In this document: positions 1-64,000 of the stretch, piece by piece
Layout of the letters: every line of letters begins with the position of its first letter
Position numbering within the stretch: position 1 is the stretch's first letter
Assembly: GCA_016432325.1 (NCBI GenBank)
Contig: CP066684.1
Span: forward strand, 512,001 to 576,000
Source: Candidatus Aenigmatarchaeota archaeon
Lineage (GTDB): Archaea > Aenigmatarchaeota > Aenigmatarchaeia > PWEA01 > JACQIF01
Length of the DNA: 64,000 bases
Direction: 5' to 3'
Notes under the pieces: generated by a model
Told to the model about the DNA's origin: nothing
The model's input: the letters and a program-made list of their open reading frames with translations, nothing else
The model's database searches: none
Translations under genes and position numbers: made by a program

Positions 1-252
1 AGGCAATACAGCGGCGGCGCCGGTATGTCCACGACTGGTGTATTGGCAATCGGTCCTGCAGACGACTACTTCGAACGCCTAGGATACAACACCACCAACC
101 TCCGATTCGCGAATGATCTGTTCGGGATTCCATTAAGATCTGGCCAAAACGGCTTGACAATCAATGGCATACGCCGCAAAGGGATCGAGTATTCTGAAGA
201 GGCGTTCGGCAAGTTCCTGAGGGCGAAACTCAGACCAATACAAGTAGCCTAA
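1..252 (+). CDS. hypothetical protein, 3' part (runs off window start)
   Basis: Frame 1 open from base 1 to the stop at 250-252; convergent with the ThiF gene. Confidence 0.5.
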   Translation, partial: RQYSGGAGMSTTGVLAIGPADDYFERLGYNTTNLRFANDLFGIPLRSGQNGLTINGIRRKGIEYSEEAFGKFLRAKLRPIQVA

Positions 253-1133
253 ACCCCGACAAACCTCGCCAGCCTCGAACGCGCCTCTTTTTCGTCTTTC
301 GCCTCTACGATTGCGCGGCCGCTCGCGAACAGTGAAATGCGCCGCGCGTCAGGCCAGACGTGCAACACGCCGTCGAACAGTTTCGTTTTGAATTTGCCTG
401 AAAGCGTCTTGTCAAGAGACGGCAAGTCCAATCGCTTGTTTAGCCTCATATGATACGCGTCTTTTGCGCACAGAGCGACAATAGTTTCTGTCCTCTCCAG
501 ATACTCGTACTTCTTTTGCGCGCACGCCGGGCAGTTCTTGCGCGGAGGAACGTCCGTCTTTGTTATCTCCTCGTGTGAAATGTCTATTAGGGTGCCGCCG
601 TTCGACCCCTTCAACGCATGCTCTGTCTGCAACGCCGCCACGCGCGACGCGGTCTCGTTGTCTATTCCAACGGTATCGCAGGTTTCGAGGGGTCCCGGCT
701 CCCGCGGAATCAAACATCTGAGGCACGGTTTCCCTTCCGGCGAAAAAGCCATCACGATGCCGCGGTCCTGCACTGCGCCTGCGTAAACCCAGAGCACGCC
801 GTTCGCCAAACAGTAGTCGTTCAGAAGAAAACGCGCCGCCATGTTGTCCGTGCAATCGAGAACGACATCCGGTTTCCCAAGAAGCCGGCCGATGCTGTTC
901 GCGTTTACGTCGTCGACGACGCCTTCTATTCCGAGCCGCTCGGCAACAACCAGCGCCTTTGCTTTTCCAACGTCGTTCTTATTGTACAACTTCTGGCGCT
1001 CCAGGTTTCTATCGTCGATGAAATCCCTGTCTATTACACGAACACTCGCGCCTGCTCTGGTTAGAAGCCCGGCCGTGCGCGTTCCTATGGCCCCCGCGCC
1101 AACAATAACGGCTTCTTTCCGCGTCTTTACCAC
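249..1133 (-). CDS. ThiF/MoeB/E1-like adenylyltransferase
   Basis: GAGAIG loop, DRD..NLERQ, DCTDN..R, CxxC pairs (CLRC, CPAC). Confidence 0.9.
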   Translation of the reverse strand: MVKTRKEAVIVGAGAIGTRTAGLLTRAGASVRVIDRDFIDDRNLERQKLYNKNDVGKAKALVVAERLGIEGVVDDVNANSIGRLLGKPDVVLDCTDNMAARFLLNDYCLANGVLWVYAGAVQDRGIVMAFSPEGKPCLRCLIPREPGPLETCDTVGIDNETASRVAALQTEHALKGSNGGTLIDISHEEITKTDVPPRKNCPACAQKKYEYLERTETIVALCAKDAYHMRLNKRLDLPSLDKTLSGKFKTKLFDGVLHVWPDARRISLFASGRAIVEAKDEKEARSRLARFVGV

Positions 1134-1180
1134 CAGCAGTGGTTATGACATGAAAGGCTTAAAGCCTTGCTGCGCGTAAG

Positions 1181-1495
1181 ATGCGTATGCCGATACTGTT
1201 GTTCCTGTTCGGCGCGATAGACATAATAGCCGCGATAATGCTGTGGCAGAGCGGCTGGTTCGGACCGTCGTGGACTCAGCTGGTTGGATGGGTGGTTCTC
1301 GTCAAGGGACTCTATTCAATCGGAACGTCCTATCTCAACAAGTTCTATTTCGATTTTCTTGGGTGGGCCGACGTGGCCGTAGCGGGCATAATACTCGCGG
1401 GCTGGGCAATACCATTCTTCTGGGCCGTTCCTCTGATAAAGGGAGGCTGGACCATGCTGAGCGTCTACGCGAACCGCCTTACAGGGCAGTCTTAA
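1181..1495 (+). CDS. small integral membrane protein
   Basis: 104 aa, several hydrophobic helices. Confidence 0.7.
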   Translation: MRMPILLFLFGAIDIIAAIMLWQSGWFGPSWTQLVGWVVLVKGLYSIGTSYLNKFYFDFLGWADVAVAGIILAGWAIPFFWAVPLIKGGWTMLSVYANRLTGQS

Positions 1496-1530
1496 TATAG
1501 TGGTTCGGCTCTTCTACACGCGGAGATGTT

Positions 1531-2649
1531 ATGGCAAGCATAGAAAATCTGATAGAGACGGTGGAGGCCGTCGCGCCGGATGCGCAGATACACACGTTTC
1601 TAAGCTCACTGCAGGCGCACGGGGCTGTTCCTGTGATAGACGGCAAGAAGATAATCGGAATGGTTTTCGTTGACGACGTCTCGAGGCGCGAGTATCCTGT
1701 AACCTCAAAAGCATCGACTGCAATGACAAGAGTCTCTTCGATAGACGCAAAGAGCGATGTCGTGGAAGCCGCCGCGGCTCTGATGAGACTGCGCGGAAGA
1801 GCGCTTCCTGTCACATCCGCAGGCTCCTACGTAGGCATTGTCGCCGAGACCGCGGTGATGCGTGCTGTTTCAGGCGTCAACAAGCGCGTCGAGGAAGTGA
1901 TGAACGAGCCTGTGACGATAACGGACGACGCGAATGTCGGCAAGGCCCGCTCCACGCTAAGGGACCAAGGCATAGGCAAGTTGCCCGTGGTTAACAGGAA
2001 CGGAGACCTCGTCGGCGTGGTGGACTGGCAGAACTTCGTCGTGCTTGAGAAACCGAAGGAGTCCATGGGCAGGCGCGACCAGAGGGGCGATTATCTCCAG
2101 GATTCTAAGATAGACGTCACAGCCGTGATGGACGAGTCGCCTCTGACAGTCGAACGCGGCACGAGCGTTGTGGACGCCGCGAAGAAGATGGATTCGAGAA
2201 AATGCACGTACGCGATTGTCGTTGATGGAAAAGCTCCCGTAGGAATCATTACGTGCGAGGACATTCTTGAACTGCTCGCCGCGCTCGTTCCGCGCGAGGG
2301 CGTGTACGTGCAGATAACGGGCGCCGAGGATCTCGATTCGTTCGACCGCGACAAACTGCATTCGAACGTCGATGAAACCGTAAGGAAGCTGGCGCGCATC
2401 TACGCCGGGATCGAATATTTTGTGCTTCGCCTGAAGAAACACGAAACTCAAGGAAGCAAGACGAAGTTTTCCGTTCAGGCGCGCCTTATGACTCCGGTAG
2501 GCGTGTTCCGCGCGCACGCGCACGGCTACGATCTGGCCGCGGTGACGGACAAGGCGATGGACAATCTCGAGCGCATCGTGAAGGAAGACCATTCAAAGAA
2601 AAAGAAGCAGATGAGAAAACGCTCGGAACGTGCGCAGAAGCGGCGCTAA
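1531..2649 (+). CDS. CBS-domain protein with C-terminal HPF/RaiA-like domain (probable ribosome hibernation factor)
   Basis: Four CBS repeats (LPVV...LVGVV, PVGIITCEDIL), then VQITG...AHGYDLAAVTDKAMDNLERIVK resembling HPF. Confidence 0.8.
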   Translation: MASIENLIETVEAVAPDAQIHTFLSSLQAHGAVPVIDGKKIIGMVFVDDVSRREYPVTSKASTAMTRVSSIDAKSDVVEAAAALMRLRGRALPVTSAGSYVGIVAETAVMRAVSGVNKRVEEVMNEPVTITDDANVGKARSTLRDQGIGKLPVVNRNGDLVGVVDWQNFVVLEKPKESMGRRDQRGDYLQDSKIDVTAVMDESPLTVERGTSVVDAAKKMDSRKCTYAIVVDGKAPVGIITCEDILELLAALVPREGVYVQITGAEDLDSFDRDKLHSNVDETVRKLARIYAGIEYFVLRLKKHETQGSKTKFSVQARLMTPVGVFRAHAHGYDLAAVTDKAMDNLERIVKEDHSKKKKQMRKRSERAQKRR

Positions 2650-2685
2650 GATTTCAGGTATTACGCGCCAATAGCGCAAAAGGTT

Positions 2686-3462
2686 CTAAGAGAATCCCAT
2701 CATCCACGTCTTGAACTTCTCGAAGAAGCCCGAGTGGCCGTTCGTGTACTGCTCTCCTGTCAGGGACGCGGCGAGCCTGACGAACTCCCTACTCGACGGG
2801 GCCGACGGCCTGTGGTTTACGACAGGCGATTTCTTGTGTATGGCTTCCTGCACGCCCACGTCTTCGGGCACGCGCGCGAGTATCGGCGTCTCCAGCATCT
2901 CTTTCACTTCGCGCTCGCTCAGCTGCGCGTGCTTCTTCTTCGCATCAACGCGGTTGAGTACGACGCCGAGGGTTTTCACGCCCAGCTCCTCGGCCAGTTT
3001 CTTTGTCTTCAGGGCATCCGTTACGGAAGGCAAATCGGGATTTGTAACAATCAACAGGTCGTCCGCGGCCTTCAGCGCGGCTATCGTCTCGTTTCCCAGT
3101 CCGGCCGCGCAGTCCAGAAGCACTATGTCCGTGTCGGCTGTGGCGTCCTGCAGCGCCTTCGAAACGCGTTTCGCGTCTGTGCCTTCCAAATCTTCCAGGG
3201 AAAGCGAGGCCGGCACGATTCTCATGCCGCTCTGGTGTATATACATCGCCTCGGTCAGGTACGCGTCGCCTCTAAGAACGTCGTGAAGCGTCACCGGATA
3301 AAGGGGGATTCCCAGATGGAGAGAAAGCGAGGGCGTGGTGAGGTTCGTGTCTACGAGCGTTACGTCCTTTCCAAGCTTCCGCAAAGCCAAACCTAGGTTG
3401 GCCACAGTGGTAGTCTTTCCAACGCCTCCCTTGCCGCCCGAAACGGCAATAATTCGTCCCAT
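2686..3462 (-). CDS. minD: MinD/ParA-family ATPase
   Basis: SGGKGGVGKTT deviant Walker A, DCAAG, C-terminal amphipathic GFFEKFKTWM. Confidence 0.9.
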   Translation of the reverse strand: MGRIIAVSGGKGGVGKTTTVANLGLALRKLGKDVTLVDTNLTTPSLSLHLGIPLYPVTLHDVLRGDAYLTEAMYIHQSGMRIVPASLSLEDLEGTDAKRVSKALQDATADTDIVLLDCAAGLGNETIAALKAADDLLIVTNPDLPSVTDALKTKKLAEELGVKTLGVVLNRVDAKKKHAQLSEREVKEMLETPILARVPEDVGVQEAIHKKSPVVNHRPSAPSSREFVRLAASLTGEQYTNGHSGFFEKFKTWMMGFS

Positions 3463-3583
3463 TTAATCGCCAGTTCTCCCGAAAACGCAGATCGGTGTAG
3501 TACCCTAACTACCTTTGGGAGCTATTTAAGCATTTACTGCGCCCAGAGCGCGGTAAATTTGTTTCTTGCGAGACGCGATAAAC

Positions 3584-3874
3584 TCAAAACCGCTGTTTTA
3601 GGCGTTCTCGAGGCAAATGTTCGGAGGCCCGCGCGGCTTCTGACACGGGTCTCTGTTCAGGGAACCAAGAATAAACGAACGTCTCCAGATCGGGCCTGTA
3701 TTTCAGGACGCTTTTCACGAAACCTGCGTCGTCCCTTACATGGGCCGTCTCTTCAACATCGCGAATGACGAGCCTTCTCTGCGTTTCTGTGAACTTCGGA
3801 AGGCGCGATGAACGCGCGCAGGCGTCAAGCTCCCCCAAAACGTTCGCATAATGACCCAGCCAGTCTTTTGGCAT
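3584..3874 (-). CDS. hypothetical protein
   Basis: 96-aa ORF with a TTTAAA box about 25-30 nt upstream. Confidence 0.5.
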   Translation of the reverse strand: MPKDWLGHYANVLGELDACARSSRLPKFTETQRRLVIRDVEETAHVRDDAGFVKSVLKYRPDLETFVYSWFPEQRPVSEAARASEHLPRERLKQRF

Positions 3875-3962
3875 TCATATGTTTGGGTGCAAAACGATTT
3901 AAATGGTGATGGCGGGCCTCTTGGAAAGACGCGCTTTCCAAAGGCCCGACCTTTGAAATTTA

Positions 3963-4274
3963 TGGCGGGCCTGGTGGGATTTTCCATCGTCGCGCCGGTG
4001 TACGGGAACGGAGTTCCCGACATGCCGGAAATGCCCGGCATTTCCGTGCACAGGCGGACTTTTCATGAAAGCTTTGGCGCGTATATCGAGCGAGCGCCGA
4101 TAGGCGCGAGCGCGCCAAAGGTTTCGAACCCACGGCTTCCAGATTGCTTCTTTCATTCGGGACAGTGCCCGTCAATGCTTCCAACGCATGCATTAGAAGT
4201 CTGGCACTCCATTAGCTCCGTTTTCGCCATGCGTTGCCGCCAGCGAAAAGGCGCCCAAGCTGAGTTACAGGCCC
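3963..4274 (-). tRNA. tRNA-Arg(UCU) with three introns (D-loop ~4254-4213; anticodon 37/38 4193-4145; T-loop ~4122-3980)
   Basis: Joined exons give GGGCCTG TA ACTC AGCTTGGATG GAGT G CCAGA CT-TCT-AA TCTGG AAGCC GTGGG TTCGAAT CCCAC CAGGCCC G CCA; bulge-helix-bulge (BHB)-like pairing at the junctions. Confidence 0.9.
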
Positions 4275-4328
4275 TTGGGTATCTTAGCATATTGACTAAA
4301 TAAAGAGGGTGTCTCTGGTGGTGCCTGC

Positions 4329-4397
4329 TCAGGCGAGGTCATATCCACTGTTCTGAAGTAGTGCCTTCGATCTTTTAACTTCTTTTATCTTGGCCAT
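4329..4397 (-). CDS. possible 22-aa peptide MAKIKEVKRSKALLQNSGYDLA
   Basis: ATG about 25-30 nt from a TTTAAATA box at ~4421-4428; divergent from the SagB pair. Confidence 0.25.
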   Translation of the reverse strand: MAKIKEVKRSKALLQNSGYDLA

Positions 4398-4474
4398 ACG
4401 GTTTCTTGCATCTGCTTCTATTTAAATATCTCATAACATCGTTTTGCATGCTAAGAAGCGGCTCCTTTCTTTGC

Positions 4475-5494
4475 ATGAGACTGGACGAGGGAGGCCGTCT
4501 CTTACTCGAAGATTTTATATCGAAAAGGGCGTTTCGCTGCACAGACCGACTCATAGACATGCTTGTCTTTTGCCATAGGCCGAGGAACATTGCCGAGATA
4601 CGTATTTTCATGAAAACCCAGCTCGGTTTACGCGGGGCCGAAGGAGAACAGTTTTTAAGAGAACTTATAGAGAAGGATATTATTCGGCCGGGAGCAAAAG
4701 ACGAAAGGGCTCTGAAAGCGTTCTCTATGTGGAAAGGATACAACTGGCGGGAGCCATTTCTGCACAATCTTTTGACAAGGGACTATCCGTTCGTTGAGCG
4801 CGGTGTTGGATACTCAGAAATGGACAAAGAGACAATGATAAACTACACCAAGAAGAGCAAAATGCCGAACGCATACAAAGAGTACAAAGGCGTCTTGAAA
4901 ATAAGGCTGCCTCCATGCTCTACTGAATTAGGAATGTTCCATGAAGCCATAGAGGGAAAACTATCTCGTAAATCGGAAAGGATGACGTTGACGTCCCTAT
5001 CAGATATTCTGTTCTATACGTTTGGAAAGGTAGCCGAACGTCAAACGCTGCCATGGGGGAAGTATATCTTGAAAACAAGCCCGTCGGGAGGCGCGAGGCA
5101 TCCCACGGAAGCATATGTCTATGCTTCCGAGGTAAGCGGTTTGAAGAAAGGAATCTACCACTATTCTGTGAAGGACCATGCTCTCGAGGTTTTGGATGGG
5201 GTAAGACGTGAGACACTGGAGGCCGCCATTCCAGAGACCACCAAGTCTGATACCAAAGCCATCGTCTTCCTAACTTCCCTTTTCGCAAGGAATATGTGGA
5301 GATACAGAGAACCTAGAACATTTCGTACACTATTCTTCGACGCGGGACATGTCATACAGACTCTACAACTGGTAACCGAATCGCGTGGTTTTGACGTCGA
5401 GTTACGTCAACCCTTCAGTACACAGAAGTTGGAATCCTGCCTTGGGCTTGATATGTATGCGGAGGGGGCAATCTCATATGCCGTCATTAAGTAA
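4475..5494 (+). CDS. SagB/ThcOx-family (nitroreductase-fold) dehydrogenase
   Basis: KTSPSGGARHPTEAY, GIYHYS, WRYR, DAGHVIQ; start uncertain (4406-4475). Confidence 0.9.
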   Translation: MRLDEGGRLLLEDFISKRAFRCTDRLIDMLVFCHRPRNIAEIRIFMKTQLGLRGAEGEQFLRELIEKDIIRPGAKDERALKAFSMWKGYNWREPFLHNLLTRDYPFVERGVGYSEMDKETMINYTKKSKMPNAYKEYKGVLKIRLPPCSTELGMFHEAIEGKLSRKSERMTLTSLSDILFYTFGKVAERQTLPWGKYILKTSPSGGARHPTEAYVYASEVSGLKKGIYHYSVKDHALEVLDGVRRETLEAAIPETTKSDTKAIVFLTSLFARNMWRYREPRTFRTLFFDAGHVIQTLQLVTESRGFDVELRQPFSTQKLESCLGLDMYAEGAISYAVIK

Positions 5495-6350
5495 ATATTC
5501 TGTTCTGTCGCGATTCTCGCGTCTTATGACGGTTGCGAACAAATGGTACCTGCGGGATCCGGTATCCAACCATGAGACCGAGGTGCCCATCAGATTGTTG
5601 AGGAGCACGATTGGTAAACTCAGCGCTGCCGGGAAGATTCCGCTGTCTACAAAAAGTCCACGAGACCGATGGATCGCACACGACTGGTTCCATTCTCTCC
5701 ACCTATATGCCGAGATGAGAGGAGGCTATCCCAATGGATCAAATGGAAATGATGGAGGCATCCGATTGTTTCCAAACAGACAGCGCGACAAGAATGTCGT
5801 TAGGTTGCCGTCTCCTAGGTTGCTACCTCTCATGGACACGGCAGATGTTCTATTAAAAAGACGAACGTGGAGGGCCTTTAAAGCGGATATGATAACATCT
5901 CGCGATCTGTCGGACGCCCTCTACTATGGCGCCAGACGCTATCCGCTCCGGTCACTCGACGTATACTTGATTATTTTGCGCGTAGACAACATACCACGAG
6001 GAGTATACCGTTATAATGCGGATGCGCACCTCTTGGAAACTGTGAGGGAAGGGGATTTCACGGATTCAATATACAACGCGAGCCAGAGACAATATGTAGA
6101 TAACTCAGCTGTCGTTTTCCTGATTTCCGCAGATTACAGCAGAGCAATGCGTGATAATAGAAATGCGGCCGCGTATTCAAATATTATGATTGACGCGGCC
6201 AGGCTGGCCCATCTCATTATTCTGACGGCTACTTGTCTAGGCCTAAAAAACTTTTTAACGCCTGCTATAAAGGAGAGTATAACAGACGACCTGTTGACCT
6301 TAGACGGCTGGTCTAAAGGCTCCCTGTACCTTGTCGCGATAGGCAGATGA
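5478..6350 (+). CDS. SagB/ThcOx-family nitroreductase-fold protein (divergent second copy)
   Basis: LLKRRTWRAF, GVYRYN, DAARLAH; lacks the PSGG loop; overlaps the upstream stop. Confidence 0.8.
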   Translation: MPSLSKYSVLSRFSRLMTVANKWYLRDPVSNHETEVPIRLLRSTIGKLSAAGKIPLSTKSPRDRWIAHDWFHSLHLYAEMRGGYPNGSNGNDGGIRLFPNRQRDKNVVRLPSPRLLPLMDTADVLLKRRTWRAFKADMITSRDLSDALYYGARRYPLRSLDVYLIILRVDNIPRGVYRYNADAHLLETVREGDFTDSIYNASQRQYVDNSAVVFLISADYSRAMRDNRNAAAYSNIMIDAARLAHLIILTATCLGLKNFLTPAIKESITDDLLTLDGWSKGSLYLVAIGR

Positions 6351-6506
6351 AAGGAAATATAAATAGAAATTGTTGTATCTGGAAGCATGCAGGCGAATCG
6401 CGTAACGGCCTCTATACGCGTTTCAGCTCTGATCATGCTCCTGTAGAAAGCAGCCGGTTATGCGGCCGTTCATATGTTATTAATTACTACCGTCTATGGT
6501 GTCCAT

Positions 6507-9314
6507 ATGGAATACGACTTCCGCGCGGTCGAGAAGAAGTGGCAGGAGAAGTGGGCCGACGCGCGCATATTCGAGCCGGGGGCAAAAGGCAAGAAGTTCC
6601 TCTTCACCGTTCCCTTTCCTTATACGTCCGGTCCTTTGCACGTGGGCCACGGACGAACTTTCACCATAGGGGATTTCATCGCCCGCTACAAGAGAAAGAT
6701 GGGGTTCAACGTCCTGTATCCGATGGCCTTCCACATGAGCGGCACTCCCGTCCTCGCGATTTCGCGCGCCATCGAGGCGGGAGACAAGAAGACGACGGAT
6801 CTCTATACGGATTACGTGAGCCTCTACGACCCGAAGAACGCCGGTTCGATTATTAAGAGCTTCAAAGACCCGTGGAACGTCGCCAATTTCTTCGCGTCTG
6901 TCATCGAGAAGGACTTCCGTTCTATCGGCTATTCGATAGACTGGACGCGCACGTTCAACTCCGGCGAGCCGATATACAACGCGTTCATCGAATGGCAGTA
7001 TCTGAGAATGCGCGAGAAGAACGTGATAACGAAAGGCTCGTATCCGATTCTGTACTCTCCTGACATGCAGAACGCCGTTGGCGAGGACGACATAAAGGAC
7101 GGGGACACGGATCCAGTGGATCTTCAGGAGTACACGGTCGTGAAGTTCAGGATGGGAGGCGACGTTCTTCCTGCCGCGACGCTCAGACCGGAGACGGTTT
7201 TCGGCGTCACCAATATCTGGGTAAATCCCGACGCGTCTTACGAGCGCGTGCGTGTAGCCGACGAAACATGGATACTGTCCAAGGAGGCCGCGGCGAAACT
7301 GCGCCATCAGAAAGAGAACGTCGGGCGCATCGGAGACGTCAAGGCCAAAGAACTGATCGGAAAGGAGGTTGAGATACTCGGACGAACGGTTCCCATACTG
7401 CCCGCGACGTTCGTGGACGCGGACCACGCCACAGGCGTCGTCTATTCCGTCCCGGCTCACGCACCTTACGATTATGCCGGACTCGTCGACTGTCAGAAGA
7501 AAGGGCTCGGTGTTGGCGTAAAGCCGATAAAGATTGTAGACATCGAAGGTTACGGCGATTGTCCTGCGGAAGAGGCGTGCAAAAAGTTCGGAGCAGGTAC
7601 GCAGGCCGACGAGCAGGCGCTTGACGAAGCGACTAACCAACTCTACAAGGACGAGTTCTACAAGGGCGCGTTAGGCAAGAAGTGCGGAGAGTTCGCAGGT
7701 CTCAAGATATCAGAGGTCAAAGATACTGTGAAAGCATGGATGCGCAAGAAAGGCAACGCCGACGTCTTCTACGAGCCGTCGCGCCGTGCCGTAACGCGCG
7801 ACGGCCGCGTCGTTATAGGCGCGGTTCTCCGCGACCAGTGGTTCCTCGACTACACTTCGAAAGAATGGAAAGAGAAGACAAAGAAGCTCGTCGACGGGAT
7901 GGATATCTATCCGGAAAAGTACAGGAAGTCCTTGCGGGATCTGATAGACTGGCTGGAAAAGAGGCCGTGCGCGCGCAGGCGCGGCATCGGCACGAAACTC
8001 CCGTGGGACAAGGAATGGACGATAGAAAGTCTCTCCGACTCGACGCTTTACATGGCCCTGTACACGGTAGCTCCTATAATCAGAAAGGAGGCGCGGCCCG
8101 AGCAGCTCGTTCCGGAAGTCTTTGATTTCATCTTTCTGGGCAAGGGCGCAGCAAAGGACGTTGCGAAGCAGAGCGGCGTCAAGGAGCGTGCGCTCAAGGA
8201 GATGCGCGAACAGTTCGAGTATTGGTATGCGGTGGACCAGAGACATACGACGCCGGCTCACCTGTCCAACCACCTGTCTTTCTACCTGTTGCATCACACG
8301 CTGCTCTTCCCGGAGAAGTACTGGCCCCGCGCGCAGACGCTCAACGAGATGCTTCTGGGCGTGGAAGGCCAGAAGATGTCAAAGTCTAAGGGAAACGTAA
8401 TCCCTCTTCTCGACGTCTCGCGGAAGTACAGCGCCGACCTGTTCAGGACCTACGTCCTTTCGGCGGCTGACATAGACACGACCATGGACTGGTGGGAGTC
8501 GATAGTCGCCTCGACGAAAGGGAAGCTCTACCAATTCGTCGAACTGATGGACGCGGTCTCAAAGGCCAAGCCCGCGAAGAAAACGGAAGGCGCGGACAGG
8601 TGGATGACCGGCCGGTTCTACCAGAGGCTGGCGCGCGCCAAGACCGCGGCAGAGACGTACAAGATACGCGCGTACGTCATCGAACTGTTCTATGATATGC
8701 TGACTGACATCGCCTACTACAGACGCCGTGTCGGGGACGAGCGAGCGATGCCGGTGATACGCACGTTCGCAGAAGACTGGCTGGTTGCTCTCGAACCTGT
8801 GATGCCTCACCAGGCCGAGGAGTTCTGGGAGCGGTTCGGCAACAAGCCGTTCGTTTCGCTCGCTAAGTGGCCGAAAGGAGGCGCGACGCTGGACAGGCGC
8901 GTCGAGCTGTCAGAGGATGTCGTGAAGCGCGTCCTCGAAGACGTCGCGGAAATCCGCAAGATAGCGGACATAGAGAAGCCTCGGCGCGTCGTTCTTTTCG
9001 TCGCGCCTGAGTGGAAGAGGCGCGTGTACGCGCTCGTTCGCGCAGGCAAGCAGCTGAAGGACGTGATGCAGGACGCTGAGCTTAAGAAGTTCGGCCAAGA
9101 TATCGCGAAGTATGTGCCCACGTTGCAGAAGCGCGTGCACGAATTGCAGGCTGACGTGCTCACAGAAGACGAGGAGTACGAAGCTCTGAAGAGCGCGGCC
9201 GAGTTCCTGCAAAAAGAAACCGGAGCGGCTGTCGAGATAGTGCGCGCGTCCGCGTCGAAAGAACAGAAGGCGCGCGCAGCGGACGTGCACAAGCCGGGGA
9301 TATTGATTGGGTGA
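6507..9314 (+). CDS. leuS: leucine--tRNA ligase (archaeal type)
   Basis: PFPYTSGPLHVGH, ATLRPET editing motif, KMSKS. Confidence 0.97.
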   Translation: MEYDFRAVEKKWQEKWADARIFEPGAKGKKFLFTVPFPYTSGPLHVGHGRTFTIGDFIARYKRKMGFNVLYPMAFHMSGTPVLAISRAIEAGDKKTTDLYTDYVSLYDPKNAGSIIKSFKDPWNVANFFASVIEKDFRSIGYSIDWTRTFNSGEPIYNAFIEWQYLRMREKNVITKGSYPILYSPDMQNAVGEDDIKDGDTDPVDLQEYTVVKFRMGGDVLPAATLRPETVFGVTNIWVNPDASYERVRVADETWILSKEAAAKLRHQKENVGRIGDVKAKELIGKEVEILGRTVPILPATFVDADHATGVVYSVPAHAPYDYAGLVDCQKKGLGVGVKPIKIVDIEGYGDCPAEEACKKFGAGTQADEQALDEATNQLYKDEFYKGALGKKCGEFAGLKISEVKDTVKAWMRKKGNADVFYEPSRRAVTRDGRVVIGAVLRDQWFLDYTSKEWKEKTKKLVDGMDIYPEKYRKSLRDLIDWLEKRPCARRRGIGTKLPWDKEWTIESLSDSTLYMALYTVAPIIRKEARPEQLVPEVFDFIFLGKGAAKDVAKQSGVKERALKEMREQFEYWYAVDQRHTTPAHLSNHLSFYLLHHTLLFPEKYWPRAQTLNEMLLGVEGQKMSKSKGNVIPLLDVSRKYSADLFRTYVLSAADIDTTMDWWESIVASTKGKLYQFVELMDAVSKAKPAKKTEGADRWMTGRFYQRLARAKTAAETYKIRAYVIELFYDMLTDIAYYRRRVGDERAMPVIRTFAEDWLVALEPVMPHQAEEFWERFGNKPFVSLAKWPKGGATLDRRVELSEDVVKRVLEDVAEIRKIADIEKPRRVVLFVAPEWKRRVYALVRAGKQLKDVMQDAELKKFGQDIAKYVPTLQKRVHELQADVLTEDEEYEALKSAAEFLQKETGAAVEIVRASASKEQKARAADVHKPGILIG

Positions 9315-9938
9315 TCAGGCTTCTATCATATCAGGATCCTTGTATGTGCATAGATGGTCCTTGCCTGCGAGTCCGGCAACGAATTTCTTTACTTTGGGGT
9401 CCATCCAGGACGCGGGCTCTTTGCCCACATGCTGCGACAGGAAAAACATCGCTTCGCATCCGAGCATGCGCCCGACATCCTGACTTCTCGGCGTGTAGTC
9501 CAGATCGAGTCTCTTCAGAGTTGGCCGTATGTCGTCGATGGGGGAGCCGACTTTCTTGCCAAGAATGGCATCGAACCTGTCCCAAGCCTCGCCGTCTGCT
9601 GTCCTCGCGATAGTCGCGTGTCTCGTATGCGGCCCGCTCTCTATTAGCTGCGTATGTGTTTCCATCGGCTCCTGCTCCTCGCGCGGAATCGTCGGATACA
9701 TAGAAACCTTGACATATCCCTTGCGCGTATCCCACACGTGCCACAGACGGGTGTTGTTGACAACAGAAGCGACATTTACGCCGTCGACGTTGACTCCTCT
9801 GGCCCACGATTGCGGAGGCTGCACGAGCACGCACTCGTCAAGAACGGCGCCTCTCTCCATATGAGTTCCGCGGTCTGCGACATATTTGGCGGTCAAGAAT
9901 ATGTTTCGATTCGCATAAACCTCAGTATTGACAGACAT
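9315..9938 (-). CDS. hypothetical protein
   Basis: 207-aa ORF; TATA-like box ~25 nt upstream. Confidence 0.6.
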   Translation of the reverse strand: MSVNTEVYANRNIFLTAKYVADRGTHMERGAVLDECVLVQPPQSWARGVNVDGVNVASVVNNTRLWHVWDTRKGYVKVSMYPTIPREEQEPMETHTQLIESGPHTRHATIARTADGEAWDRFDAILGKKVGSPIDDIRPTLKRLDLDYTPRSQDVGRMLGCEAMFFLSQHVGKEPASWMDPKVKKFVAGLAGKDHLCTYKDPDMIEA

Positions 9939-10045
9939 CGATTCCCTTTAAACGCAAAACTATTTAAGCGTGTATATGGAACTGAAAGCCATTCCCAAGC
10001 AGACAGACTATCGGCGATCTATGTCGGACGCAGGCGTTTTGGTCG

Positions 10046-10654
10046 TTAGTTTCGTCCAAACTTCTTCGAACGCCTAGCGTTCGAAGTTTTCGGATTGCGT
10101 CCGAAAATCTCCCAAACATCAACCATCTCGGGGTTCTTGAACAACTTTCCTGCGTGGGCCAAGCCGCCGGTTTCCAGAATCTCAAGATAGGCGCCGTCAG
10201 CGCGTGCGTCGTCTTCAACGAACACCCGTCCGTCTCTCGTCATGACGGCCAGCGGTGTCTCCAGTCTTCTTTCTATAACTGTGCTCTCCATCGAACGGGC
10301 GACTCCGGGGATGCCGGCACTGACGAAAGGAACGACTACGCCAGGACACGTGGCCAGAGGGGGCATGTTGATTTCGTAAGTTCCCTCGGCGCCTCCTATG
10401 GAAGACATCTCGGAAAAATCTCTGGTGGAGCCGTAGAAACTGAAGCGCTTCTTGCCGTCCAGCAGCGCCGCTGCCATCGACGGCACTTCCAGGTGGGCTA
10501 TCTTGTAATCCAAGTGGTAGTGGTTTCGTCTCGTTTTCCCTTCAATGACGGCGTTGAACACGGTCGATTGTCCAACGCGCCGCACGTCCCCACTCGCGGT
10601 GCGCAGTGTCCTCATAACGCCTGCAGTTGTAACAGAAAGAATATAAGCACGCAC
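10046..10654 (-). CDS. hypothetical protein
   Basis: 202-aa ORF fitting the gap between neighbours. Confidence 0.55.
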   Translation of the reverse strand: MRAYILSVTTAGVMRTLRTASGDVRRVGQSTVFNAVIEGKTRRNHYHLDYKIAHLEVPSMAAALLDGKKRFSFYGSTRDFSEMSSIGGAEGTYEINMPPLATCPGVVVPFVSAGIPGVARSMESTVIERRLETPLAVMTRDGRVFVEDDARADGAYLEILETGGLAHAGKLFKNPEMVDVWEIFGRNPKTSNARRSKKFGRN

Positions 10655-10975
10655 CTTTACGGGTGTTTAACGTGTTAGGCGCCTGTCGCTTCCTGTCTCG
10701 TCTCTTCCTGCATGCCTTGGCGCGTCTTCGCGCATTTTAAGCTCTCGTCCCTCGGTTTTGCGTGTCGCTCTGTAGAACGTGTAGATGCCAGCCGCAACGA
10801 CAATCGCTTTTTCCGGCCAAAGAGGATCGTAAGTGTCGAGGACCGTTTTGGCGTAACCGAGTTCTTCGAGCATCGCACTCCCGACTGGAAACGCCTCTAA
10901 TCTTTAAATAACTGGCGCGTCAACTCGACCACACCGAAACGGATGTTTCCGTACATACATGAAGGAGGTTTGCAG

Positions 10976-11653
10976 ATGGTATCCAAAGGTTCATTCGTCC
11001 GTATTACATACGTGGGCCGCATCAAGGAAACCGGAGAGCTGTTCGACACTACTGACGCGGAAATCGCGAAAAAGGAGGGAGTGTTCAACCCGAAGATGAA
11101 GTACGGGCCCGTTATGATAGTCGTAGGCGAAGGCAAGCTCGTGCGCGGGCTCGATGAGGTTCTGGCGGAGATGAAAGCAGGCGACGAACGCGCGCTGGAC
11201 ATCCCTCCGGAAAAGGCGTTCGGCCCCAGAAGCGCCGACCTGATGAGACTCGTGCCGCTCCAGGAGTTCAAGAAACAGGGCTTCCTGCCCCAGCAGGGGA
11301 TGCCAATAACGATGAACGGTCTGCGAGGGCGCGTGCTGAGCGTGAGCGGGGGCCGCGTGCGCGTGGACTTCAACCACCCGCTTGCCGGAAAGGCTCTGGC
11401 CTACACCGTCCGCATCGAGGAGCAGGTCGAAGACAAGCAGAGGCAGGCCCAGGGCCTGTGCGATTTCTACGCAATGGACGCCAAGGTCACCCTGGCTGGA
11501 ACAGGGGCTGAAGTCTTCCACGAACAGGAACTTTCTCCCAGAACGAAGAAGCAGCTGACAGACGAGCTCAAGAGACACGTGGGCGTTGCTGATGTGAAGT
11601 TCGTCCAGCCCGAAAAACCCAAAGAGGCTCAGGCGACAGAGAAGGCCGCCTGA
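10976..11653 (+). CDS. FKBP-type peptidyl-prolyl isomerase (SlyD-like)
   Basis: GELFDTT, PPEKAFG, VDFNHPLAGK; GGAGG RBS upstream. Confidence 0.95.
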   Translation: MVSKGSFVRITYVGRIKETGELFDTTDAEIAKKEGVFNPKMKYGPVMIVVGEGKLVRGLDEVLAEMKAGDERALDIPPEKAFGPRSADLMRLVPLQEFKKQGFLPQQGMPITMNGLRGRVLSVSGGRVRVDFNHPLAGKALAYTVRIEEQVEDKQRQAQGLCDFYAMDAKVTLAGTGAEVFHEQELSPRTKKQLTDELKRHVGVADVKFVQPEKPKEAQATEKAA

Positions 11654-11679
11654 AGCCGCGTTCATCCGCGCTCTATGAA

Positions 11680-11731
11680 TCTTGACGTCAAGAATGTCAT
11701 CAATTTCCAGCACGCTAGAAATGTTTATATA
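11680..11731 (+). promoter_or_regulatory. ftsZ promoter: 14-bp palindrome plus TATA box
   Basis: TCTTGACGTCAAGA at 11680-11693; TTTATATA at 11724-11731. Confidence 0.5.
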
Positions 11732-11836
11732 CCGGCTTCTTGAAATGTAGAGCACGCTTCTGCCGACGCCAAAGGCGCTGGGGATGCTTGACCTGCTTGA
11801 TGTCAAGCGGGTTTTGTCAATTATGGAGGTTTTGAA

Positions 11837-12937
11837 ATGGCTGTGATGGATGAAAGCGCCGCTGAAAAAAAATCGCGAAAGGCTAACCCGAAACTCGATG
11901 AGGATTTGAAGAAAATTCTTGAATCCCGCAAGGCTGTAATCAAAGTCGTAGGCGCCGGAGGCGCGGGCAACAACACGATCACCAGAATGGCTGCCGTGGG
12001 CGTCATCGGCGTGGAACTCATAGCGGTGAACACAGACGCGCAGGACCTGCTTTACACGGACGCGGACAGGAAGATACTCATCGGCCGCGAGCTGACGCGC
12101 GGACTCGGCGCCGGCGCAGACCCGAAGGTCGGGGAAGAGGCCGCCAAAGAGAGCAAGAAGGACATCAAGGAAGCTCTCGAAGGATCGGACATGGTATTCA
12201 TAACATGCGGATTAGGTGGTGGAACAGGAACCGGATCCCTTCCAGTTGTGGCAGAGGTGTCGAAGAGCATAGGAGCGTTGACAGTCGGCGTAGTGACGCT
12301 GCCTTTCACGATGGAAGGCAAGTCGCGCCGCGAGAACGCCGACACAGGCATGGACAAGCTGAAAAAGAACGTCGACACGCTGATAGTCATACCGAACGAC
12401 AAGCTCTTGGAGATCGTTCCTGACGTATCTCTGACGACCGCCTTCAAGGTCGCGGACGAAATTCTCGTCAACGCGGTCAAGGGCATAGCAGAGCTCGTCA
12501 CGAAGGCCGGTCTCGTCAACCTCGATTTCGCTGACGTGCGCGCGGTCATGGGCAACGGCGGGCTCGCCATGATAGGGCTCGGCTCGAGCGACACGGAGAA
12601 CCGCGCGATGGAGGCCGTCGAGAAAGCGCTGCACAACCCGCTGCTTGACATCGACATCGAAGGCGCCGGAGGCGCCCTGATAAACGTCATGGGCGGACCC
12701 GACATGACCATACGCGAGGCCCAGCAGATAGTCGAATACGTCTCTTCAAAACTCGATCCGGAGGCCAAGATAATCTGGGGTTCCCAGATTGAGGCGAGCA
12801 TGGGCGACGAAGTGCGGGCCATGATAGTCGTCACCGGCGTGAAGAAGAGCCAGCTGTACGGACCTATCGCGCGAGACATAACCACGCAGAGAAAGCGCGA
12901 GTTTGCCAACATGCTCGGGATAGACTTTGTGACATAG
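11837..12937 (+). CDS. ftsZ: cell division protein FtsZ
   Basis: GAGGAGNN, GLGGGTGTG, VNLDFADV. Confidence 0.98.
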   Translation: MAVMDESAAEKKSRKANPKLDEDLKKILESRKAVIKVVGAGGAGNNTITRMAAVGVIGVELIAVNTDAQDLLYTDADRKILIGRELTRGLGAGADPKVGEEAAKESKKDIKEALEGSDMVFITCGLGGGTGTGSLPVVAEVSKSIGALTVGVVTLPFTMEGKSRRENADTGMDKLKKNVDTLIVIPNDKLLEIVPDVSLTTAFKVADEILVNAVKGIAELVTKAGLVNLDFADVRAVMGNGGLAMIGLGSSDTENRAMEAVEKALHNPLLDIDIEGAGGALINVMGGPDMTIREAQQIVEYVSSKLDPEAKIIWGSQIEASMGDEVRAMIVVTGVKKSQLYGPIARDITTQRKREFANMLGIDFVT

Positions 12938-13041
12938 TCTACGAACGATTTTCGAACGGAGGTTCGAAAACTTCAAACGCCGTGCGTTTGAAGAAGTTCG
13001 TGGATTTGAAACCGAGGATTTCATAGTCCTCCCTTAGAAAA

Positions 13042-13259
13042 TCGCGCCTGACCGAAGAGGTCGGGCAAGGACCCAGTTCCAGTGTGTGGGTTCGTGTGGA
13101 TGTCCGGGAAGGCCGAACCTTCTCGGCACTCACCATTACAGGTTCTTGCGCGTTGGGAAACGCCTATACGGTTCATTCGCTGGGTCAAAGGAACCTAAAG
13201 CTCTTGCTTTAATCTTCCCTCCCGCGGTCGGGAAGCCTTTAAAACCCACTAGGCCGCGA
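13042..13259 (+). ncRNA. unassigned structured RNA with predicted pseudoknot
   Basis: Closing stems TCGCG/CGCGA and GTGGGTT/AACCCAC, several hairpins, loop CTGGGTC complementary to GACCCAG; G-U pairs and a GNRA loop favour the + strand. Confidence 0.5.
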
Positions 13260-13336
13260 CAGGGGGTTTTATATAGCTTACCTTTCAAGTTCCTTTGTTC
13301 CTTTTCTAAGGACGCAATCGCTTAGGTGGAGCTTTA

Positions 13337-13546
13337 ATGAACGAAAACAACCAAGAACAGAAGAAAGGAATCGTGGCGAAGATACGGGACTTCGGCAAGA
13401 ACGCGATGCGCGTGCTGCGCGTCTCGTCGAAGCCGTCCGGCGAAGAATACCTGGCCTCGGCGAAGATAACCGGCATAGGCCTTATTATAATAGGCGTCGT
13501 CGGCTTTATTATCTTCCTGATATTCCAGTTCCTTGGAATCTTCTGA
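13337..13546 (+). CDS. secE: protein translocase SecE/Sec61-gamma
   Basis: RVLRVSSKPSGEEY..AKITGIG plus one TM helix; ftsZ-secE-spt5 order. Confidence 0.95.
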   Translation: MNENNQEQKKGIVAKIRDFGKNAMRVLRVSSKPSGEEYLASAKITGIGLIIIGVVGFIIFLIFQFLGIF

Positions 13547-13555
13547 GGTGGAAAC

Positions 13556-14044
13556 GTGATACTGACGATACGGACGACGATAGGACGGGAGAACGTGGTG
13601 ATGTCTGAGATAGAGGAACGCGTGCGCTCCAAGGGCTACAAGGTCCGTGCTCTCTTGCATCCTGAAAAGCTTCGCGGCTACGTTATCATAGAAGGCGAGG
13701 AGGACGACATCAAGCTGGCCGTTTCAGGACTGCGCCACGTGAACGGCCTGATACAAAAGCCCGTCACGCTCGAACAAATCAAGCACTTCATAGAGGAGAA
13801 GAAGGGCGCGGCGATCGAACTGGTGCGTGGAGACATCGTTGAGATAGTCGGCGGCCCGTTCAAGCACGAGAAGGGCAAGATAACGAAGGTCGACGAGTCG
13901 AAGAACGAGGTCACGGTTGAACTTCTGGAAGCGGCGGTTCCGATACCAGTGACTATTACGGCGGATTCCGTGCGCCTGCTCGAGAAGAGCAAGGACGTCA
14001 TACAGCAGAGCCAGGAAGGCGCGCAGAAGAAGGAAGAAGAGTAG
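13556..14044 (+). CDS. spt5: transcription elongation factor Spt5 (NusG)
   Basis: NGN domain (RTTIGRE, LRGYVIIE) and KOW (GDIVEIVGGPFK). Confidence 0.96.
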   Translation: MILTIRTTIGRENVVMSEIEERVRSKGYKVRALLHPEKLRGYVIIEGEEDDIKLAVSGLRHVNGLIQKPVTLEQIKHFIEEKKGAAIELVRGDIVEIVGGPFKHEKGKITKVDESKNEVTVELLEAAVPIPVTITADSVRLLEKSKDVIQQSQEGAQKKEEE

Positions 14045-14049
14045 GCCGA

Positions 14050-14961
14050 TTAGTTCAGGAAGGACTTTTTCAATCCGATCTCCGCCCGGACTCCTGTTAT
14101 AACTTCGATGCCAGGAAGCCCGTGTCCCTTGTAGGCATTCCATAAAGCAAGCCTTTCTTGCGCCACACCGGGCAGCCACACATTCTCCAGATATTTTTCC
14201 AGTTCCGTGTCGTCGGCGAACATGAGACTCTCCTCTTTCAGAGGGGGTGGCACTTCCCCGTCGGCGGGTTTTCCAGATGCCCATTCGCGTACGTTTGTAA
14301 GGCCTGTCCAGTGGGCTCTTGCGTGTATAATATCCTGTCGAGTGCTTGGAACGCCGATGTTTTCAAATACTGCGAGAGTTTTGCCTTCTATATTCCTGTA
14401 GACGTCGTAAGGCAACCTGTGATGTGCAACGCTTTGCTCGACATTGTTCTCCATGCCCAGCTCGCATATGTAATAGCCAGCGTCTGTTAGGACGAAATCG
14501 GACGCCAGGGCAACAGCCGCCGCGTTGTTTTGCTCCGATCTCCGCGTATCCACAAATCCTATATCGGCGGCGTCGGCCCACTGGTCCAGAGTGTGCGCCG
14601 CGGCATCCATCGTAGAACTCATAATCATCCCTGTCAGGCTCCTGTGGGCGAACGGCCTCCGTGAGTAGGCCGCCTTTCCAATTTCGTGGCCTGGATACGG
14701 ACCTAAGATCGGCTTTCTGTCTATCTCAAGCAATAGCATGGTGGATAGAGTATACGCCCTCTTCACCTCTTTGGGGGTCTCGGCATCTTCGTGAGGGCAT
14801 AACGTTTTTATAGCGTCGAAGAGGTGAAGCGCTAAGCTGTCTGATGTATCTCTCAGGTCCGCATATTCGATGGGAAATCCTCTGGAAGACGAATCGAGGA
14901 GCCATTTCGCATCCTCTGTCGCCCTGATAAGCTTGAGCTTGGACGCTTTGTCGTATGGCAT
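14050..14961 (-). CDS. hypothetical protein
   Basis: 303-aa ORF; TTTAAA box upstream. Confidence 0.65.
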   Translation of the reverse strand: MPYDKASKLKLIRATEDAKWLLDSSSRGFPIEYADLRDTSDSLALHLFDAIKTLCPHEDAETPKEVKRAYTLSTMLLLEIDRKPILGPYPGHEIGKAAYSRRPFAHRSLTGMIMSSTMDAAAHTLDQWADAADIGFVDTRRSEQNNAAAVALASDFVLTDAGYYICELGMENNVEQSVAHHRLPYDVYRNIEGKTLAVFENIGVPSTRQDIIHARAHWTGLTNVREWASGKPADGEVPPPLKEESLMFADDTELEKYLENVWLPGVAQERLALWNAYKGHGLPGIEVITGVRAEIGLKKSFLN

Positions 14962-15054
14962 GCCATGGAGAAAAGGCCAAGTTTTAAATAGTTATTGCCG
15001 CAAGGGCTGTAACTATAAAACGGCGCACCGTTTTAAATAACCGTCGCGCTCGCC

Positions 15055-16083
15055 CTATCCTTTCATGTCCATCAGATAGCGCGCCGGACCCAGACTCCTC
15101 AGGCGCTCGTTTTTGGCAGAAACTTCGCGGGCCATCTGTTCGCGCTCGTTCCGAAGCTTGCGGCGCACACCATCCGTGTAGTTGCTCGCTATCTGCACCG
15201 CGTACCGCGCTCCGTTGACTATCTTATTGATCCCGACTCCTGCCATAGGATAGCCTACTGCGTCACCGTCTTCTGTGAAGTCCGTCAGCATTCTGCACAG
15301 CAGGTTGTCCTCCTGTCGCGCTGAACGCAGCGTCTCGTTGAACACGGGAACTCCTACGACAGGAATGTCCGTTTGCGCGGCCACGCGCTTCGGCAGGTCT
15401 ATCGCCTCTTCGTCCGCCAGCACCACGATGGCAGTCGCGCCTGCGTATTCGATTTCGCGCAGCGGTTCGAGCAGATTGTGCAGATCGGGAGAGGCCACCG
15501 CGAACTCTTCGGAGGAGCCCGCGCCGAGCATTCTCGTAACGTATCTCTTCGCGTCGTTGAACTGTTGTGCTGGTATCTCGGCTTCGCGCGGCGTGATTAT
15601 GCCGACGAACGAATGGGCCTTCGCTTCCACGAGTTCGTCGAGATTCCTATAGTCGCGTATCCTGTTCCGCGCGTCCACATCAGCGAGCGCCGCCATCTGC
15701 GTCGCCAGCAAAGCCGCGCTCTCGGCCTGACCTATGCCAACGGTTCCGACAGGCACGCCGTCAGGCATCTGGATTATAGAATAGAGAGAGTCCATCCCGT
15801 CGGCGGCGCGAGTCCTTACAGGAAGTCCGATGACTGGCAGGACGGTTTCAGACGCTGTCATGCCGGGCAGGTGCGCGGCGCCGCCTGCGGCGGCTATGCT
15901 TGCCCAGAAGCCGTCCTCTTCCAACGCGCGGGCCTCGCTGCCCATCGCGCGCGGCGTTCTGTGCGCCGACAGGACGCGGGCCTCGTAAGAAATCTGCAGC
16001 TTGTCCAGGACGTCGAACACGCCGCTTATGTTAGGAAGGTCCGAATCGCTGCCCATCCTCACTTCTATACGCTGGTTCATCAC
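15055..16083 (-). CDS. purE: N5-CAIR mutase PurE with a second degenerate PurE domain
   Basis: MGSDSD, SAHRTP, AGGAAHLPG, SIIQMPDGVPV; C-half repeats the fold. Confidence 0.9.
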   Translation of the reverse strand: MMNQRIEVRMGSDSDLPNISGVFDVLDKLQISYEARVLSAHRTPRAMGSEARALEEDGFWASIAAAGGAAHLPGMTASETVLPVIGLPVRTRAADGMDSLYSIIQMPDGVPVGTVGIGQAESAALLATQMAALADVDARNRIRDYRNLDELVEAKAHSFVGIITPREAEIPAQQFNDAKRYVTRMLGAGSSEEFAVASPDLHNLLEPLREIEYAGATAIVVLADEEAIDLPKRVAAQTDIPVVGVPVFNETLRSARQEDNLLCRMLTDFTEDGDAVGYPMAGVGINKIVNGARYAVQIASNYTDGVRRKLRNEREQMAREVSAKNERLRSLGPARYLMDMKG

Positions 16084-17246
16084 GCTTTCATCTCCTGCAA
16101 TCTTTTTATCCTTATCGTGGACTCCATCGCCTGTGCGCGGGCAACCACGTCTTCAAGGGGCGCGTCTTGGTTACCGAGAACGGTCAAGTGGCCCAGTTTT
16201 CTCTTGGGCGACGTGGTCTTCTTTCCATAGGTGTGCATGTGGACGCCACGGAAGAATCCAGCTTCCTTCATGTCCACTTCGTATAGTCCTGAATATCCCT
16301 GCGGGCCCAGTATGTTTACCATCACGGCCGGCCGCAGAAGTTCGGTGCTTCCGAGAGGCATCCCTGTTATTGCGCGCAGGTGCTGTTCAAACTGCGACGT
16401 CGGGCAGGCCTCTATCGTGTAGTGTCCCGAGTTGTGCACGCGCGGAGCTATCTCGTTTATCATCACTTCGCCGGCCCTGACGAACATCTCTATACCGAAC
16501 ACTCCGGCGCCTCGCAGCTCCTTCAGGGTTTTCGCGGCCAGCGCTTCCGCTTTTTGCGCGGTGGCCTTGTCCATCCTCGCCGGCACGATGGTGGTGCGAA
16601 GTATGTTGTCCTCGTGTATGTTCTCCCCGACAGGGTACGTGCGTATCTCTCCGTTCGTGCCGCGGGCCGCGATGACAGAGACTTCCTTGTCGAATTCGAT
16701 GTACTGTTCGACCATCAGCCGGCGGCCGTTGAAGTGGGCCAGAGCCGTGTCTATCTCCCTGCTGTCCTTGATCAGATAGTTTCCCCGACCGTCGTATGAA
16801 TCTGTTCGTGCCTTGAGCATCAGTGGGTATCCGAACCATTCGGCCGCGCGCACAATGCTTTCCGAACTTGCAACTTCCCTAAAGTCGGGAACAGGAAGGC
16901 CGCGGCTTTGAAGGAAAGATTTCTGCCTGAACTTGTCCTGTACTATTTGAAGGGTGTGGGAACTCGGATGAACTTTCTTGCCCATATTCTCCAGCTCGTG
17001 CAGCGTCTCGTAGCCGGCCAGCTCTATCTCGTAAGTCATCACATCAGACTGCTCGGCCAGCTCTCGAATCGCCTTGGAATCCTTGAAATCAGCGACTATC
17101 TGTTTCTTCGCGAACGGCGCGGCAGGGCATCCTTCCGTCGGGTCGAGAGTCACGAGTTCAAAAGGAAGTTTCTTGCGCACGATCTCCTCGCCCATCATCC
17201 TGCAGAGCTGTCCGCCGCCGATGACGCCGACTGTGATGGGATGCAT
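16080..17246 (-). CDS. purK: N5-CAIR synthetase PurK
   Basis: IGGGQL, YDGRGN, NEIAPRVHNSGH, RKLGH; start placed at MHPITVG. Confidence 0.95.
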   Translation of the reverse strand: MHPITVGVIGGGQLCRMMGEEIVRKKLPFELVTLDPTEGCPAAPFAKKQIVADFKDSKAIRELAEQSDVMTYEIELAGYETLHELENMGKKVHPSSHTLQIVQDKFRQKSFLQSRGLPVPDFREVASSESIVRAAEWFGYPLMLKARTDSYDGRGNYLIKDSREIDTALAHFNGRRLMVEQYIEFDKEVSVIAARGTNGEIRTYPVGENIHEDNILRTTIVPARMDKATAQKAEALAAKTLKELRGAGVFGIEMFVRAGEVMINEIAPRVHNSGHYTIEACPTSQFEQHLRAITGMPLGSTELLRPAVMVNILGPQGYSGLYEVDMKEAGFFRGVHMHTYGKKTTSPKRKLGHLTVLGNQDAPLEDVVARAQAMESTIRIKRLQEMKA

Positions 17247-17283
17247 GCTCACAGAACGCAGAAAAAAGATATATAGAAGGAAA

Positions 17284-17595
17284 TGGTAGCCCCGGGAGGA
17301 TTTTCTGTTGCGCGCATCCGTTGCCGGAAGGCGTAATTCCATGAACGCTTTCGAGCGTTTACATATTGTCTTTGGCTCGAAAGGGTTCTTCGAACCTCCG
17401 TCCACTGGTCTCTCCTCGCGTATGAAATGAACGCAATCAGAGCCAGTTATCCTTTTGTGTAACCGTTGCGGAAGCGGGCTTCCGTAAACGCTTTTGCGCG
17501 GTGCACGAAACGGCTATGCCGTTTCGGCATGCCGGAAACACGCCGTGTTTCCGTGCAACGTGCGCAGAAGGGTTTGGCCACTAGACTACGGGGCT
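17284..17595 (-). tRNA. tRNA-Gln(CUG) with three introns (D-loop ~17575-17455; anticodon 17436-17410; T-loop ~17388-17301)
   Basis: Joined exons give AGCCCCG TAGTCTAGTGGCCAAGGATA ACTGG CT-CTG-AA CCAGT GGAC GGAGG TTCGAAT CCTCC CGGGGCT A CCA. Confidence 0.9.
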
Positions 17596-17656
17596 ATCCG
17601 AATCCTTTGTCCTGCAACAAGTACTTAAAGAGAATTCTTTCGACGCGCTTCCGGCC

Positions 17657-17854
17657 TCAATAAGGATAGGGCTGACTTGGAGGGGCTTGCTCTTTCTGAT
17701 CAGGTGAAGTTGGTTGTGATGGCGTCTGGCCATCCGGAGGTTGGATCTGCGGTTCGCGCGGCCCGGCTTCGGCGGCTTGCTGGCCAACGCATCCTGAAGC
17801 GAGCAGTATCAGAAGCAAAACTATCGCGGAAAGGGTTTTTGCGTGCCGTCTCAA
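17657..17854 (-). CDS. small putative lipoprotein
   Basis: Signal peptide with LASGC lipobox, P/Q-rich tail. Confidence 0.6.
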   Translation of the reverse strand: MRRHAKTLSAIVLLLILLASGCVGQQAAEAGPREPQIQPPDGQTPSQPTSPDQKEQAPPSQPYPY

Positions 17855-17864
17855 TCAACCCGCC

Positions 17865-18077
17865 TCATCCCTTGTACCAAAGATAGGAGGCGCCTATCAG
17901 CAGCAGAACGCCCGCCGCCGCGTGCACAATATGATAGGCGCCCAAACCGATCGACTCGTGGTTCAGAGGAAACGGAGGGGTGTGATCCAGGGCGAGATAG
18001 AGGCCTGCGACTACAAGTACAACGAAAACCGCGAGCTTCCCTCCTTCAAGTCTCATGCAAATCCATTGCCGCCCCAC
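17865..18077 (-). CDS. small membrane protein
   Basis: Two TM helices with DH..P..HE and H motifs. Confidence 0.6.
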   Translation of the reverse strand: MGRQWICMRLEGGKLAVFVVLVVAGLYLALDHTPPFPLNHESIGLGAYHIVHAAAGVLLLIGASYLWYKG

Positions 18078-18173
18078 GATAAAAGGGTTTCTTATTTCCG
18101 TTAGCGCGCTTCGCTAACGTGAGCCGATGTTTCTTTTATCCGCGCCCGCGAAGTAGACGACGGGGTGAGCGTT

Positions 18174-18404
18174 ATGTCATACAAGAACGTAGAAGAGTTG
18201 CCATTGAGCATAAAGAAAGACCTCCCGGAAGACGCGCAGCAGATGTTTGTAGAGGTCTTCAACAGCGCCGAAGAAGCGTCTGGAAAGGGGAAGCACGGGA
18301 AGCCGAACTCGTCAGACGACGCGCAGAAAGCCGCGTGGGAGGCCGTGAAGAAGAGCTACAGAAGGGAGGGGGATTCGTGGGTGAAAAAAGAAGACGACGA
18401 TTAG
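18174..18404 (+). CDS. ChaB-family protein
   Basis: Y....ELP......LPEDAQQMF...FNSA, AAWEAVKKSY.....W. Confidence 0.85.
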   Translation: MSYKNVEELPLSIKKDLPEDAQQMFVEVFNSAEEASGKGKHGKPNSSDDAQKAAWEAVKKSYRREGDSWVKKEDDD

Positions 18405-18470
18405 TTTCAGTACGGGCGCGTGAGGAAATTTTGGAAGCGGCGTTGCGCGAACCGTCCTTTTTAAGCGGAC

Positions 18471-19700
18471 TTACCGGCGGCTGTTCCTGCAGGCGCTGCG
18501 TCCAGCATGGCGGGCTTGGCCATTGGTGGGTCTCGACAACTCGACCAGAAGCTCGTTGTGCTTCCTGAGTATCTCGTCGTTCGCGGCATGCAGGGTGGAC
18601 GTGAACTCCTCTATCTCCCCGAGGGCGCTGGTATCGTTGACAAACTCGTCGACTCTGCGGACTTTCCTTAGGCTTGCCAACGTATTGATGCCGAAGGATT
18701 TCAGGTCCGTAATGGACGCCAGATATCCAGCGTATCTCGTGTCGAAAGGAGACCCATCCTGAGGAAGCTCGCTTCTCTGTATTCGGGGTAGCCCTGCGTC
18801 GATGTTGTACATGTTCTTCAGCAGGCCGCCTGTCAGGAAACCGCTTATCGGATGCGCACGGGCTCGCGGGGCATCCATGCCGTCTGCATAGTAGTCGTAG
18901 GGTGACGTATCCCAGACGGACGTGAGAAGCTTCTTTTGACCCAGCTCGCCTGTCATGTAACCAAAGCCCAAATTGGCTTCCAGATTGGGCCCCTTGCGAG
19001 AGTGCGCCGTCAGGACCTTCGGAACCCAGTCCGAACGGCGCTCCGTCACCCTGTCGCCGAAAACGTTAAGTGTCTGCTTCCCCCATGGCTTGATGGGAAA
19101 CTCCGGATCGAATCCCAGCACCTGCTCCGGCGGTCTCTTGGCCTTTTTGACCATTCCGTGCGCTCGCATGGAAAGCGCGGCTGTGAAAATGGGCATATAC
19201 GCATCCAACGCAAAACGATACGTCGCTATCTTGTCCACCGAGTCGCACGGCGTCACGACCATCAACGGGGCTTCGCCGAAATGCCTCTGCCGCAGGGATT
19301 CGTGCTCGTTGTCAGCATGAAGCGGGTGCGCGGACTCTATCGGCGGCAGGTCGAACGGACGGTAGCCCTCGCGCTCTGACCTGCCGTTGAATTGGTGGAA
19401 GAACTTCTTGTAAAAGTGCCAGCGGGCATTGTATATGGACTCCAATATCCCTCCTCCGGGAATCAGGGTTATTTCGTCGCCATATTTTTTCCTCACGTAA
19501 GAGGAGACGGCCTTTTCGTGCCTGTTGCCCACCGAGACTGCGATGTCTGATATGCCTGCCGCCCGAAGGCACCTGATTTTGACGTCAAGTACCTTTTCCC
19601 CATCCACCTCGGCCAGACCTTTCGGAACCCTGCCGCCGGCGAAACGCCTGTTGTTCCCGGCCGTAAGAATGACCGCCTTGGCCTCTTTCCTTGCGTTCAT
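18471..19700 (-). CDS. N-terminal nucleotidyltransferase-like domain plus unknown C-terminal region
   Basis: KAVILTAGNNRRF...PKGLAEVDG. Confidence 0.7.
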   Translation of the reverse strand: MNARKEAKAVILTAGNNRRFAGGRVPKGLAEVDGEKVLDVKIRCLRAAGISDIAVSVGNRHEKAVSSYVRKKYGDEITLIPGGGILESIYNARWHFYKKFFHQFNGRSEREGYRPFDLPPIESAHPLHADNEHESLRQRHFGEAPLMVVTPCDSVDKIATYRFALDAYMPIFTAALSMRAHGMVKKAKRPPEQVLGFDPEFPIKPWGKQTLNVFGDRVTERRSDWVPKVLTAHSRKGPNLEANLGFGYMTGELGQKKLLTSVWDTSPYDYYADGMDAPRARAHPISGFLTGGLLKNMYNIDAGLPRIQRSELPQDGSPFDTRYAGYLASITDLKSFGINTLASLRKVRRVDEFVNDTSALGEIEEFTSTLHAANDEILRKHNELLVELSRPTNGQARHAGRSACRNSRR

Positions 19701-19724
19701 GGCATTATTGGGTTGCTTAACGTC

Positions 19725-20525
19725 TTAAGGACCTCTGTGACCGCCAGACGGGTTGTCTTGCTGGGGGTCCAGCAATACAAGAACTTCCCCTATCATGTCG
19801 CCTCTCTCTGTGAGAGAGACCTCGAATAGCCTGTTGCTCACTTTTCGCGTCTTGACGAAGCCGCTGTCGCGCAGGCGCGTGAAGGTCTTCGACAGTTTGA
19901 CTATGCCAGAGCTGTTCTTTTTTATGTTCGTGCCCAGCGCCTTCAGGCCTATCTCCTGAGCCATCGCCGCCAGGCGTCCGCGGACGACCCCCCCCCTCTT
20001 TCTCATGTAGACAAGGACGTCGCTGCCGGGTCTCGGAGGAAGGTCGAGACCTATCGGCAAGTCTATCTGCCGTGTGCCTACGGCGCCTGTGGGGGAGAAG
20101 AATTCGTATGCCCCGTGCTTGTCCGCTCCCCACCTCGTGGGCTCCACCCAAAAGACCTTTGATCCGGTGAGGTTGGCGGCCAGCAACGTCGCTATCGAGA
20201 GCGGTATGCTGCAACCGTGGATGTTTATTATCACTTCCTTTCCCTGCCTTCTCTCCGTCATCATCAGCTCGACCAGCTTGGGGAACGAGTCGTGAAAGTC
20301 AAAGAACGACATCTTCACGTGGCTTGTGGTCTGCGCGACCCAGCCGAGCATCTCTTTCTTCAGCGTCTTGACCATCTGTTCCACGGTCTTTCTCTTGCGA
20401 TCGTCGTCCTCCTTCGCGGAGATGAAATAGACCTTGTGCGGGATGTAGCGCCTCAGCAGGTACTTGAGCCTCGGCATCTGGAGCGACGACCCTAAGAATA
20501 TTATCTGCACAGTTTCCGCTTTCAT
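19725..20525 (-). CDS. CARF-like plus winged-HTH transcriptional regulator (DUF6293/Csa3-like)
   Basis: Rossmann-like N-terminus (KVYFI, IINIHGCS...ATLLAA); C-terminal wHTH (LRDSGFV...VSLTERG). Confidence 0.7.
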   Translation of the reverse strand: MKAETVQIIFLGSSLQMPRLKYLLRRYIPHKVYFISAKEDDDRKRKTVEQMVKTLKKEMLGWVAQTTSHVKMSFFDFHDSFPKLVELMMTERRQGKEVIINIHGCSIPLSIATLLAANLTGSKVFWVEPTRWGADKHGAYEFFSPTGAVGTRQIDLPIGLDLPPRPGSDVLVYMRKRGGVVRGRLAAMAQEIGLKALGTNIKKNSSGIVKLSKTFTRLRDSGFVKTRKVSNRLFEVSLTERGDMIGEVLVLLDPQQDNPSGGHRGP

Positions 20526-20697
20526 CCAGTATCCCCGCGGACTCCTCTAGCCACTCTTTCAATAAAGGCTTGCATTAGTATTTTGCGTTAATGCGCTCTT
20601 ATAGGCTAATGTTATCGTCAGAGCCGCCCCGTTACTCGCAGCCTCTTTAATGGGCCCGCGGGGAACTAAGCTGACCGGTCATAAGGGGGTGATTTTT

Positions 20698-20859
20698 ATG
20701 GCTGAACTCGCTGTAGCCAGGATCGCGGAGCACGGCGGAATAGACGAAGAGACTGCGCAACAACTGTTCGACATGTGGACAGAGGAGAATGCAGGCGGAC
20801 GGCGCCACTGCTGGCCTGTCGTGGACGAGAGGCACCTGAAAGGTGAGCCCGGTGTCTAA
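20698..20859 (+). CDS. small hypothetical protein
   Basis: GGGGTGA RBS; overlaps the next ORF. Confidence 0.5.
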   Translation: MAELAVARIAEHGGIDEETAQQLFDMWTEENAGGRRHCWPVVDERHLKGEPGV

Positions 20860-21124
20860 GAGCGGCTGCCTTGGCATAGGCGCCTCTTTCGGCGTCGTTT
20901 CCCTTGCGTTTGCCACGCGGGAGACCCGGTTCCCTGCGAGCAGGGAGTCCCTGCTCGAACACCTGAAGAATCGCAAGATTCTCTGGACGCGAAAGAGGAT
21001 AGTGGATATCCACCGCGTATTGCTCGAGACCGACGTGGACAACGTCGAAAGCTTCGCGGACCTGCTCTCTATAGTAGCGAACTACGAGGATCCAAGGATC
21101 AGGAAACTGAACGAATTCGGATGA
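20843..21124 (+). CDS. hypothetical protein
   Basis: 93 aa with FPASRESLL motif; operonic. Confidence 0.6.
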   Translation: MSPVSKSGCLGIGASFGVVSLAFATRETRFPASRESLLEHLKNRKILWTRKRIVDIHRVLLETDVDNVESFADLLSIVANYEDPRIRKLNEFG

Positions 21125-21142
21125 CTCTCGCGTGGTGATTCA

Positions 21143-21772
21143 ATGGGCTACTCAGACTCTCTCGCCAAGTGGTTTTTCGAACACGGAGCAGTTTCTGTCG
21201 CGTGCGAGGAGGAGCTTCTCTGGTACGCGGACCACCCTCCTGTGAGGCTGGATGTCCAGAGACTCCTTTCCGACGGATCCGGCGCCAAGATAGTCGTGGA
21301 TGGCATGGCGCATATCGTACGCGAACGGAAGATGAAATACGAACGCATACTGGGAGCGAAGCAGGAAGACGACTCTCTTGCGCTGCGTATCGCAGACAAG
21401 TTGAAATGCGGACACTCCCGCAGATTCGCGTCCGACACGAACGTCCTTATAGTTTCCGGGTGTCTCGGCGATTGCACTACCGAAACAAGAAAGATTCGGA
21501 CTCTCAGGGACCTGGGAGCCAACATAGATAATCTCCTGTCGGTGTTCGATTACCAGCTGCCTGAGGCAAGAGAACGGCTTGACGGGAGAATGCCGCCGCA
21601 CAGAAACGAGAGATCCCTGAACTATCCGTGCATGCCGTTTGCATTGCTGACGTTTAACCAGCTGGCCGCATACGCCGAGAAACGCGGGCTGTGGCCGGCA
21701 GACACGCTGTCGGGCCTGAGAAGCGTCCACGAAGAAAAGATAGCAGAGTCTATCCTGACAAAACGAGCATGA
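21143..21772 (+). CDS. degenerate orotate phosphoribosyltransferase-like protein
   Basis: PyrE-like layout (P..LD..RLLS, VLIV, LRDLGA, SVFDY) but PRPP-binding DD replaced by SG. Confidence 0.55.
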   Translation: MGYSDSLAKWFFEHGAVSVACEEELLWYADHPPVRLDVQRLLSDGSGAKIVVDGMAHIVRERKMKYERILGAKQEDDSLALRIADKLKCGHSRRFASDTNVLIVSGCLGDCTTETRKIRTLRDLGANIDNLLSVFDYQLPEARERLDGRMPPHRNERSLNYPCMPFALLTFNQLAAYAEKRGLWPADTLSGLRSVHEEKIAESILTKRA

Positions 21773-21790
21773 CTCAACGCCGACTGCACA

Positions 21791-22993
21791 TCAGGAGAAC
21801 AGGGTTATCTCGTCTTCTGTCAACCCTGCATTGGACAGCTGCGCCGCGAACTCGGGGTCGTTCCTGACCATCACGGAAAGGAGCGGCGCCACATCGCGCA
21901 CGATCTTCCTCGAGGACGCGTGCACCTGCGGCGTCAGCTTCTCGCAGGCCGAACGCATCGCGTTGCGCCTGGCCCGCGTGCGCGCGTAGGCGATGAGCCT
22001 CTGCGGCGGTGCGTAGCGCGTGAACTTCTCGTACGCGCCGCGCTTCGCGAGCGCGACTCCGCCGCACATCACGTCCCGCATGTATTTCATGAATCTCCAG
22101 TTTTGGTACTTGCGCACGCGCGAGTGCATCACGTCCGCGGCGGCCAGCGCCTCGAACGCCTTTGCGATTTCCTGCGGATCCCCGTATTCGTTCGTGATAT
22201 TCTGCTCGAGCCACCAGAACATTTCCTCGGTGTCCTTGTCTATGCGTTCTATCGCGTCGACGGCCGTCGTGAGCGTGCGCGTCTTGAATATTATGCGCAT
22301 CGCCTCGAAGACGTTCTGCTCCTGCTCCCTGTAACCGAGCGCGTCGGCGTGTCCCTTTTCTATCTTCTTCCTGCCGATTGAAAGGGTCTCCATGTCGGTC
22401 AAAGCCGCGCGGAAATCCCCGCCGGAGGTGCGCGCGACGTGTTTGAGCGCGTCGTCGTCGCATTCTATTCCTTCTATCTTGCATATCGTGCGCAGGCGCG
22501 CGACCATGCTGTTTAGATGGACCTTCCCGAATGGAATCATCGCGACGTGGCTTCGCAGCGTCTTGAGCTTCTCGTCGTAGGGATCGTTGGCAGTGAGCGC
22601 GACGGGGAAACGGGATTCCCCGAGAATCTTTATCAGCGCGCCGACTCCTCCGCGGTCTTCCTTGCCGGAAAGGCCGTCTACTTCGTCCACAAGAATTATC
22701 TTGCCTCTGCGAAAAATACTCTGCTGCCTTGACGCACCTCCCAGAAGCGCTTGCATGGCCTCGGCATTGCGGGTATCCGACGCGTTTATTTCTATTATGT
22801 CAAGGCTTCGCTCCCTGGCCAGCGCGTGCACAAGCGAGGTCTTTCCTGTTCCGGGACCGCCGTGAAGAAGCGCGGCCTGCGAACCCGGCTGCCAAGAGTC
22901 ATACCAGTACAGGAACGCGTCCATGGCCTTCGACTGTCCTATCATTTCGTTCAGTTTCTTTGGAGAATACCTGTCAACCCATCTGTTCGTAAT
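21791..22993 (-). CDS. rfcL: replication factor C large subunit (probable ATT start)
   Basis: GGPGTGKT, EINASD, LVDEVDG; in-frame WVDRYSPKKL lies upstream of the first ATG at 22945. Confidence 0.92.
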   Translation of the reverse strand: MTNRWVDRYSPKKLNEMIGQSKAMDAFLYWYDSWQPGSQAALLHGGPGTGKTSLVHALARERSLDIIEINASDTRNAEAMQALLGGASRQQSIFRRGKIILVDEVDGLSGKEDRGGVGALIKILGESRFPVALTANDPYDEKLKTLRSHVAMIPFGKVHLNSMVARLRTICKIEGIECDDDALKHVARTSGGDFRAALTDMETLSIGRKKIEKGHADALGYREQEQNVFEAMRIIFKTRTLTTAVDAIERIDKDTEEMFWWLEQNITNEYGDPQEIAKAFEALAAADVMHSRVRKYQNWRFMKYMRDVMCGGVALAKRGAYEKFTRYAPPQRLIAYARTRARRNAMRSACEKLTPQVHASSRKIVRDVAPLLSVMVRNDPEFAAQLSNAGLTEDEITLFS

Positions 22994-23493
22994 GAACCGC
23001 CTCCGTCAGAATCCACTTTCCTTACAACAAGCGGCGGCATCGCCAGCACCGCCATCAATATTCCGTGTGCGTCTATCCCCTTATCCGTTAGGACGTATGA
23101 ATACAACAACTTTTCACGACCTTCCACGCGGAACCTGTCCGTATAGCCTGTCTCGGAAAGCGTTCCCAGCGCGTGTCTCACGACACCTCTGACAGCCGTG
23201 TCCTTGCGCGTGTCTACTACCACCTCGTTCATAGGAAGGTATGTATGCTCGAGGCCGTCGCAACTCCTTATTTCGTCGTACCCATCCACTAGAGCGCTGG
23301 TTAGACGGCGAACATTTATCGGGCTGCGCGGTTTCATGCTCCTAACGGTGGCAATATAACAGTTACTCCTTTCCGAAATAGAAAGAGGGGCCGGCTCAGG
23401 ACGGCATATGATTCCTTCAAATTCCTGAAGACACGTGTCTCTCGAGCGCCTGATAGCCGCAAACTCGCCCGGCTGCATCTTCTTTGTCATCAC
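22951..23493 (-). CDS. hypothetical protein between rfcS and rfcL
   Basis: 180-aa ORF overlapping the rfcS stop. Confidence 0.55.
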   Translation of the reverse strand: MMTKKMQPGEFAAIRRSRDTCLQEFEGIICRPEPAPLSISERSNCYIATVRSMKPRSPINVRRLTSALVDGYDEIRSCDGLEHTYLPMNEVVVDTRKDTAVRGVVRHALGTLSETGYTDRFRVEGREKLLYSYVLTDKGIDAHGILMAVLAMPPLVVRKVDSDGGGSLRTDGLTGILQRN

Positions 23494-24437
23494 AGCACCC
23501 CGAGCTTCGCAAGATACGCCTCCAGCTGTATCATCTGGTCGCCGCCTGAATCGATGCGGAACTCGCAGTCTCCGAGCGCCTCAATCATCCTCAATTTCTT
23601 CGCCTCTTCCACCGTCAGACCGTATATCGTGCGATGTATCTCTTTCACGACATCCTCGCCGGATATTCCTTGGTTCACGAGAATGTCGTACAGCTTCTTG
23701 CGCGCGTCCTGGAAGTTCCTTTCCACGGCAAACATAACCATCTCCTTCACGTCCTCGGGACGCGCCTGCGCAGCGACTGCGTATACGCTCTCATCGGTAA
23801 CTTCTTTTCCATGCACCGCGCACGCCTGCAGCAGATTTATCGAGCGCCGCATGTCTCCCTCGGTGATGTGCATTATCGCGTCCAGTCCTTCCGTCGAGAT
23901 GCGAACGCCCTCTGTTTTGGATATGTGTTCTAGCATCTCCTTTGCTTCGCCTGCTTTCAGGCGCGAGAAGCGGAACACGGCGCATCTCGACTGTATCGGA
24001 TCTATGATTCGCGAAGAGTAGTTGGCGCTCAGAATGAAGCGCGTGGTGTTGGTGTAGTTCTCCATCGTCCTGCGCAAAGCCTGCTGCGCTTCAGGCGTCA
24101 GCGCGTCGGCCTCGTCCAGAAGTATTATCTTGAAGGGGGCATTTCCTATAGTGCGCGTCCGCGCGAAGTCCTTGACCTGATTGCGTATGACGTCGATGCC
24201 TCTCGCATCAGACGCGTTCAGTTCCAGATAGCTGGCCTTCCACCCGTCGCCGTAAAGTTCGTGCGCTATGCAGAGGGCGGCCGTTGTTTTTCCCGTGCCG
24301 GCCGGCCCGGCGAAAAGCATATGCGGTACGCCTTTTTCTTTTACAAATCCTTTTAGCCTGGAGACTATCTCCTTGTGGCCGACAATCTCGTCCAGCTTCT
24401 TAGGCCTGTACTTCTCCGACCAAATCTCCAAACCCAC
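23490..24437 (-). CDS. rfcS: replication factor C small subunit
   Basis: WSEKYRP, GPAGTGKTT, ELNASDARG, DEAD, SRC. Confidence 0.97.
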   Translation of the reverse strand: MGLEIWSEKYRPKKLDEIVGHKEIVSRLKGFVKEKGVPHMLFAGPAGTGKTTAALCIAHELYGDGWKASYLELNASDARGIDVIRNQVKDFARTRTIGNAPFKIILLDEADALTPEAQQALRRTMENYTNTTRFILSANYSSRIIDPIQSRCAVFRFSRLKAGEAKEMLEHISKTEGVRISTEGLDAIMHITEGDMRRSINLLQACAVHGKEVTDESVYAVAAQARPEDVKEMVMFAVERNFQDARKKLYDILVNQGISGEDVVKEIHRTIYGLTVEEAKKLRMIEALGDCEFRIDSGGDQMIQLEAYLAKLGVL

Positions 24438-24516
24438 ACCCCACTTTAAGGTTTATCTGTTGGCCTCTCATATTTTAATACGTGTTAAGCAGGGGGCCGT
24501 TTGCAATGGTGATTCT

Positions 24517-25026
24517 ATGATAATCGCGGTCAGCGGCACTCCCGGAACAGGGAAGACCGAAGTTGCGCGTCTTCTGGCCGCGCTCTTGGACTACTCATAC
24601 ATAGACCTCAATGAGCTCTGCGAGCATGCAGGCCTTATCTCTGGAGTGGATCGCGCGCGCGACGCGAAACTGGTAGATACGAACAAACTCAAGACTCTCC
24701 ACGTCTCGGACAACGCTGTCGTCGACGGCCATCTGGCGCATTACCTGAAGGCAGACGTTTACGTGATACTGCGCGCAAATCCTGACGTCGTCAGACAGCG
24801 AATGGAGCAGAGAGGATGGAATCCGAAGAAAGTCGGAGAGAATGTGGAAGCAGAACTTATCGGCGTGTGTTCTGTGGAAGCGCGCGAACTGTGGGATAAC
24901 GTAATGGACGTCGACACGTCGACGCTCATGCCTCAAAAGGCCGCGCGGATGATATACAACTGGATCATGCGCAAGCGCTTCGCGAACGACCCGATAGACT
25001 GGACACTGAAGGGGTACGAGCCTTAG
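24517..25026 (+). CDS. adenylate kinase, AK6/Fap7 family
   Basis: IIAVSGTPGTGKT, VVDGH, RGW...KV.EN..AE. Confidence 0.9.
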   Translation: MIIAVSGTPGTGKTEVARLLAALLDYSYIDLNELCEHAGLISGVDRARDAKLVDTNKLKTLHVSDNAVVDGHLAHYLKADVYVILRANPDVVRQRMEQRGWNPKKVGENVEAELIGVCSVEARELWDNVMDVDTSTLMPQKAARMIYNWIMRKRFANDPIDWTLKGYEP

Positions 25027-25064
25027 GAAAGTTTAAGTATTAGGACGCCGTTTTCTTCGCGGGG

Positions 25065-25904
25065 ATGTGGATGAATCTGATGAACACCGCAAAAACGTTC
25101 GCGCTGCTCAGCGTACTCACAGGAATCCTTCTTGCCATAGGTTACTACGTCGGCGGCTCCTCTGGCGTGCTCGTCGCGTTCGCGCTTTCTGTCGTGATAA
25201 ACTTCGTCTCGTACTGGTGGTCTGACAAGATTGTGCTGAAGATGTACGGCGCCAAGACTGTCGAACGCAAGGACGCTCCGTGGTTGCACGACACAGTCGA
25301 ACGCCTCTGTAAGGACGCGGGTCTTCCGAAACCGCCCATCTATCTCGTACGAACGAATGCGCCCAACGCCTTCGCGACAGGCCGCAACCCGCAACACGCG
25401 GCAGTTGCCGTTACAACCGGCCTCATGGACGCCCTTGAAAAAGACGAGGTGGCGGCCGTGCTCGCGCACGAAATAGGCCACGTCGCCAATAGGGACACTC
25501 TCATTTCCACGATGGCCGCGACTCTCGCCGGCGCGATAACGTGGATAGCTCACGCGGCCCTTTTCGCCGGAGACAGGAACCGCAGCGCCGCCGGTGCGCT
25601 CGCCATGATGATAGTAGTTCCCATAGCCGCCTCTCTCGTACGTCTTGCAATCTCGCGCTCGCGCGAGTTCGGGGCCGACACGTTCGGCGCGCACGTCTCC
25701 GGCCAACCGCTGAAACTCGCATCCGCGCTGCAGAAGATAGAGCACGCCGCGCGCGGCGTCCGCATGAACGCCGAGCCCGCGACGGCGCACATGTTCATAA
25801 TCAACCCTCTGACCGCCGAGAACCTCGCAGGCCTGTTTTCCACGCATCCGCCGACGGCCGAGCGCGTCAGACGGTTGAAGGAAATGGCCAAGGAAGGGTC
25901 CTAG
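25065..25904 (+). CDS. htpX: zinc metalloprotease HtpX
   Basis: PNAFATGR, HEIGH, SRSREFGAD, FSTHPP. Confidence 0.95.
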   Translation: MWMNLMNTAKTFALLSVLTGILLAIGYYVGGSSGVLVAFALSVVINFVSYWWSDKIVLKMYGAKTVERKDAPWLHDTVERLCKDAGLPKPPIYLVRTNAPNAFATGRNPQHAAVAVTTGLMDALEKDEVAAVLAHEIGHVANRDTLISTMAATLAGAITWIAHAALFAGDRNRSAAGALAMMIVVPIAASLVRLAISRSREFGADTFGAHVSGQPLKLASALQKIEHAARGVRMNAEPATAHMFIINPLTAENLAGLFSTHPPTAERVRRLKEMAKEGS

Positions 25905-25942
25905 GGCATTTATATACTTGTTACTAGCTAGTAGTACTAGGT

Positions 25943-26626
25943 GTGGTCATGGAACGCATAGTCTACGGCATAGGCGAGGTTCACGACTGGGCGCCGCGGC
26001 TGGACAACGCGATGGCGGCATTTGCTTCCATCACGGCCAAGATGTCGCCCGACACGGAGGAAAGCGGTCTTCTCGCAAAACGCGCCCACACGTTCAGAGC
26101 AAGCGCGGACGGCACTTCCAGGCAAATAATGAAACGAAATCTGGCTGCAAGAAGAATTCTCGACTATATCCAACCCGAAGTGGTGTTTGTTGAAAGGGGT
26201 TCGGATGGTCTCAGGGCTGCCGGGTATGGCGGCTCCGTGGTTCAGATGGACCCCTATGTTCCGGCCATGGCAGAATACCAGAAAGGGGTCGAAAAGTCGA
26301 CGGCGAGAGTGTACGAACTGGCCGGCGGTCTGAGAGAAATCTCCGATATCTTGAGAACATCCGTCTCCGAGGAGGAAATCGAGGAGTGCAAGGCCCTTTC
26401 CGTGGCGATTGCAACAGAAGCGTTCCGTGAGCTGACAGAATGCCAGAAGACACTGCCTCCGTCGGAGGAGCGCGAGCTCGTCTGGACAGACGTCATAGAC
26501 AAGAACTGGAGAAAGAACGCCGTTGTCTGGGTCGGCGCCGCGCATCTCCGATCAGACGCGCTGCCTTCTCGGCTCATGGAACGCGGGATTGAAACGCGCG
26601 TGCTTCACTCTGATAGTATGGAATAG
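25943..26626 (+). CDS. hypothetical protein, TraB/ChaN/EreA-like motifs
   Basis: GIGEVH, PEVVFVE, VWVGAAHL. Confidence 0.6.
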   Translation: MVMERIVYGIGEVHDWAPRLDNAMAAFASITAKMSPDTEESGLLAKRAHTFRASADGTSRQIMKRNLAARRILDYIQPEVVFVERGSDGLRAAGYGGSVVQMDPYVPAMAEYQKGVEKSTARVYELAGGLREISDILRTSVSEEEIEECKALSVAIATEAFRELTECQKTLPPSEERELVWTDVIDKNWRKNAVVWVGAAHLRSDALPSRLMERGIETRVLHSDSME

Positions 26627-26657
26627 GCGAGCGCGCGTGGCGTTTAAGTAGATTCCT

Positions 26658-27038
26658 GTGTTCTTTCATAACATGGGACCGGAGAATCTGAAGACTGACT
26701 GGAACATTGCGACCTCTGATGTATCCATCCCCGGCGGCTATGCGCTGGCCGGCGTGTGGACAGGTTGTTTACTTCAGCCGGGAATCCCCGACGAGGTGAG
26801 GATGTCGGGTGCTCTGATCGATGCCGCGCTGCTTTTCACGTCCACACTCATATTGGGGAAGGTCTATGGCGCTTACAATAATATCGCTAAACGTATCGAC
26901 GAAACGGGACCCAGTTTCAAGCACATGCGTCCTGGTATATTTAGAAAACTGTCACGCATAGCGGCCGAAGAGAGAGGCAAACTTGCAGAATACAACGCCG
27001 CGCTGAAGGATTACGAGAGCCTCATGCAGACGCCTTGA
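26658..27038 (+). CDS. hypothetical membrane protein
   Basis: Two hydrophobic segments. Confidence 0.55.
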   Translation: MFFHNMGPENLKTDWNIATSDVSIPGGYALAGVWTGCLLQPGIPDEVRMSGALIDAALLFTSTLILGKVYGAYNNIAKRIDETGPSFKHMRPGIFRKLSRIAAEERGKLAEYNAALKDYESLMQTP

Positions 27039-27080
27039 TGGCGTTTAAATAGACTTCCGACAATGAGTTCTCTGATTCCA

Positions 27081-27248
27081 ATGTCCAAAGACATCGCGTA
27101 CGCGCGCCTGTTCAGCAGCGTATACATCTGCATGCACTGCAACGCCAAGATACGCGCGCAGGGCGCCAAGGTGAAGCTGGGGAAGATTAAGTGCAGGAAG
27201 TGCGGCTCGAACGCGCTGCGCGTCAAGAGCAAGGAGTCGAGGGGTTAG
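27081..27248 (+). CDS. rpl40e: 50S ribosomal protein L40e
   Basis: ICMHCNAK...KCRKCG..LR.K. Confidence 0.9.
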   Translation: MSKDIAYARLFSSVYICMHCNAKIRAQGAKVKLGKIKCRKCGSNALRVKSKESRG

Positions 27249-27249
27249 G

Positions 27250-27591
27250 ATGGAACAGCGCAAGGTAAACGTCACCGTGGACCACACAGAGCCCGCGTTC
27301 TTCGCCGACACGCTCACCGTGACGCACGGTCAGGAGAAATTCATTCTGGACTTCACGCAAGCAGTACCGCGCTTCGACACCATAGGCGAGGAGCGCCACC
27401 AGACAATCAACATCAAGCACAAGACACTCGTACTGGATCCGAAGGTGGCAAAGTCGATCCTGAATGTTCTGAAGGAAAACCTCGAAAGATACGAGCAGAG
27501 GTTCGGCCAGATAAAGACTCCCAAGCCGAAGAAGGCCAAGAAGACGTCTGAGAAGCAGGCTCCGTCGAACGTTGCGAGCTATATAGGATAG
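27250..27591 (+). CDS. DUF3467-like protein
   Basis: FFAD..TV.H....FILDF.Q. Confidence 0.7.
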   Translation: MEQRKVNVTVDHTEPAFFADTLTVTHGQEKFILDFTQAVPRFDTIGEERHQTINIKHKTLVLDPKVAKSILNVLKENLERYEQRFGQIKTPKPKKAKKTSEKQAPSNVASYIG

Positions 27592-27630
27592 CATCGGAAA
27601 CCTTTTATACCGTTCGCGCGTACACGGCGC

Positions 27631-27936
27631 ATGGTTCTGGACAAGATTGCCGCGTACGTGAAAGAGCACGGCGTCACTAAATTCAAGTACCACACGTGGC
27701 GCAAGTTCGACAACGGCCGCGGGGAAATACGAATACTCGTATTGGACGACGGCGTGGCGCGCTGCGAATACCAGTGCGCGAAGTGCACGAACATCGGCTA
27801 CGTCGAGGCCGAATGGAAACGCCCGTTCTCGACGGCGTGCGCGAAGTGCGGCGCGAAGATTGCGGTTCCGAAGCTGCGAGACGCCATGAAGCGAGAGATG
27901 AAGAAAGGGTCTGCGGAAGCGGGCGGCGAAGAGTAG
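27631..27936 (+). CDS. zinc-ribbon protein
   Basis: CAKC...CAKCG. Confidence 0.7.
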   Translation: MVLDKIAAYVKEHGVTKFKYHTWRKFDNGRGEIRILVLDDGVARCEYQCAKCTNIGYVEAEWKRPFSTACAKCGAKIAVPKLRDAMKREMKKGSAEAGGEE

Positions 27937-27971
27937 GCTATATATTCCTTTTCTGTCTCGACCTTAATCAC

Positions 27972-28059
27972 GCCCCAGTGGCTCAGTGGTAGAGCGCTTC
28001 CTTGGTATTCAGGAACGAACAGGAAGAAGTCACGCGTTCAATTCGCGTCTGGGGCTCCA
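27972..28059 (+). tRNA. tRNA-Thr(GGU) with 13-nt canonical intron (28008-28020)
   Basis: GCCCCAG...CTTCC TT-GGT-A[intron]A GGAAG...ACGCG TTCAATT CGCGT CTGGGGC T CCA. Confidence 0.95.
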
Positions 28060-28086
28060 TTTATATCTCGCGCGCCAACTCTATGC

Positions 28087-37638: not shown

Positions 37639-38058
37639 CTATGCGCACCTGGAGGACGCGCCTACAGCAGCGCCAGCGACCGTAACGCGAACCGCGTCAC
37701 CGGAAGCTAACGTAACCGTTCCGGTCTTGGTCGCGCCGACCGCTACCGTTCCTGTCCAGCCGGCACCCGTTGGCGTCACGGCAACCTCGTTCACGTAGAC
37801 CGTTACGTCGGTCACGGCAAACGAGACGCTGCCCGTGTTCCTTATGGTCAGGCTGTTGGCACTGCACGCAAGGGCGTCTATGCTAACCGCCTTCTGCGTG
37901 CTTGCTCCATAGGTCTGGACGTTCTGCGTCCCTGTCTGCTGCGTCTGCGTCAGAGTGCCTGTGCCCCACAGCAAGAATGCCGAGGCCAGCGCAATCACAA
38001 CGAGCACTATCAGCACGTTGGACACTATGTCCGAAATTCCTTTGCTCAAACGTTTCAC
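37639..38058 (-). CDS. archaeal type IV pilin
   Basis: KRLSKG|ISDIVSNVLIVLVVI, IRNTG. Confidence 0.9.
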   Translation of the reverse strand: MKRLSKGISDIVSNVLIVLVVIALASAFLLWGTGTLTQTQQTGTQNVQTYGASTQKAVSIDALACSANSLTIRNTGSVSFAVTDVTVYVNEVAVTPTGAGWTGTVAVGATKTGTVTLASGDAVRVTVAGAAVGASSRCA

Positions 38059-38255
38059 CTTTTCTTGGCTGCCTTGGTTCCCAGTCTGGCGTTTATCGAC
38101 AGCAGGATAAGGGCCATCAGCAGGTTGACGACGAGCGTCAGTCCGCTGACTAGGTTCATGTATCCGCCGGCGATGGACGCCGTCACGACAAGGGCCAATG
38201 CGGCCAGTATGAAAGCTGAGACGTTGCTTGACGAAACGAACTCTTCGGCCTTCAT
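38055..38255 (-). CDS. small two-TM protein coupled to a pilin
   Basis: Stop overlaps the pilin start; similar to 37348..37551. Confidence 0.7.
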   Translation of the reverse strand: MKAEEFVSSSNVSAFILAALALVVTASIAGGYMNLVSGLTLVVNLLMALILLSINARLGTKAAKKR

Positions 38256-38306
38256 GTGCGGAATTGGGATAAGACGGTTTATAAGCGTTATGGGGGGTTA
38301 TAGTCC

Positions 38307-38426
38307 TTATGCCTCTCTCTCGGTCTCTTCCTTCTCGCGCTTCAGCTTCCTTACGGTCGGCACGAGTCCGTCAACGTCCGTTCCCAGACGCTGAGCGAGC
38401 GTCCGAACGACGCGCACAGCGTTCAC
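38307..38426 (-). CDS. 39-aa coiled-coil peptide coupled to alaS
   Basis: GTG overlaps the alaS TGA; MNAVRVVRTLAQRLGTDVDGLVPTVRKLKREKEETEREA. Confidence 0.4.
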   Translation of the reverse strand: MNAVRVVRTLAQRLGTDVDGLVPTVRKLKREKEETEREA

Positions 38427-41101
38427 TTTACCCGTTCCTTTAGCCATTCGACAGCCTCCTCTATCTTTTCCCTCTTTATTGTGCCCTGTCCGAGAACAGG
38501 TGTCCCGCCTCCCTTGCCGCCAACCGTCGCGAAGAGCTCCTTCAGGATGCGGCCGACGTGATAGTCGCGCGCCGCCAGCTCGCCGGCCGAAGCGAACACA
38601 GGAGCGTCCTCGGCGGTTTCGCCTATGAGAAATATCACAGTGTCTTCGCGCGACAGTTCCCCGCTCATCTTCTGCAGGGCGCGCGCGTCTCCTGCGACGT
38701 GGGCGACGAGGACGTGCACGTCACGGATCTCTACGAACGTCATTCCTTCCGCGGCGCGCTTTGCCCTGTGCCCCATCGCCTGTTCGGCTTTCTTTCTCGC
38801 ATCTTTCAGATCCTCCGCGAGCTTTTCTATTGCGTCCGGAACCTCCGCCGACCGTACGTTCAAAAGTTCGCCCAGCTCTTCCAGAACGCCCGCGCATTTG
38901 GATTCATAGTCCTCTGCCGCGCGGCCTGCCACGAAGTGCACGCGCACGATACCGTCCTGCACGCGCTCTGTCCCTGTGATTATTATCTTTCCGACGGTTG
39001 ACGTGTTATCCGAATGCGTGCCTCCGCACGCCTCTATGTCATGATTCTCGATGTTCACTATCCGTATGTCGCCCCAAGGAACACCCCCCTGATAGATTCC
39101 AAAACCGTATTTCGCTTCGGCGTCCTCTGTCGTGTGCACGCTTTTTGTTATGCGCCTGCCCTCGCGAACTATCTTGTTCGCGCGCTCCTCCAGTTCCCCA
39201 AGTTCTTTCTCTGTCAGCGGCTTGTAGTGAGTCACGTCGATGCGCGCGTGGTCCACGTCCTTGAGCGCGCCGTGCTGCCAAGCGTGCGTTCCGAACATCG
39301 CACGCGCGCAGCCGTTGATGATGTGCGTGGCATCGTGGTGCTGCGTTAATTGCATGCGGCGCGGCTCGTCTACTTTGCATCTTACACGGTCTCCGCGCGA
39401 GAGCGCCTTCGCGTCCGCGACCTTGTGGAATACGATTCCGTTGTCCTTCTGAACGTCTGTGACGCGAACCCCGCCTATCGTTCCAGTATCGTACATCTGG
39501 CCGCCCCCTTCGGGGTAGAAAGCCGTTGTGTCGAGAACTATCCATTCGCCCTGAACGTCCGCGACGACAGCGTCGTGTTCCAGCGTTCGCGTATAACAAA
39601 GCTGCTTGGTCGGCGCCAGACTCTCCGTAGAGAACGTCCTCTTTTTTCCCGCTGCCTTCTCTTCCATGTGCTTTTCCGTGACGCGCGCGTAAAAATCGGC
39701 GGGTATCGTGACGTCTATTCCTTCTTTCCTCGCCTCGGCTTCGATGAGCTCTGGCGTGACTCCTTCGGAATCGTAGAGCGTTACTAGCGTTTCGTCCGTT
39801 ATCTTTTGTTTGGACGCGACCAGCGCGGTCACGCGCTTCCTCACCTTCGCTTTCGTATCGGCGAACTTCTTCAGGTCCGTCTCTATTATGTCGCGGACGC
39901 GTTCATCGACCACGAGCTCCGGGTGCATCGCCTTGAGCGAGCGCGCGTGCCAGTCCATCACGTCGAGAAGCGTGTAGTCGAGTCCGTACTCCTCTATCAA
40001 GCCGTGCGCTCTGCGGAGCAGGACGCGCAGGTTGTAGCCTCCGCCGACATTCGATGGGAGTCCGCCGTCGACGAGCGCGAAGAGCAGGGCCTTCGCATGG
40101 TCTGCGATTGTGTAAACGGCTTGCAACGGCCCGATTCCTTTGTTGAGATTGTCAACGCTGACACGCAAGGCCGATGCGATGTCGCTCTTTGCGCGCTTGG
40201 CATCCAGAACGTCCTCAAAGTTCAGCGCTCCGGATATTCTCGAGTATCTCGCAAACAGGTCTCCGTCATATTCGATGCCTTTCTTCATCTTTTCCAGAAC
40301 GGGCCCGAACGCAGAGTCGTATGACGTCAGCGTGCCGTTGAGGTACCAAACCCAGCGGTCGAATCCTGCGCCCATGTCCACGACCGGTCTTGTCAGACGT
40401 TCGCGAACGCCGTTGGTCTCCAAGAACTCCGTGAAGACCGTGTTGCCGAGCTCCAGCCCGTTCGCATGGTACTCCAGAGAGTAACCGAACGCGCCTCCGC
40501 CGGCCCACGCGTCCTCCTTGAACGTGAGCGCGTCGGGCTTGATCCCCAGAACGTTCGTAAGAACTTCCCAGTCCAAACGTATCGCTTCGTCTTTCCAGTA
40601 GCCGTTGCCTTCTGGTATCGCGTGCTGCCCCAGCATCACGAACGCCGAGTGGTGGCGACCTGTGACGCCTATGTTAGGCAGGTCCGTGAAACGCAGGCAG
40701 ACCTGCGGCACGATGAGAGGATTGTGGGGCAGAGCAAACGTGATGCCTTTTGGAGTGCGCCTCTGAAAGTTTATTATCGACGCTATGTTGAAATAGAGGT
40801 CAGGGCGCCATCGGCAGATGACCGGATAGCGCGGCACGCTGGTGTGACCGTTCTTGATGAAGAAACGCTCTACTTGTTTCCACGTTTCGTAGTAGTCCCA
40901 GTCCTTCCTGCGCACTCCGATGAACGAGTAGTCCGCGCACGGGTTCTCTCCGCAGTTCGCCCGCGACGCGTCAAGAGTCCAGAAAAAGCCTTTGCATTTT
41001 TCGCACTGTCTGCGCGCGAAGCCTTCCTTTTCGAAGAGCTCGACCTTCCAGTACTTCTTCCAGTCCTTTTGGAGTTCTTTGATAAGGGCGGATTTGTCCA
41101 T
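38423..41101 (-). CDS. alaS: alanine--tRNA ligase (archaeal type)
   Basis: WAGGG, GGGYNLR, FYPEGGGQ, HDATH, EACGGTH, GGKGGG. Confidence 0.97.
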   Translation of the reverse strand: MDKSALIKELQKDWKKYWKVELFEKEGFARRQCEKCKGFFWTLDASRANCGENPCADYSFIGVRRKDWDYYETWKQVERFFIKNGHTSVPRYPVICRWRPDLYFNIASIINFQRRTPKGITFALPHNPLIVPQVCLRFTDLPNIGVTGRHHSAFVMLGQHAIPEGNGYWKDEAIRLDWEVLTNVLGIKPDALTFKEDAWAGGGAFGYSLEYHANGLELGNTVFTEFLETNGVRERLTRPVVDMGAGFDRWVWYLNGTLTSYDSAFGPVLEKMKKGIEYDGDLFARYSRISGALNFEDVLDAKRAKSDIASALRVSVDNLNKGIGPLQAVYTIADHAKALLFALVDGGLPSNVGGGYNLRVLLRRAHGLIEEYGLDYTLLDVMDWHARSLKAMHPELVVDERVRDIIETDLKKFADTKAKVRKRVTALVASKQKITDETLVTLYDSEGVTPELIEAEARKEGIDVTIPADFYARVTEKHMEEKAAGKKRTFSTESLAPTKQLCYTRTLEHDAVVADVQGEWIVLDTTAFYPEGGGQMYDTGTIGGVRVTDVQKDNGIVFHKVADAKALSRGDRVRCKVDEPRRMQLTQHHDATHIINGCARAMFGTHAWQHGALKDVDHARIDVTHYKPLTEKELGELEERANKIVREGRRITKSVHTTEDAEAKYGFGIYQGGVPWGDIRIVNIENHDIEACGGTHSDNTSTVGKIIITGTERVQDGIVRVHFVAGRAAEDYESKCAGVLEELGELLNVRSAEVPDAIEKLAEDLKDARKKAEQAMGHRAKRAAEGMTFVEIRDVHVLVAHVAGDARALQKMSGELSREDTVIFLIGETAEDAPVFASAGELAARDYHVGRILKELFATVGGKGGGTPVLGQGTIKREKIEEAVEWLKERVK

Positions 41102-41215
41102 AGGAAATCTGAATGCTAGCCAGCGATATATAGATATACGCGCTACGCTGTTGCATGAGCAACGACGCGGCCAATTAGAAAAAAACGAAAAATCAGGTCA
41201 TGCGATTGGCCGCTG

Positions 41216-41947
41216 TCACGGCACGGGCCGTGATAGAATGGAGAGCCCACTCGCGAAAGAGTCGAGGCCCCTCCTGATAGCGGGATTCGCGATGAAATTC
41301 ACCGGCCGCATGCTCTCCCCGCCTGCATAGTTGTTGGCCAAGGCGCCAAAGTATTCCGCTATGCACATGCCGTAGTCCTTCTCGATCCAAGCATCGACTT
41401 CGCCTGTCCCGGCTGCTGAAAGCTTTGCGTTAAGTTCTGCCATGGTAACATCTAGGACGCATGCGTAGACCGTCTGGAATTCGTTGGTTCGAGGATTGTA
41501 ATGCTCGCCTATGAACCGTAACGGATCCTTTCGGAGAACGGAGACCGAGACGCCTGTCTCTTCGGCAACCTCGCGGAAGGCCGTCGATTCTAATGGCTCG
41601 GGCTCGTACCGATCCGCAATAAGAACGGCCGCCCTCTGGCCTGCGACACTTGCGAGATCAATCTTGCCCGGCTCCCACTTCTTTTGTAACCCGCGGCGTT
41701 GCAGGAACACCGTACCTCTATTTGTAAAGAGTAGAACAATGACCGAATCATTGGCCAACTGCCCTTTGAATGCCCGCGGGAAAACGGCATCCTTTCCATG
41801 GGCGAACAACGGTTCCTCTAACGTAACCGCACCCGTAACTTGTTGCCGTAACCCGATTCCATCGGCAGTTACCGATTGGATTTCGAACCCTTCTGCGACG
41901 AGCACTGGCGTCCTAAGGCCATCCACAAGCCTCTCTCTGAACTTCAT
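41216..41947 (-). CDS. NUDIX hydrolase (IDI-like)
   Basis: LQRRG..K...PG, AFREVAEETG. Confidence 0.8.
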   Translation of the reverse strand: MKFRERLVDGLRTPVLVAEGFEIQSVTADGIGLRQQVTGAVTLEEPLFAHGKDAVFPRAFKGQLANDSVIVLLFTNRGTVFLQRRGLQKKWEPGKIDLASVAGQRAAVLIADRYEPEPLESTAFREVAEETGVSVSVLRKDPLRFIGEHYNPRTNEFQTVYACVLDVTMAELNAKLSAAGTGEVDAWIEKDYGMCIAEYFGALANNYAGGESMRPVNFIANPAIRRGLDSFASGLSILSRPVP

Positions 41948-42025
41948 GGTTTGAAATGTTTCTCCGGAGCATATATGATTGACTCCGTCGTATCTGCTGG
42001 AGCCCGAGAGTCCGGATTTGGAACT

Positions 42026-42283
42026 ATGGCGGAGAAAAGGACAGCGACAAGACCGCCTTTCATCATGCGCGGAAAAACCATTTCCGCGACATGGGAGACG
42101 AGCATCAAACGAGTCCTGAGGTCAGGACAAGCGGTTCCGAGCGAGCGCGGCGGCATGTGCCTCGACGGTGTGCCCTTCGAATACGCCCTCGGCGACAAGA
42201 ATTTCAGCTCGCAGCTCAAGAAAGACTACCAGACGTTCGAGAGAAAGCCGTGGACATCCAACAGAAAGGATATTCAATTCTGA
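42026..42283 (+). CDS. short protein resembling an archaeal thymidylate-synthase N-terminus (possible remnant)
   Basis: IMRGKTISATWE.SIKRVLRSGQ.VPSERG; only 85 aa. Confidence 0.4.
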   Translation: MAEKRTATRPPFIMRGKTISATWETSIKRVLRSGQAVPSERGGMCLDGVPFEYALGDKNFSSQLKKDYQTFERKPWTSNRKDIQF

Positions 42284-42322
42284 CTATAGATTCCACTGTC
42301 GAGGTAAAAAAAGCGGCTCCCA

Positions 42323-42625
42323 TCATCCGAACAGTCCGGCGAGTCCTTCAGCTGCTTCCTCTTCCTTCTTCTCGTCTTTCTTCTCTTCCTTCTTCTCTGC
42401 GTGCGCTCCTGCTGCTGGCGCTGCGGCCGGCGCGGCTACTGCGACTGGCATCGCGGCCTTCTCTATGGCGGCCTTGATGTCCACTCCTTGTAGCGCTGCT
42501 ACGAGCGCTTTGACGCGCGCTTCGTCCGCGTGCTCGCCTGTGGCGTCAAGCACTTTTTTAAGGTGCGTCTCGTCGACGGGCTTGCCGGCGCTGTGGAGCA
42601 ACAGAGCTGCGTGTATATACTCCAT
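42323..42625 (-). CDS. rpl12: 50S ribosomal protein P1/L12
   Basis: [11 protein letters not shown]...[12 protein letters not shown]. Confidence 0.97.
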
Positions 42626-42626
42626 T

Positions 42627-43559
42627 TTATTTCACCTGTTCTTTTTGTTCTCCTTCTGGAGGAGCTTGAACCGATTCTTGAGGGACCTGCGCCTTGAGCG
42701 CGACGAACTCGCGCGCGTGCTTCGCGAGAAGCTCTTCGATGACGCCCTTCTCGTACGCGCCGCTCTCGACCGCGACAGCGCGCGCCTCGCGGTAGGCCTT
42801 TTGTATTGCGAGCGGGGCCGTCTGCGCGGTGATGTATCCTGCGTTGAGCGAGAGGTTTATCGCGGCGGTTATCGCCTGCGCCAGAGACGCGTTGAACGCC
42901 GCCTCGTCGATGCGCAGAACGCTCTTATCGTAGACGAGCCCGCCTTCATAGACAGCCACCATGTCGAGCCCGATTTCCATCGGCTTGATGCTCAGCATGT
43001 TCAATACGTTAACAATCTCCGGCTTGATGGCTTCGCCGTACTTGGTGACGATTTTGTCTTCCATGATGTGAATCTTTCCGCCAACTACTTTGGCCTTCAA
43101 ACCTGCGGACGAGAACGTGCCTATCGCCGGACCCGGAGGCATGCCTGTGTCGCCACCCTTGACCAGTATGTCTTTGGGCGCGATGTCTCCTGCCTTTGCC
43201 GGAGCTTCTGACTTGTTCTGCTCGAGAAACTTGAAAAGAGAGAACGGGTTCATGTCGCTGAATATCATCGCAGGCTGGACGTGCGGCTTTGCGAGATATT
43301 CGTCCATCGCCTTCAGTTCTTTCTGGTTGAGACCGTCAATCGCGTGCTGGAATATCGCCTTTTTGGTCGTAAAAATCTTCGCCTTGCCGTCGAGCTTGAG
43401 GCGCATCTCCTGCAGCTGCGCGGCCGGCAGCTTGTGGATGTTTATCAGCCCTATGACCGAGTGTTTCTTCACGTTTTCCTGGACCGTCGCGACGCCCTCG
43501 ACCTTCGCGGGGCTCAGTCCTTCGCGGCCTTTGCGTTTCGCTACTGCGTGAGACATCAT
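42627..43559 (-). CDS. rpl10: 50S ribosomal protein P0/L10
   Basis: [22 protein letters not shown]; lies between rpl1 and rpl12. Confidence 0.96.
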
Positions 43560-44191
43560 ACCACCCTTATGCTCGGTCCCATCGTCAGCTTGACGTACAC
43601 GGAACCGAGTTGCTGTTTGCCTTTTGGAAGATTCTTTTCCAAGGCGTCTAGTATCGCGCGCACGTTCTCCTCTATCTTGTGGTCTTCCATGTCCTCCTTT
43701 CCGACCACCGCGTGTATCAGAGGCGTTTTGGGGCTTATCACGAGAGTCTTGGACGCGGACGCTACCAGAGTCTTGAGGTCTGCGCCTGCGGGGAACGGGC
43801 GGGGCATCTTTCCTCTCGGAGCGAGCACCGGCCCGAGACGCTTGCCGACCTCGGCCATGAGCGACGCCTCGGCCAGAAGCAAATCGTAGTCGGCGAGATG
43901 CTTGCCGCTTTCCTTGTCGAGCTTGAGCAGGTCCTGCTTGACGAGAACGTCTATTCCTTCCACTTTTCGCGCTTCCGGGGCCATGGAGTCTGCGAGCACG
44001 AGCACACGACCTGCTTTCCCGCGGCCGTGCGGGAGAATTACGTTCGCCGTGAAGCGGTTCTCGGTCTTGGCGAAGTCTATGCTCTTGAGATTGATGGAGA
44101 GGTCCACTGTCTGCACGAAGTTGCGCTTCTGTCCTGCGCGAGCCTTCTGGATAGAGCCTAGTATGTCTGTCTTCTGCTGTTGCTTCGCCAT
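43556..44191 (-). CDS. rpl1: 50S ribosomal protein L1
   Basis: RNFVQTVDL, LGPVLAPRGKMP, KLTMGP. Confidence 0.97.
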   Translation of the reverse strand: MAKQQQKTDILGSIQKARAGQKRNFVQTVDLSINLKSIDFAKTENRFTANVILPHGRGKAGRVLVLADSMAPEARKVEGIDVLVKQDLLKLDKESGKHLADYDLLLAEASLMAEVGKRLGPVLAPRGKMPRPFPAGADLKTLVASASKTLVISPKTPLIHAVVGKEDMEDHKIEENVRAILDALEKNLPKGKQQLGSVYVKLTMGPSIRVV

Positions 44192-44387
44192 CTACTGGTC
44201 CCTCATAATCGTCTGAGCTGTAGATATGAAACCCGATGGTTTCATGAACAACCTCCTATCCGTCAAGAACGCAATGGCGTCCGGATAGTGAACGGTTCGA
44301 CCTTTCTGGTCGCTTAAGGTATTTAAGGTTGTTTTGCGCGCGTTCGCCCGCGAACAAGGATTTATAGATTTCTATCTAAGGACTGTT

Positions 44388-45023
44388 ATGGCAATCCCGT
44401 CGGCAGGCGCGGCGCAACCCGCAGGAGGCGCGGCAGAAAGACCGTCGCCGCTGTTCTATCACCTTCCTGAAGACATCGAGATCATGATTGGTATAGTTGA
44501 AAAAGCGCTGCAGGAAAAACTCCACATGGACGAAGCGTATCTAATAGCGCCTCTCCGTCTCTATCAAGAGGATGAAGTTGCGCCTGAAACAAGACTGCAT
44601 GTAGATGCACGGACTCACTGGGAAAACAAGTACAGGCTCAAATGGTCCAGAGACGCGCCTTTTAACAAAAACTCGGCGAGAACGAGCTACACTCAGGAAA
44701 GCAATTCCGACAGAGACCAGCACGAACGCCCTTCGATTGGAGAGCTCGTACTCGACGGCAAGAAACCATCCAGTGTTGTTTTCTATAGCCTCGACGAAAA
44801 GAAAGACAGGAAGCTACTGATCGATTTCCTCAGGGCTGGCTACAGAGGCTCGTTGCAGTTTTCCCTATCCGCTCTCGACGATGTCGATATCTATCACTTC
44901 AGCCCACAGTTTGTCAAGATTGAAACGGCTCACAATGTGACGCCGCCTAAATTGTCCAGAGTTACAGAATTTGTAGAGGTCCTGAACTTGCGGAAGTTCG
45001 CCGCTCACGAGCTTCCGGAATGA
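44388..45023 (+). CDS. hypothetical protein
   Basis: 211-aa ORF; TTTATA box about 27 nt upstream. Confidence 0.6.
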   Translation: MAIPSAGAAQPAGGAAERPSPLFYHLPEDIEIMIGIVEKALQEKLHMDEAYLIAPLRLYQEDEVAPETRLHVDARTHWENKYRLKWSRDAPFNKNSARTSYTQESNSDRDQHERPSIGELVLDGKKPSSVVFYSLDEKKDRKLLIDFLRAGYRGSLQFSLSALDDVDIYHFSPQFVKIETAHNVTPPKLSRVTEFVEVLNLRKFAAHELPE

Positions 45024-46021
45024 ACGCGCTCGCGCCTGTACACGTGCCTCAGCACTTCCTGCCACATCGGCTCGATGCCTTCGCGCGTAACAGCCGAAAC
45101 GGCAAGCGTCCCTTCGACTCGCGCGACATCGCACTTGTTGTAAACGGCAATAATCGGTTTCTTGTAAGTCGCCTTGATTTCCTTGTACAGGGCTTCCTGC
45201 TGTTCGAGAGGATATGTATCCGTCGGGTCGTACACGTAAACGATAACAGACGCCACGTGGCTCAGAGCCGCGATAGCCTGCTTCTCTATGCGGTTCCGGT
45301 CCTTCAGCGGGCGGTCCAAGAGCCCCGGCGTATCGACTATCTGCACGTCCCCGTAGCGGCCTTCGGCATACGAAACCATCAGGCCTTTTGTAGTAAAGGG
45401 GTACGGCTGTATCTCAGGGCGCGAGCCAGTCAAAGCCGCGAGAAGGGAAGATTTCCCAACGTTCGGCAGGCCTGCGATGACGACAGTAGGGAGATCCTTG
45501 AGGTTAGGCACATTCGTGAGCATTGCCTTGCACTCGATGAGATACGCCAGGTCTTTCTTGACCTTGTCCACTGTCGCGGACGCGATGCCGTAGAATTCTA
45601 TGCGCAGGCGGTTCATCGTGTGGAACTCCCTCGCGTTGCGCAGGCGGCCCGTGTACTTGCTTTGCTGCGTCCCGATCTCCGCGGCTGCCCATTTCAAAGC
45701 GCCCAGCGCCTTCTTGAAGCGGTCTACGTCCACGAGCACCGCGACGAGGTCCTGCTGGAAAGGCGGAAGCTTGTCGTATGAGAACGTGTTCGTTACGACC
45801 TCCTGCAGCTCTGAAACGAGAACGTCGCCTGATATTCCTATGCGTATGCTCTCTTTCTCGCGCGCGGCCCAAAGCCTCCCTCTCTTTTCCTGTTCTTCTG
45901 TCTGGCCTTCCGCCGCCCGCACCACAGAGGCGCGCTTGGACGCGCGGCTGAACGCCCTGTCGAGCAGTATCTTCTTCGTCGGCACGTCGGGCATCCGTAT
46001 CCTTTCGGTCACTTCTTCCAT
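45005..46021 (-). CDS. NOG1-family GTPase
   Basis: GLPNVGKSS, YPFTTK, DTPGLLDR, NKCD. Confidence 0.95.
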   Translation of the reverse strand: MEEVTERIRMPDVPTKKILLDRAFSRASKRASVVRAAEGQTEEQEKRGRLWAAREKESIRIGISGDVLVSELQEVVTNTFSYDKLPPFQQDLVAVLVDVDRFKKALGALKWAAAEIGTQQSKYTGRLRNAREFHTMNRLRIEFYGIASATVDKVKKDLAYLIECKAMLTNVPNLKDLPTVVIAGLPNVGKSSLLAALTGSRPEIQPYPFTTKGLMVSYAEGRYGDVQIVDTPGLLDRPLKDRNRIEKQAIAALSHVASVIVYVYDPTDTYPLEQQEALYKEIKATYKKPIIAVYNKCDVARVEGTLAVSAVTREGIEPMWQEVLRHVYRRERVHSGSS

Positions 46022-46109
46022 AGCGTAGTTTCACCCTTTCTTGAGACGCGACTTCTTTGCTAGCAACTGCGCCAGACGGCTTTTAATAGGCAGCGGCGTC
46101 ACGCTTACC

Positions 46110-46592
46110 ATGTTCGGCATTGGGTCCCCCGGCAAGACGCGTTCCCAGAAGAACGTGGCTCTGTACGTCGACGGTCCCAACCTTCTTCGCAAGGAGCTCA
46201 GCACAGACCTCAACGCGCTGCGCGAGACTGTAAAGAAATACGGACGGCTCGTGACGGCAAAGGTTTTCCTGAACCAGTTCACCCCGCAGAAGATGATTGA
46301 AGCCGTGGCTAACCAAGGGTGGGAACCCGTCGTCGTGATGGCAGGCGCTGCGCGCGAGGAGAAGAGCGACGTGGACGCGATGATGGGCGCTTCCATCATG
46401 GAAGGGGTTCTGGATGCGAAGGTCGACGTCATCGTGGTCGCTACCAGAGACGCCGACTTCACGCCCGTGGTTTTGAAGGCCAAAGCGTACGGGAAGGAGA
46501 CCGTAGTGATAGGCGCCGAGCCCTCGTTTTCCGTGGCCTTGAGGAACGCGGCGGACCATGTGGAAACGCTCAACGGCGCAGAGATGGCGTAA
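46110..46592 (+). CDS. NYN-domain protein (TIGR00288-like)
   Basis: YVDGPN, DVD, TRDADF, FSVALRNAAD. Confidence 0.9.
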   Translation: MFGIGSPGKTRSQKNVALYVDGPNLLRKELSTDLNALRETVKKYGRLVTAKVFLNQFTPQKMIEAVANQGWEPVVVMAGAAREEKSDVDAMMGASIMEGVLDAKVDVIVVATRDADFTPVVLKAKAYGKETVVIGAEPSFSVALRNAADHVETLNGAEMA

Positions 46593-46625
46593 AGGTTTTC
46601 TTCTGGCACCGCGGTTTTTCCACAC

Positions 46626-47094
46626 TTACCACCGCAGTGGTAGTGCCTGTTTTATATGTTACCAGAGACCCTAAGCTTGTATGGCGTCTGGAAAGGAACT
46701 GTTCCTGAATGCGCTCGTTGTAATAGCAGGCATCCTGACTGCGATACTGCAGATCTATCGCGCGGGCGATGTAGCAAACTTAGTCCTGTTGGGCGCGCTC
46801 CTTATGTTTGTCGTAGTCTACTTTATATATAATTGGCTACGAGAGTATTTCGATAAGATAGAAAAACTCGAAGAGTCTGCGAATAGACTTGAGGGGAGAC
46901 TGGATTATATGAACGAACTGCATGACATCGAAAAGAGAACGGCCCTTCTTGAATACAAGGCCAGTCTGAAAGGCGCGATAGATCCCCGTTACATCATAGT
47001 GGCTATCATACTCTTCCTCTTCGTACTCTACCTGAGAACCGCGGGCTTTATCTGACGAATCCGGTCGAAAACTCCGTATTACCACCGCAGTGGT
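46626..47094. repeat. 16-bp direct repeat TTACCACCGCAGTGGT flanking a membrane-protein gene
   Basis: Identical copies at 46626-46641 and 47079-47094. Confidence 0.8.
46681..47055 (+). CDS. membrane protein with central coiled coil
   Basis: 2 TM + coiled coil + 1 TM; AT-richer than neighbours. Confidence 0.75.
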   Translation: MASGKELFLNALVVIAGILTAILQIYRAGDVANLVLLGALLMFVVVYFIYNWLREYFDKIEKLEESANRLEGRLDYMNELHDIEKRTALLEYKASLKGAIDPRYIIVAIILFLFVLYLRTAGFI

Positions 47095-47125
47095 CGAAAA
47101 AGCTTGACCTTCCCGGCCGCACAAT

Positions 47126-47671
47126 ATGGGCATGAAACTCGGTTACGCGGTCGTCGCAATTCTGCTCGTAGCTAACGCCTACCAGTTCTTGGAGAGGCCT
47201 GCGATGCCGCAGGAGGGAGAAGCCGTTCTCGTGACGGACGACGACTACTTCAGCGTCGCGTACTCCCTGATAGAAAACGCCAATGAGTCTTTATACGTAA
47301 TAGCGTTCGAGATGAAATATTACAGGAACTATCCTGATTCCAAGCCGAACCAACTCGTAAACGCTCTGATAGCCGCGGAGAGGCGAGGCGTCGACGTGCG
47401 CGTCGTCACTGACGAATATCTCAACCAGTACGGAGACGACGCGACCGCGGTTGTGAGGCTTCTGCGCGCCAACGGAGTGGACGCGAAGCTCGACGGCTCT
47501 GAACGCACCACCCACGCGAAGGTGCTGGTTGTCGACGGAACGTACGTTCTGATAGGTTCGACCAACTGGTCTCACACGTCGATGGAAAAGAACGCCGAGG
47601 CGAACGTTTTGGTGCGCTCGAGAGGGTTGGCCAAGGATATGGAAGCATACTTCGAAAGCCTAGCATCATAG
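47126..47671 (+). CDS. phospholipase D-family nuclease (single HKD), membrane-anchored
   Basis: HAKVLVVD, GSTNWS, N.E. Confidence 0.9.
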   Translation: MGMKLGYAVVAILLVANAYQFLERPAMPQEGEAVLVTDDDYFSVAYSLIENANESLYVIAFEMKYYRNYPDSKPNQLVNALIAAERRGVDVRVVTDEYLNQYGDDATAVVRLLRANGVDAKLDGSERTTHAKVLVVDGTYVLIGSTNWSHTSMEKNAEANVLVRSRGLAKDMEAYFESLAS

Positions 47672-47701
47672 GTTTTATATCCGAATCCACAATCTTTCCA
47701 C

Positions 47702-48757
47702 ATGCGCTCAAAAGGCATCTCCCCCATAATCGCCTCTGTGCTGATCGTTCTCGTGGTGATAGGCCTCGCGGCGACGTACACGACGTGGTCGTCTCGCATC
47801 TTCGGTCAGGTCACGGAAGAGAGCGGCGAGGCCGTGACGCGAACGACACAACAGCTATTTTCGCAGTTCGACATACAGGGCGCGGCTGACCAGCGCGTCT
47901 TCATAAAGAACACGGGCACCTCGAAGCTCTCCCAGTCCGCGCTGGAGGTTTTCTACGACGGCGAACCTATCGCGTACGCCGCGGATTTCGACGTTCTGGA
48001 GCGCGACGAGCTGGGCACTCTCACGCTGCGCGGGCTGTGGAAATACGGCGCTGGAGACCACGCGCTGCGCGTCACAGCAGGCTCGTTCGCCGATTCTTCC
48101 GGCGTCACGGCGTCCACGGCGCACGGCGTCGCCGGAGATTGGAGGTTTGAAGAGGGTTCTGGCGCATCGGCTGGCGACTCCAGCGGCAACGGCAACACTG
48201 GTGCGATAGCCAACGCCGTGTACGCGACAGACACGCCGCACGCCTCTTCGCACTACGCCCTGAGTTTCAACGGCGCCAACAGCAAGGTATCCATTCCTCC
48301 AAGCACGTCGTTCAACGTCTATCCGGGCGTGCGAACGATTGAAGTGTGGATAAAACGCACTTCGGGCTGGGCCGTCGAACAGGAATTTTCCAACGTCGAG
48401 GTGGGTAATTTAGAGATCGTCGGCTGGAGCTATGAGTTTGCCTCGACATACCAAGACGGGCCTTCCGAGGCCAACTGCGGCTATCCAACCCAATGGAAGG
48501 CGAACACGTGGCATCATGTTGTAGTACAGCAGAACCGCGTGACTGGAGGACAGGGATACCTGCGCGCTTACCTCGACGGAATCCTCGTCTGCGACAGGAG
48601 CGGCCTATCGTTCGGTCAGGGACCGAACAGCTACCTGTATTTCGGCGCGCGCGGCACAAACAACGACCTGTGGCTCAACGGCCTCATGGACGACGTTCGC
48701 GTATACGCGGGCGCGCTGACGCCGGACGAGTTGTATGCACTGAAGCTCAAGAACTGA
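47702..48757 (+). CDS. type IV pilin-like protein with LamG domain
   Basis: MRSKG|ISPIIASVLIVLVVI, WRFEEG, WHHVV, GLMDDVRVY. Confidence 0.9.
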   Translation: MRSKGISPIIASVLIVLVVIGLAATYTTWSSRIFGQVTEESGEAVTRTTQQLFSQFDIQGAADQRVFIKNTGTSKLSQSALEVFYDGEPIAYAADFDVLERDELGTLTLRGLWKYGAGDHALRVTAGSFADSSGVTASTAHGVAGDWRFEEGSGASAGDSSGNGNTGAIANAVYATDTPHASSHYALSFNGANSKVSIPPSTSFNVYPGVRTIEVWIKRTSGWAVEQEFSNVEVGNLEIVGWSYEFASTYQDGPSEANCGYPTQWKANTWHHVVVQQNRVTGGQGYLRAYLDGILVCDRSGLSFGQGPNSYLYFGARGTNNDLWLNGLMDDVRVYAGALTPDELYALKLKN

Positions 48758-49082
48758 AGCCGTAAGGCCGGAGAGCCGAGGCGACCAGATTGTTTACGAA
48801 ACCGGTGAAAAAGACCAGCGCAAGTACGAACACTCCGACAAGCACTATTGCAAACACAATAGTCCAGTTGAAGCCTCTCTTCTTCGCCGGCGCAACGGCC
48901 TGCGCGTGTTCGGGCCTCGCAGACTCCTCAACGACCCCTTCTTCGCGTACGTCGCCCAGAACCTCGTCCGCCATGCGGGGGTCATAACCGGCCTGCTGAA
49001 GAGACGCGCGTATCTGGTCTTGCGCGAAGCCTGCGGCGTACTGGTCTAGAATCCACTTGCGCATTGCTTCGTCTACTGGCAT
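48747..49082 (-). CDS. hypothetical protein with C-terminal TM helix
   Basis: GF..DQIRASL..AGY helical N-terminus. Confidence 0.7.
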   Translation of the reverse strand: MPVDEAMRKWILDQYAAGFAQDQIRASLQQAGYDPRMADEVLGDVREEGVVEESARPEHAQAVAPAKKRGFNWTIVFAIVLVGVFVLALVFFTGFVNNLVASALRPYGFSS

Positions 49083-49106
49083 GCGTAGTTTGCGCCGTAT
49101 CCGTTC

Positions 49107-50339
49107 TTAAACCTTATACCTCAGCGTCGCCGCGATTCCGCCTATCTGGTAGAGCTGCTCGCCTTCTGCGGTGTCGCGCGAAATAGGAACGACGCGCGCG
49201 CCTGTGGTCTTGGCCAGCTCTTCAAGAGCCTCGAGCATCTCGCGCTCGCCGACTATTTTCATGTGCTTCGAGCACTGCGCGCAGGCGTGTGACGCACGCT
49301 CTTCCTTTTTCACAATTACTTTCTCCGAATTTCCGCATTCGCACAGGTATTCAACTTCCTCCAGTTTCGCGTGTTCTGAAACTAGAACTACATCAGCCGC
49401 GCCCATTTCAATCGCGCGTCGCACGTTCTGCAAGCCGTACGTCGCCTTGCCTCCGCGGTTGAACTCGTCGAAGAAGCTTTTGACAATCTCTTTTTCTTTC
49501 GCTACCGCGGCCTCTTTCAGGACGTCCTGCGAGCGGTTGAACAACTCGTCGAGTCCGTGCTCGCCTGTGTAGCCCGTGTCCTTCACGGCGATTATCCTCT
49601 TCTTCAGCGCGTCTGCGAGGTAATCTCCATCGACGAACTTCTCTTTCATCGGTCCCGGACCGCCGACGATGACGCCGCGCACGTCATCGGCCTCGAAATA
49701 TTGGCGAAAGAGCGCGGCCGCACGTTTCATGTGGTCTTCTATGAGCCCCTGGCGGACGCGCTCGAATCTGGCAGCGCTCTGACCGCCAGCCGCTACCTTA
49801 CTCGGCACAGGCGAATCCATGTGACCAAGGAACGAGATTCGTTTGCCGCGCAGCAACCCGTAGTCCGCATCGTTCGAATCGATAACGAAAAGTCCGTAGA
49901 CCTCCTTCTCCTTTATCATGTCGCGCAGAGGGTCCAGGTCAAACCGCTGGTCGCACCAGTAGAGTTCGGTGTAGAGCGTGTCTGGAGGCTCCAGAGCCCA
50001 CATCTGCATGTCGTCGACACCTTCTTTTTCCGAGACGTTGCCGCAGAAAATCGCGAGTCCGTTATCGGGCGTGCGCTTGTAGAGCTTGAGGTGCTGGAGA
50101 ATCTTTTCGAGAGAGTTGACGACGTTCTTGCGCGTGGCCTTGGACTTTATGTTCTCTGCGGTGCCCATCTCGTTGCGCAGCTGGTTCATCATGTCCGTGA
50201 CGCTGGATTTCGCGGCGATGTAGACCGTGACGAGCTCCGTGTGACGGCCCTTCCTCTGCTCCAGATCTTCGATCAGCTTCTTCAATTTTCTTCGTTCTTC
50301 GGCTTTGTCGTCTTTATTCCCGTCAGACATAGTAACCAC
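49107..50339 (-). CDS. prf1: peptide chain release factor aRF1
   Basis: GRHTELV, NIKS, YWCD, GGQSAARF. Confidence 0.97.
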   Translation of the reverse strand: MVTMSDGNKDDKAEERRKLKKLIEDLEQRKGRHTELVTVYIAAKSSVTDMMNQLRNEMGTAENIKSKATRKNVVNSLEKILQHLKLYKRTPDNGLAIFCGNVSEKEGVDDMQMWALEPPDTLYTELYWCDQRFDLDPLRDMIKEKEVYGLFVIDSNDADYGLLRGKRISFLGHMDSPVPSKVAAGGQSAARFERVRQGLIEDHMKRAAALFRQYFEADDVRGVIVGGPGPMKEKFVDGDYLADALKKRIIAVKDTGYTGEHGLDELFNRSQDVLKEAAVAKEKEIVKSFFDEFNRGGKATYGLQNVRRAIEMGAADVVLVSEHAKLEEVEYLCECGNSEKVIVKKEERASHACAQCSKHMKIVGEREMLEALEELAKTTGARVVPISRDTAEGEQLYQIGGIAATLRYKV

Positions 50340-50362
50340 TGGATGAGCTATCCACTTAAATG

Positions 50363-51019
50363 TTAGATGCGCAGCCTATCTGCCGCATTGAGCTTCATGC
50401 GAATGGGCTGGAGATCGGTAAGGCGGTCGAAGAGGTTGTGGTAGTCGCCGTAGATGTGGTCCAAGCCGCCAAAATGGACCACCGAGTTTCTTTGTCTTCT
50501 CAGCAATCGTTCGGCAAAAGCGTCCCGCTCTGAAAGGAAGGCCTCCAAGTCAGGCGCGTCCCTCACAGGATAGGCTTCTAGCGTGTATTCCGCATCCGTA
50601 AATGCGCGGCGTGGAGGCTGCTGCAGCAATTTTTCAAACTCACGGCCCGGGTTGTTGTCAGGGATAGCCATGACCTGATCGATGATTTTGTCCGTCTCCT
50701 CGGTTTCGCAGAACAGCATGCCTGTCCGATGGCGCCGGCGATAGTCCCGCACGGCGCGCATGTTAGAGAACATGTTCGTGAGGAACAAGCGGACTGTCTC
50801 TGGATGGGCATCTGGATACTCGACAACCAGTTTCCTCTGCTTCTCTTCCAAAACGCCGTCTTTGGACGTCTCGTCCAGATATCCCATCGCTGTCGCGTAG
50901 TAATCGGGCGTGGTCTCGACGCTTATCACATGCGGCTTGAAGGCGTTGAAGATTCGCGTCAGTCGTCTGTACGCTCTTATGTCCGTGTGGTCCTCGCCTA
51001 CCAGAATTATCCTGGGCAT
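50363..51019 (-). CDS. hypothetical protein, TraB/ChaN/EreA-like motifs
   Basis: LVGEDH, PHVISVE, RD, GGLDH. Confidence 0.6.
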   Translation of the reverse strand: MPRIILVGEDHTDIRAYRRLTRIFNAFKPHVISVETTPDYYATAMGYLDETSKDGVLEEKQRKLVVEYPDAHPETVRLFLTNMFSNMRAVRDYRRRHRTGMLFCETEETDKIIDQVMAIPDNNPGREFEKLLQQPPRRAFTDAEYTLEAYPVRDAPDLEAFLSERDAFAERLLRRQRNSVVHFGGLDHIYGDYHNLFDRLTDLQPIRMKLNAADRLRI

Positions 51020-51094
51020 GCGAATGCTTGCGCAGGAATCTTTAAAAACCCGTTTTAAGCTTCCCCCTTCAGAGAGGGAAATCTGTAATTCTGC

Positions 51095-53455
51095 TCAGAG
51101 CTCTATCGCCAGCTCCTTGCCGAACTCTATCTTCTCTGCGTTCAGCACGGCATAGAGGTCCTCGAGGAACGGCTTCGCGCGCTTCTCGTCTACGTTCATT
51201 ACGAGCCGTTTCACAGGAGCCTTCATTGACAGGCTGCGCTCGGACTTCGCCTTGCGCACGGCCGATATGATTTCCAACAAGGAGTCTCCGAAGGCTACGA
51301 ACTCCGCGTCCACGCGCGCGGCATCGGGCCAGATTGTCTTGTGTATTGAGGTCATCTTTACGCGTTCGCGGAAGTATGATTGGTATATCTCTTCAGTCAC
51401 GTAAGGCATTATAGGCGCGTAGAGTTGCAGAACGGAAAACAGCGATTTGTATAGTGCATGTTGCGCCGCCCTCCTTTCCAGAACGCCACGCTTGTCCGGG
51501 TTGTATATCTTGTCCTTAACGATTTCGAGATAGTTGTCCGCAAAGACGCTCCAAAAGAGACGGTCGGCGATACGGCGCGCGGCCGAATAGTCGTAGTCGT
51601 CGAACGCGCGCGTTGCGGACGCGAACGCCTCCTTGACTTTCTCGAGCATGTAGGCATCAAACCCGCTCGTCTCTTCTTCTCCTGAATGGTCCTGCAGGTT
51701 TTGTATGGCGAACTTGGACGCGTTCCACAGCTTCGTGACTGTCTTCATTCCTGTGACGAGCTCTTTCTCTTCGTAATTGTAGTCGTCGCCGAGCTTCGCG
51801 CTGGCCGTCCAGTAGCGGAGCGCGTCGCCTCCGTACTTGTCCATCGCTGGCTGCGGTTCCACCACGTTTCCGAGAGATTTTGACATCTTCTTGCCGCGCG
51901 GATCCAAGACGTGGCCTGATATCGCCGTGGTCCTCCACGGAAGTTCGCCTTCCGAAACGTGGCTGCGCACAACGGTGTAGAAAAGCCATGTCGTTATGAT
52001 GTCATGCGCCTGAGGACGCAATGCCATCGGAAGGTTTGCAGAGCCTTTCGGAGCGAGTGAGCGAACGATTTGCGGCGTTGTGGACGACGTGGCCCAAGTG
52101 TCGAGCACGTCTTTATCGGGAACGAAATCCGAAGAGCCGCACTTGCAGGCGCGCAGGGGTTTGTCCTTGAGCGGGTCGACGGGCAGCTGTTTCTCGTCTG
52201 CCGCGTTCACGCTCGCGCAGGCTTTGCAGTACCAGACCGGTATCGGCACGCCGAAGTATCTCTGCCGCGAGACGCACCAGTCCCACTGCAGGTTGTTAAT
52301 CCAGTTCTCGTAACGAGCGCGCATGTGCTCGGGATGCCACCTGATTTTGCGACCGTTTTCTATGAGCGCGTCTTTGATCGAAAGCACGTCGATGAACCAC
52401 TGCTGCGTGTGCAGGATTTCGATGTCCGTCTTGCAGCGTTCGTGAACGCCCACGGTGTGCGTTATCCTCTTCTGCGAGACGAGCAGGCCTTCCTTCTTCA
52501 GGTCCTCGATGATGGCGCGACGAGCTTCTTTAACATCCAGCCCTTTGTATTTTCCCGCGGACGCGGTCATCTTACCGTCCCTTCCAACGGATTCCACGAG
52601 CGCCAGGCCGTACGCTTTGTACCATTCGACGTCCGTCTTGTCGCCGAAGGTGCAGCACATCACAGCGCCCGTTCCTTTTTCTTTGTCGACGCGCGCGTCT
52701 GTTTTGATTTCTACATTTTGATCGAAGAGCGGAACTGTAACGGACTTTCCAACGAGCTTCGTGTAGCGCTTGTCTTCGGGATGCACGAACACGGCGACGC
52801 AGCTCGGCAAGAGTTCGGGACGCGTCGTCGCAATGACAAGGTCCTCGCCGTCGGTGAGTTTGAACTTCACGTCGTTGAAAGTGCTCTCTGACGCACGGTC
52901 TTCTATCTCTGCTTGCGCGATTGCAGTCTGGCATACAGGACACCAGACGTTGGGAGCGTCCTTGCGATAGACCTTTCCGTTCTTCAGAAGCTCGAGGAAC
53001 GAGGCCTGCGAGACGCGGCGCGAGTTGTCGTCTATCGTAGAGTAACGCAAAGAGAAATCGCAGGACATTCCCACGCGCTTCCAGTCTTCTATGAACGCGG
53101 GTCTTATCTCGTCGAGCGTCCTGAGGCAGAGCTCGATGAACGATGTACGGTCCATCTTCGACGCGCGCACGTTCTTCAGTTTCTCTATCAGCCGCTCCGT
53201 GGGCAGTCCGTTGTCGTCGGTGCCGAACGGGTAGAGAACGTTGAAACCGCGCATGCGCTTGTAGCGGGCGATGAAGTCCTGCTGTGAGTATGAGGACGAG
53301 TGGCCGATGTGCATCTTTCCAGAGACCGTCGGCGGTGGAGTGTCTATGGAAAAGACGGGCGCCTTCGCGTCCGGCTCGTACGCGTATACGCGCTGCTCGT
53401 CCCAGAACGCGCGTATGCGGGGCTCGGCCTCCTTCGGGTCATAGCGGTCTTGCAT
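51095..53455 (-). CDS. valS: valine--tRNA ligase
   Basis: DTPPPTVSGKMHIGH, ATTRPE, DWCVSRQRYFG, KMSKSLGN. Confidence 0.97.
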   Translation of the reverse strand: MQDRYDPKEAEPRIRAFWDEQRVYAYEPDAKAPVFSIDTPPPTVSGKMHIGHSSSYSQQDFIARYKRMRGFNVLYPFGTDDNGLPTERLIEKLKNVRASKMDRTSFIELCLRTLDEIRPAFIEDWKRVGMSCDFSLRYSTIDDNSRRVSQASFLELLKNGKVYRKDAPNVWCPVCQTAIAQAEIEDRASESTFNDVKFKLTDGEDLVIATTRPELLPSCVAVFVHPEDKRYTKLVGKSVTVPLFDQNVEIKTDARVDKEKGTGAVMCCTFGDKTDVEWYKAYGLALVESVGRDGKMTASAGKYKGLDVKEARRAIIEDLKKEGLLVSQKRITHTVGVHERCKTDIEILHTQQWFIDVLSIKDALIENGRKIRWHPEHMRARYENWINNLQWDWCVSRQRYFGVPIPVWYCKACASVNAADEKQLPVDPLKDKPLRACKCGSSDFVPDKDVLDTWATSSTTPQIVRSLAPKGSANLPMALRPQAHDIITTWLFYTVVRSHVSEGELPWRTTAISGHVLDPRGKKMSKSLGNVVEPQPAMDKYGGDALRYWTASAKLGDDYNYEEKELVTGMKTVTKLWNASKFAIQNLQDHSGEEETSGFDAYMLEKVKEAFASATRAFDDYDYSAARRIADRLFWSVFADNYLEIVKDKIYNPDKRGVLERRAAQHALYKSLFSVLQLYAPIMPYVTEEIYQSYFRERVKMTSIHKTIWPDAARVDAEFVAFGDSLLEIISAVRKAKSERSLSMKAPVKRLVMNVDEKRAKPFLEDLYAVLNAEKIEFGKELAIEL

Positions 53456-53571
53456 GGCTGAAGTGTGAGCGCAACGAATAAAAATAGGTTCCGCGGGGCG
53501 AATCGCGGCGATTTCGTGCGTTTATATACTTTCCGCAAGAAGCCCTCTCTAAACTTTGAATAGTGACTACC

Positions 53572-55770
53572 ATGGCCGAGAAAGAAGGACACAGCGAACG
53601 CGTGCAGCAGCTGATGAACAATCCGAAGAACATCCGCAACATCGGCATCGTCAGCCACATCCACCACGGAAAAACGACCCTGACGGACAACCTCGCCGCA
53701 CAATCCGGCATGATGTCCGCAGAACTCGTAGGCGAGCGCATGCTCACGTGGATAGACACGCAGGAGCGTGAAAGGCTCATGACCATCTACGGCGCGACCG
53801 TGACGATGGCCCACAGGTTCGACGACCAGCAGTACCTTATCAATCTTCTTGACACGCCGGGTCACGTCGACTTCGGAGGCGACGTGACGCGCGCGATGCG
53901 CGCCGTGGACGGTGCGGTAGTGATGGTCTGCGCTGTCGAGGGCATAATGCCCCAAACGGAAACGGTTCTGAAGCAAGCGCTCGCCGAGCGCGTGAAACCG
54001 ATACTCTTCATCAACAAGGTCGACCGAGCCATAAAGGAACTTCAGCTCACGCCCGAGGCTCTGCTGCAGCGTTTGGAAAAACTAGTCATAGAGGTCAACA
54101 AATTCGTGCGCAACCACGTGGAACCCGAGTTCGCGGACAAGTGGGCGTTCTCCGTGAAAGACGGCTCTGTCGCGTTCGGAAGCGCACTGCGCAAGTGGGC
54201 CATAAGCGTGCCTTACATGAAGAAGAGCGGCGTCACGTTCAAAGAGATAATAGAGGCGTGCGCATCGGGAAGAGACGAGGAGCTTGCGACCAAGGCGCCG
54301 ATGTACACGGTCGTTCTGGACATGGTTATCCAACATCTTCCATCGCCGATAGAAGCGCAGCCATACCGCGTACTGCGTGTCTGGAAGGGCGATCCGGAAA
54401 GCGGTGTCGGCAAGCAGATGATAACATGCGACCAGAACGGCAAGCTCGGCGCCGTAATAACAAAGGTCGTGCAAGACCCGCACGCGGGCCTGATTTCAAC
54501 CGTGCGCATATTCTCCGGACGCATCGTCGCCGGCCAGAACGTCTATGCGCTGGGACTCAAGAAACCCATCAAGGTTCAGCAGGTCACCACGTTCATCGCT
54601 GACAAACGACAGCCCGTCGAATACGCGACTGCAGGGAATGTAGTCGGCCTTGTGGGCATTGCCGAAGCGTCGGTCGGCGAGACGCTCTGCGATGCGGACG
54701 CGGTCATCGAGGCGTTCGAGGAAATAAAGCACATCTTCGAGCCTGTCGTTACGAAGGCGCTCGAACCCAAGAGGCCGCAGGACCTGCCGAAGCTCGTCGA
54801 GATACTCAGGATACTCGGAAAGGAGGACACCACGCTCAAGATTGAAATCAACCAGGAGACCGGCGAGACGCTCGTGTCGGGACTCGGAGAGCTGCACCTC
54901 GACGCGAAGGTCGAGCGCAAGATACGCGAGAAGGGAATAGAACTGCTCGCATCGACTCCGATTGTCGTCTACCGCGAGACGTGCACGAAGAAGGCCGGGC
55001 CTGTGGAAGGCAAATCCCCTAACAAGCACAACGCGTTCTACGTGCAGGTGGAGCCAGTGCCCGCCGCCGTATACAAGGCGATGATAGACGGCGCGCTGCC
55101 ATCGAGCAAGGAGATGAAGAAGAAAGACCAGGCGTTCATAGACAAGCTGCGCGAGCTGGGCATGGACAAGAAGGACACCGACGGCCTCGAGCTGCTATAC
55201 GAGCGCAACTTCCTGATAGACGCGACAAAAGGCATCCAGTATCTCAACGAGGCCATGGAACTCATCAAGCAGTCTTTCAAAGAGGTGGCCAACGAGGGTC
55301 CGCTCGGCCGCGAACCGGTCACCGGGATGATTATACGCGTGGCAGACGCGAAGCTCCACGAGGACGCGATACACCGCGGACCGGCGCAGGTCATACCGGC
55401 CGTACGCCAAGCGATAAAGAACGCGGTGCTGATGGGCGGCGCGACGCTGCTCGAGCCGCGCCAGATAGTTCTCATAAACTCGGACCACGAAAGCGTAGGA
55501 AACGTGATGAAAGAGGTCCAGACGCGGCGCGGCGAAGTGCTGGACGTGACGACGGAACTGGGCTCGACGAACGTGAAGGCGAAGCTGCCCGTGGCGGAGA
55601 TGTTCGGCTTCGAGGCGGCGCTCAAATCGGCTACTGGCGGCAGAGGATTCTACTCTCTGGTCGACGTGACGTTCGAGAACATCCCGCGTGAACTGCTCGA
55701 GCGGACGGTCGTGCAGATACGCACTCGTAAGGGCCTCAGCGCCGAGATGCCGAGACCGGAACTCGGTTAA
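53572..55770 (+). CDS. fusA: translation elongation factor EF-2
   Basis: DTPGHVDF, NKVD, GLGELHL, diphthamide loop HEDAIHRGPAQ. Confidence 0.98.
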   Translation: MAEKEGHSERVQQLMNNPKNIRNIGIVSHIHHGKTTLTDNLAAQSGMMSAELVGERMLTWIDTQERERLMTIYGATVTMAHRFDDQQYLINLLDTPGHVDFGGDVTRAMRAVDGAVVMVCAVEGIMPQTETVLKQALAERVKPILFINKVDRAIKELQLTPEALLQRLEKLVIEVNKFVRNHVEPEFADKWAFSVKDGSVAFGSALRKWAISVPYMKKSGVTFKEIIEACASGRDEELATKAPMYTVVLDMVIQHLPSPIEAQPYRVLRVWKGDPESGVGKQMITCDQNGKLGAVITKVVQDPHAGLISTVRIFSGRIVAGQNVYALGLKKPIKVQQVTTFIADKRQPVEYATAGNVVGLVGIAEASVGETLCDADAVIEAFEEIKHIFEPVVTKALEPKRPQDLPKLVEILRILGKEDTTLKIEINQETGETLVSGLGELHLDAKVERKIREKGIELLASTPIVVYRETCTKKAGPVEGKSPNKHNAFYVQVEPVPAAVYKAMIDGALPSSKEMKKKDQAFIDKLRELGMDKKDTDGLELLYERNFLIDATKGIQYLNEAMELIKQSFKEVANEGPLGREPVTGMIIRVADAKLHEDAIHRGPAQVIPAVRQAIKNAVLMGGATLLEPRQIVLINSDHESVGNVMKEVQTRRGEVLDVTTELGSTNVKAKLPVAEMFGFEAALKSATGGRGFYSLVDVTFENIPRELLERTVVQIRTRKGLSAEMPRPELG

Positions 55771-55808
55771 GAGACATTATAAAACATTGCGCCCAAATAT
55801 CCACCGAG

Positions 55809-56324
55809 TCACTTTGCCCGTCTGCCGCGCATCGCGTACTTTGGTCCTTCTGGCGTCTTGACAATCTTTAGGATTTTTCTGTGTCCCGCAAGAACATTGA
55901 GGTAGGGGGCCACTTCGTTCGGCTTGATTTTGTAGCCGGCCTTCTCAGCCCGCTCGACTATATCCGGTATGCCCAAGGCCCTCCTGCTTCTTTTGATGAG
56001 ATCAAACGCGTAGACGCCAGGCCTGAAAGAGTCGCTGTCGCTTTTTGCGCGTCTTCCCGCACGTCGCTGCGGGGTTTCCTGACCGTCTTCCTGTCGAACT
56101 TCATAGTCAAACTCTGTTCTCAGATAATCTCGTAGCTCCTGGTCGCTTTCTGCAATCTTGTAAATCTGCGTTCTCAAGTCCCGCGCATGTGAGTCCAGTT
56201 CCGAAACCCGCAAGACCATGCCTATGCACTCGGCAGCGCTCTGCTCGCGAGGCTCTGCGTATTTGCGTGCTAATCGCTGAGCCTTGTAATCCAAACGTGA
56301 CTTCCTTGGCATTCGATTCCCCAT
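55809..56324 (-). CDS. hypothetical protein, possible C-terminal winged helix
   Basis: 171-aa basic ORF. Confidence 0.6.
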   Translation of the reverse strand: MGNRMPRKSRLDYKAQRLARKYAEPREQSAAECIGMVLRVSELDSHARDLRTQIYKIAESDQELRDYLRTEFDYEVRQEDGQETPQRRAGRRAKSDSDSFRPGVYAFDLIKRSRRALGIPDIVERAEKAGYKIKPNEVAPYLNVLAGHRKILKIVKTPEGPKYAMRGRRAK

Positions 56325-56396
56325 ACAATTGATTGGTGCAAAGTTATTTAAAACAATGAGCGCCGTGGACGACCTCTTAGGCCTATTGCATCCTTG

Positions 56397-56891
56397 CTAC
56401 TTGCCCGACTTGACCGTCTCGACCGCACGGACGTCGCGAACTCGTTTCAGTTCCTCTTCCGAGAAGGGGGCAATAAAGACCAGCACGAAACCGTCTGGGT
56501 CACGGAAGGCCGCCTCGATGGTTCCCCAGTAATAGTGCCTAATCGGGACCTTGATGTTCACGTTTGCGTTCTTGAGAAGCGGGACCAATGACTCGACGCT
56601 GATCATCGCGGAGATTTTCGGCGTCTTCACCTGCTCCTTGAACACGGAGGAGTTCGTTATTGCAATGTGACCTTCAGCAATCTCAAGCTTTGCGCCGCCC
56701 GGAACCTCGAACGTCATCCCGCGGTAGCGTTCAGGAGCCGACGCTAGACCCTTCGGTAACGTTGAGCGAAACTTCTCGTCTCCGTACGCGAAGATGGGTC
56801 TGAATCCAAGTGACTCGTAGAACTTGCGCGACCTATCGAAGTCCCCTACCTTCAGGTGTATTCCAAGACCAGTAATCTTGCATTCTGACAT
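56397..56891 (-). CDS. VOC/glyoxalase-family protein
   Basis: LKVGDFDRSRKFYESLGF; YWG...FRDPDG. Confidence 0.9.
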   Translation of the reverse strand: MSECKITGLGIHLKVGDFDRSRKFYESLGFRPIFAYGDEKFRSTLPKGLASAPERYRGMTFEVPGGAKLEIAEGHIAITNSSVFKEQVKTPKISAMISVESLVPLLKNANVNIKVPIRHYYWGTIEAAFRDPDGFVLVFIAPFSEEELKRVRDVRAVETVKSGK

Positions 56892-57133
56892 TTCCGCAAC
56901 CTCTTTTGTGTAGCTATTTTCTACCCCTCTAGCATTCAACTTGGTTTAGTTTCACGATCGCTTGATATTGTGGTTTGGCTCAATCGGCGAACCGATAACG
57001 CGCCCCAATATGCGTTGCCTCCCCGTTTTCAACCATTCCACATTCATGACAATATTCGGCCTCCTGAGCATTTAAGGCTAACACAAGAGGTCGAACAGCG
57101 CCCGATATTATTATTTAAGGTGGTGGTGGCCGC

Positions 57134-58450
57134 TTAGGCGGTTTTGTTGCGCAGGGCGCCAAATCCGGGAATTTCAAACTCGGCCGCTCCCTTGTAGTAG
57201 TCGCGTATCCTGCTGAAGAGTGTTTTAATCTCTGGATTTTCATACGACTGCGTCTTAGTCGCTATTCGTTTCAGGGTTCTGTCGGGATCCTCGTTGAATT
57301 CCACTTGGAAATGTTCGACGCCGACCTTGAATATCAGCTCGGAGGCGTCCGTCCTGCTCCGCTTTGTTGTCGATTCGGAGAAGATCTCTTCAAGATTGTC
57401 ATCACTCAGGGGAAAATCAATCGGTTTCAGATGTTTTCCTATCCTAGGGATGATTCTAGGAAGTTGTTTCGCCAGAGTTTCGGCGTCGGGAAACATATTC
57501 GGCCACTCGCGCGTAAATATTTCGACCGCTTCAGACGTATATCCGTCGAGCGCCAGAGAGGCTATCGCGCCAGCCGCCTTGTTTCTTTCTAGAAACTGGC
57601 CTACTTGGTCTTCTGTGGGAGCGATCTTTCTCCTTAAAACATCGCGCCAGCCGTAGTTTATAGCAGCGCAGTATGCCCCCCTATCTACTTTAAAGAGTTC
57701 GACGGCGCTCAATCCTTCCAAGCCGTTCTCCTTCAAGTATGCGACAAACCCATCCTTCCCCATGGCTTTCCAACGACGCCACTTTGTATGCCGCCGTCTC
57801 AGAACATTCCTCCAGCCATGTCTCCTAGCGGCGTCGTACGCCGCATAATCCTTTTTTATGAGTTCGCCGGGGGTCAACTCGTCCAATCCATTCTCCTTCA
57901 AGTATGCAACAAACCTATCCCTGTCCATTGCCTTCCAGTTCCTACCTTTCTTGATTCTTATCAGAAGATCGGTCCAACAATACCTTCTGGCGGCATCATA
58001 CGCTCCCTTGTCTCTATCGTCAAGCTCCTTCGGACTTAGTCCTTCCAAGCCGTTCTCCTTCAAGTAATTTACAAACCCATCCTTCCCCATGGCTTTCCAA
58101 CGACGCCCTTTCTTCCGTTCCAATTTCAAAAGGTCAAGCCAACCATATACACGCGCGGCTCTGTAAGCTCCCGAATCCATTTCGTTGAGTTCCTGTGGAT
58201 GCACTCCTTCAAATCCGTTCTCCTTCAGGTAGCCGGCAAAATCCTCTTTGGTCATTCTGCTCCAATCTCTCTGCTGGGTTCCAGGTATAACATCAAGCCA
58301 ATCGTATCTTCTAGCGGCCTGGTAGGCCCCCTGGTCTTTTCTACTAAGCTCCCCATGGTTCAGCTTATTCAAACCGTTCTCTTTCAAGTAAGCAACGAAT
58401 CCGTCCTTGTCCATCTCTTTCCAGTTTCTTGGCTGTCGCGCCATGTTCAT
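57134..58450 (-). CDS. tandem-repeat protein (5 repeats plus conserved C-terminal domain)
   Basis: W..M.KDGF..YLKENGL..L...EL...D..AY.AA...GW x5. Confidence 0.9.
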   Translation of the reverse strand: MNMARQPRNWKEMDKDGFVAYLKENGLNKLNHGELSRKDQGAYQAARRYDWLDVIPGTQQRDWSRMTKEDFAGYLKENGFEGVHPQELNEMDSGAYRAARVYGWLDLLKLERKKGRRWKAMGKDGFVNYLKENGLEGLSPKELDDRDKGAYDAARRYCWTDLLIRIKKGRNWKAMDRDRFVAYLKENGLDELTPGELIKKDYAAYDAARRHGWRNVLRRRHTKWRRWKAMGKDGFVAYLKENGLEGLSAVELFKVDRGAYCAAINYGWRDVLRRKIAPTEDQVGQFLERNKAAGAIASLALDGYTSEAVEIFTREWPNMFPDAETLAKQLPRIIPRIGKHLKPIDFPLSDDNLEEIFSESTTKRSRTDASELIFKVGVEHFQVEFNEDPDRTLKRIATKTQSYENPEIKTLFSRIRDYYKGAAEFEIPGFGALRNKTA

Positions 58451-59922
58451 GCCTCTCTCAGTTTCCCGAAGCCCGGTATCTCGAACTCCATCGCGTTTCT
58501 ATAGTATTCGTGGACTCTCTTGAAAATGCTTCTAACTTCGGCCTTCTGTTGCGTGTTCACCATTCGTTCCAGCTCGGAAAGGACAGATCGTGGGTCGGCG
58601 TTGAATGTCGCCTGGTAGTGCTGGACTCCTATCTCATAAACAATTCCAGCGAGTTCCTTCCTGGTTGCTTTCGGCAAGTCCTTTGAAAATATCGTCTGGA
58701 GGCGGTCTTCATTGACCGGAAAATCCAGCGGCTTCAAGTGCTTTCCTATCTTGGGGACTATTCTGGGTAGCTGTTTTGCGAGCGTCGCGGCTACCGGAAA
58801 GGCGTTGGGCCATTCGCGCGCGAGTATGTCAACCACGTCGGAGGCGTAGCCGTCAACTGCCAGCGAGGCTATCGCGCTGGCGGCTTTGTTGTTCGCGAGG
58901 AACTTTTTTGCCTGGGTTTCTCTCTGGGCGATCTGTCTTTTCAACAGATCGAGCCACCCGTGTGTGCGAGCTGCTGCGTATGCCCCGCTATCTTTTCTAG
59001 CAAGTTCGCTGGGCGTCAATGTGTCCCATCCATTCGCTTCTAGGTAAGCAAGAAATTCTTCCCTACCAATATTCTTCCAATCTCTCCTCTTTCGTATTTG
59101 CCTTTTCAAAACGTCAAGCCAGTCATGCCTTAGAGCAGCTCCATACGCTTTATCGTCCCTTTTTTGGAGTTCCTCGGGGCTCAATTCAAACAACCCGCGA
59201 TCCTTGAGATATTCAATAAATCCCTTCTTGCCCATAGTCTCCCAGTAATGTCCTTCTGTCGGAGCCCTCCTTAGGATGTCTGTCCAACCGTATTTCTCGG
59301 CAGCATAACTCGCATGCCTGTCTCGCTTCTTAAGTTCGCCACGACTCAGGCCGGCTAACCCCTTATTCGTCAGGTATTGTTCGAATCCCGCTTTCCCCAA
59401 GTTCTTCCAATCTACCTCTTCTTTATCTCTCTTAGTCCTCACAACGTCAAGCCAGCCGTGATTTTTAGCGGCTTCGTATGCTTTTTTATCGATTGTTTGT
59501 AATTCGCCGCGACTCAATTTGTCTAGGTTTCTTTTTTGCAGATACTTGACAAATCCTTCCTTACCCATCGCACTCCAATTCCTTCCACGTGGCTGCTCCC
59601 TTTTCACGATGCTAATCCAGCCGTTTCTACAGGCGGCAGAGTAGGCTCTCAAATCCCTCGTCTGCAGTTCGCCGCGACTCAACCCATCCAACCCCCTCTC
59701 TTTCAGGTAAGCAACGAATCCCTCCTTGCCCATCCCTTCCCAGTCTATTCGCTCTCTTTTTACAGCATCGATCCAGCCGTGTACCTTTGCGGCTTCGTAG
59801 GCAGCCGGGTCTCTTTTCCTAAATTCCCCACGAGGCAAGCCTTCCAAGCCCCTTTCTGCCAGATATTCGATGAATCCGTTTTTGTCCATCTCTTTCCAAC
59901 GCTGTCTAGCCATGCCGAACAC
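58447..59922 (-). CDS. tandem-repeat protein (6 repeats plus conserved C-terminal domain)
   Basis: Same repeat x6; stop overlaps the downstream start. Confidence 0.9.
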   Translation of the reverse strand: MFGMARQRWKEMDKNGFIEYLAERGLEGLPRGEFRKRDPAAYEAAKVHGWIDAVKRERIDWEGMGKEGFVAYLKERGLDGLSRGELQTRDLRAYSAACRNGWISIVKREQPRGRNWSAMGKEGFVKYLQKRNLDKLSRGELQTIDKKAYEAAKNHGWLDVVRTKRDKEEVDWKNLGKAGFEQYLTNKGLAGLSRGELKKRDRHASYAAEKYGWTDILRRAPTEGHYWETMGKKGFIEYLKDRGLFELSPEELQKRDDKAYGAALRHDWLDVLKRQIRKRRDWKNIGREEFLAYLEANGWDTLTPSELARKDSGAYAAARTHGWLDLLKRQIAQRETQAKKFLANNKAASAIASLAVDGYASDVVDILAREWPNAFPVAATLAKQLPRIVPKIGKHLKPLDFPVNEDRLQTIFSKDLPKATRKELAGIVYEIGVQHYQATFNADPRSVLSELERMVNTQQKAEVRSIFKRVHEYYRNAMEFEIPGFGKLREA

Positions 59923-61060
59923 CTTTCATCTTCCCAAATCCAGGTATCTCGAACTCGGCCACAGCACTGTAGTATTCATGTATTCTACAGAAGATGTTTC
60001 TCACTCTCGGATTTTCATACGATTGCGTCTTGGCGTGCATTTTCTCCAGTGTTGCTGCTGGGTCTCTGTTGAATTGAAGTTGGAAATATTCGACGCCGAC
60101 ATTCAAGATTATGTCGGACGCTAGCATGTGGACTCTTTGTGGAACGTGTTCCGAAAATATTAGTTCAAGGTTTTCATTGTTTATGGGGAAATCCAGTGGT
60201 TTCACGTGCTTGCCTACACTGGGCACTATTCTAGGAAGTTGCCTCGCCAGCTCTTCTGCGTCAGGAAACACGCTTGGCCACTCCAGCGCCAATATGTCAG
60301 CCACATCGGAAATGTATCCATCGAACGCAAGTGAAGCTATCGCGTTAGCACTCTGGTTGCTCTCTAGGAATTGCTTTGCCTGCCTTTCTCTCGGGAACGT
60401 CTTTCTCTTCAGTATGTCCAACCAGCCGTGTTTACGAGCGGCTTTGTATGCACCGGGATCCTTTTCAGAGAGGCCTGTCGGGCTCAAGTTCTCCCATCCG
60501 TTCTTTTGCAGATAGTCAATGAAACCCCTCCTCCCCATCTCCTCCCAGTCCCTCGGCGCCCGGCGCGTTCTTTTCAATGCGTCCAACCAGCCGTGTTCGC
60601 GAGCGGCATCATAGGCGCCCGGATCCCTTCTCGCAAGCTCCTTGGGACCCAGCTCCCCCAGCCCTTCTTCCTCCATATAGGAGACGAAGCCCTCTCTGTC
60701 CATCTTCCCCCAGTTCCTTGCTTTCCGTTTCCCTCTCTTCAACACATCCAGCCAGCCGTACTTTTTAGCGGCACGATACGCATCTCCGTCTCTCTTCGCA
60801 AGTTCTGGGGGGCCTACATCGGCCAATCCGTTCTCTCTTAAATATTCGACGAACCTTTCCTTTCCCGTAACGCCCAAGTCCCTCCTGTCTGGGTTCTTTG
60901 CCTTCAAATCCATCCAAGATTCGTGGGCGGCGTCGTATACTAGAGGATTTCTTCTTCGAACCGTTGCTATGTCCTGTTCGTCCATTCCCCTCTCTTTCAG
61001 AAAACCGACGAATCCATCTTCGCCCATTTCCTTCCAGAACTCTTTGTTCCGCGTCATCAC
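59906..61060 (-). CDS. tandem-repeat protein (4 repeats plus conserved C-terminal domain)
   Basis: Same repeat x4; start overlaps the helicase stop. Confidence 0.9.
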   Translation of the reverse strand: MMTRNKEFWKEMGEDGFVGFLKERGMDEQDIATVRRRNPLVYDAAHESWMDLKAKNPDRRDLGVTGKERFVEYLRENGLADVGPPELAKRDGDAYRAAKKYGWLDVLKRGKRKARNWGKMDREGFVSYMEEEGLGELGPKELARRDPGAYDAAREHGWLDALKRTRRAPRDWEEMGRRGFIDYLQKNGWENLSPTGLSEKDPGAYKAARKHGWLDILKRKTFPRERQAKQFLESNQSANAIASLAFDGYISDVADILALEWPSVFPDAEELARQLPRIVPSVGKHVKPLDFPINNENLELIFSEHVPQRVHMLASDIILNVGVEYFQLQFNRDPAATLEKMHAKTQSYENPRVRNIFCRIHEYYSAVAEFEIPGFGKMKGVRHG

Positions 61061-63135
61061 TTCCCCCTCTTCCTGTCGCCTGCAAAGCTCATCTTGATGA
61101 CCCCGGGCGCGGCCTTGCCGCTCTTTCTCAATACGTAGAGGTCCATTCTGCTCGAACTCACGTTTGCGTGGTTGTCCTCACACTCGAAGCCGTAGAGCCT
61201 GAAGTTGTCCATCAGGTCGTTTCTGTCGGCATCGTCAAAATGCTGCGAAGGCACGACTACGATGGCCGAACCGTCGGACTTGAGAACGCGGTTGACCTCC
61301 TGCAGAACGATGGAACGCTCCTTTTTCGGCTCGGCTATGTGGAGGGCCAGAGAGAGGTTGACGAATCCAAAGCTACCATCGCGGTAGGGAAGCGACGAGA
61401 ACGTTCCTTCGGCGTGTGTACTATATGTGAGGCCGAGCTTGCCGCGACCGACCTTGAGGTTGGCTCTGTTGATGTCCAATATATAGGTGGGATGCCCACC
61501 GTGATAAGCGAGCATGCCCGCGCCGCCCGCGAGGTCGAGCCAAGGCTCGCTTGGAGCCAGCTTCTCTGCCACAGGCACGTATATGCTGGCCGCCTTCTTC
61601 GCGCCGCTGTAGTTCGGGTACATCTCGGCTATCTGCTTGGCGACCTCCGGATTCTTTTTAATTCTTCGCAAGGCTCCATCGGTTCCTATGCTCGGCCACT
61701 TCATGTAGTAGTCGAGGACTATCCTGTTGGTCGTCTTGATGGAGTTTTTAATCTTCGGGACCGTGCTCCGCCCGTCCATGTTCAAGAGGTCCTCTCTGGT
61801 TAGCTTGTAGCCTGACATGAGGTAGTCGACCACGCGTTCCTTCGCCTTGAGCATGTCGTACTGGGCCTGATCGAGAGATTTCCTTGCATCGCCCGGATAC
61901 TGGGCAAGGATGTTGTAGACGGTCACGCGCTCCTTCCTCATCTCCCCCGGGCGGACGGTTCTCTTTATGCGCTGGTTGTATTCGGCCGGTGTCCACGGAA
62001 GAGATAAATTCACGACCGCTGTGGCGGCCGTCAGGTCCACGCCCTCGTTCATGACTCCCGTGGAGATAAGAACCTTTGCGCGCGGATCCGTCTGGAACTT
62101 CCGTCTAATACTTTCCCGCTCGCCGTTGGCCACGTCCACATCGCCACTGATTGATACGGCACCATAGTTGGCGTAGCGTCTCTCGAGCTTGCCGACGATG
62201 CCTTCCTTGAGATGCGTGAAGACCAAGACCTTTCCACGCTTCGTTTCGCTCTCCACTATCTCGTCGAGCTTTTCGTACTTCGGCGAGACTGCCAGACCGT
62301 TTGTGATAAGGCTCTGGTCGGCAAGGGATGTATCGAGCAAAATCTTTTCCAGTTGTTTTATCTTCTTGCCGGGATGTAGCCGCTTCTCCAAGACGTCGTT
62401 GTAGGCCTCGAGCCAGCGACCGTCCATTTCAAGCATGACGTTCCGCTCCTTCCACTGGGGGAGTGCGTGACCTATGTAGTCTTGGGCGTTGCCGCGAATC
62501 ATTTTCCTCTGTATCAGGTGCTTGAAAACCTGAGGATCGTTCCAATAGATTGCCTCAAACTTCTGCCTCGCCTCCCTGTTTATGTCAGGGCTGTCTGAGA
62601 GCGGATATTCTTGAGGCTCCAACAGATGCATCAGCATATAGACATCGCTGATGGTATTGGGAACCGGTGTTCCGGAAAGTAGCGTAACGTACTCAGGATC
62701 TTCCGCGAGGCTGCGGATACTCTGGCTCCTGATGGCGCTGGGATTCTTGGTGTTGTGAACCTCGTCGAGAATGATATGGTCGAACCCATTCCTTTTCATC
62801 TTTCTGATAAACCCGTCCTTCCCGTGGGAGAGGAAGTCATAGTGAACTATCGTCCATTCGCTCGTGCCGTCCCATTTCTGGTAGCTGTCAACCGTCAGGT
62901 CAAAGACTTCCTGACCTCTAGGATATGCCCATGTCTCGATTTCATCCTTCCATTTAGACTTGACCGAGTTTGGGCAGACCACCAGGGCCTTTGTGTCGGT
63001 GTCATCACGTCTTATGACATTGTCGACGAAGACTGCCTGAGCTGATTTGTACATGCCCATGTCATGGGCTATAAGGAACCTCTTCTTCTCATACGCGCTC
63101 TTGACGCTGACATATTGAAATGGCTGCAGTTTCAT
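61057..63135 (-). CDS. SNF2-family helicase fused to class I SAM-dependent methyltransferase
   Basis: HDMGMYKS, LDEVH, LSGTP, EGVDL, Q...R..RPG; C-terminal WLDLAGGAG, LPY.DGSF, EVNRVLK.DG. Confidence 0.9.
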   Translation of the reverse strand: MKLQPFQYVSVKSAYEKKRFLIAHDMGMYKSAQAVFVDNVIRRDDTDTKALVVCPNSVKSKWKDEIETWAYPRGQEVFDLTVDSYQKWDGTSEWTIVHYDFLSHGKDGFIRKMKRNGFDHIILDEVHNTKNPSAIRSQSIRSLAEDPEYVTLLSGTPVPNTISDVYMLMHLLEPQEYPLSDSPDINREARQKFEAIYWNDPQVFKHLIQRKMIRGNAQDYIGHALPQWKERNVMLEMDGRWLEAYNDVLEKRLHPGKKIKQLEKILLDTSLADQSLITNGLAVSPKYEKLDEIVESETKRGKVLVFTHLKEGIVGKLERRYANYGAVSISGDVDVANGERESIRRKFQTDPRAKVLISTGVMNEGVDLTAATAVVNLSLPWTPAEYNQRIKRTVRPGEMRKERVTVYNILAQYPGDARKSLDQAQYDMLKAKERVVDYLMSGYKLTREDLLNMDGRSTVPKIKNSIKTTNRIVLDYYMKWPSIGTDGALRRIKKNPEVAKQIAEMYPNYSGAKKAASIYVPVAEKLAPSEPWLDLAGGAGMLAYHGGHPTYILDINRANLKVGRGKLGLTYSTHAEGTFSSLPYRDGSFGFVNLSLALHIAEPKKERSIVLQEVNRVLKSDGSAIVVVPSQHFDDADRNDLMDNFRLYGFECEDNHANVSSSRMDLYVLRKSGKAAPGVIKMSFAGDRKRGK

Positions 63136-63316
63136 GTCTACCCCAAACGGTATGGATAGGAAGTTTTAAATAGGTCACCACCTATGGACGACGACGTCTA
63201 ATTGACATCAATGGATCCACCACAAGCTGTGCCTATAGAAGCAACTGTCTGTTCGGCCGATGGTCGACCCATAGACTCTCTCACTCCGATATTAATATGG
63301 TTAGAGAATATCATTC

Positions 63317-64000
63317 ATGCCGTCCCTACGCGACTGCCTTCTGGCAGGCCAGAAACAGAAGGCTCTTGAAAAGCTCAAGGACGCGGACCGCAGAGAGGCG
63401 CTCAACGCGCTCTTTTTCGCGGCCGCCCACTCGAAGGACGCGTACTCTCTCGTACTGGTCGATTCGGTGCGCGAGGCTCTGGACTACTTCCCCGAGGACG
63501 ACAAAACGCTCCTCAGAGCGTGCGCCCTGCGGATGATGGAAACGAAGAAAAGGGACTGGAAAGAGCCTCGGCCCGTGAAATACTCGGGAGACCCTCTCAA
63601 ACACTATCTGGACGCGTTGAGAAGCAACAAGCCGGAGGATGCTCGTTTTTTGTCGCGTGAGGTGCTGAAGAAGGTCGGACTGAAAACGCTCGCGGACTCA
63701 TGGCTGCACGGGACAGTGGAAAATCCGGGACCAGCCGGCACGCACTTCGTCGTGGCGAGCGCTTGCAGGCGCACTCTGGCGTTCGCCGATTCTGAGACTA
63801 CAGAACCTCTCCTGTTCTGGGCGTCCGAATATTTCGCGGGAAAGATTCCTCAGAAGACGGAGGAGGCCATAGAAGTGGAGGACTTCGAAGAGCTGACGTC
63901 TGATGTGGAGAGGCTCAAGAGGATATCGATGCGGCCCGGAGAAGCGTGTTCAAACATCGTTTTCATGCACAGGATAAAGCAGAACCTGAACGCCGTGGGA
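63317..64000 (+). CDS. hypothetical helical protein, 5' part (runs off window end)
   Basis: MPSLRDCLLAGQKQKALEKL... open to base 64000. Confidence 0.65.
   Translation, partial: MPSLRDCLLAGQKQKALEKLKDADRREALNALFFAAAHSKDAYSLVLVDSVREALDYFPEDDKTLLRACALRMMETKKRDWKEPRPVKYSGDPLKHYLDALRSNKPEDARFLSREVLKKVGLKTLADSWLHGTVENPGPAGTHFVVASACRRTLAFADSETTEPLLFWASEYFAGKIPQKTEEAIEVEDFEELTSDVERLKRISMRPGEACSNIVFMHRIKQNLNAVG

Follow-up and report, generated by a model that had tools for sequence, protein, structure and literature searches.

A conserved element in the ftsZ1 3' tail with covarying complementarity to the ftsZ2 tail suggests mRNA-mRNA pairing in a DPANN archaeon

In CopA/CopT and in pT181-type attenuation, antisense pairing is initiated at a loop and proceeds by toehold strand invasion between strands that are encoded in cis and are fully complementary by construction. 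Dispersed palindromic elements are exemplified by the Rickettsia palindromic elements. An mRNA-mRNA interaction has been described in Listeria monocytogenes, where the hly 3'UTR pairs with the prsA2 5'UTR (Ignatov et al, 2020, PMC8722363; as presented in PMC7821165), and in the same account the 3'UTR of Staphylococcus aureus icaR carries an anti-RBS UCCCC motif (PMC7821165). Two FtsZ proteins with distinct roles serve cell division in many archaea (PMC8406309), and their known coordination is transcriptional; in Haloferax volcanii, CdrS is a DNA-binding transcription factor acting at the ftsZ1 and ftsZ2 promoters (PMC8406309). In our literature search, we found no description of an ftsZ tail motif or of pairing between ftsZ1 and ftsZ2.

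Here, we report on the region between ftsZ and secE in a window of 64,000 nucleotides (the whole stretch of DNA analysed; G000:C1:512001-576000), which belongs to G000, a single-contig Aenigmatarchaeota genome of 875 kb that is 90% complete; close relatives by FtsZ and Spt5 carry the name Ca. Aenigmatarchaeota. An initial annotation had proposed an RNA of about 220 nt in this region. The conserved element that we found there is smaller and shifted, and has a complementary counterpart behind the second ftsZ gene of the genome.

The conserved 3' tail of ftsZ1

The ftsZ gene of the window (11837-12937, + strand; an ORF matching TIGR00065 with E=2e-131) is the secE/spt5-linked copy, which by synteny we take to be ftsZ1. 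It is followed on the same strand by secE (13337-13546; TIGR00327, E=1.2e-17) and, downstream of it, spt5 (13556-14044). Between the ftsZ stop at 12937 and the secE start at 13337 there are 399 nt, in agreement with the gap of about 400 nt given by the initial annotation. Three DNA runs of the source study each span the ftsZ1-secE stretch in one contig with zero differences, and hence the stretch is not an assembly artefact. A TATA box at 13267-13275 (+ strand), conserved in position and sequence when aligned with G001, L060, and L064, is the probable promoter element of secE-spt5. The second paralogue, ftsZ2, lies on the minus strand (G000:C1 389895-391028), and the two tails are 135 kb apart. 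Upstream of the ftsZ1 start, at a distance of 20-60 nt, most genomes of the order have a TTGAYRTCAA palindrome (at about 11797-11806 in the window, G000:523797; L024, L026-L047), a candidate transcription-factor site. Downstream of spt5, relatives contain a tRNA gene with hairpin insertions (L060:3300-3400, L064:3080-3200).

As judged by comparison with relatives, positions 13026-13137 are a conserved ftsZ1 3' tail in which fixed blocks are separated by swappable hairpins, that is, a real and previously undescribed element within and around the proposed interval. The comparison involved four independent relatives, G001, L060, L064, and L067, whose FtsZ proteins are 86-90% identical. Common to them are GTCCTCCCTT at 13026, an ACC(C) arm, a seed block at 13075-13091, GTGTG, and CTCACCATT, except that L067 ends before this last block; the gaps between the blocks are occupied by unrelated hairpins. 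The similarity of 13026-13137 to L060 was significant, as 0 of 2000 shuffles scored as well. A BLASTN search of the interval against 100 relatives returned repeat matches only, because the conserved blocks are too short, and these were located instead through FtsZ/Spt5 synteny.

All parts of the element are on the + strand. Block B1 (13018-13040) comprises GTCCTCCCTT (13026-13035), which is invariant in 5/5 close relatives, together with its 5' flank; it is predicted to be single-stranded and complements the ribosome-binding site and start of ftsZ2. It is followed by a variable hairpin module (13046-13066), the first hairpin of the initial annotation, which is missing or swapped for unrelated hairpins in relatives. 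The seed hairpin (13069-13093) has a stem formed by 13069-75/13087-93 and an 11-nt loop, and the same hairpin is predicted in G000, G001, L060, and L064; the seed, 13077-13091, is complementary to a seed in the ftsZ2 tail. Finally, a conserved GTGTG...CTCAC-CATT closure (13094-13137) encloses the second variable hairpin module (13104-13126), and its GTGTG may extend the duplex with a CACAC of the ftsZ2 tail. All four sequences are predicted to share one layout, in which a largely unpaired first block precedes a variable hairpin, the seed hairpin exposes its seed in the loop, and another variable hairpin comes last. In L064 the element remains with ftsZ and is separated from secE by two other genes, and we therefore assign it to the ftsZ 3' end.

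Two further features overlap this region. An antisense ORF of 92 aa (12746-13024, minus strand) starts directly behind block B1, which on that strand reads as its Shine-Dalgarno sequence; the start is not kept in G001, and for this reason the ORF is probably incidental. A perfect 10-bp inverted repeat (13032-13041/13302-13311), absent from relatives, flanks the interval.

Complementarity and covariation of the two ftsZ tails

The seed at 13077-13091 is the reverse complement of the conserved ftsZ2-tail seed (G000:C1 389747-389761, minus strand), and for this 15-nt query the ftsZ2 tail is the best non-self partner in the 875-kb genome. With a longer query of 25 nt, or with the reverse query (the ftsZ2 seed), the partner ranks third or lower, and for the ftsZ2 seed two other sites in G000 outrank the ftsZ1 tail. 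In mRNA sense, the ftsZ2 tail has a helix on the 5' side and a GC-rich hairpin on the 3' side, with the C-rich seed single-stranded between them; the hairpin is followed by a pyrimidine run and in two families holds a G·U pair on the sense strand. The ftsZ2-tail seed is invariant within lineages and more conserved than the ftsZ1 seed, and both seeds are predicted to be accessible, their opening costing 0.2 and 1.5 kcal/mol. The ftsZ2-tail element is tandemly duplicated in three f4 genomes (L077, L081, L101). In four families of the order, an unannotated membrane micro-ORF of about 30 aa usually lies 3' of the ftsZ2 tail (G000:C1 ~389410-389500, minus strand; L075, L091, L102-L107); its antitermination is possible in two families and not general, as L122 has a different downstream gene.

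A pattern search with the core motif gave matches in 19/22 genomes of the order, and the reversed control matched once. The motif is sense after ftsZ1 and antisense after ftsZ2, the second copies being located just downstream of ftsZ2, and a compact form is found 3' of the ftsZ1 stop codon in two other families. In total, the two tails can pair in 18 genomes or samples from three families of the order, over ~18-25 bp in two families and with 14 core pairs in G000. As whole-tail RNAduplex was too noisy, we used ungapped scoring, which in two families (13 genomes) gave duplex scores from -41 to -59, where shuffles averaged about -19, and in the family of the window scores from -27 to -33. G010 and G021 are two further genomes with tail-tail pairing. 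In 14 genomes of other orders, tail-tail pairing was absent, with ungapped scores at background, and among class genomes outside the order the ftsZ2 seed pattern was present in 2/279. The motif match in G002 was rejected as chance, since it falls inside an acetate-CoA-ligase-like coding frame. Viral contigs contained 55 matches to a 15-mer, plausibly by chance, and none to the ftsZ2 seed.

The two seeds covary, AGTGTGT occurring with ACACACT, GGTGT with ACACC, and GGTTGT with ACAACC, and changes in them, indels included, are matched between the tails lineage by lineage. The cognate lineage was the best partner in 5/5 lineage groups, by 2-9 kcal in four of them and by 0.5 in the window's family, these comparisons comprising only about five independent lineage variants. 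The G000 duplex is the weakest of the set: it consists of 10 bp, a U·C mismatch, and then 4 bp, and its score of -26.7 is overlapped by the range of the shuffles, whose minimum is -28.3. The ftsZ1 seed of the window's family fits the ftsZ2 of family f4 better than its own (-36.5 versus -31.1), cofolding brings this family a net gain of only 8-10 kcal/mol, and the best cofold of ERR14373513 leaves the seed duplex unused. Cofolding predicted invasion of the ftsZ2 hairpin in f4 and f5, and pairing of the flanks only in the window's family.

Seven of the distinct non-Watson-Crick changes in the core were G·U and one was A·C (binomial P=0.035), in addition to three or four pyrimidine mismatches. 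Because of this G·U excess, pairing of two sense RNAs fits the data better than a DNA site, the strand of both segments being inferred from the G·U pairs only. We nevertheless considered that the motif could be a double-stranded DNA site, present in two copies per genome and serving a protein or a recombination or positioning system, in which case shared binding specificity or gene conversion would account for the match between the loci. DNA sites work in either gene-relative orientation, both copies are on the same genome strand in G000 and G019, the two genomes with both on one contig, and some f4 genomes have tandem copies, all of which would suit such a site. It is at odds, however, with the 7:1 ratio of G·U to A·C, with the non-palindromic nature of the motif, with the conserved RNA hairpins that frame it in both tails, and with the inserted hairpins that split it in the window's family. 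In addition, 2-nt indels occur mid-motif in step at both loci, and such changes would be expected to alter the helical phase for a protein but to be neutral for a duplex. Taken together, we find a DNA site unlikely.

Besides the seed, B1 and its flank (13018-13035) can form 17 bp, with one bulge, with the ribosome-binding site and start of ftsZ2. The ftsZ2 start ranked 1/888 among crude start regions (-23.9; mean -11.8, SD 3.0), and with other limits of the B1 query it ranked 1-5 of 888, the start of ftsZ1 itself ranking 107-483. The corresponding pairing scored -27.2 for L064 with L122, which come from one sample, and was weaker (-14.9) for L067 with L123. B1 and the ftsZ2 ribosome-binding site showed no clear covariation. 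The predicted contact is a post hoc lead, and the sequence of B1 looks like a generic anti-Shine-Dalgarno. Family f5 offers a mirror case, in which 11 nt of the ftsZ2 tails are complementary to the ribosome-binding site of ftsZ1 (L089, L102-L106 versus L027-L038). G035, which belongs to another order, has in its ftsZ2 tail 12 nt complementary to the ribosome-binding site of ftsZ2 itself (L120 versus L171). Also in f5, the ribosome-binding site of a small Cys-rich gene located after tfb is covered by an additional copy of the ftsZ1-type motif (L158, L159; G021, G018), which makes that gene a possible second target.

These contacts bear on a different alternative, namely that the role of active small RNA falls to the ftsZ2 tail, which would act as a C-rich anti-RBS regulator on several targets, with the ftsZ1 tail as one of these targets or as a sponge, or that the motif is carried by a convergent antisense transcript at the ftsZ2 locus. 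RNA pairing would be retained, with control running in the opposite direction. The stronger conservation of the ftsZ2 seed, the sRNA-like layout of its tail, the two G000 sites that outrank the ftsZ1 tail, and the f5 complements of the ftsZ1 ribosome-binding site and of the gene after tfb are all compatible with it. On the other hand, it leaves the invariant single-stranded B1 of the ftsZ1 tail unexplained, and its additional targets, confined to particular lineages, look like generic Shine-Dalgarno sequences, which makes this arrangement quite unlikely in our opinion. It is highly improbable that the two tails serve as nothing more than terminator or stability elements for a common RNA-binding protein and complement each other by coincidence, since the pyrimidine run after the ftsZ2 hairpin has to be set against 0 intrinsic terminator sites (a GC hairpin followed by a U run) in 12900-13400 and an exact reverse complementarity of 18-25 nt, with lineage-matched changes, far outside the shuffles.

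The proposed 220-nt RNA and the rest of the interval

The initial annotation had interpreted 13042-13259 as one pseudoknotted RNA, possibly a new ncRNA or ribozyme. The strings it listed are all in place (TCGCG at 13042 and CGCGA at 13255, GTGGGTT at 13086 and AACCCAC at 13243, GACCCAG at 13070 and CTGGGTC at 13180), and so are its hairpins at 13046, 13104, 13150, and 13196. As a unit, and with these boundaries, the RNA was not supported: conservation begins at 13026, 5' of the proposed start, and stops at 13137, and the long-range stems are at chance level. The terminal TCGCG/CGCGA helix, the GTGGGTT/AACCCAC helix, and the GGTTC/GAACC stem with its CTGGGTC loop all lack a counterpart in the relatives that cover the stretch. 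Two long-range 7-bp complements were present where 0.85 were expected (P(>=2)=0.21), and 5-bp complements were mildly enriched (21 versus 13, P=0.016). The homologue search that had been suggested thus confirmed conservation for 13026-13137 and not for 13138-13259 (for 13138-13260, similarity to L060 had P=0.18 and to G001 P=0.99). What stands of the earlier proposal is that an undescribed conserved RNA element is probably present, in a different place and without the 220-nt pseudoknot or ribozyme.

The statement that the stretch is not an SRP, RNase P, 5S, or tRNA was correct. Rfam covariance models, including those of self-cleaving ribozymes and riboswitches, gave no match at E<=10 in the region, and seven homologous ftsZ1/ftsZ2 loci were likewise without a match at E<=1. 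Archaeal RNase P RNA (RF00373) is encoded at 649010-649275 (E=1.4e-15), archaeal SRP RNA (RF01857) at 175744-176015 (128 bits), and 5S rRNA at 25282-25401 of the genome; as all of them were found elsewhere, we rejected the idea that the stretch holds one that is missing. The 16S and 23S rRNAs are also elsewhere, and the 16S match (G000:C1:637095-639272) is 2178 nt long, about 700 nt longer than the model, which suggests an intron or insertion. No tRNA was detected in the region with a covariance model or ARAGORN. By eye, a group II intron domain V, a tRNA half, a hammerhead core, and an ORB origin box were discarded for missing pairings or motif halves. For a box C/D sRNA on the minus strand, the C-like box is conserved and the D-like box is absent in G001, and the search for rRNA/tRNA guides was swamped by false tRNAs and established no guide. 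A new class of self-cleaving ribozyme was not supported, the proposed pseudoknot helices being absent in relatives.

What remains of the proposed interval is filler derived from repeats, situated ahead of the secE promoter. The segment 13138-13195, with a GNRA-type hairpin and the pseudoknot stem, has no similarity to L060 or G001. It is followed by a dispersed two-hairpin repeat (13196-13245, + strand) that ends in a TATA-like CTTTAAA; a copy is found at G000 384257 (85%, E 9e-8), with partial copies at 794213, 27949, 657785, and 104301, and several copies also end in a TATA-like box. From this repeat and the TATA box of the secE promoter it follows that the 3' strands of the proposed RNA lie in repeat and promoter-proximal DNA. 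On the other side of the element, an array of dispersed palindromic hairpin repeats (12938-13005, repeat copies at 12948-13000) has copies in G000 at 664193, 52550, 522059, 10276, and other positions (E 1e-6 to 1e-5; nine copies of the core) and is absent from the same place in relatives. A two-hairpin module in the RNase P RNA of the genome (G000:C1:649010-649275) closely resembles an insert in the G001 ftsZ1 tail (L024).

A free-standing RNA of this size at 13042-13259 might still be defended by its fold, as the 218-nt stretch has a better fold than its shuffles (z -3.7), GACCCAG/CTGGGTC pair in the MFE structure, and the same ACCC arm finds a 7-bp complement, of non-homologous origin, in L060 (P about 0.03) and none in G001. 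However, the folding signal stems from local hairpins in 13026-13137 (z -2.8, versus -0.2 for 13138-13259), and with its unconserved long-range stems, its repeat-derived 3' part, an invariant block outside its 5' end, and no Rfam match, such an RNA has hardly any probability left.

Proposed mechanism and comparison with known systems

We consider it probable that pairing in trans of the ftsZ1 and ftsZ2 mRNAs coordinates the output of FtsZ1 and FtsZ2. Under this model, 13026-13137 would belong to the ftsZ1 mRNA as its structured 3' tail, or be released from this mRNA as a processed small RNA, and both tails would be transcribed. The loop at 13076-13086 would nucleate on the exposed ftsZ2 seed, the duplex would next invade the GC-rich hairpin of the ftsZ2 tail, and in the window's family B1 might additionally cover the ftsZ2 ribosome-binding site. 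If pairing occurs, the likeliest outcome, though at less than even odds, is that the ftsZ1 mRNA would dampen ftsZ2 translation or alter the stability of the ftsZ2 3' end, thereby balancing both FtsZ proteins, the main alternative outcome being co-localisation of the two mRNAs for joint ring assembly. The genome encodes an Sm-like RNA chaperone, which we count in favour of pairing in trans, and SepF, and RNase III was not found in the 90%-complete sequence. In a broader and more tentative form that we still regard as quite plausible, paralogue mRNAs of this DPANN archaeon would recognise each other by co-evolving 3' tails plus anti-RBS arms, from ftsZ1 to ftsZ2 in one family and from ftsZ2 to ftsZ1 in another, making up a protein-free circuit that sets FtsZ1:FtsZ2 stoichiometry or gathers the transcripts for assembly of the division ring.

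If this is true, tail-to-tail mRNA pairing would add an RNA layer to the control of archaeal cell division, and would represent a rare phylogenetically supported mRNA-mRNA interaction in prokaryotes, the first between paralogues as far as our literature search showed. It is directly testable with two short RNAs, for which the lineages provide natural compensatory pairs.

With respect to known systems, the hairpin repeats at 12938-13005 and 13196-13245 are scattered across the genome, with related hairpins in its RNase P RNA, as Rickettsia palindromic elements are; here, in contrast, palindromic repeats explain the filler and not the conserved blocks of the ftsZ1 tail. As in CopA/CopT and pT181-type attenuation, a hairpin-loop seed would meet a single-stranded linker beside an invadable GC-rich hairpin, but the loci of the two ftsZ strands are separated by 135 kb, and the strands have to co-evolve. 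The CdrS system shares the cross-regulation of both archaeal FtsZ paralogues, although its control is transcriptional, and the sections of PMC8406309 that concern it do not describe RNA pairing. Similar to S. aureus icaR, B1 is a C-rich anti-RBS block in a 3'UTR; icaR pairs with its own RBS in the account of PMC7821165, whereas B1 fits the RBS of the paralogue (rank 1-5) rather than that of ftsZ1 (rank 107-483). In function, the predicted ftsZ pairing would resemble Listeria hly-prsA2 as outlined in PMC7821165, in which the 3'UTR of one mRNA targets in trans a second mRNA from the same functional pathway and the expression of both is coupled. It differs from that pair in that the partners are paralogues, in that the main contact is tail to tail and covaries across three families, and in that it is predicted for an archaeal host, in whose genome no RNase III was detected.

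Follow-up and report, generated by a model that had tools for sequence, protein, structure and literature searches.

Positions 17284 to 17595 of the window (the whole 64,000-nt stretch of DNA that was analysed here) hold four short segments that could together form a tRNA, interrupted by three longer segments. The question that this locus raises is whether the four segments are the exons of a working tRNA gene and, if so, how its introns would be removed and where they came from. Our analysis indicates, with a probability of about 90%, that the locus is a functional single-copy tRNA-Gln(CUG) gene of Candidatus Aenigmatarchaeota archaeon (DPANN) that is interrupted by three introns predicted to be spliced by proteins.

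Anatomy of the tRNA-Gln(CUG) locus

The gene is 312 nt long, includes an encoded CCA and occupies 17284-17595 on the minus strand, with its 5′ end at 17595 and the end of the CCA at 17284. In the precursor numbering used here, position n corresponds to window position 17596-n, and all features below are on the minus strand. Exon 1 (17576..17595, 20 nt, precursor 1-20) supplies the 5′ strand of the acceptor stem, U8, A9, the 5′ strand of the D-stem and D-loop nucleotides 14-20a. It is followed by intron 1 (17455..17575, 121 nt), which lies in the D-loop between 20a and 20b, and by exon 2 (17437..17454, 18 nt, precursor 142-159), which contains the end of the D-loop, the 3′ strand of the D-stem, position 26, the 5′ strand of the anticodon stem and loop positions 32-37 including the anticodon CUG. 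Intron 2 (17410..17436, 27 nt) is at the canonical position 37/38. Exon 3 (17389..17409, 21 nt, precursor 187-207) carries position 38, the 3′ strand of the anticodon stem, the 4-nt variable region GGAC, the 5′ strand of the T-stem and T-loop positions 54-59, while intron 3 (17301..17388, 88 nt) lies in the T-loop at 59/60. Exon 4 (17284..17300, 17 nt including CCA, precursor 296-312) contributes U60, the 3′ strands of the T-stem and acceptor stem, the discriminator A73 and the encoded CCA. The coordinates of the seven segments were checked by sequence extraction.

When the four exons were joined, the resulting 76-nt RNA was called tRNA-Gln(ctg) by ARAGORN, with a full cloverleaf in which every stem is paired. 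An earlier reading of this DNA, made without database searches (the sequence-only reading), had claimed a tRNA-Gln(CUG) with three introns of 121, 27 and 88 nt, a claim that hinges on whether the exons can be joined into a cloverleaf. They do join into one, the identity agrees with the ARAGORN call, and the intron lengths and coordinates proved exact on extraction. The cloverleaf has a computed energy of -27.0 kcal/mol and is not the minimum-energy fold of the 76-nt product (-32.3 kcal/mol), and its D-stem contains two G-U pairs. A1-U72 as the first pair, A73 as the discriminator and a variable region of 4 nt are typical of archaeal tRNA-Gln and are identity elements for recognition by GatDE; all three are present in this tRNA, and the genome has a 616-aa GatE-like ORF, the size of a GatE amidotransferase gene.

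A TATA-like box, TTTAAGTA (17622..17629), can be read 27-34 nt upstream of the tRNA 5′ end and is likely the archaeal promoter of the gene. This box and the CTTGTTG that follows it are kept at an equal distance upstream of the tRNA-Gln(CUG) gene of a congeneric genome (contig L002). A T6 tract (17262..17267), 17 nt downstream of the CCA, is a possible archaeal oligo-T terminator. The unspliced gene was missed by both ARAGORN and Rfam on genomic DNA, and a permissive Rfam scan of the locus gave only matches to sucA and isrH, both at chance level.

Split tRNA genes across the genome

The sequence-only reading had proposed a genome-wide search for split tRNA exons as a check. We used a cloverleaf finder that requires a 7-bp acceptor stem, U8, A14, a D-stem and an encoded CCA, together with a 5-bp anticodon stem with U33 and a 5-bp T-stem followed by TT, and that allows introns of any length in the three loops only. 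The finder returned 37 matches in the 875-kb genome, about 34 of which are credible, versus 3 matches in the reversed genome, all of them 476-679 nt long. At least 16 of the approximately 34 tRNA genes found have three introns in the same three loops. The Rfam tRNA model recovered 8 tRNAs in this genome versus approximately 34 by the structure-aware search, which means that standard tRNA finders under-count the tRNAs of DPANN archaea.

Two genes of this kind provide the closest comparisons within the genome. In the tRNA-Gln(UUG) gene (G000:721658-721863, minus strand), the three sites seen in tRNA-Gln(CUG) hold introns of 26, 50 and 54 nt; in the tRNA-Arg(UCU) gene (window 3963-4274), introns of 42, 49 and 143 nt lie at 37/38, at 59/60 and seven nucleotides into the D-loop. 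The sites had been said to match those of tRNA-Arg; positions 37/38 and 59/60 are indeed shared, and the D-loop intron lies exactly 7 nt past the 5′ strand of the D-stem in both tRNA-Arg(UCU) and tRNA-Gln(CUG), although the nominal D-loop position differs (about 19/20 in Arg, 20a/20b in Gln) since the D-loops themselves differ.

Bulge-helix-bulge geometry at the three intron sites

The archaeal bulge-helix-bulge motif (BHB, written hBHBh′) consists of two 3-nt bulges with a 4-bp helix between them, and each strand is cut after the second bulge nucleotide. We applied this geometry by placing each cut 2 nt after a strand of the 4-bp central helix. At intron 1, the D-stem provides the outer helix, with A14 opposite A21. 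GUG/CAC and a G18xA mismatch make up the central helix, AACC/GGUU forms an in-register inner helix, and the cut falls seven nucleotides into the D-loop (20a/20b). Intron 2 uses the anticodon stem as outer helix; its central helix CUCU/GGAG contains four pairs, one of them G-U, flanked by the bulges GA^U and AG^A, and its inner helix lies in a shifted register. At intron 3, the outer helix is formed by the T-stem, and the central helix consists of UUC/GAA with a G57xA mismatch; an in-register inner helix is missing. All three introns thus have an outer helix h, and intron 1 alone has an inner helix h′ in register; in introns 1 and 3 the central helix has 3 of 4 pairs, with the purine-purine mismatch adjoining the 5′ bulge. 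Judged by their predicted pairing, the BHB motifs of introns 1 and 3 are relaxed forms, whereas strict forms are found in the UUG paralogue and the congener. Mismatches in the junction helices had been noted before, and they are the G18xA and G57xA oppositions, together with the missing in-register h′ of introns 2 and 3. A single rule accounts for the three sites: the native stem of the tRNA arm serves as the outer helix, and the intron's 3′ end pairs with the four bases at the start of the loop.

This geometry recurs in other genes. In the related tRNA-Gln genes, a fully paired central helix occurs in 19 of 20 anticodon-loop introns and in 14 of 17 T-loop introns, versus 10 of 100 and 1 of 85, respectively, in shifted registers. 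In this genome, at least 3 of the 4 central-helix pairs form in 23 of 28 T-loop introns and in 22 of 25 anticodon-loop introns, and a mismatch next to the 5′ bulge is the commonest pattern among the 28 T-loop introns (6 exact and 3 with a wobble pair). All three introns of tRNA-Gln(UUG) have 4 central-helix pairs. A lineage-wide preference for these sites had also been suggested; it holds for 37/38 and 59/60, but in the D-arm the tRNA-Gln introns of the class occupy at least three sites (15/16, 20a/20b and 21/22). Some D-arm introns of related tRNA-Gln genes (L006-L061) are only 10-14 nt long, near the minimum length for a BHB.

Because of runs of A, the sequence leaves the cuts ambiguous between 20a/20b and 21/22 for intron 1 and between 57/58 and 59/60 for intron 3. 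The positions 20a/20b and 59/60 are favoured on the basis of the BHB geometry and of intron-free orthologues. The D-arm reconstituted by splicing, GTCT-AGTGGCCAA-GGAT, is identical to that of L020 and L027, two orthologues without introns, and this identity determines the register of intron 1.

Comparison with related tRNA-Gln genes

Exon 1 was matched at 91-100% identity in dozens of related genomes, usually with two copies each; the closest relatives belong to Candidatus Aenigmatarchaeota and are mostly from groundwater. A strict tRNA-Gln parser applied to this genome and its relatives yielded 40 genes with 31 distinct stem sets. Introns are distributed among them in many ways: 12 of the 40 have a D-loop intron only, 8 have introns in the D, anticodon and T loops, 6 have them in the D and anticodon loops, and 2 have none, while D plus T loop, anticodon plus T loop, anticodon loop only and T loop only are found in 3 genes each. 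A1-U72 is invariant across the 31 stem sets, A73 follows the acceptor stem in 40 of 40 genes, and the variable region is 4 nt in 39 of 40 (5 nt in L015). The complete stem pairing of the 40 genes was imposed by the parser and carries no weight, so that compensatory variation alone is informative; double-sided changes are found at 14 of the 21 stem pairs.

The closest homologue is in a genome of the same genus (G001, L002:740-880) and has a D-loop intron only, with none at 37/38 or 59/60. The mature tRNAs are identical at 63 of 76 positions, and 10 of the 13 differences make up five compensated stem pairs; none of the differences breaks a pair, and all 21 cloverleaf pairs of tRNA-Gln(CUG) are intact. 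CAG accounts for 4207 of 5503 Gln codons (76%) in the long ORFs, and no further CUG isoacceptor was found in the genome, which is about 90% complete, so that a second copy is conceivable. Because of the compensated changes, the finding of a single CUG isoacceptor and the predominance of CAG, we consider that the gene is under selection for function. DNA similarity between the gene and the congeneric locus begins exactly at the TATA-like box; the two loci are not syntenic past the promoter, and the congener's 2.3-kb contig has no purK downstream.

Alternative readings of the locus

The locus might hold no tRNA gene at all, if the four exons were a chance assembly or if the region were the 5′ extension of the neighbouring purK-like ORF, since a minus-strand frame (16080-17405, GTG start at 17405) overlaps the 3′ third of the tRNA locus. 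The PurK domains, however, start at residue 58 of this frame, directly after an in-frame ATG at 17246, which marks the 5′ extension as spurious. Chance assembly is excluded by the finder result in the real and the reversed genome and by the recurrence of exon 1 and of the cloverleaf in 40 tRNA-Gln genes, and both exons and promoter are conserved across other genomes. The idea that there is no gene is thus barely conceivable, and both versions of it were rejected on the PurK domain start, the reversed-genome control and the tRNA-Gln homologues of related genomes. As a separate matter, the longest purK-like ORF (16080-17405) enters the tRNA gene by 122 nt, and the purK-like gene really begins at the ATG at 17246; annotation programs may extend the ORF too far and thereby hide the tRNA-Gln(CUG) gene.

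If the tRNA gene is accepted, its D-loop intron might still be excised in a different register, such as with both cuts one nucleotide earlier, which would give a 7-nt D-loop, or its cut sites might be heterogeneous. The 3-bp core helix of intron 1 does fit two registers (p=19/q=143 and p=20/q=142), and both of its bulges are in fact 4x1 internal loops. Against this, a 9-nt D-loop of the form AG(U/C)GG(C/U)CAA is found in the intron-free orthologues and in 30 other genes, and a perfect 4-bp helix arises from the 20a/20b register only in both the congener and the UUG paralogue, which leaves a different cut very improbable. Somewhat less improbable, but still unlikely, is a gene that is decaying or poorly spliced, with its weak central helices in introns 1 and 3 and with CAG read through wobble by tRNA-Gln(UUG), an isoacceptor that the genome does have. 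Introns 1 and 3 have 3 of 4 central-helix pairs, one fewer than in the closest relatives (4 of 4). Forcing each BHB in tRNA-Gln(CUG) costs 4.0-6.5 kcal/mol over the cloverleaf-only fold, compared with 0-3.2 kcal/mol in the UUG paralogue and the congeneric gene. The D-arm BHB was formed neither in the unconstrained minimum-energy fold nor in the cloverleaf-enforced fold, and in the latter G15-C20 pairs with GGUUAC in a different register. In these models, the splicing motifs of tRNA-Gln(CUG) are weaker than those of its closest relatives. The folding cost was not counted against splicing, because forcing the canonical 37/38 BHB itself costs 6.5 kcal/mol. Decay is also opposed by the intact cloverleaf pairs and the five pairs compensated since the split from the congener, by the share of CAG among Gln codons, by the conserved promoter motif, and by the abundance of the same 5′-bulge mismatch among the T-loop introns of this genome, where it is normal. 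A functional, spliced tRNA-Gln(CUG), which the fold of the pre-tRNA also favours with a z score of -7.0 against shuffled sequences, therefore remains the preferred reading.

Origin of the introns

The ends of intron 1 are homologous to the D-loop introns of tRNA-Gln(UUG) (26 nt) and of the congeneric tRNA-Gln(CUG) (65 nt); in each of these two introns the central helix is a perfect 4 bp. The first hairpin of intron 1 is common to both. Alignment with the congeneric orthologue, together with extraction, delimits a 56-nt twin-hairpin insert in intron 1 (17502..17557) that is absent from that orthologue. The insert has a terminal inverted repeat (TGCACG...CGTGCA), forms two hairpins and lies inside the loop of a host hairpin. 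The same twin-hairpin architecture with compensated stems is found in the T-loop intron of tRNA-Arg, and single-hairpin copies of the insert are present elsewhere in the genome; a sequence-only nhmmer search found copies in three places, and further diverged copies were found by BLAST and alignment. Intron 1 would thus be an older D-loop intron that took up a 56-nt twin-hairpin repeat.

Intron 3 aligned to the congeneric D-loop intron with a local score of 32, while shuffled sequences scored 14.6 ± 2.4 and 0 of 1000 reached 32. An nhmmer profile of this intron family matched introns in the T- and D-loops of six other tRNAs, each time in the orientation of the tRNA. The best outside matches of intron 3 are the T-loop introns of the congener's tRNA-Leu(GAG), tRNA-Thr(UGU) and tRNA-Met(CAU), and it is nearer to congeneric T-loop introns than to any intron listed in its own genome, for which the tRNA list is incomplete. 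Intron 3 would accordingly be a copy of an intron family common to other tRNAs. In evolutionary terms, the introns of this gene are fluid. No C/D-box guide motifs were seen in the introns by eye.

Since its split from the congener, the gene may have gained the introns at 37/38 and 59/60 and the 56-nt insert, with the T-loop intron copied from a family that lives in the D- and T-loops of many tRNAs. This history is somewhat less likely than not. Order-level relatives show every combination of introns, and introns 2 and 3 may have been either gained here or lost in the congener. If the gain is real, Aenigmatarchaeota would present a currently active and traceable system of tRNA-intron gain, in which the BHB geometry supplied by the stems decides where introns land and an alpha4-type EndA with a Lys-rich loop tolerates degenerate motifs.

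Two observations concern the spread of the family. The tRNA-Leu(GAG) gene of the congener (L124:150-450, G001:C56) has a D-loop intron and a 135-nt T-loop intron, both of which start with the CCCTTT...hairpin...AAAGCG module of Gln introns 1 and 3, with compensated hairpin stems. The tRNA genes listed by the finder do not account for several copies of the intron-1/3 family, e.g., the one at G000:851679-851742 (plus strand), and these may belong to tRNAs with introns elsewhere, to rRNA or to intergenic DNA.

Splicing machinery and a proposed pathway

The genome encodes a single EndA of 201 aa outside the window (G000:849760-850362, minus strand; L021:1474-2079), with the N-terminal domain PF02778 and the catalytic domain PF01974. 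Its best match is the alpha4 enzyme of M. jannaschii (1a79), and the genome gave one match to PF01974. Pfam and protein searches for a second EndA or a beta subunit gave none, and the neighbouring ORF proved unrelated when compared with PDB sequences. This is in keeping with an alpha4-type EndA, which has a single catalytic subunit gene of about 180-200 aa and no beta subunit. Relative to 1a79, the enzyme has 6 extra residues in a Lys-rich insert between the catalytic Tyr and His, and this insert aligns without gaps to Nanoarchaeum NEQ205 (3iey_A) and to the ARMAN-2 EndA (4fz2). The consensus of the segment, RGV(K/Q)LKKGPKSAKEH, is nearly invariant in 60 Aenigmatarchaeota genomes. Kaneta et al. 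2018 (PMC5829648) describe L3 as a Nanoarchaea/ARMAN-2 loop in the alpha4-type EndAs of several DPANN lineages that is associated with increased tRNA gene disruption. From the alignment, we infer that the insert LKKGPKSAK corresponds to this L3 loop. The enzyme may have a relaxed specificity, as the sequence-only reading had implied, and tolerate weakened motifs. No beta subunit was found, yet most T-loop introns of the genome are without a proper inner helix.

RtcB is also present in the genome. The match lies in a 608-aa open frame (G000:406386-407777, minus strand). This is longer than the usual RtcB, and the frame may contain an extension or insertion.

We propose the following pathway, in which transcription, cleavage, ligation and the tolerance of EndA for weakened motifs are all inferred. 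A 312-nt precursor would be transcribed from the TATA-like box approximately 30 nt upstream. The D, anticodon and T stems would each act as the outer helix of a BHB-like motif, and the first four nucleotides of each loop would pair with the 3′ end of the intron. The 5′ cut would follow the sixth nucleotide of the loop (the seventh in the D-loop, with A14 unpaired), and the 3′ exon would resume one or two nucleotides before the 3′ strand of the stem. The single alpha-type EndA with its Lys-rich insert would make six cuts, after which RtcB would ligate the four exons to give a 76-nt tRNA with its CCA end already in place.

Relation to known systems

Multi-intron tRNA genes are already known from Thermoproteales, ARMAN and Asgard archaea, and tRNA-Gln(CUG) adds one more. 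According to PMC4033280, which cites Sugahara et al. [quoted passage not shown] Like these, the present gene has three BHB-type introns at non-canonical and 37/38 positions and is overlooked by standard finders. It differs in that its host is a DPANN archaeon with a single alpha-type EndA, whereas Thermoproteales have an (alpha-beta)2 enzyme with a Crenarchaea-specific loop, and in that its introns of 88 and 121 nt are long and carry nested hairpin repeats. The same paper, citing Fujishima et al. 2010, reports large-scale tRNA intron transposition in Thermoproteales, with similar introns in different tRNAs and positions. The homology of intron 3 to D- and T-loop introns of other tRNAs resembles that situation; unlike it, the present case involves within-genus presence and absence in one gene, with introns 2 and 3 and the 56-nt insert missing in the congener.

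In ARMAN-2 and other DPANN archaea, disrupted tRNA genes are accompanied by an epsilon2 or an L3-bearing alpha4 EndA, as stated by Fujishima 2011 (PMC3239211) and Kaneta 2018 (PMC5829648). The DPANN host, the relaxed BHB motifs outside the anticodon loop and the insert that aligns with NEQ205 and ARMAN-2 are points of likeness, but the EndA described here is a 201-aa enzyme of the single-subunit type and not the three-unit epsilon2. In Atabeyarchaeia and Freyarchaeia, 92-95% of the tRNA genes have introns, often non-canonical, and more than half have several (PMC11291895). These lineages belong to another superphylum (Asgard); the likeness is in the intron-rich tRNA sets. The two congeneric copies of tRNA-Gln(CUG), which differ by two introns and a nested repeat while their exons are under compensatory selection, offer a clean natural comparison. 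With this comparison and the one geometric rule for the sites, it becomes possible to test, on a few transcripts, how archaeal tRNA introns arise and spread and which substrates a single-subunit EndA accepts.

Other tRNA genes in the window

The window contains a further split tRNA, probably tRNA-Pro(UGG) (33418-33615, plus strand; G000:545418-545615), with introns in the anticodon loop and T-loop. Its T-loop junction has 0 of 4 central-helix pairs at 59/60, so this intron may sit elsewhere. A tRNA-Thr(GGU) gene (27972-28059, plus strand) encodes its CCA and has a canonical intron of 13 nt; in the ARAGORN output it is listed as tRNA-??? with an anticodon of four bases, and it is the sole tRNA of the window detected by Rfam.

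Follow-up and report, generated by a model that had tools for sequence, protein, structure and literature searches.

A predicted SNF2 translocase-methyltransferase with three proposed repeat-containing adaptor proteins in a Candidatus Aenigmatarchaeota archaeon

Type I restriction-modification systems (HsdS, HsdM and HsdR) and Type ISP enzymes combine an SF2 DNA motor with a methyltransferase that is guided by an exchangeable specificity part; a single Type I enzyme may draw on several specificity genes. In DISARM class 1 (DrmD, DrmMI and DrmA/B/C), an accessory locus with a patchy distribution, an SNF2 ATPase is found together with a methyltransferase; other SNF2-containing defence systems are BREX (BrxHII), Zorya (ZorD) and Dpd (DpdE). 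The polyvalent proteins (phrog_62; P1 DarB-like), giant multi-domain proteins located on mobile elements and lacking separate adaptors, presumably carry an SNF2 domain and a methylase in one polypeptide.

The window, a 64-kb stretch from the genome of a groundwater archaeon (0.87 Mb, single contig, 90% complete), contains an operon that partly resembles each of these systems. It spans positions 57134-63135 on the minus strand and was read from the sequence as four ORFs with overlapping junctions and a TATA-like box ahead of them:

63163..63172, minus strand: TATA-like box and candidate promoter, TATTTAAAAC, read directly, ~32 nt upstream of the gene A ATG at 63135
61057..63135, minus strand: gene A (P0001, 692 aa), SNF2 translocase-methyltransferase fusion, the motor
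61771..63135, minus strand: SNF2 ATPase part of gene A, aa 1-455 (PF00176, PF00271)
61060..61698, minus strand: class I SAM methyltransferase part of gene A, aa ~480-692 (PF08241, PF13649)
59906..61060, minus strand: gene B (P0002, 384 aa), adaptor comprising 4 repeats (aa 8-220, nt 60401-61039), followed by the C-domain at aa 225-384 (nt 59909-60388)
58447..59922, minus strand: gene C (P0003, 491 aa), adaptor comprising 6 repeats (aa 8-330, nt 58933-59901), followed by the C-domain at aa 336-491 (nt 58450-58917)
57134..58450, minus strand: gene D (P0004, 438 aa), adaptor comprising 5 repeats (aa 9-275, nt 57626-58426), followed by the C-domain at aa 281-438 (nt 57137-57610)

The original prediction, made from the sequence alone, had described four same-strand genes with overlapping stop and start codons, and all three junctions do overlap. 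At the A/B junction (GTGATG) the overlap with the TGA stop amounts to 4 nt if gene B starts at GTG and to 1 nt if it starts at ATG, the B/C junction ATGGCTAG is an 8-nt overlap provided that gene C starts at ATG, and genes C and D share an ATGA overlap. A promoter box had been placed at about 63165; a box is indeed present at 63172-63163, but it reads TATTTAAAAC and not literally TTTAAATA. Archaeal promoter geometry is consistent with a promoter role for this box.

Protein A, proposed earlier to be an SNF2 helicase fused to a class I SAM methyltransferase, matched SNF2-rel_dom (PF00176, E 5e-23, 82 bits against a cut-off of 24.9), Helicase_C (PF00271, E 1e-20, 74 against 23.5) and Methyltransf_11 (PF08241, E 1e-8, 36 against 21.2). 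All three matches exceed the Pfam cut-offs and bear out the fusion; a ResIII match reflects the generic SF2 fold only. Protein A has the SNF2-family ATPase motifs DEVH, SGTP and Q..R..R, and across 32 homologues DEVH, SGTP and QRIKRTVRPGE do not vary. The Walker A motif deviates, with GMYKS instead of GLGKT. This exchange of the Walker A glycine for Tyr or Phe is common to the closest clade, to which gene A belongs (consensus GM(F/Y)K(T/S)), and could result in weaker ATPase activity. The best solved relative of the SNF2 part is the Rad54-like SNF2 protein of Sulfolobus (1Z63, E 2.5e-19). About 35 full-length fused homologues were found, with identities of 30-50%.

The C-terminal part of protein A has the features of a class I SAM methyltransferase of the Methyltransf_11 type, namely motif I (LDLAGGAG) and the acidic ILD, and residues D534, G538 and D554 are invariant across 32 homologues. 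Its nearest structures are UbiE/Methyltransf_11-like, with Atlas structural neighbours at TM 0.68-0.75 and weak matches only in the PDB. In the Pfam search with the four proteins no match to N6_Mtase, MethyltransfD12 or N6_N4_Mtase appeared at E up to 1, and residues 460-692 contain neither the (D/N/S)PP(Y/F/W) motif nor any other PP-containing motif. The methyltransferase is not of the DNA amino-methylase (N6A/N4C) type and resembles small-molecule and rRNA-type class I enzymes rather than DNA methylases. Its homologues have weak precomputed matches to Rrp8 (PF05148) and Bmt2 (PF11968), two rRNA m1A methyltransferase families.

Genes B, C and D had been described as paralogues with 4, 6 and 5 tandem repeats of ~55 aa and a shared C-terminal domain of ~160 aa. 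A repeat HMM recovered exactly these numbers of units (each E 1e-21 to 1e-29), and the three C-domains share 51-52% mutual identity and all end in FEIPGFG. This pattern of repeats and C-domains far exceeds chance, and both elements are confined to the operon within the host genome. The repeat, here called type-1, was modelled as a unit of three helices with low-confidence basic linkers (three-repeat model of gene D, pLDDT 81). Whereas the solenoids of TALE, PUF and PPR proteins form one continuous superhelix, this AlphaFold2 model consists of separate, linker-joined three-helix units (linkers with pLDDT below 50, pTM 0.39), an arrangement still compatible with ordering on nucleic acid. The arrays have net charges of +7, +17 and +16, and the most variable repeat positions (28, 29, 32 and 36) lie on the face formed by helix 2, the turn and helix 3.

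No Pfam family or solved fold matched the type-1 repeat; the Foldseek comparison suggested with the original prediction was run and gave no significant match for the repeat (best E 1.5), nor did VIA give a structural match (best Z 3.8). No relation to HTH units was detectable (hhalign Prob 0.7%), and alignment to a GYW/HNH_repeat-like profile reached Prob 15% (E 0.0017). PF18780 (HNH_repeat) gave no match in genes B, C and D; sister adaptors match it at E 7e-29. In a profile search for longer proteins, the type-1 repeat occurred in DPANN arrays only, accompanied by no nuclease or other informative domain. Within the C-domain family the array, of 2-11 units in each protein, is built from type-1 repeats, from GYW/HNH_repeat-like repeats or from HTH_23/28 units in tandem, and one adaptor relative has a weak LPD24 match. 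HTH and HNH_repeat arrays are recognised as DNA-binding, and the equivalent position of the type-1 arrays, together with their charge, suggests that these bind DNA as well.

The C-domain of gene C was modelled as an all-helical domain (pLDDT 88.9). It matched no Pfam family or solved fold: the best PDB profile match was a designed protein (E 0.005), Foldseek gave no significant match (best E 0.6), the VIA-wide search reached Z 6.0 over 73 residues at best, and the Atlas feature search returned no usable match, with structure rows at TM 0.48 or below. Docking of this domain onto the helicase-methyltransferase had been postulated, with interaction modelling as one check. In all three runs the predicted complex of protein A with the gene C C-domain had an ipSAE of 0.68, whereas the best of three controls stayed at 0.00; of 80 solved complexes 58 attain this mark, and of 110 mismatched pairs 2 do, counts that are rough here because custom alignments were used. 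The runs agree on at least 87% of contacts, with a partner pLDDT of at least 72. The predicted interface comprises C-domain residues 113-120 and 150-161, which hold the near-invariant columns F116, N117, P120, Y150, I158, P159 and G160, and this coincidence with the invariant residues supports the predicted docking.

Linkage and fusion elsewhere, a further check on the docking, were both found. The motor adjoins one or two same-strand C-domain proteins at all eight other loci inspected, and a scan of species-representative genomes covered 24 archaeal loci, 21 of which show a same-strand C-domain protein next to an SNF2-methyltransferase; contig ends account for two of the three exceptions. Related loci were gathered with an alignment of the motor rather than of the C-domain. 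The linkage is kept across DPANN lineages in both gene orders, and the loci lie in different chromosomal contexts. In one DPANN protein (P0028) the two parts are fused directly, the C-domain at residues 7-152 standing immediately ahead of the SNF2 start. Among 33 homologues with a readable frame from CPR/Patescibacteria, all but one carry an N-terminal extension of 180-1100 aa; in the exception the contig starts 156 nt ahead of the match. Over its last 190 aa the CPR extension is matched by the C-domain profile (142 columns, hhalign Prob 94.8%, E 5e-8), which places the C-domain in cis, directly ahead of the SNF2 domain. The system thus occurs in both DPANN archaea and CPR bacteria.

As defined from the loci collected here, the system consists of the motor fusion and at least one adjacent same-strand protein ending in the FN..P...Y...IPG docking domain, and the operon has this composition. 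Loci carry one to three adaptors. In the C-domain tree the sequences cluster by locus, those of genes B, C and D forming one clade within the family; this clustering and the three unrelated repeat types at the array position lend support to the earlier idea of interchangeable specificity modules. An initial word-index search had found only the operon's own adaptor proteins, which proved to be an artefact of the index, as an exhaustive search gave 65 representatives; single-sequence tblastn against 60 relatives gave no match. Most relatives have a third gene, either a DUF488-N3a gene downstream or a gene for an AAG-like protein upstream. The host copy has three adaptors and neither of these genes, and DUF488 (PF04343) and the AAG-like family (PF02245) had no match in the whole host genome. 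For DUF488 we found no functional literature and, by sequence, no solved relative. The C-domain is sporadic, occurring in 4 of 371 genomes of the phylum; a genome of the same genus (73% complete) gave no match, its contig ending just past aEF-2. GC across the locus falls to 0.50-0.51, compared with ~0.55 elsewhere, and this decrease, together with the sporadic distribution, points to an accessory character.

With Type I and Type ISP enzymes the operon shares homology in the SF2 fold alone. It lacks HsdS (PF01420), HsdM/N6_Mtase (PF02384), a nuclease and the (D/N/S)PP(Y/F) motif; neither HsdR nor an Mrr/PD-(D/E)xK nuclease was among the Pfam matches of the four proteins, and the operon as a whole yielded no nuclease, as anticipated from its motifs. 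Specificity would reside in 2-11 mini-domains plus a docking domain, in contrast to the two target-recognition domains of Type I enzymes, and the motor is of SNF2 type rather than HsdR type. The PADLOC models DrmD, ZorD and DpdE match the helicase part, but the DrmD score (NF038317) of 81.4 bits lies far below the cut-off of 610, and the operon has no DrmA, DrmB, DrmC or DrmE neighbours and no PglX or ZorABC partners. It further differs from these systems in the fusion of helicase and methylase, in the class of the methylase and in the adaptors, which are foreign to them. Genes B-D had no PADLOC match. The best profile match for the motor is phrog_62 (E 3.5e-62), to which the helicase part alone aligns; the match to the DarB-like phrog_10089 is weak. 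Searches of PADLOC, NCBIfam and Pfam matched the operon to no known system and we found no published description of one, in agreement with the novelty first claimed for it.

On the basis of domain content, conserved linkage, fusion and predicted docking, each established computationally, we consider it somewhat more probable than its opposite that the operon encodes a split, adaptor-directed DNA motor-methyltransferase with genes B-D as alternative targeting adaptors, and we favour a role in conflict. Protein A would act as an SNF2-type double-strand DNA translocase with a C-terminal SAM-dependent class I methyltransferase. Proteins B, C and D, net-basic strings of 4-6 three-helix units, would most likely read nucleic acid, probably DNA, while the invariant FN..P, Y and IPG motifs of their constant all-helical docking domain would bind the N-terminal lobe of the motor. 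One motor could thereby be given three specificities, much as a type I enzyme can work with several HsdS subunits. After tethering, the methyltransferase would be carried by ATP-driven translocation to its substrate on or along the DNA, be it a DNA base methylated in a non-canonical manner or a DNA-bound protein, and the outcome in genetic conflict may be the marking or disabling of foreign DNA or the marking of self DNA. DNA binding by the type-1 repeat, the methylation substrate and the biological role are the parts that we infer. The genetic-conflict role is favoured on account of the system's rare, patchy occurrence and of reading modules that are exchanged and duplicated from one lineage to the next; action against mobile genetic elements is one candidate only. 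Counting against the proposal, there is no obvious means of distinguishing self from non-self, and it is further weakened by the housekeeping neighbours, by the missing nuclease, PADLOC match of the adaptors and third gene, by a type-1 repeat for which neither profile nor structure comparison detected kinship with HTH units, HNH_repeat or a solved fold, by a methyltransferase unlike DNA methylases and by the altered Walker A motif.

If the model holds, an undescribed motor-methyltransferase is common to DPANN and CPR, the two large radiations of ultra-small cells, most of them symbionts. Its specificity would be supplied by arrays of mini-domains that plug in by way of a dedicated docking domain, one whose fold is not recognised. 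The same architecture would exist in cis in CPR and split into exchangeable subunits in DPANN, and would offer a new route to sequence-directed marking of DNA or chromatin in prokaryotes as well as a set of modular, possibly decodable DNA-reading repeats. A further-reaching version, possible but in our view doubtful, is that ultra-small archaea and bacteria possess a programmable writer machine, in which the units read DNA by a simple position-wise code and steer the SNF2 motor, its non-canonical methyltransferase placing an unusual mark, for example a ring-nitrogen methylpurine on DNA or a modification of chromatin protein; at sister loci a catalytically disabled AAG-like protein would then read this mark, or DUF488 would process it. 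This would represent a targeted DNA-marking system of a new class, either immune or epigenetic, whose adaptors could be re-engineered.

The operon could instead serve the host chromosome, with transcription-factor-like adaptors recruiting a remodeller-methyltransferase to chromosomal sites, where chromatin proteins such as histones or Alba are remodelled or methylated, free of any conflict with foreign DNA. The SNF2 part is closest to archaeal Rad54-like and eukaryotic ISWI/CHD remodellers, the methyltransferase is not of DNA type, many adaptors are regulator-like HTH arrays, the operon sits amid housekeeping genes and its sequence is invariant in four samples of one study, all of which would suit such a task. 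We nonetheless judge it unlikely in view of the very patchy distribution, which leaves out the same-genus genome, the fast turnover and change of type of the reading arrays and the GC content below that of the surrounding DNA. An RNA- or RNP-directed machine, whose repeats read RNA in the manner of PUF or PPR proteins while the rRNA-type methyltransferase modifies RNA and the SF2 motor remodels RNA or RNPs, would accord with the Rrp8 and Bmt2 matches, with the lack of a DNA methylase motif in gene A and with helical units bearing variable surface positions. It is improbable, however, given that SNF2 enzymes are generally known as double-strand DNA translocases, as would fit the closest structure 1Z63, that equivalent adaptors carry DNA-binding HTH arrays or homing-endonuclease-associated repeats, and that relatives pair with an AAG-like protein that binds DNA lesions.

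Little probability is likewise given to a protective module derived from a mobile element and since domesticated or integrated, similar to the cores of polyvalent or DarB-type anti-restriction proteins of phages and plasmids, which combine SNF2 with a methylase. The phrog matches of the helicase part, the LPD24 match in one adaptor relative and the low GC of the locus agree with this origin; yet among 50,697 phage records only the helicase part found matches (at most 69% coverage and 26% identity) and the C-domain none, neither an integrase nor a tRNA target or virus gene was present beside the operon, and the related loci occupy different chromosomal contexts. That the proteins form no functional complex at all, the repeat proteins being unrelated neighbours such as structural or surface proteins in a coincidental gene order, would be in keeping with adaptors that match nothing in Pfam, PADLOC or NCBIfam. 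This reading is contradicted by the linkage, conserved in DPANN lineages in both gene orders, and by the cis fusions; with overlapping genes and a docking score well above the controls, we regard it as very improbable. The adaptor-directed DNA motor-methyltransferase remains the reading that we prefer.

The surroundings of the operon are not a defence island. Its neighbours are the housekeeping genes for aEF-2, a class I aminoacyl-tRNA synthetase and aRF1, along with genes for a glyoxalase-like protein and for a 171-aa protein of no assigned family. The downstream 171-aa and 180-aa proteins showed no similarity to small neighbours at other loci. The gene downstream of the operon is the glyoxalase-like one, with an A/T-rich box of its own. 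In one study, four groundwater DNA runs yielded contigs with the same sequence as the window.

The locus consists of four minus-strand open reading frames occupying 57134-63135, with the overlapping junctions GTGATG, ATGGCTAG and ATGA, as the original prediction had read it. They encode one motor and three adaptors, and two small genes separate them from the aEF-2 gene:

61057-63135, minus strand: gene A, motor P0001 (692 aa), SNF2 ATPase-class I methyltransferase fusion
59906-61060, minus strand: gene B, adaptor P0002
58447-59922, minus strand: gene C, adaptor P0003
57134-58450, minus strand: gene D, adaptor P0004
56397-56939, minus strand: glyoxalase/bleomycin-resistance-fold gene (E 1.3e-9)
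55809-56324, minus strand: basic 171-aa protein without family

A box, TATTTAAAAC, is located ~32 nt upstream of the operon's first ATG. The glyoxalase-like gene starts ~195 nt beyond the gene D stop (57134 to 56939) and has an A/T-rich box of its own (TTAAATAATAATAT); the operon therefore comprises four genes only. Neither of the two downstream products resembled the small neighbours of sister loci. The operon is surrounded by archaeal aEF-2, aRF1 and class I aminoacyl-tRNA synthetase genes, and its GC content falls to 0.50-0.51 versus ~0.55 elsewhere. The host genome is archaeal and consists of one contig (874,869 bp, 90% completeness); the DNA of the window is present in groundwater metagenomes, and homologues of the locus's proteins originate from Woese-, Pace- and Nanoarchaeota MAGs. 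In four of four groundwater runs the short-read contigs break inside gene D, at 57744-57780 and 58078-58100. Both breaks fall in near-identical repeat DNA, so that the repeat number in gene D is supported by the long contig alone.

P0001 matches SNF2-rel_dom, Helicase_C and Methyltransf_11/25 (Pfam), which bears out the proposed fusion of an SNF2 helicase to a class I SAM methyltransferase. In profile searches it scored best against phrog_62, a phage helicase family (E 3.5e-62); among solved structures, the Rad54-like SNF2 domain of Sulfolobus (1Z63) came closest. It retains the Walker lysine as well as the DEVH, SGTP and Q..R..R motifs. The usual SNF2 Walker A sequence is DEMGLGKT; P0001 reads GMYKS, in the context DMGMYKS (63046-63066, codons 24-30). 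GM(F/Y)K(T/S) is common to the closest clade (L026-L033, L040), and GxGK(T/S) is found in more distant archaeal (subtype B) and all CPR homologues. The methyltransferase is of a generic class I kind (UbiE/Methyltransf_11-like), and its SAM-binding motifs are conserved (D534, G538 and D554 are invariant across 32 homologues). No DNA amino-methylase motif was found in it by sequence, Pfam or structure comparisons, and some of its homologues weakly match rRNA m1A methyltransferase families.

The adaptors carry four, six and five tandem repeats, respectively, and share a C-domain, both as anticipated; pairwise identity of the C-domains is 51-52%. Searches against Pfam, NCBIfam, PADLOC and PHROGs gave no convincing match for any of the three. 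The C-domain was modelled confidently (pLDDT 88.9, pTM 0.82, 56-sequence alignment) as an all-helical fold whose last element, at the IPG motif, is a short beta-hairpin, and the model had no significant counterpart among solved or Atlas structures. The repeat was modelled as a three-helix unit (pLDDT 81; pTM 0.39 for the array). Basic linkers of low confidence connect the units, so that the modelled array resembles a string of beads. All three arrays are basic in net charge, and the most variable repeat positions (28, 29, 32 and 36) lie around the helix 2-turn-helix 3 face.

Homologues of the C-domain are rare. An exhaustive search of 1.84 billion proteins yielded 65 representatives, in which the domain is nearly always C-terminal, preceded by 0-600 aa. 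The preceding array is the type-1 unit of the window's adaptors in ~17 representatives, a GYW unit in ~22 (several matching Pfam HNH_repeat, E down to 7e-29), or a series of 5-8 HTH_23/28 units; a few members lack any array. As the type-1 array holds the position otherwise occupied by recognised DNA-binding modules and its partner is a dsDNA translocase, we infer by analogy that it would read DNA. Profile comparisons of the type-1 repeat with the GYW and HTH units demonstrated no relationship. Loci encode one to three adaptors, sometimes of mixed array types (L010, L024). In the C-domain tree, adaptors from one locus group together, a pattern consistent with lineage-specific duplication or with co-evolution with the cognate motor. 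Three metagenomic and Micrarchaeota proteins (P0192, P0194 and P0195) carry 4-10 type-1-like repeats without the FEIPG docking domain, their C-termini being short, unrelated tails of acidic or helical character. In the metagenomic P0170 (543 aa), three type-1 repeats are followed by a C-domain that gives way, after two thirds of its length, to an unrelated C-terminal region; either chimeric assembly or decay of an adaptor may account for this protein.

Linkage of the C-domain to SNF2-methyltransferases holds in other genomes. Scanning species-representative genomes with the motor alignment gave 72 loci; a same-strand C-domain ORF lies beside the motor in 21 of the 24 archaeal ones, and two of the remaining three are contig ends. 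At L008, L010 and L012, found through motor homologues, a repeat plus C-domain gene lies directly downstream of the motor gene and overlaps it (L010 has two adaptors). Conversely, at L022-L025, found through adaptors, the motor is directly upstream. Two subtypes can be distinguished. Subtype A, to which the window's locus belongs, has motors 40-50% identical to P0001 with an aromatic Walker A and the order motor, adaptor(s) and usually DUF488-N3a. This gene ('active subclade', ~120-140 aa) directly follows the last adaptor in nine loci (L008, L010, L022, L024, L025, L026, L027, L029 and L040); we found no functional literature on DUF488-N3a. Subtype B motors are 30-36% identical to P0001 and lie behind an AAG-like gene and an adaptor, in that order, sometimes with further adaptors after the motor. 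Genome G152 shows this reversed arrangement (AAG-like gene, adaptor, motor). AAG/MPG-like genes accompany L021 (8553-9158, minus strand), L035-L037, L039, L043, L044 and L048. Their products read (E/Q)T(A/G)AY versus ETEAY in human AAG; the Ala or Gly at the position of the catalytic Glu125 suggests that they serve as 'readers', binding lesions or bases, and not as glycosylases. Neither a DUF488 nor an AAG-like gene was found in the window's genome (90% complete).

The two components also occur fused. In P0028 (866 aa) the C-domain (residues 7-152) ends about ten residues ahead of the SNF2 start. Among the CPR/Patescibacteria motor homologues (~25% identical), 32 of the 33 with a readable frame have 180-1100 additional in-frame N-terminal residues; the contig of the exception begins 156 nt before the match. 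In a profile comparison, the 190 residues directly ahead of the CPR SNF2 domain matched the C-domain over 142 columns (hhalign Prob 94.8%, E 5e-8); some extensions contain HTH matches or their own tandem repeats. An array/C-domain/SNF2/methyltransferase architecture is therefore found in cis in CPR, and in DPANN it is split between proteins.

Docking of the C-domain onto the helicase-methyltransferase, as originally proposed, was supported computationally. The predicted complex reached an ipSAE of 0.68 in three of three runs (best of three controls 0.00; alignments for both partners). Among 80 solved complexes, 58 attained this mark, and among 110 mismatched pairs, two did so; these counts are only rough here because our own alignments were used. 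Contacts agreed between runs by at least 87%, with partner pLDDT of at least 72. They involve near-invariant C-domain columns (113-120 and 150-161) and motor residues 3-12, 36-43, 71-72, 201-220 and 441-443. The predicted geometry agrees with the cis fusions, in which the C-domain end abuts the motor N-terminus, and the model supports binding of the C-domain to the motor. Motor residues 36-43 lie on the helix after the Walker A loop.

In its working mode the system resembles a type I enzyme served by more than one specificity subunit. No described system matched it on its defining features, and no description of it was found in the searchable literature. Within the phylum, 4 of 371 genomes had the C-domain, which was found neither in the same-genus genome (73% complete) nor in phage records. 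We favour a conflict-type function because the distribution is patchy, the reading modules turn over and the helicase has conflict-associated relatives. The role may instead lie in chromatin or regulation, since the operon sits among housekeeping genes, lacks a nuclease and encodes a methylase of non-DNA type. Elsewhere in the 64-kb window, the sole ARAGORN tRNA call (27972-28059, plus strand) is of undetermined identity, with an anticodon of four bases (gtat) placed at position 34.

What the first reader, a model, noticed from the sequence alone, without database searches (positions are those of the whole stretch)
57134..61060. Fifteen helical repeats with hypervariable positions: possible recognition code
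The scaffold is nearly fixed (W..M...GF..YL...GL..L...EL...D..AY.AA...GW) while positions around D-x-x-A-Y-x vary: DGDAYR, DPGAYD, DPGAYK, DPAAYE, DLRAYS, DKKAYE, DRHASY, DDKAYG, DSGAYA, DQGAYQ, DSGAYR, DKGAYD, DYAAYD, DRGAYC, NPLVYD. Linkers are Arg/Lys-rich. Inference: each unit is an HTH-like DNA-binding module with a variable recognition helix, which could give a programmable zinc-finger/TALE-like array. From memory it resembles the 'EF.K....AY..A...GWLD' repeats of some phage endonuclease-associated proteins.
Basis: partly seen in the sequence, partly recalled or inferred. Interest (0 to 1): 0.82.

Follow-up and report, generated by a model that had tools for sequence, protein, structure and literature searches.

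The report
Repeat-array adaptors for an SNF2-methyltransferase
The fifteen helical repeats lie in three neighbouring sister genes of a tiny archaeon. Each gene joins a string of small three-helix modules, of a kind also found on phage-type DNA-cutting enzymes, to a shared tail predicted to clip onto the helicase-methyltransferase encoded just upstream. This looks like an undescribed way of steering a DNA motor-methylase to chosen sites.

Summary
All 15 repeats are real, but they sit in three tandem paralogous genes on the minus strand, with 4, 6 and 5 repeats. Each gene ends in a conserved domain of about 157 aa (CTD). All three are translationally coupled to an upstream SNF2 helicase/SAM-methyltransferase fusion.

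Each unit of about 55 aa is predicted as a discrete three-helix module followed by a basic linker. It has no Pfam, NCBIfam or PDB sequence match. An exhaustive HMMER search finds homologous repeats elsewhere, and 20 of 71 repeat-only relatives carry a GIY-YIG nuclease domain.

The CTD is a separate module. In 8 of 8 informative loci it lies next to the same SNF2-MTase, once fused to it in frame. Its N-terminal partner varies: this repeat, classical HTH arrays, or a third repeat type. A complex prediction supports docking (ipSAE 0.70, best control 0.00).

Best reading (about 0.6): these are interchangeable nucleic-acid-targeting adaptor subunits for the SNF2-MTase.

A TALE-like code is not supported. 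Units are only about 48% identical and variation is dispersed. However, columns 24, 27 and 35 on helices 2 and 3 are the most variable both here and in an independent 11-repeat homologue.

First-reader notes of this scan already flagged this same stretch as a candidate SNF2-MTase system. A follow-up report on it exists and was withheld.

The parts
61057..63135 (-). SNF2-family ATPase (aa ~15-440) fused to a class I SAM methyltransferase (aa ~530-650), 692 aa. Predicted catalytic core of the system. Its stop overlaps the start of gene A.
   Evidence: Pfam SNF2-rel_dom 5e-23, Helicase_C 1e-20, Methyltransf_11 1e-8. Closest solved relative is the Sulfolobus Rad54-like SNF2 ATPase 1Z63. About 35 close homologues share the same fusion, two of them named Candidatus Pacearchaeota.
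59906..61060 (-). Gene A, 384 aa (GTG 61060 or ATG 61057): four repeats plus the C-terminal docking domain.
60383..61036 (-). Repeat array of A: units A1-A4, aa 9-226. A1 is the most divergent (NPLVYD, 25-42% identity to the other units).
59909..60382 (-). C-terminal domain (CTD) of A, aa 227-384, ending in the invariant EFEIPGFG motif.
58447..59922 (-). Gene B, 491 aa as listed. The likely true start is ATG at 59913, giving MARQRW and overlapping the stop of A by 8 nt (ATGGCTAG). Six repeats plus CTD.
58915..59898 (-). Repeat array of B: units B1-B6, aa 9-336.
58450..58914 (-). CTD of B, aa 337-491.
57134..58450 (-). Gene C, 438 aa. Its ATG overlaps the stop of B (ATGA). Five repeats plus CTD.
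57608..58423 (-). Repeat array of C: units C1-C5, aa 10-281. C3 and C5 share a ~60-nt near-identical tract (57717-57773 and 58044-58100).
57137..57607 (-). CTD of C, aa 282-438.

Best explanation
Genes A, B and C encode three alternative targeting (adaptor) subunits for the SNF2 ATPase-methyltransferase encoded immediately upstream in the same operon.

Each adaptor has two parts.
1. An N-terminal string of 4-6 independent three-helix modules joined by Lys/Arg-rich linkers. These are inferred to bind nucleic acid, most likely double-stranded DNA. The exposed faces of helices 2 and 3 (columns 24, 27, 31, 35, 38, 39) would supply whatever specificity there is.
2. A ~157-aa all-helical C-terminal domain. 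Its invariant C-terminal EFEIPGFG hairpin is predicted to dock on the N-terminal lobe of the SNF2 domain.

The adaptors would thus bring the translocase-methylase to particular sites. Three paralogues with different arrays would give three target sets, functionally like multiple specificity subunits of a type I restriction-modification enzyme.

Shown: the anatomy, the homology of the repeats to GIY-YIG-associated repeats, the modular exchange of arrays on a constant CTD, and the conserved adjacency and one fusion with the SNF2-MTase.

Inferred: DNA binding, docking, the methyl acceptor, and the biological role. The role could be a defence-like epigenetic marking system or locus-specific regulation.
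For: 1. Operon. Four same-strand genes have overlapping stop and start codons (GTGA/TGATG, ATGGCTAG, ATGA).
2. Conserved context. In 8 of 8 informative loci from other metagenomes and genomes the CTD-bearing gene lies next to an orthologous ~700-aa SNF2+Methyltransf_11/25 fusion (local HMM check). Tandem CTD paralogues recur in L016, and possibly in one further contig where the second gene was not tested for a CTD.
3. Natural fusion. P0103 (L014) has the CTD joined by about 8 residues to the N-terminus of the SNF2-MTase. There the IPGxG motif is degenerate (IPQNE).
4. Complex prediction, P0004 plus CTD. The ipSAE was 0.70 against a best control of 0.00. That mark was reached by 58 of 80 solved complexes and 2 of 110 mismatched pairs (counts hold only roughly because my own alignments were used). 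The runs share at least 71% of contacts and the partner's pLDDT is at least 77. The interface is CTD residues 250-264 (the EFEIPGFG motif) against P0004 residues 1-12, 36-43 and 71, which fits the geometry of the fusion. No similar complex has been solved.
5. The CTD is a constant module on variable arrays. Among the 148 HMMER hits, 24 have this repeat plus the CTD, and 47 have the CTD with another N-terminus. Those other N-termini include eight-fold classical HTH arrays (P0061) and a third ~60-aa repeat type (P0045, P0053).
6. The repeat is a nuclease-associated module. 20 of 71 repeat-only relatives carry PF01541 GIY-YIG, with repeats on both sides of the nuclease domain.
7. Physical properties. 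The units are discrete three-helix modules with ~10-residue coil linkers. The arrays have pI 9.5-9.7 and net charge +8 to +17, and the linkers are 39% K+R.
8. Shared variable columns. Columns 35, 27 and 24 top the entropy ranking both in the 15 local units and in the 11 units of P0007.
9. The SNF2 domain is closest to a dsDNA translocase, 1Z63.
Against: - No direct evidence exists for nucleic-acid binding or for any sequence specificity.
- The unit has no detectable sequence relation to classical HTH domains. Its fold could not be compared with solved structures because the CTD dominated every fold search.
- The turn between helices 2 and 3 is a single residue, shorter than in canonical HTH motifs.
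- The methyltransferase lacks the (D/N/S)PPY motif of DNA amino-methyltransferases. It resembles small-molecule, RNA or protein methylases, and some homologues also hit the Rrp8- and Bmt2-type rRNA methylase families. The substrate may therefore not be DNA.
- SNF2 motif I is atypical (GMYKS).
- The fusion is known from a single short contig.
- DUF488, which usually accompanies the module elsewhere, was not found in this genome.
- pN/pS at the variable columns is 0.86 with saturated pS, so relaxed constraint explains the variability as well as selection for diversity does.
Confidence: 0.6

Rival explanations
1. One reading: a programmable TALE- or zinc-finger-like array. Each repeat would read one base or a short word through a few hypervariable residues around D-x-x-A-Y-x, so specificity could be read off or re-engineered.
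For: The units are discrete and linked by basic linkers. Columns 31 and 35 are among the most variable. Column 35 is the single most variable column both here and in P0007, whose scaffold is much more uniform at 61% median identity. The variable columns follow helical periodicity on helices 2 and 3 (24/27/31 and 35/38/39).
Against: The units are only 48% identical, with variation spread over about 30 of 55 columns. The repeats are ancient, with saturated synonymous sites, and there is no sign of cassette-like recent shuffling apart from one ~60-nt conversion tract. There is no evidence of positive selection. No target DNA is known. Repeat numbers of 4-11 and linkers of variable length do not suggest a fixed register on DNA.
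Confidence: 0.08
2. The arrays do not bind DNA. They would be protein- or RNA-binding scaffolds, or even methylation substrates through their Lys/Arg-rich linkers, that regulate or are modified by the SNF2-methyltransferase.
For: The methyltransferase domain is of the Methyltransf_11/25 type without DNA-methylase motifs. Homologues also hit the Rrp8/Bmt2 rRNA methylase families. There is no sequence link to known DNA-binding domains. The fold of the repeat was not tested against solved structures.
Against: The same repeat family flanks GIY-YIG DNA nucleases. It is replaced by bona fide HTH arrays on the same CTD in the same operon position. SNF2 ATPases are dsDNA translocases, and the closest solved relative is 1Z63.
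Confidence: 0.2
3. The three genes are decayed or domesticated remnants of homing-endonuclease DNA-binding regions carried on a mobile island. They would have no functional tie to the SNF2-methyltransferase beyond being neighbours.
For: The repeats are homologous to those of GIY-YIG proteins. The three genes have lower GC (0.50-0.51) than their flanks (0.55-0.58). The distribution is patchy: the CTD was found in 4 of 371 genomes searched in the phylum.
Against: The frames are intact and under purifying selection (pN about 0.3 against pS 0.65-0.81 in the CTDs and in the repeats). No GIY-YIG domain was found anywhere in this genome. Adjacency to the SNF2-MTase holds across distant loci and there is an in-frame fusion. 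The docking prediction passed its controls.
Confidence: 0.07

Closest known systems
Unnamed repeats flanking GIY-YIG nuclease domains in phage and bacterial 'GIY-YIG nuclease family' proteins (e.g. hits P0110, P0132, P0107)
   Same: The ~45-55-aa unit is homologous. It shares the core L-S/T-R-x-E-L-x-K-x-D-x-x-[AFY]-Y ... G-W/L-[LI]-D, occurs in tandem arrays, and scores library-wide E-values down to about 1e-9.
   Different: The window's proteins have no nuclease domain, and none was found in the genome. Their arrays are joined instead to a novel docking domain and an SNF2-methyltransferase. The repeat family itself has no Pfam model and no solved structure.
Type I restriction-modification specificity subunit (HsdS) with the HsdM and HsdR motor
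   Same: It works alike in outline. A separate, paralogue-rich targeting subunit would dock on a methyltransferase plus SF2 translocase and set its DNA target. Several alternative targeting genes lie side by side.
   Different: There is no homology: no Methylase_S hit. The translocase is SNF2-type and is fused to the methylase. The methylase is not an N6A, N4C or C5 DNA methylase by motif. No nuclease is present. The targeting part is a string of small modules, not two TRDs on a coiled coil.
TALE repeats and C2H2 zinc-finger arrays
   Same: These are tandem small modules in which a few exposed positions vary on a conserved scaffold, as an idea for modular recognition.
   Different: No near-identical repeats, no diresidue, no continuous superhelix (coil linkers), no zinc ligands, and no demonstrated code.
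DUF723 / CapR-type Zn-finger DNA-binding repeats of T5orf172 and GIY-YIG homing endonucleases (PMC10448857)
   Same: They are repeated DNA-binding modules attached to phage nucleases. Clusters carrying them are the nearest ESM-Atlas structural neighbours, at a weak TM of 0.3-0.46.
   Different: DUF723 is built on a CxxC...CxC zinc finger. The units here contain no such cysteines and give no PF05265 hit.
SNF2-plus-methyltransferase defence systems (DISARM DrmD/DrmMI, BREX, Dpd)
   Same: An SNF2-family ATPase is associated with a methyltransferase in a patchily distributed accessory locus. P0004 gives partial hits to DrmD, ZorD and DpdE.
   Different: Scores are far below the family cut-offs (81 bits against 610 for DrmD). 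The other defining genes are absent. The adaptors have no PADLOC match. The methylase class differs.

Membership tests
TALE-like programmable repeat array | Near-identical repeats differing essentially at one or two hypervariable residues | tested here: not met
   Median unit identity is 48%. About 30 of 56 columns have entropy above 1.5 bits, and columns 27, 49, 51 and 24 are as variable as 31 and 35.
TALE-like programmable repeat array | Repeats pack into one continuous superhelical solenoid around DNA | tested here: inconclusive
   The AF2 model (pLDDT 90.5) shows separate three-helix units joined by ~10-residue coil linkers of lower confidence. This is a model only, without DNA.
Classical helix-turn-helix domains (Pfam HTH clan) | Sequence or profile similarity to an HTH family | tested here: not met
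   No HTH family among the Pfam hits at E<=1. hhalign of the unit profile against the HTH repeats of P0061 gave probability 0.4%. The PDB profile search gave only chance-level rows.
Classical helix-turn-helix domains (Pfam HTH clan) | Tri-helical fold with helix 2, a turn, and a recognition helix 3 | tested here: inconclusive
   Three helices are predicted, but the turn is a single residue (D30). The fold searches were filled by the CTD, so the unit was not really compared.
GIY-YIG-associated repeat family (unnamed, no Pfam model) | Significant homology of the unit to repeats in proteins that carry PF01541 | tested here: met
   The exhaustive HMMER search found 272 representatives at E<=1e-3. 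20 of 71 repeat-only hits carry GIY-YIG, and six were confirmed individually.
GIY-YIG homing endonuclease | Presence of the GIY-YIG catalytic domain | tested here: not met
   No PF01541 hit in A, B or C, and none found in the whole genome.
DUF723 (PF05265) / CapR Zn-finger repeats | CxxC...CxC zinc-binding motif and a match to PF05265 | tested here: not met
   No Pfam hit. Cysteine occurs only sporadically in the units. The motif definition is taken from PMC10448857.
NUMOD1/3/4 nuclease-associated DNA-binding modules | Match to the Pfam NUMOD models | tested here: not met
   Not listed among the hmmscan results at E<=1 for A, B or C, nor at E<=0.01 for six GIY-YIG relatives. Remote structural kinship was not tested.
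Type I R-M specificity subunit HsdS | Methylase_S target-recognition domains | tested here: not met
   No such Pfam or NCBIfam hit. The resemblance is functional only.
DISARM DrmD / Zorya ZorD / DpdE SNF2 helicases (for the upstream gene) | Score above the NCBIfam equivalog cut-off | tested here: not met
   DrmD scored 81 bits against a cut-off of 610, DpdE 79 against 500, and ZorD 53 against 1500.
Array-CTD / SNF2-MTase module (defined here) | A gene bearing the CTD (WPxRFP, YQxxFNxxP and FxIPGxG motifs) lies adjacent to a ~700-aa SNF2+Methyltransf_11 fusion | tested here: met
   Seen in the window and in 8 of 8 informative loci elsewhere.
Array-CTD / SNF2-MTase module (defined here) | DUF488 gene downstream | tested here: not met
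   DUF488 is present in 6 other loci. PF04343 was not found in this genome, which is 90% complete in a single contig.

The most novel reading that the evidence does not exclude
This would be a previously undescribed, modular 'array-guided' chromatin or DNA-modification machine of DPANN archaea. An SNF2 translocase fused to a non-canonical methyltransferase would be steered by interchangeable adaptor subunits. A universal docking domain on these adaptors carries any of at least three kinds of tandem DNA-binding modules. Within the three-helix kind, the exposed columns 24, 27, 31, 35, 38 and 39 of helices 2 and 3 would set the DNA word read by each unit, so arrays of 4-11 units would specify long composite targets.
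Probability: 0.3. Interest if true: 0.85.

Novelty: new variant of a known kind. Interest (0 to 1): 0.7.

Why it matters
If the model holds, three things follow.
- A large set of 'hypothetical' repeat regions on GIY-YIG nucleases would gain an identity as a new nucleic-acid-binding module.
- It would define a new docking domain.
- It would reveal how genome-reduced DPANN archaea direct an SNF2 motor-methylase to chosen sites with swappable targeting subunits.

That is a natural example of modular enzyme targeting. It is distinct from type I R-M, TALEs, zinc fingers and RNA-guided systems. The parts are small (about 45 aa) and could be tested unit by unit for specificity.

The full-text searches run here found no description of the SNF2-MTase/CTD/DUF488 module. 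PADLOC and Pfam have no model for either the repeat or the CTD.

Tried and rejected
- TRF found no tandem repeat at DNA level. The repeats are too diverged, although repeat finder recovers all 15.
- The word-index protein search found only the window's own proteins. A search for longer forms added nothing new, and a region search for more CTD-SNF2 fusions timed out. Recurrence of the fusion is therefore untested.
- Pfam, NCBIfam, PADLOC and PHROGs gave no meaningful family for A, B or C. The sub-threshold hits (EF-hand_like, MOV-10_N and others) cover 10-20 residues and were rejected as chance.
- PDB sequence searches with a single protein and with the unit profile gave nothing credible.
- The single-sequence AF2 model of A was poor (pLDDT 60) and was used only as a second search model.
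- hhalign of the repeat profile against classical HTH repeats showed no similarity.
- The DUF723 lead from the ESM Atlas (TM 0.3-0.46) was rejected as family membership, because DUF723 is a Zn finger.
- dN/dS tests for diversifying selection were inconclusive because synonymous sites are saturated.
- Synteny with the same-genus genome G001 was uninformative. The contig ends just after the aEF-2 gene.
- Literature searches for the SNF2-MTase/DUF488 combination returned nothing relevant.

Full report
**What is at the coordinates**

The interval 57134-61060 holds three complete genes on the minus strand, not one.
- Gene A: 59906-61060, 384 aa.
- Gene B: 58447-59922, 491 aa as listed.
- Gene C: 57134-58450, 438 aa.

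Anchoring on the D-x-x-A-Y-x-A-A and W...F..YL motifs finds 4, 6 and 5 units, 15 in all. Each protein then continues into a non-repeat C-terminal domain (CTD) of about 157 aa. The CTDs are 52-55% identical among the three paralogues and end in an invariant EFEIPGFG.

Directly upstream on the same strand is a 692-aa protein at 61057-63135. It fuses an SNF2-family ATPase to a class I SAM-dependent methyltransferase. All four genes overlap stop-to-start, which indicates one translationally coupled operon. By analogy with A and C, gene B most likely starts at ATG 59913.

The host is a small archaeal genome of 874,869 bp in one contig, about 90% complete. Archaeal eRF1, NOG1, aEF-2 and a class I tRNA synthetase lie nearby. 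Close homologues of the SNF2-MTase are labelled Candidatus Pacearchaeota.

**Is the repeat real, and how variable is it?**

The 15 units align over 56 columns. F9, A36, A37 and W42 are invariant. W1, Y12, L13, G17, D30, A33 and Y34 are nearly invariant. At DNA level the 15 copies recur every 156-168 nt, although TRF misses them.

The repeats are old.
- Median pairwise identity is 48% at amino-acid level and 58% at nucleotide level.
- Median pS is 0.77, which is saturated, and median pN is 0.32, so selection is purifying overall.

Columns 31 and 35 of the DxxAYx motif are indeed highly variable (2.97 and 3.11 bits). Columns 27, 49, 51, 24, 3 and 11 are about as variable, and column 32 is Gly in 8 of 15 units. 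The phrase 'nearly fixed scaffold with hypervariable positions' therefore overstates the case.

One pair, C3 and C5, shares about 60 nt of near-identity over helix 1. The other half of that pair has pS 0.94, so this is a short gene-conversion tract, not diversification.

The arrays are basic, with pI 9.5-9.7 and net charge +8 to +17. The linkers are 39% Lys+Arg, against 17% in the unit cores.

**Structure**

With a 72-row alignment, AF2 models the last two units of A plus its CTD at mean pLDDT 90.5.
- Each unit has helix 1 (GFxxYL), a loop, helix 2 (xxELxxR), a one-residue turn at D30 and helix 3 (xxAYxAAxx). A short GWLD turn and about 10 residues of coil follow.
- The units are therefore discrete three-helix modules on basic tethers, not a continuous solenoid.
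- The conserved residues A33, Y34, A36, A37, W42, F9, Y12, L13 and L26 are the hydrophobic ones. The variable columns 24, 27, 31 and 35, 38, 39 follow helical periodicity on the opposite faces of helices 2 and 3. This last point is an inference from the sequence pattern.
- The CTD is eight helices plus a tiny hairpin at the EFEIPGFG motif.

No fold search gave a match above the noise expected for helical proteins, and all lists were dominated by the CTD. The fold of the unit itself was effectively not compared with solved structures.

**Relatives**

Pfam, NCBIfam, PADLOC, PHROGs and PDB sequence searches give nothing meaningful for A, B or C. The word-index search finds only the window's own proteins.

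An exhaustive HMMER search with a profile of two units plus the CTD finds 272 cluster representatives at E<=1e-3, of which 92 are at E<=1e-10. Mapping local HMMs on the 148 listed hits shows two separable modules.
- 70 proteins have repeats only.
- 47 have the CTD only, with a different N-terminus.
- 24 have both.
- 7 were assigned to neither module at the thresholds used.

Of 71 repeat-only proteins, 20 carry a GIY-YIG nuclease domain, typically with units on both sides of it. The unit belongs to a widespread family of nuclease-associated repeats that has no Pfam model.

DUF723, suggested by weak ESM-Atlas structural neighbours, is a CxxC...CxC zinc finger (PMC10448857). It is not this unit.

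Among CTD proteins with other N-termini, 8 of 50 carry arrays of classical HTH domains; P0061 has eight. Others (P0045, P0053) carry a third ~60-aa repeat type. From memory that type resembles homing-endonuclease-associated repeats, but Pfam gave no hit at 1e-4. P0019 carries a diverged form of the present unit.

The same tail thus accepts at least three kinds of tandem modules. At least one kind is certainly DNA-binding, and another is nuclease-associated.

**Genomic context elsewhere**

In every informative locus the CTD gene lies next to an orthologue of the ~700-aa SNF2+Methyltransf_11/25 fusion. Nearly always it is immediately downstream with overlapping ends. The loci are:
- L006 (P0007, 11 units), and an ENA contig carrying P0008;
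- L007 (P0010);
- L011-L013 (P0019);
- a Logan contig carrying P0045;
- L016, with two tandem HTH-array-CTD paralogues after the 3' end of the SNF2-MTase;
- L017 (P0155, followed by a five-unit CTD protein);
- G139, where the gene order is reversed.

These come, and were verified with local HMMs.

In L014 the CTD is fused in frame to the N-terminus of the SNF2-MTase through about 8 residues. There the otherwise near-invariant IPGxG is degenerate.

A small DUF488 gene usually follows the module. It was not found in this genome. The CTD was found in only 4 of 371 genomes searched in the phylum. The three genes have lower GC than their flanks. Both points suggest an accessory, horizontally mobile module.

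**Docking test**

A complex prediction of the full SNF2-MTase with the CTD, both supplied as alignments, scored ipSAE 0.70 in three runs. All three controls scored 0.00.
- This mark was reached by 58 of 80 solved complexes and 2 of 110 mismatched pairs in the tool's calibration. The counts hold only roughly here because my own alignments were used.
- The runs share at least 71% of their contacts, and the partner's pLDDT is at least 77.
- The interface puts the CTD's EFEIPGFG hairpin (residues 250-264 of the modelled fragment) against residues 1-12, 36-43 and 71 of the SNF2 N-lobe. That geometry agrees with the natural fusion, where the CTD C-terminus is tethered to the SNF2 N-terminus.
- No comparable complex is solved, so the pass is unlikely to come from memory.

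The result supports binding but does not demonstrate it.

**Mechanism proposed**

A, B and C are alternative adaptor subunits. Their CTD docks on the SNF2-MTase. Their arrays of three-helix modules and basic linkers bind nucleic acid, most likely dsDNA, and so direct the translocase-methylase to particular sites. Three paralogues would give three target sets. This works like multiple HsdS genes of type I R-M systems, without any homology to them.

The SNF2 domain is closest to the Sulfolobus Rad54-like dsDNA translocase, although its motif I is atypical (GMYKS). The methylase lacks DNA amino-methylase motifs and is of the Methyltransf_11/25 type. Some homologues also hit the Rrp8/Bmt2 families. 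The methyl acceptor is therefore open: an unusual DNA position, RNA or protein.

Whether the module serves defence-like self-marking or locus-specific regulation is also not resolved.

**The 'recognition code'**

A weak form of the idea survives. P0007 is an independent 11-unit homologue whose scaffold is more uniform (61% median identity). In it, entropy is concentrated in columns 35, 27, 43, 24, 38 and 39. Columns 35, 27 and 24 are also among the top four here, and per-column entropies correlate at r=0.47.

The columns were chosen for being variable. Their pN/pS is 0.86 with saturated pS, which cannot separate diversifying selection from relaxed constraint.

A TALE-like one-repeat-one-base code is not supported (about 0.08). 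A specificity surface on helices 2 and 3 is plausible but untested.

**Novelty**

The repeat is a new, unmodelled member of the broad class of nuclease-associated DNA-binding modules. The CTD has no known relatives with a function. The literature searches found no description of the SNF2-MTase/array-CTD/DUF488 module.

First-reader notes of this scan already flagged this same stretch as a candidate SNF2-MTase system. A follow-up report on it exists and was withheld. My link to the SNF2-MTase was reached independently, before that look-up.

Noticed in passing
window 27972-28059 (+): ARAGORN calls an 88-nt tRNA of undetermined type with a four-base anticodon 'gtat'. It could be an intron-containing archaeal tRNA or an unusual one.
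   Followed up: no
window 57717-57773 and 58044-58100: Two 57-nt stretches, covering helix 1 of units C5 and C3, differ at only 4 positions, while the rest of the two units has pS 0.94. This is a short gene-conversion tract inside gene C.
   Followed up: yes
window 61057-63135 (-), aa 24-31 and ~595-605: SNF2 motif I reads GMYKS; the family consensus is GMFKT, against the usual GLGKT. The methylase has DLAGGAG but no (D/N/S)PPY-type motif. Catalytic competence and the methyl acceptor are both open.
   Followed up: partly
window 59911-59913: Gene B probably starts at this ATG (MARQRW...), overlapping the stop of A by 8 nt. It probably does not start at the GTG listed, nor at the later ATG used in the public protein (480 aa, P0005).
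   Followed up: partly
L005 (G001:C39) 510-1163, minus strand: The same-genus genome has a 217-aa ORF with two weak, diverged units of the same kind (L-x-R-x-[EQ]-[LI]-x-E-K-D-x-S-L-Y) and no CTD. The match has E 7e-4.
   Followed up: partly
L006, L011-13, L016, L017 and two further contigs (FzKZPYKW, DICP1PP0): A small DUF488 (PF04343/PF22751) gene follows the SNF2-MTase/adaptor genes in 6 loci, sometimes after a ~133-aa unknown gene. It is a likely third component of the module, and it was not found in this window's genome.
   Followed up: partly
P0045 and P0053 (CTD proteins from other metagenomes): These carry a third ~60-aa repeat type (P-x-G-Y-W ... L-P ... G-x-S-x-L ... H-G-G ... L-G) in 5-6 copies, plus one classical HTH just before the CTD. 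Pfam gave no hit for the repeat at 1e-4.
   Followed up: no
window 56001-60000: GC drops to 0.50-0.51 over the three adaptor genes, against 0.55-0.58 in the flanking housekeeping genes. GC and AT skews are strongly negative there.
   Followed up: no
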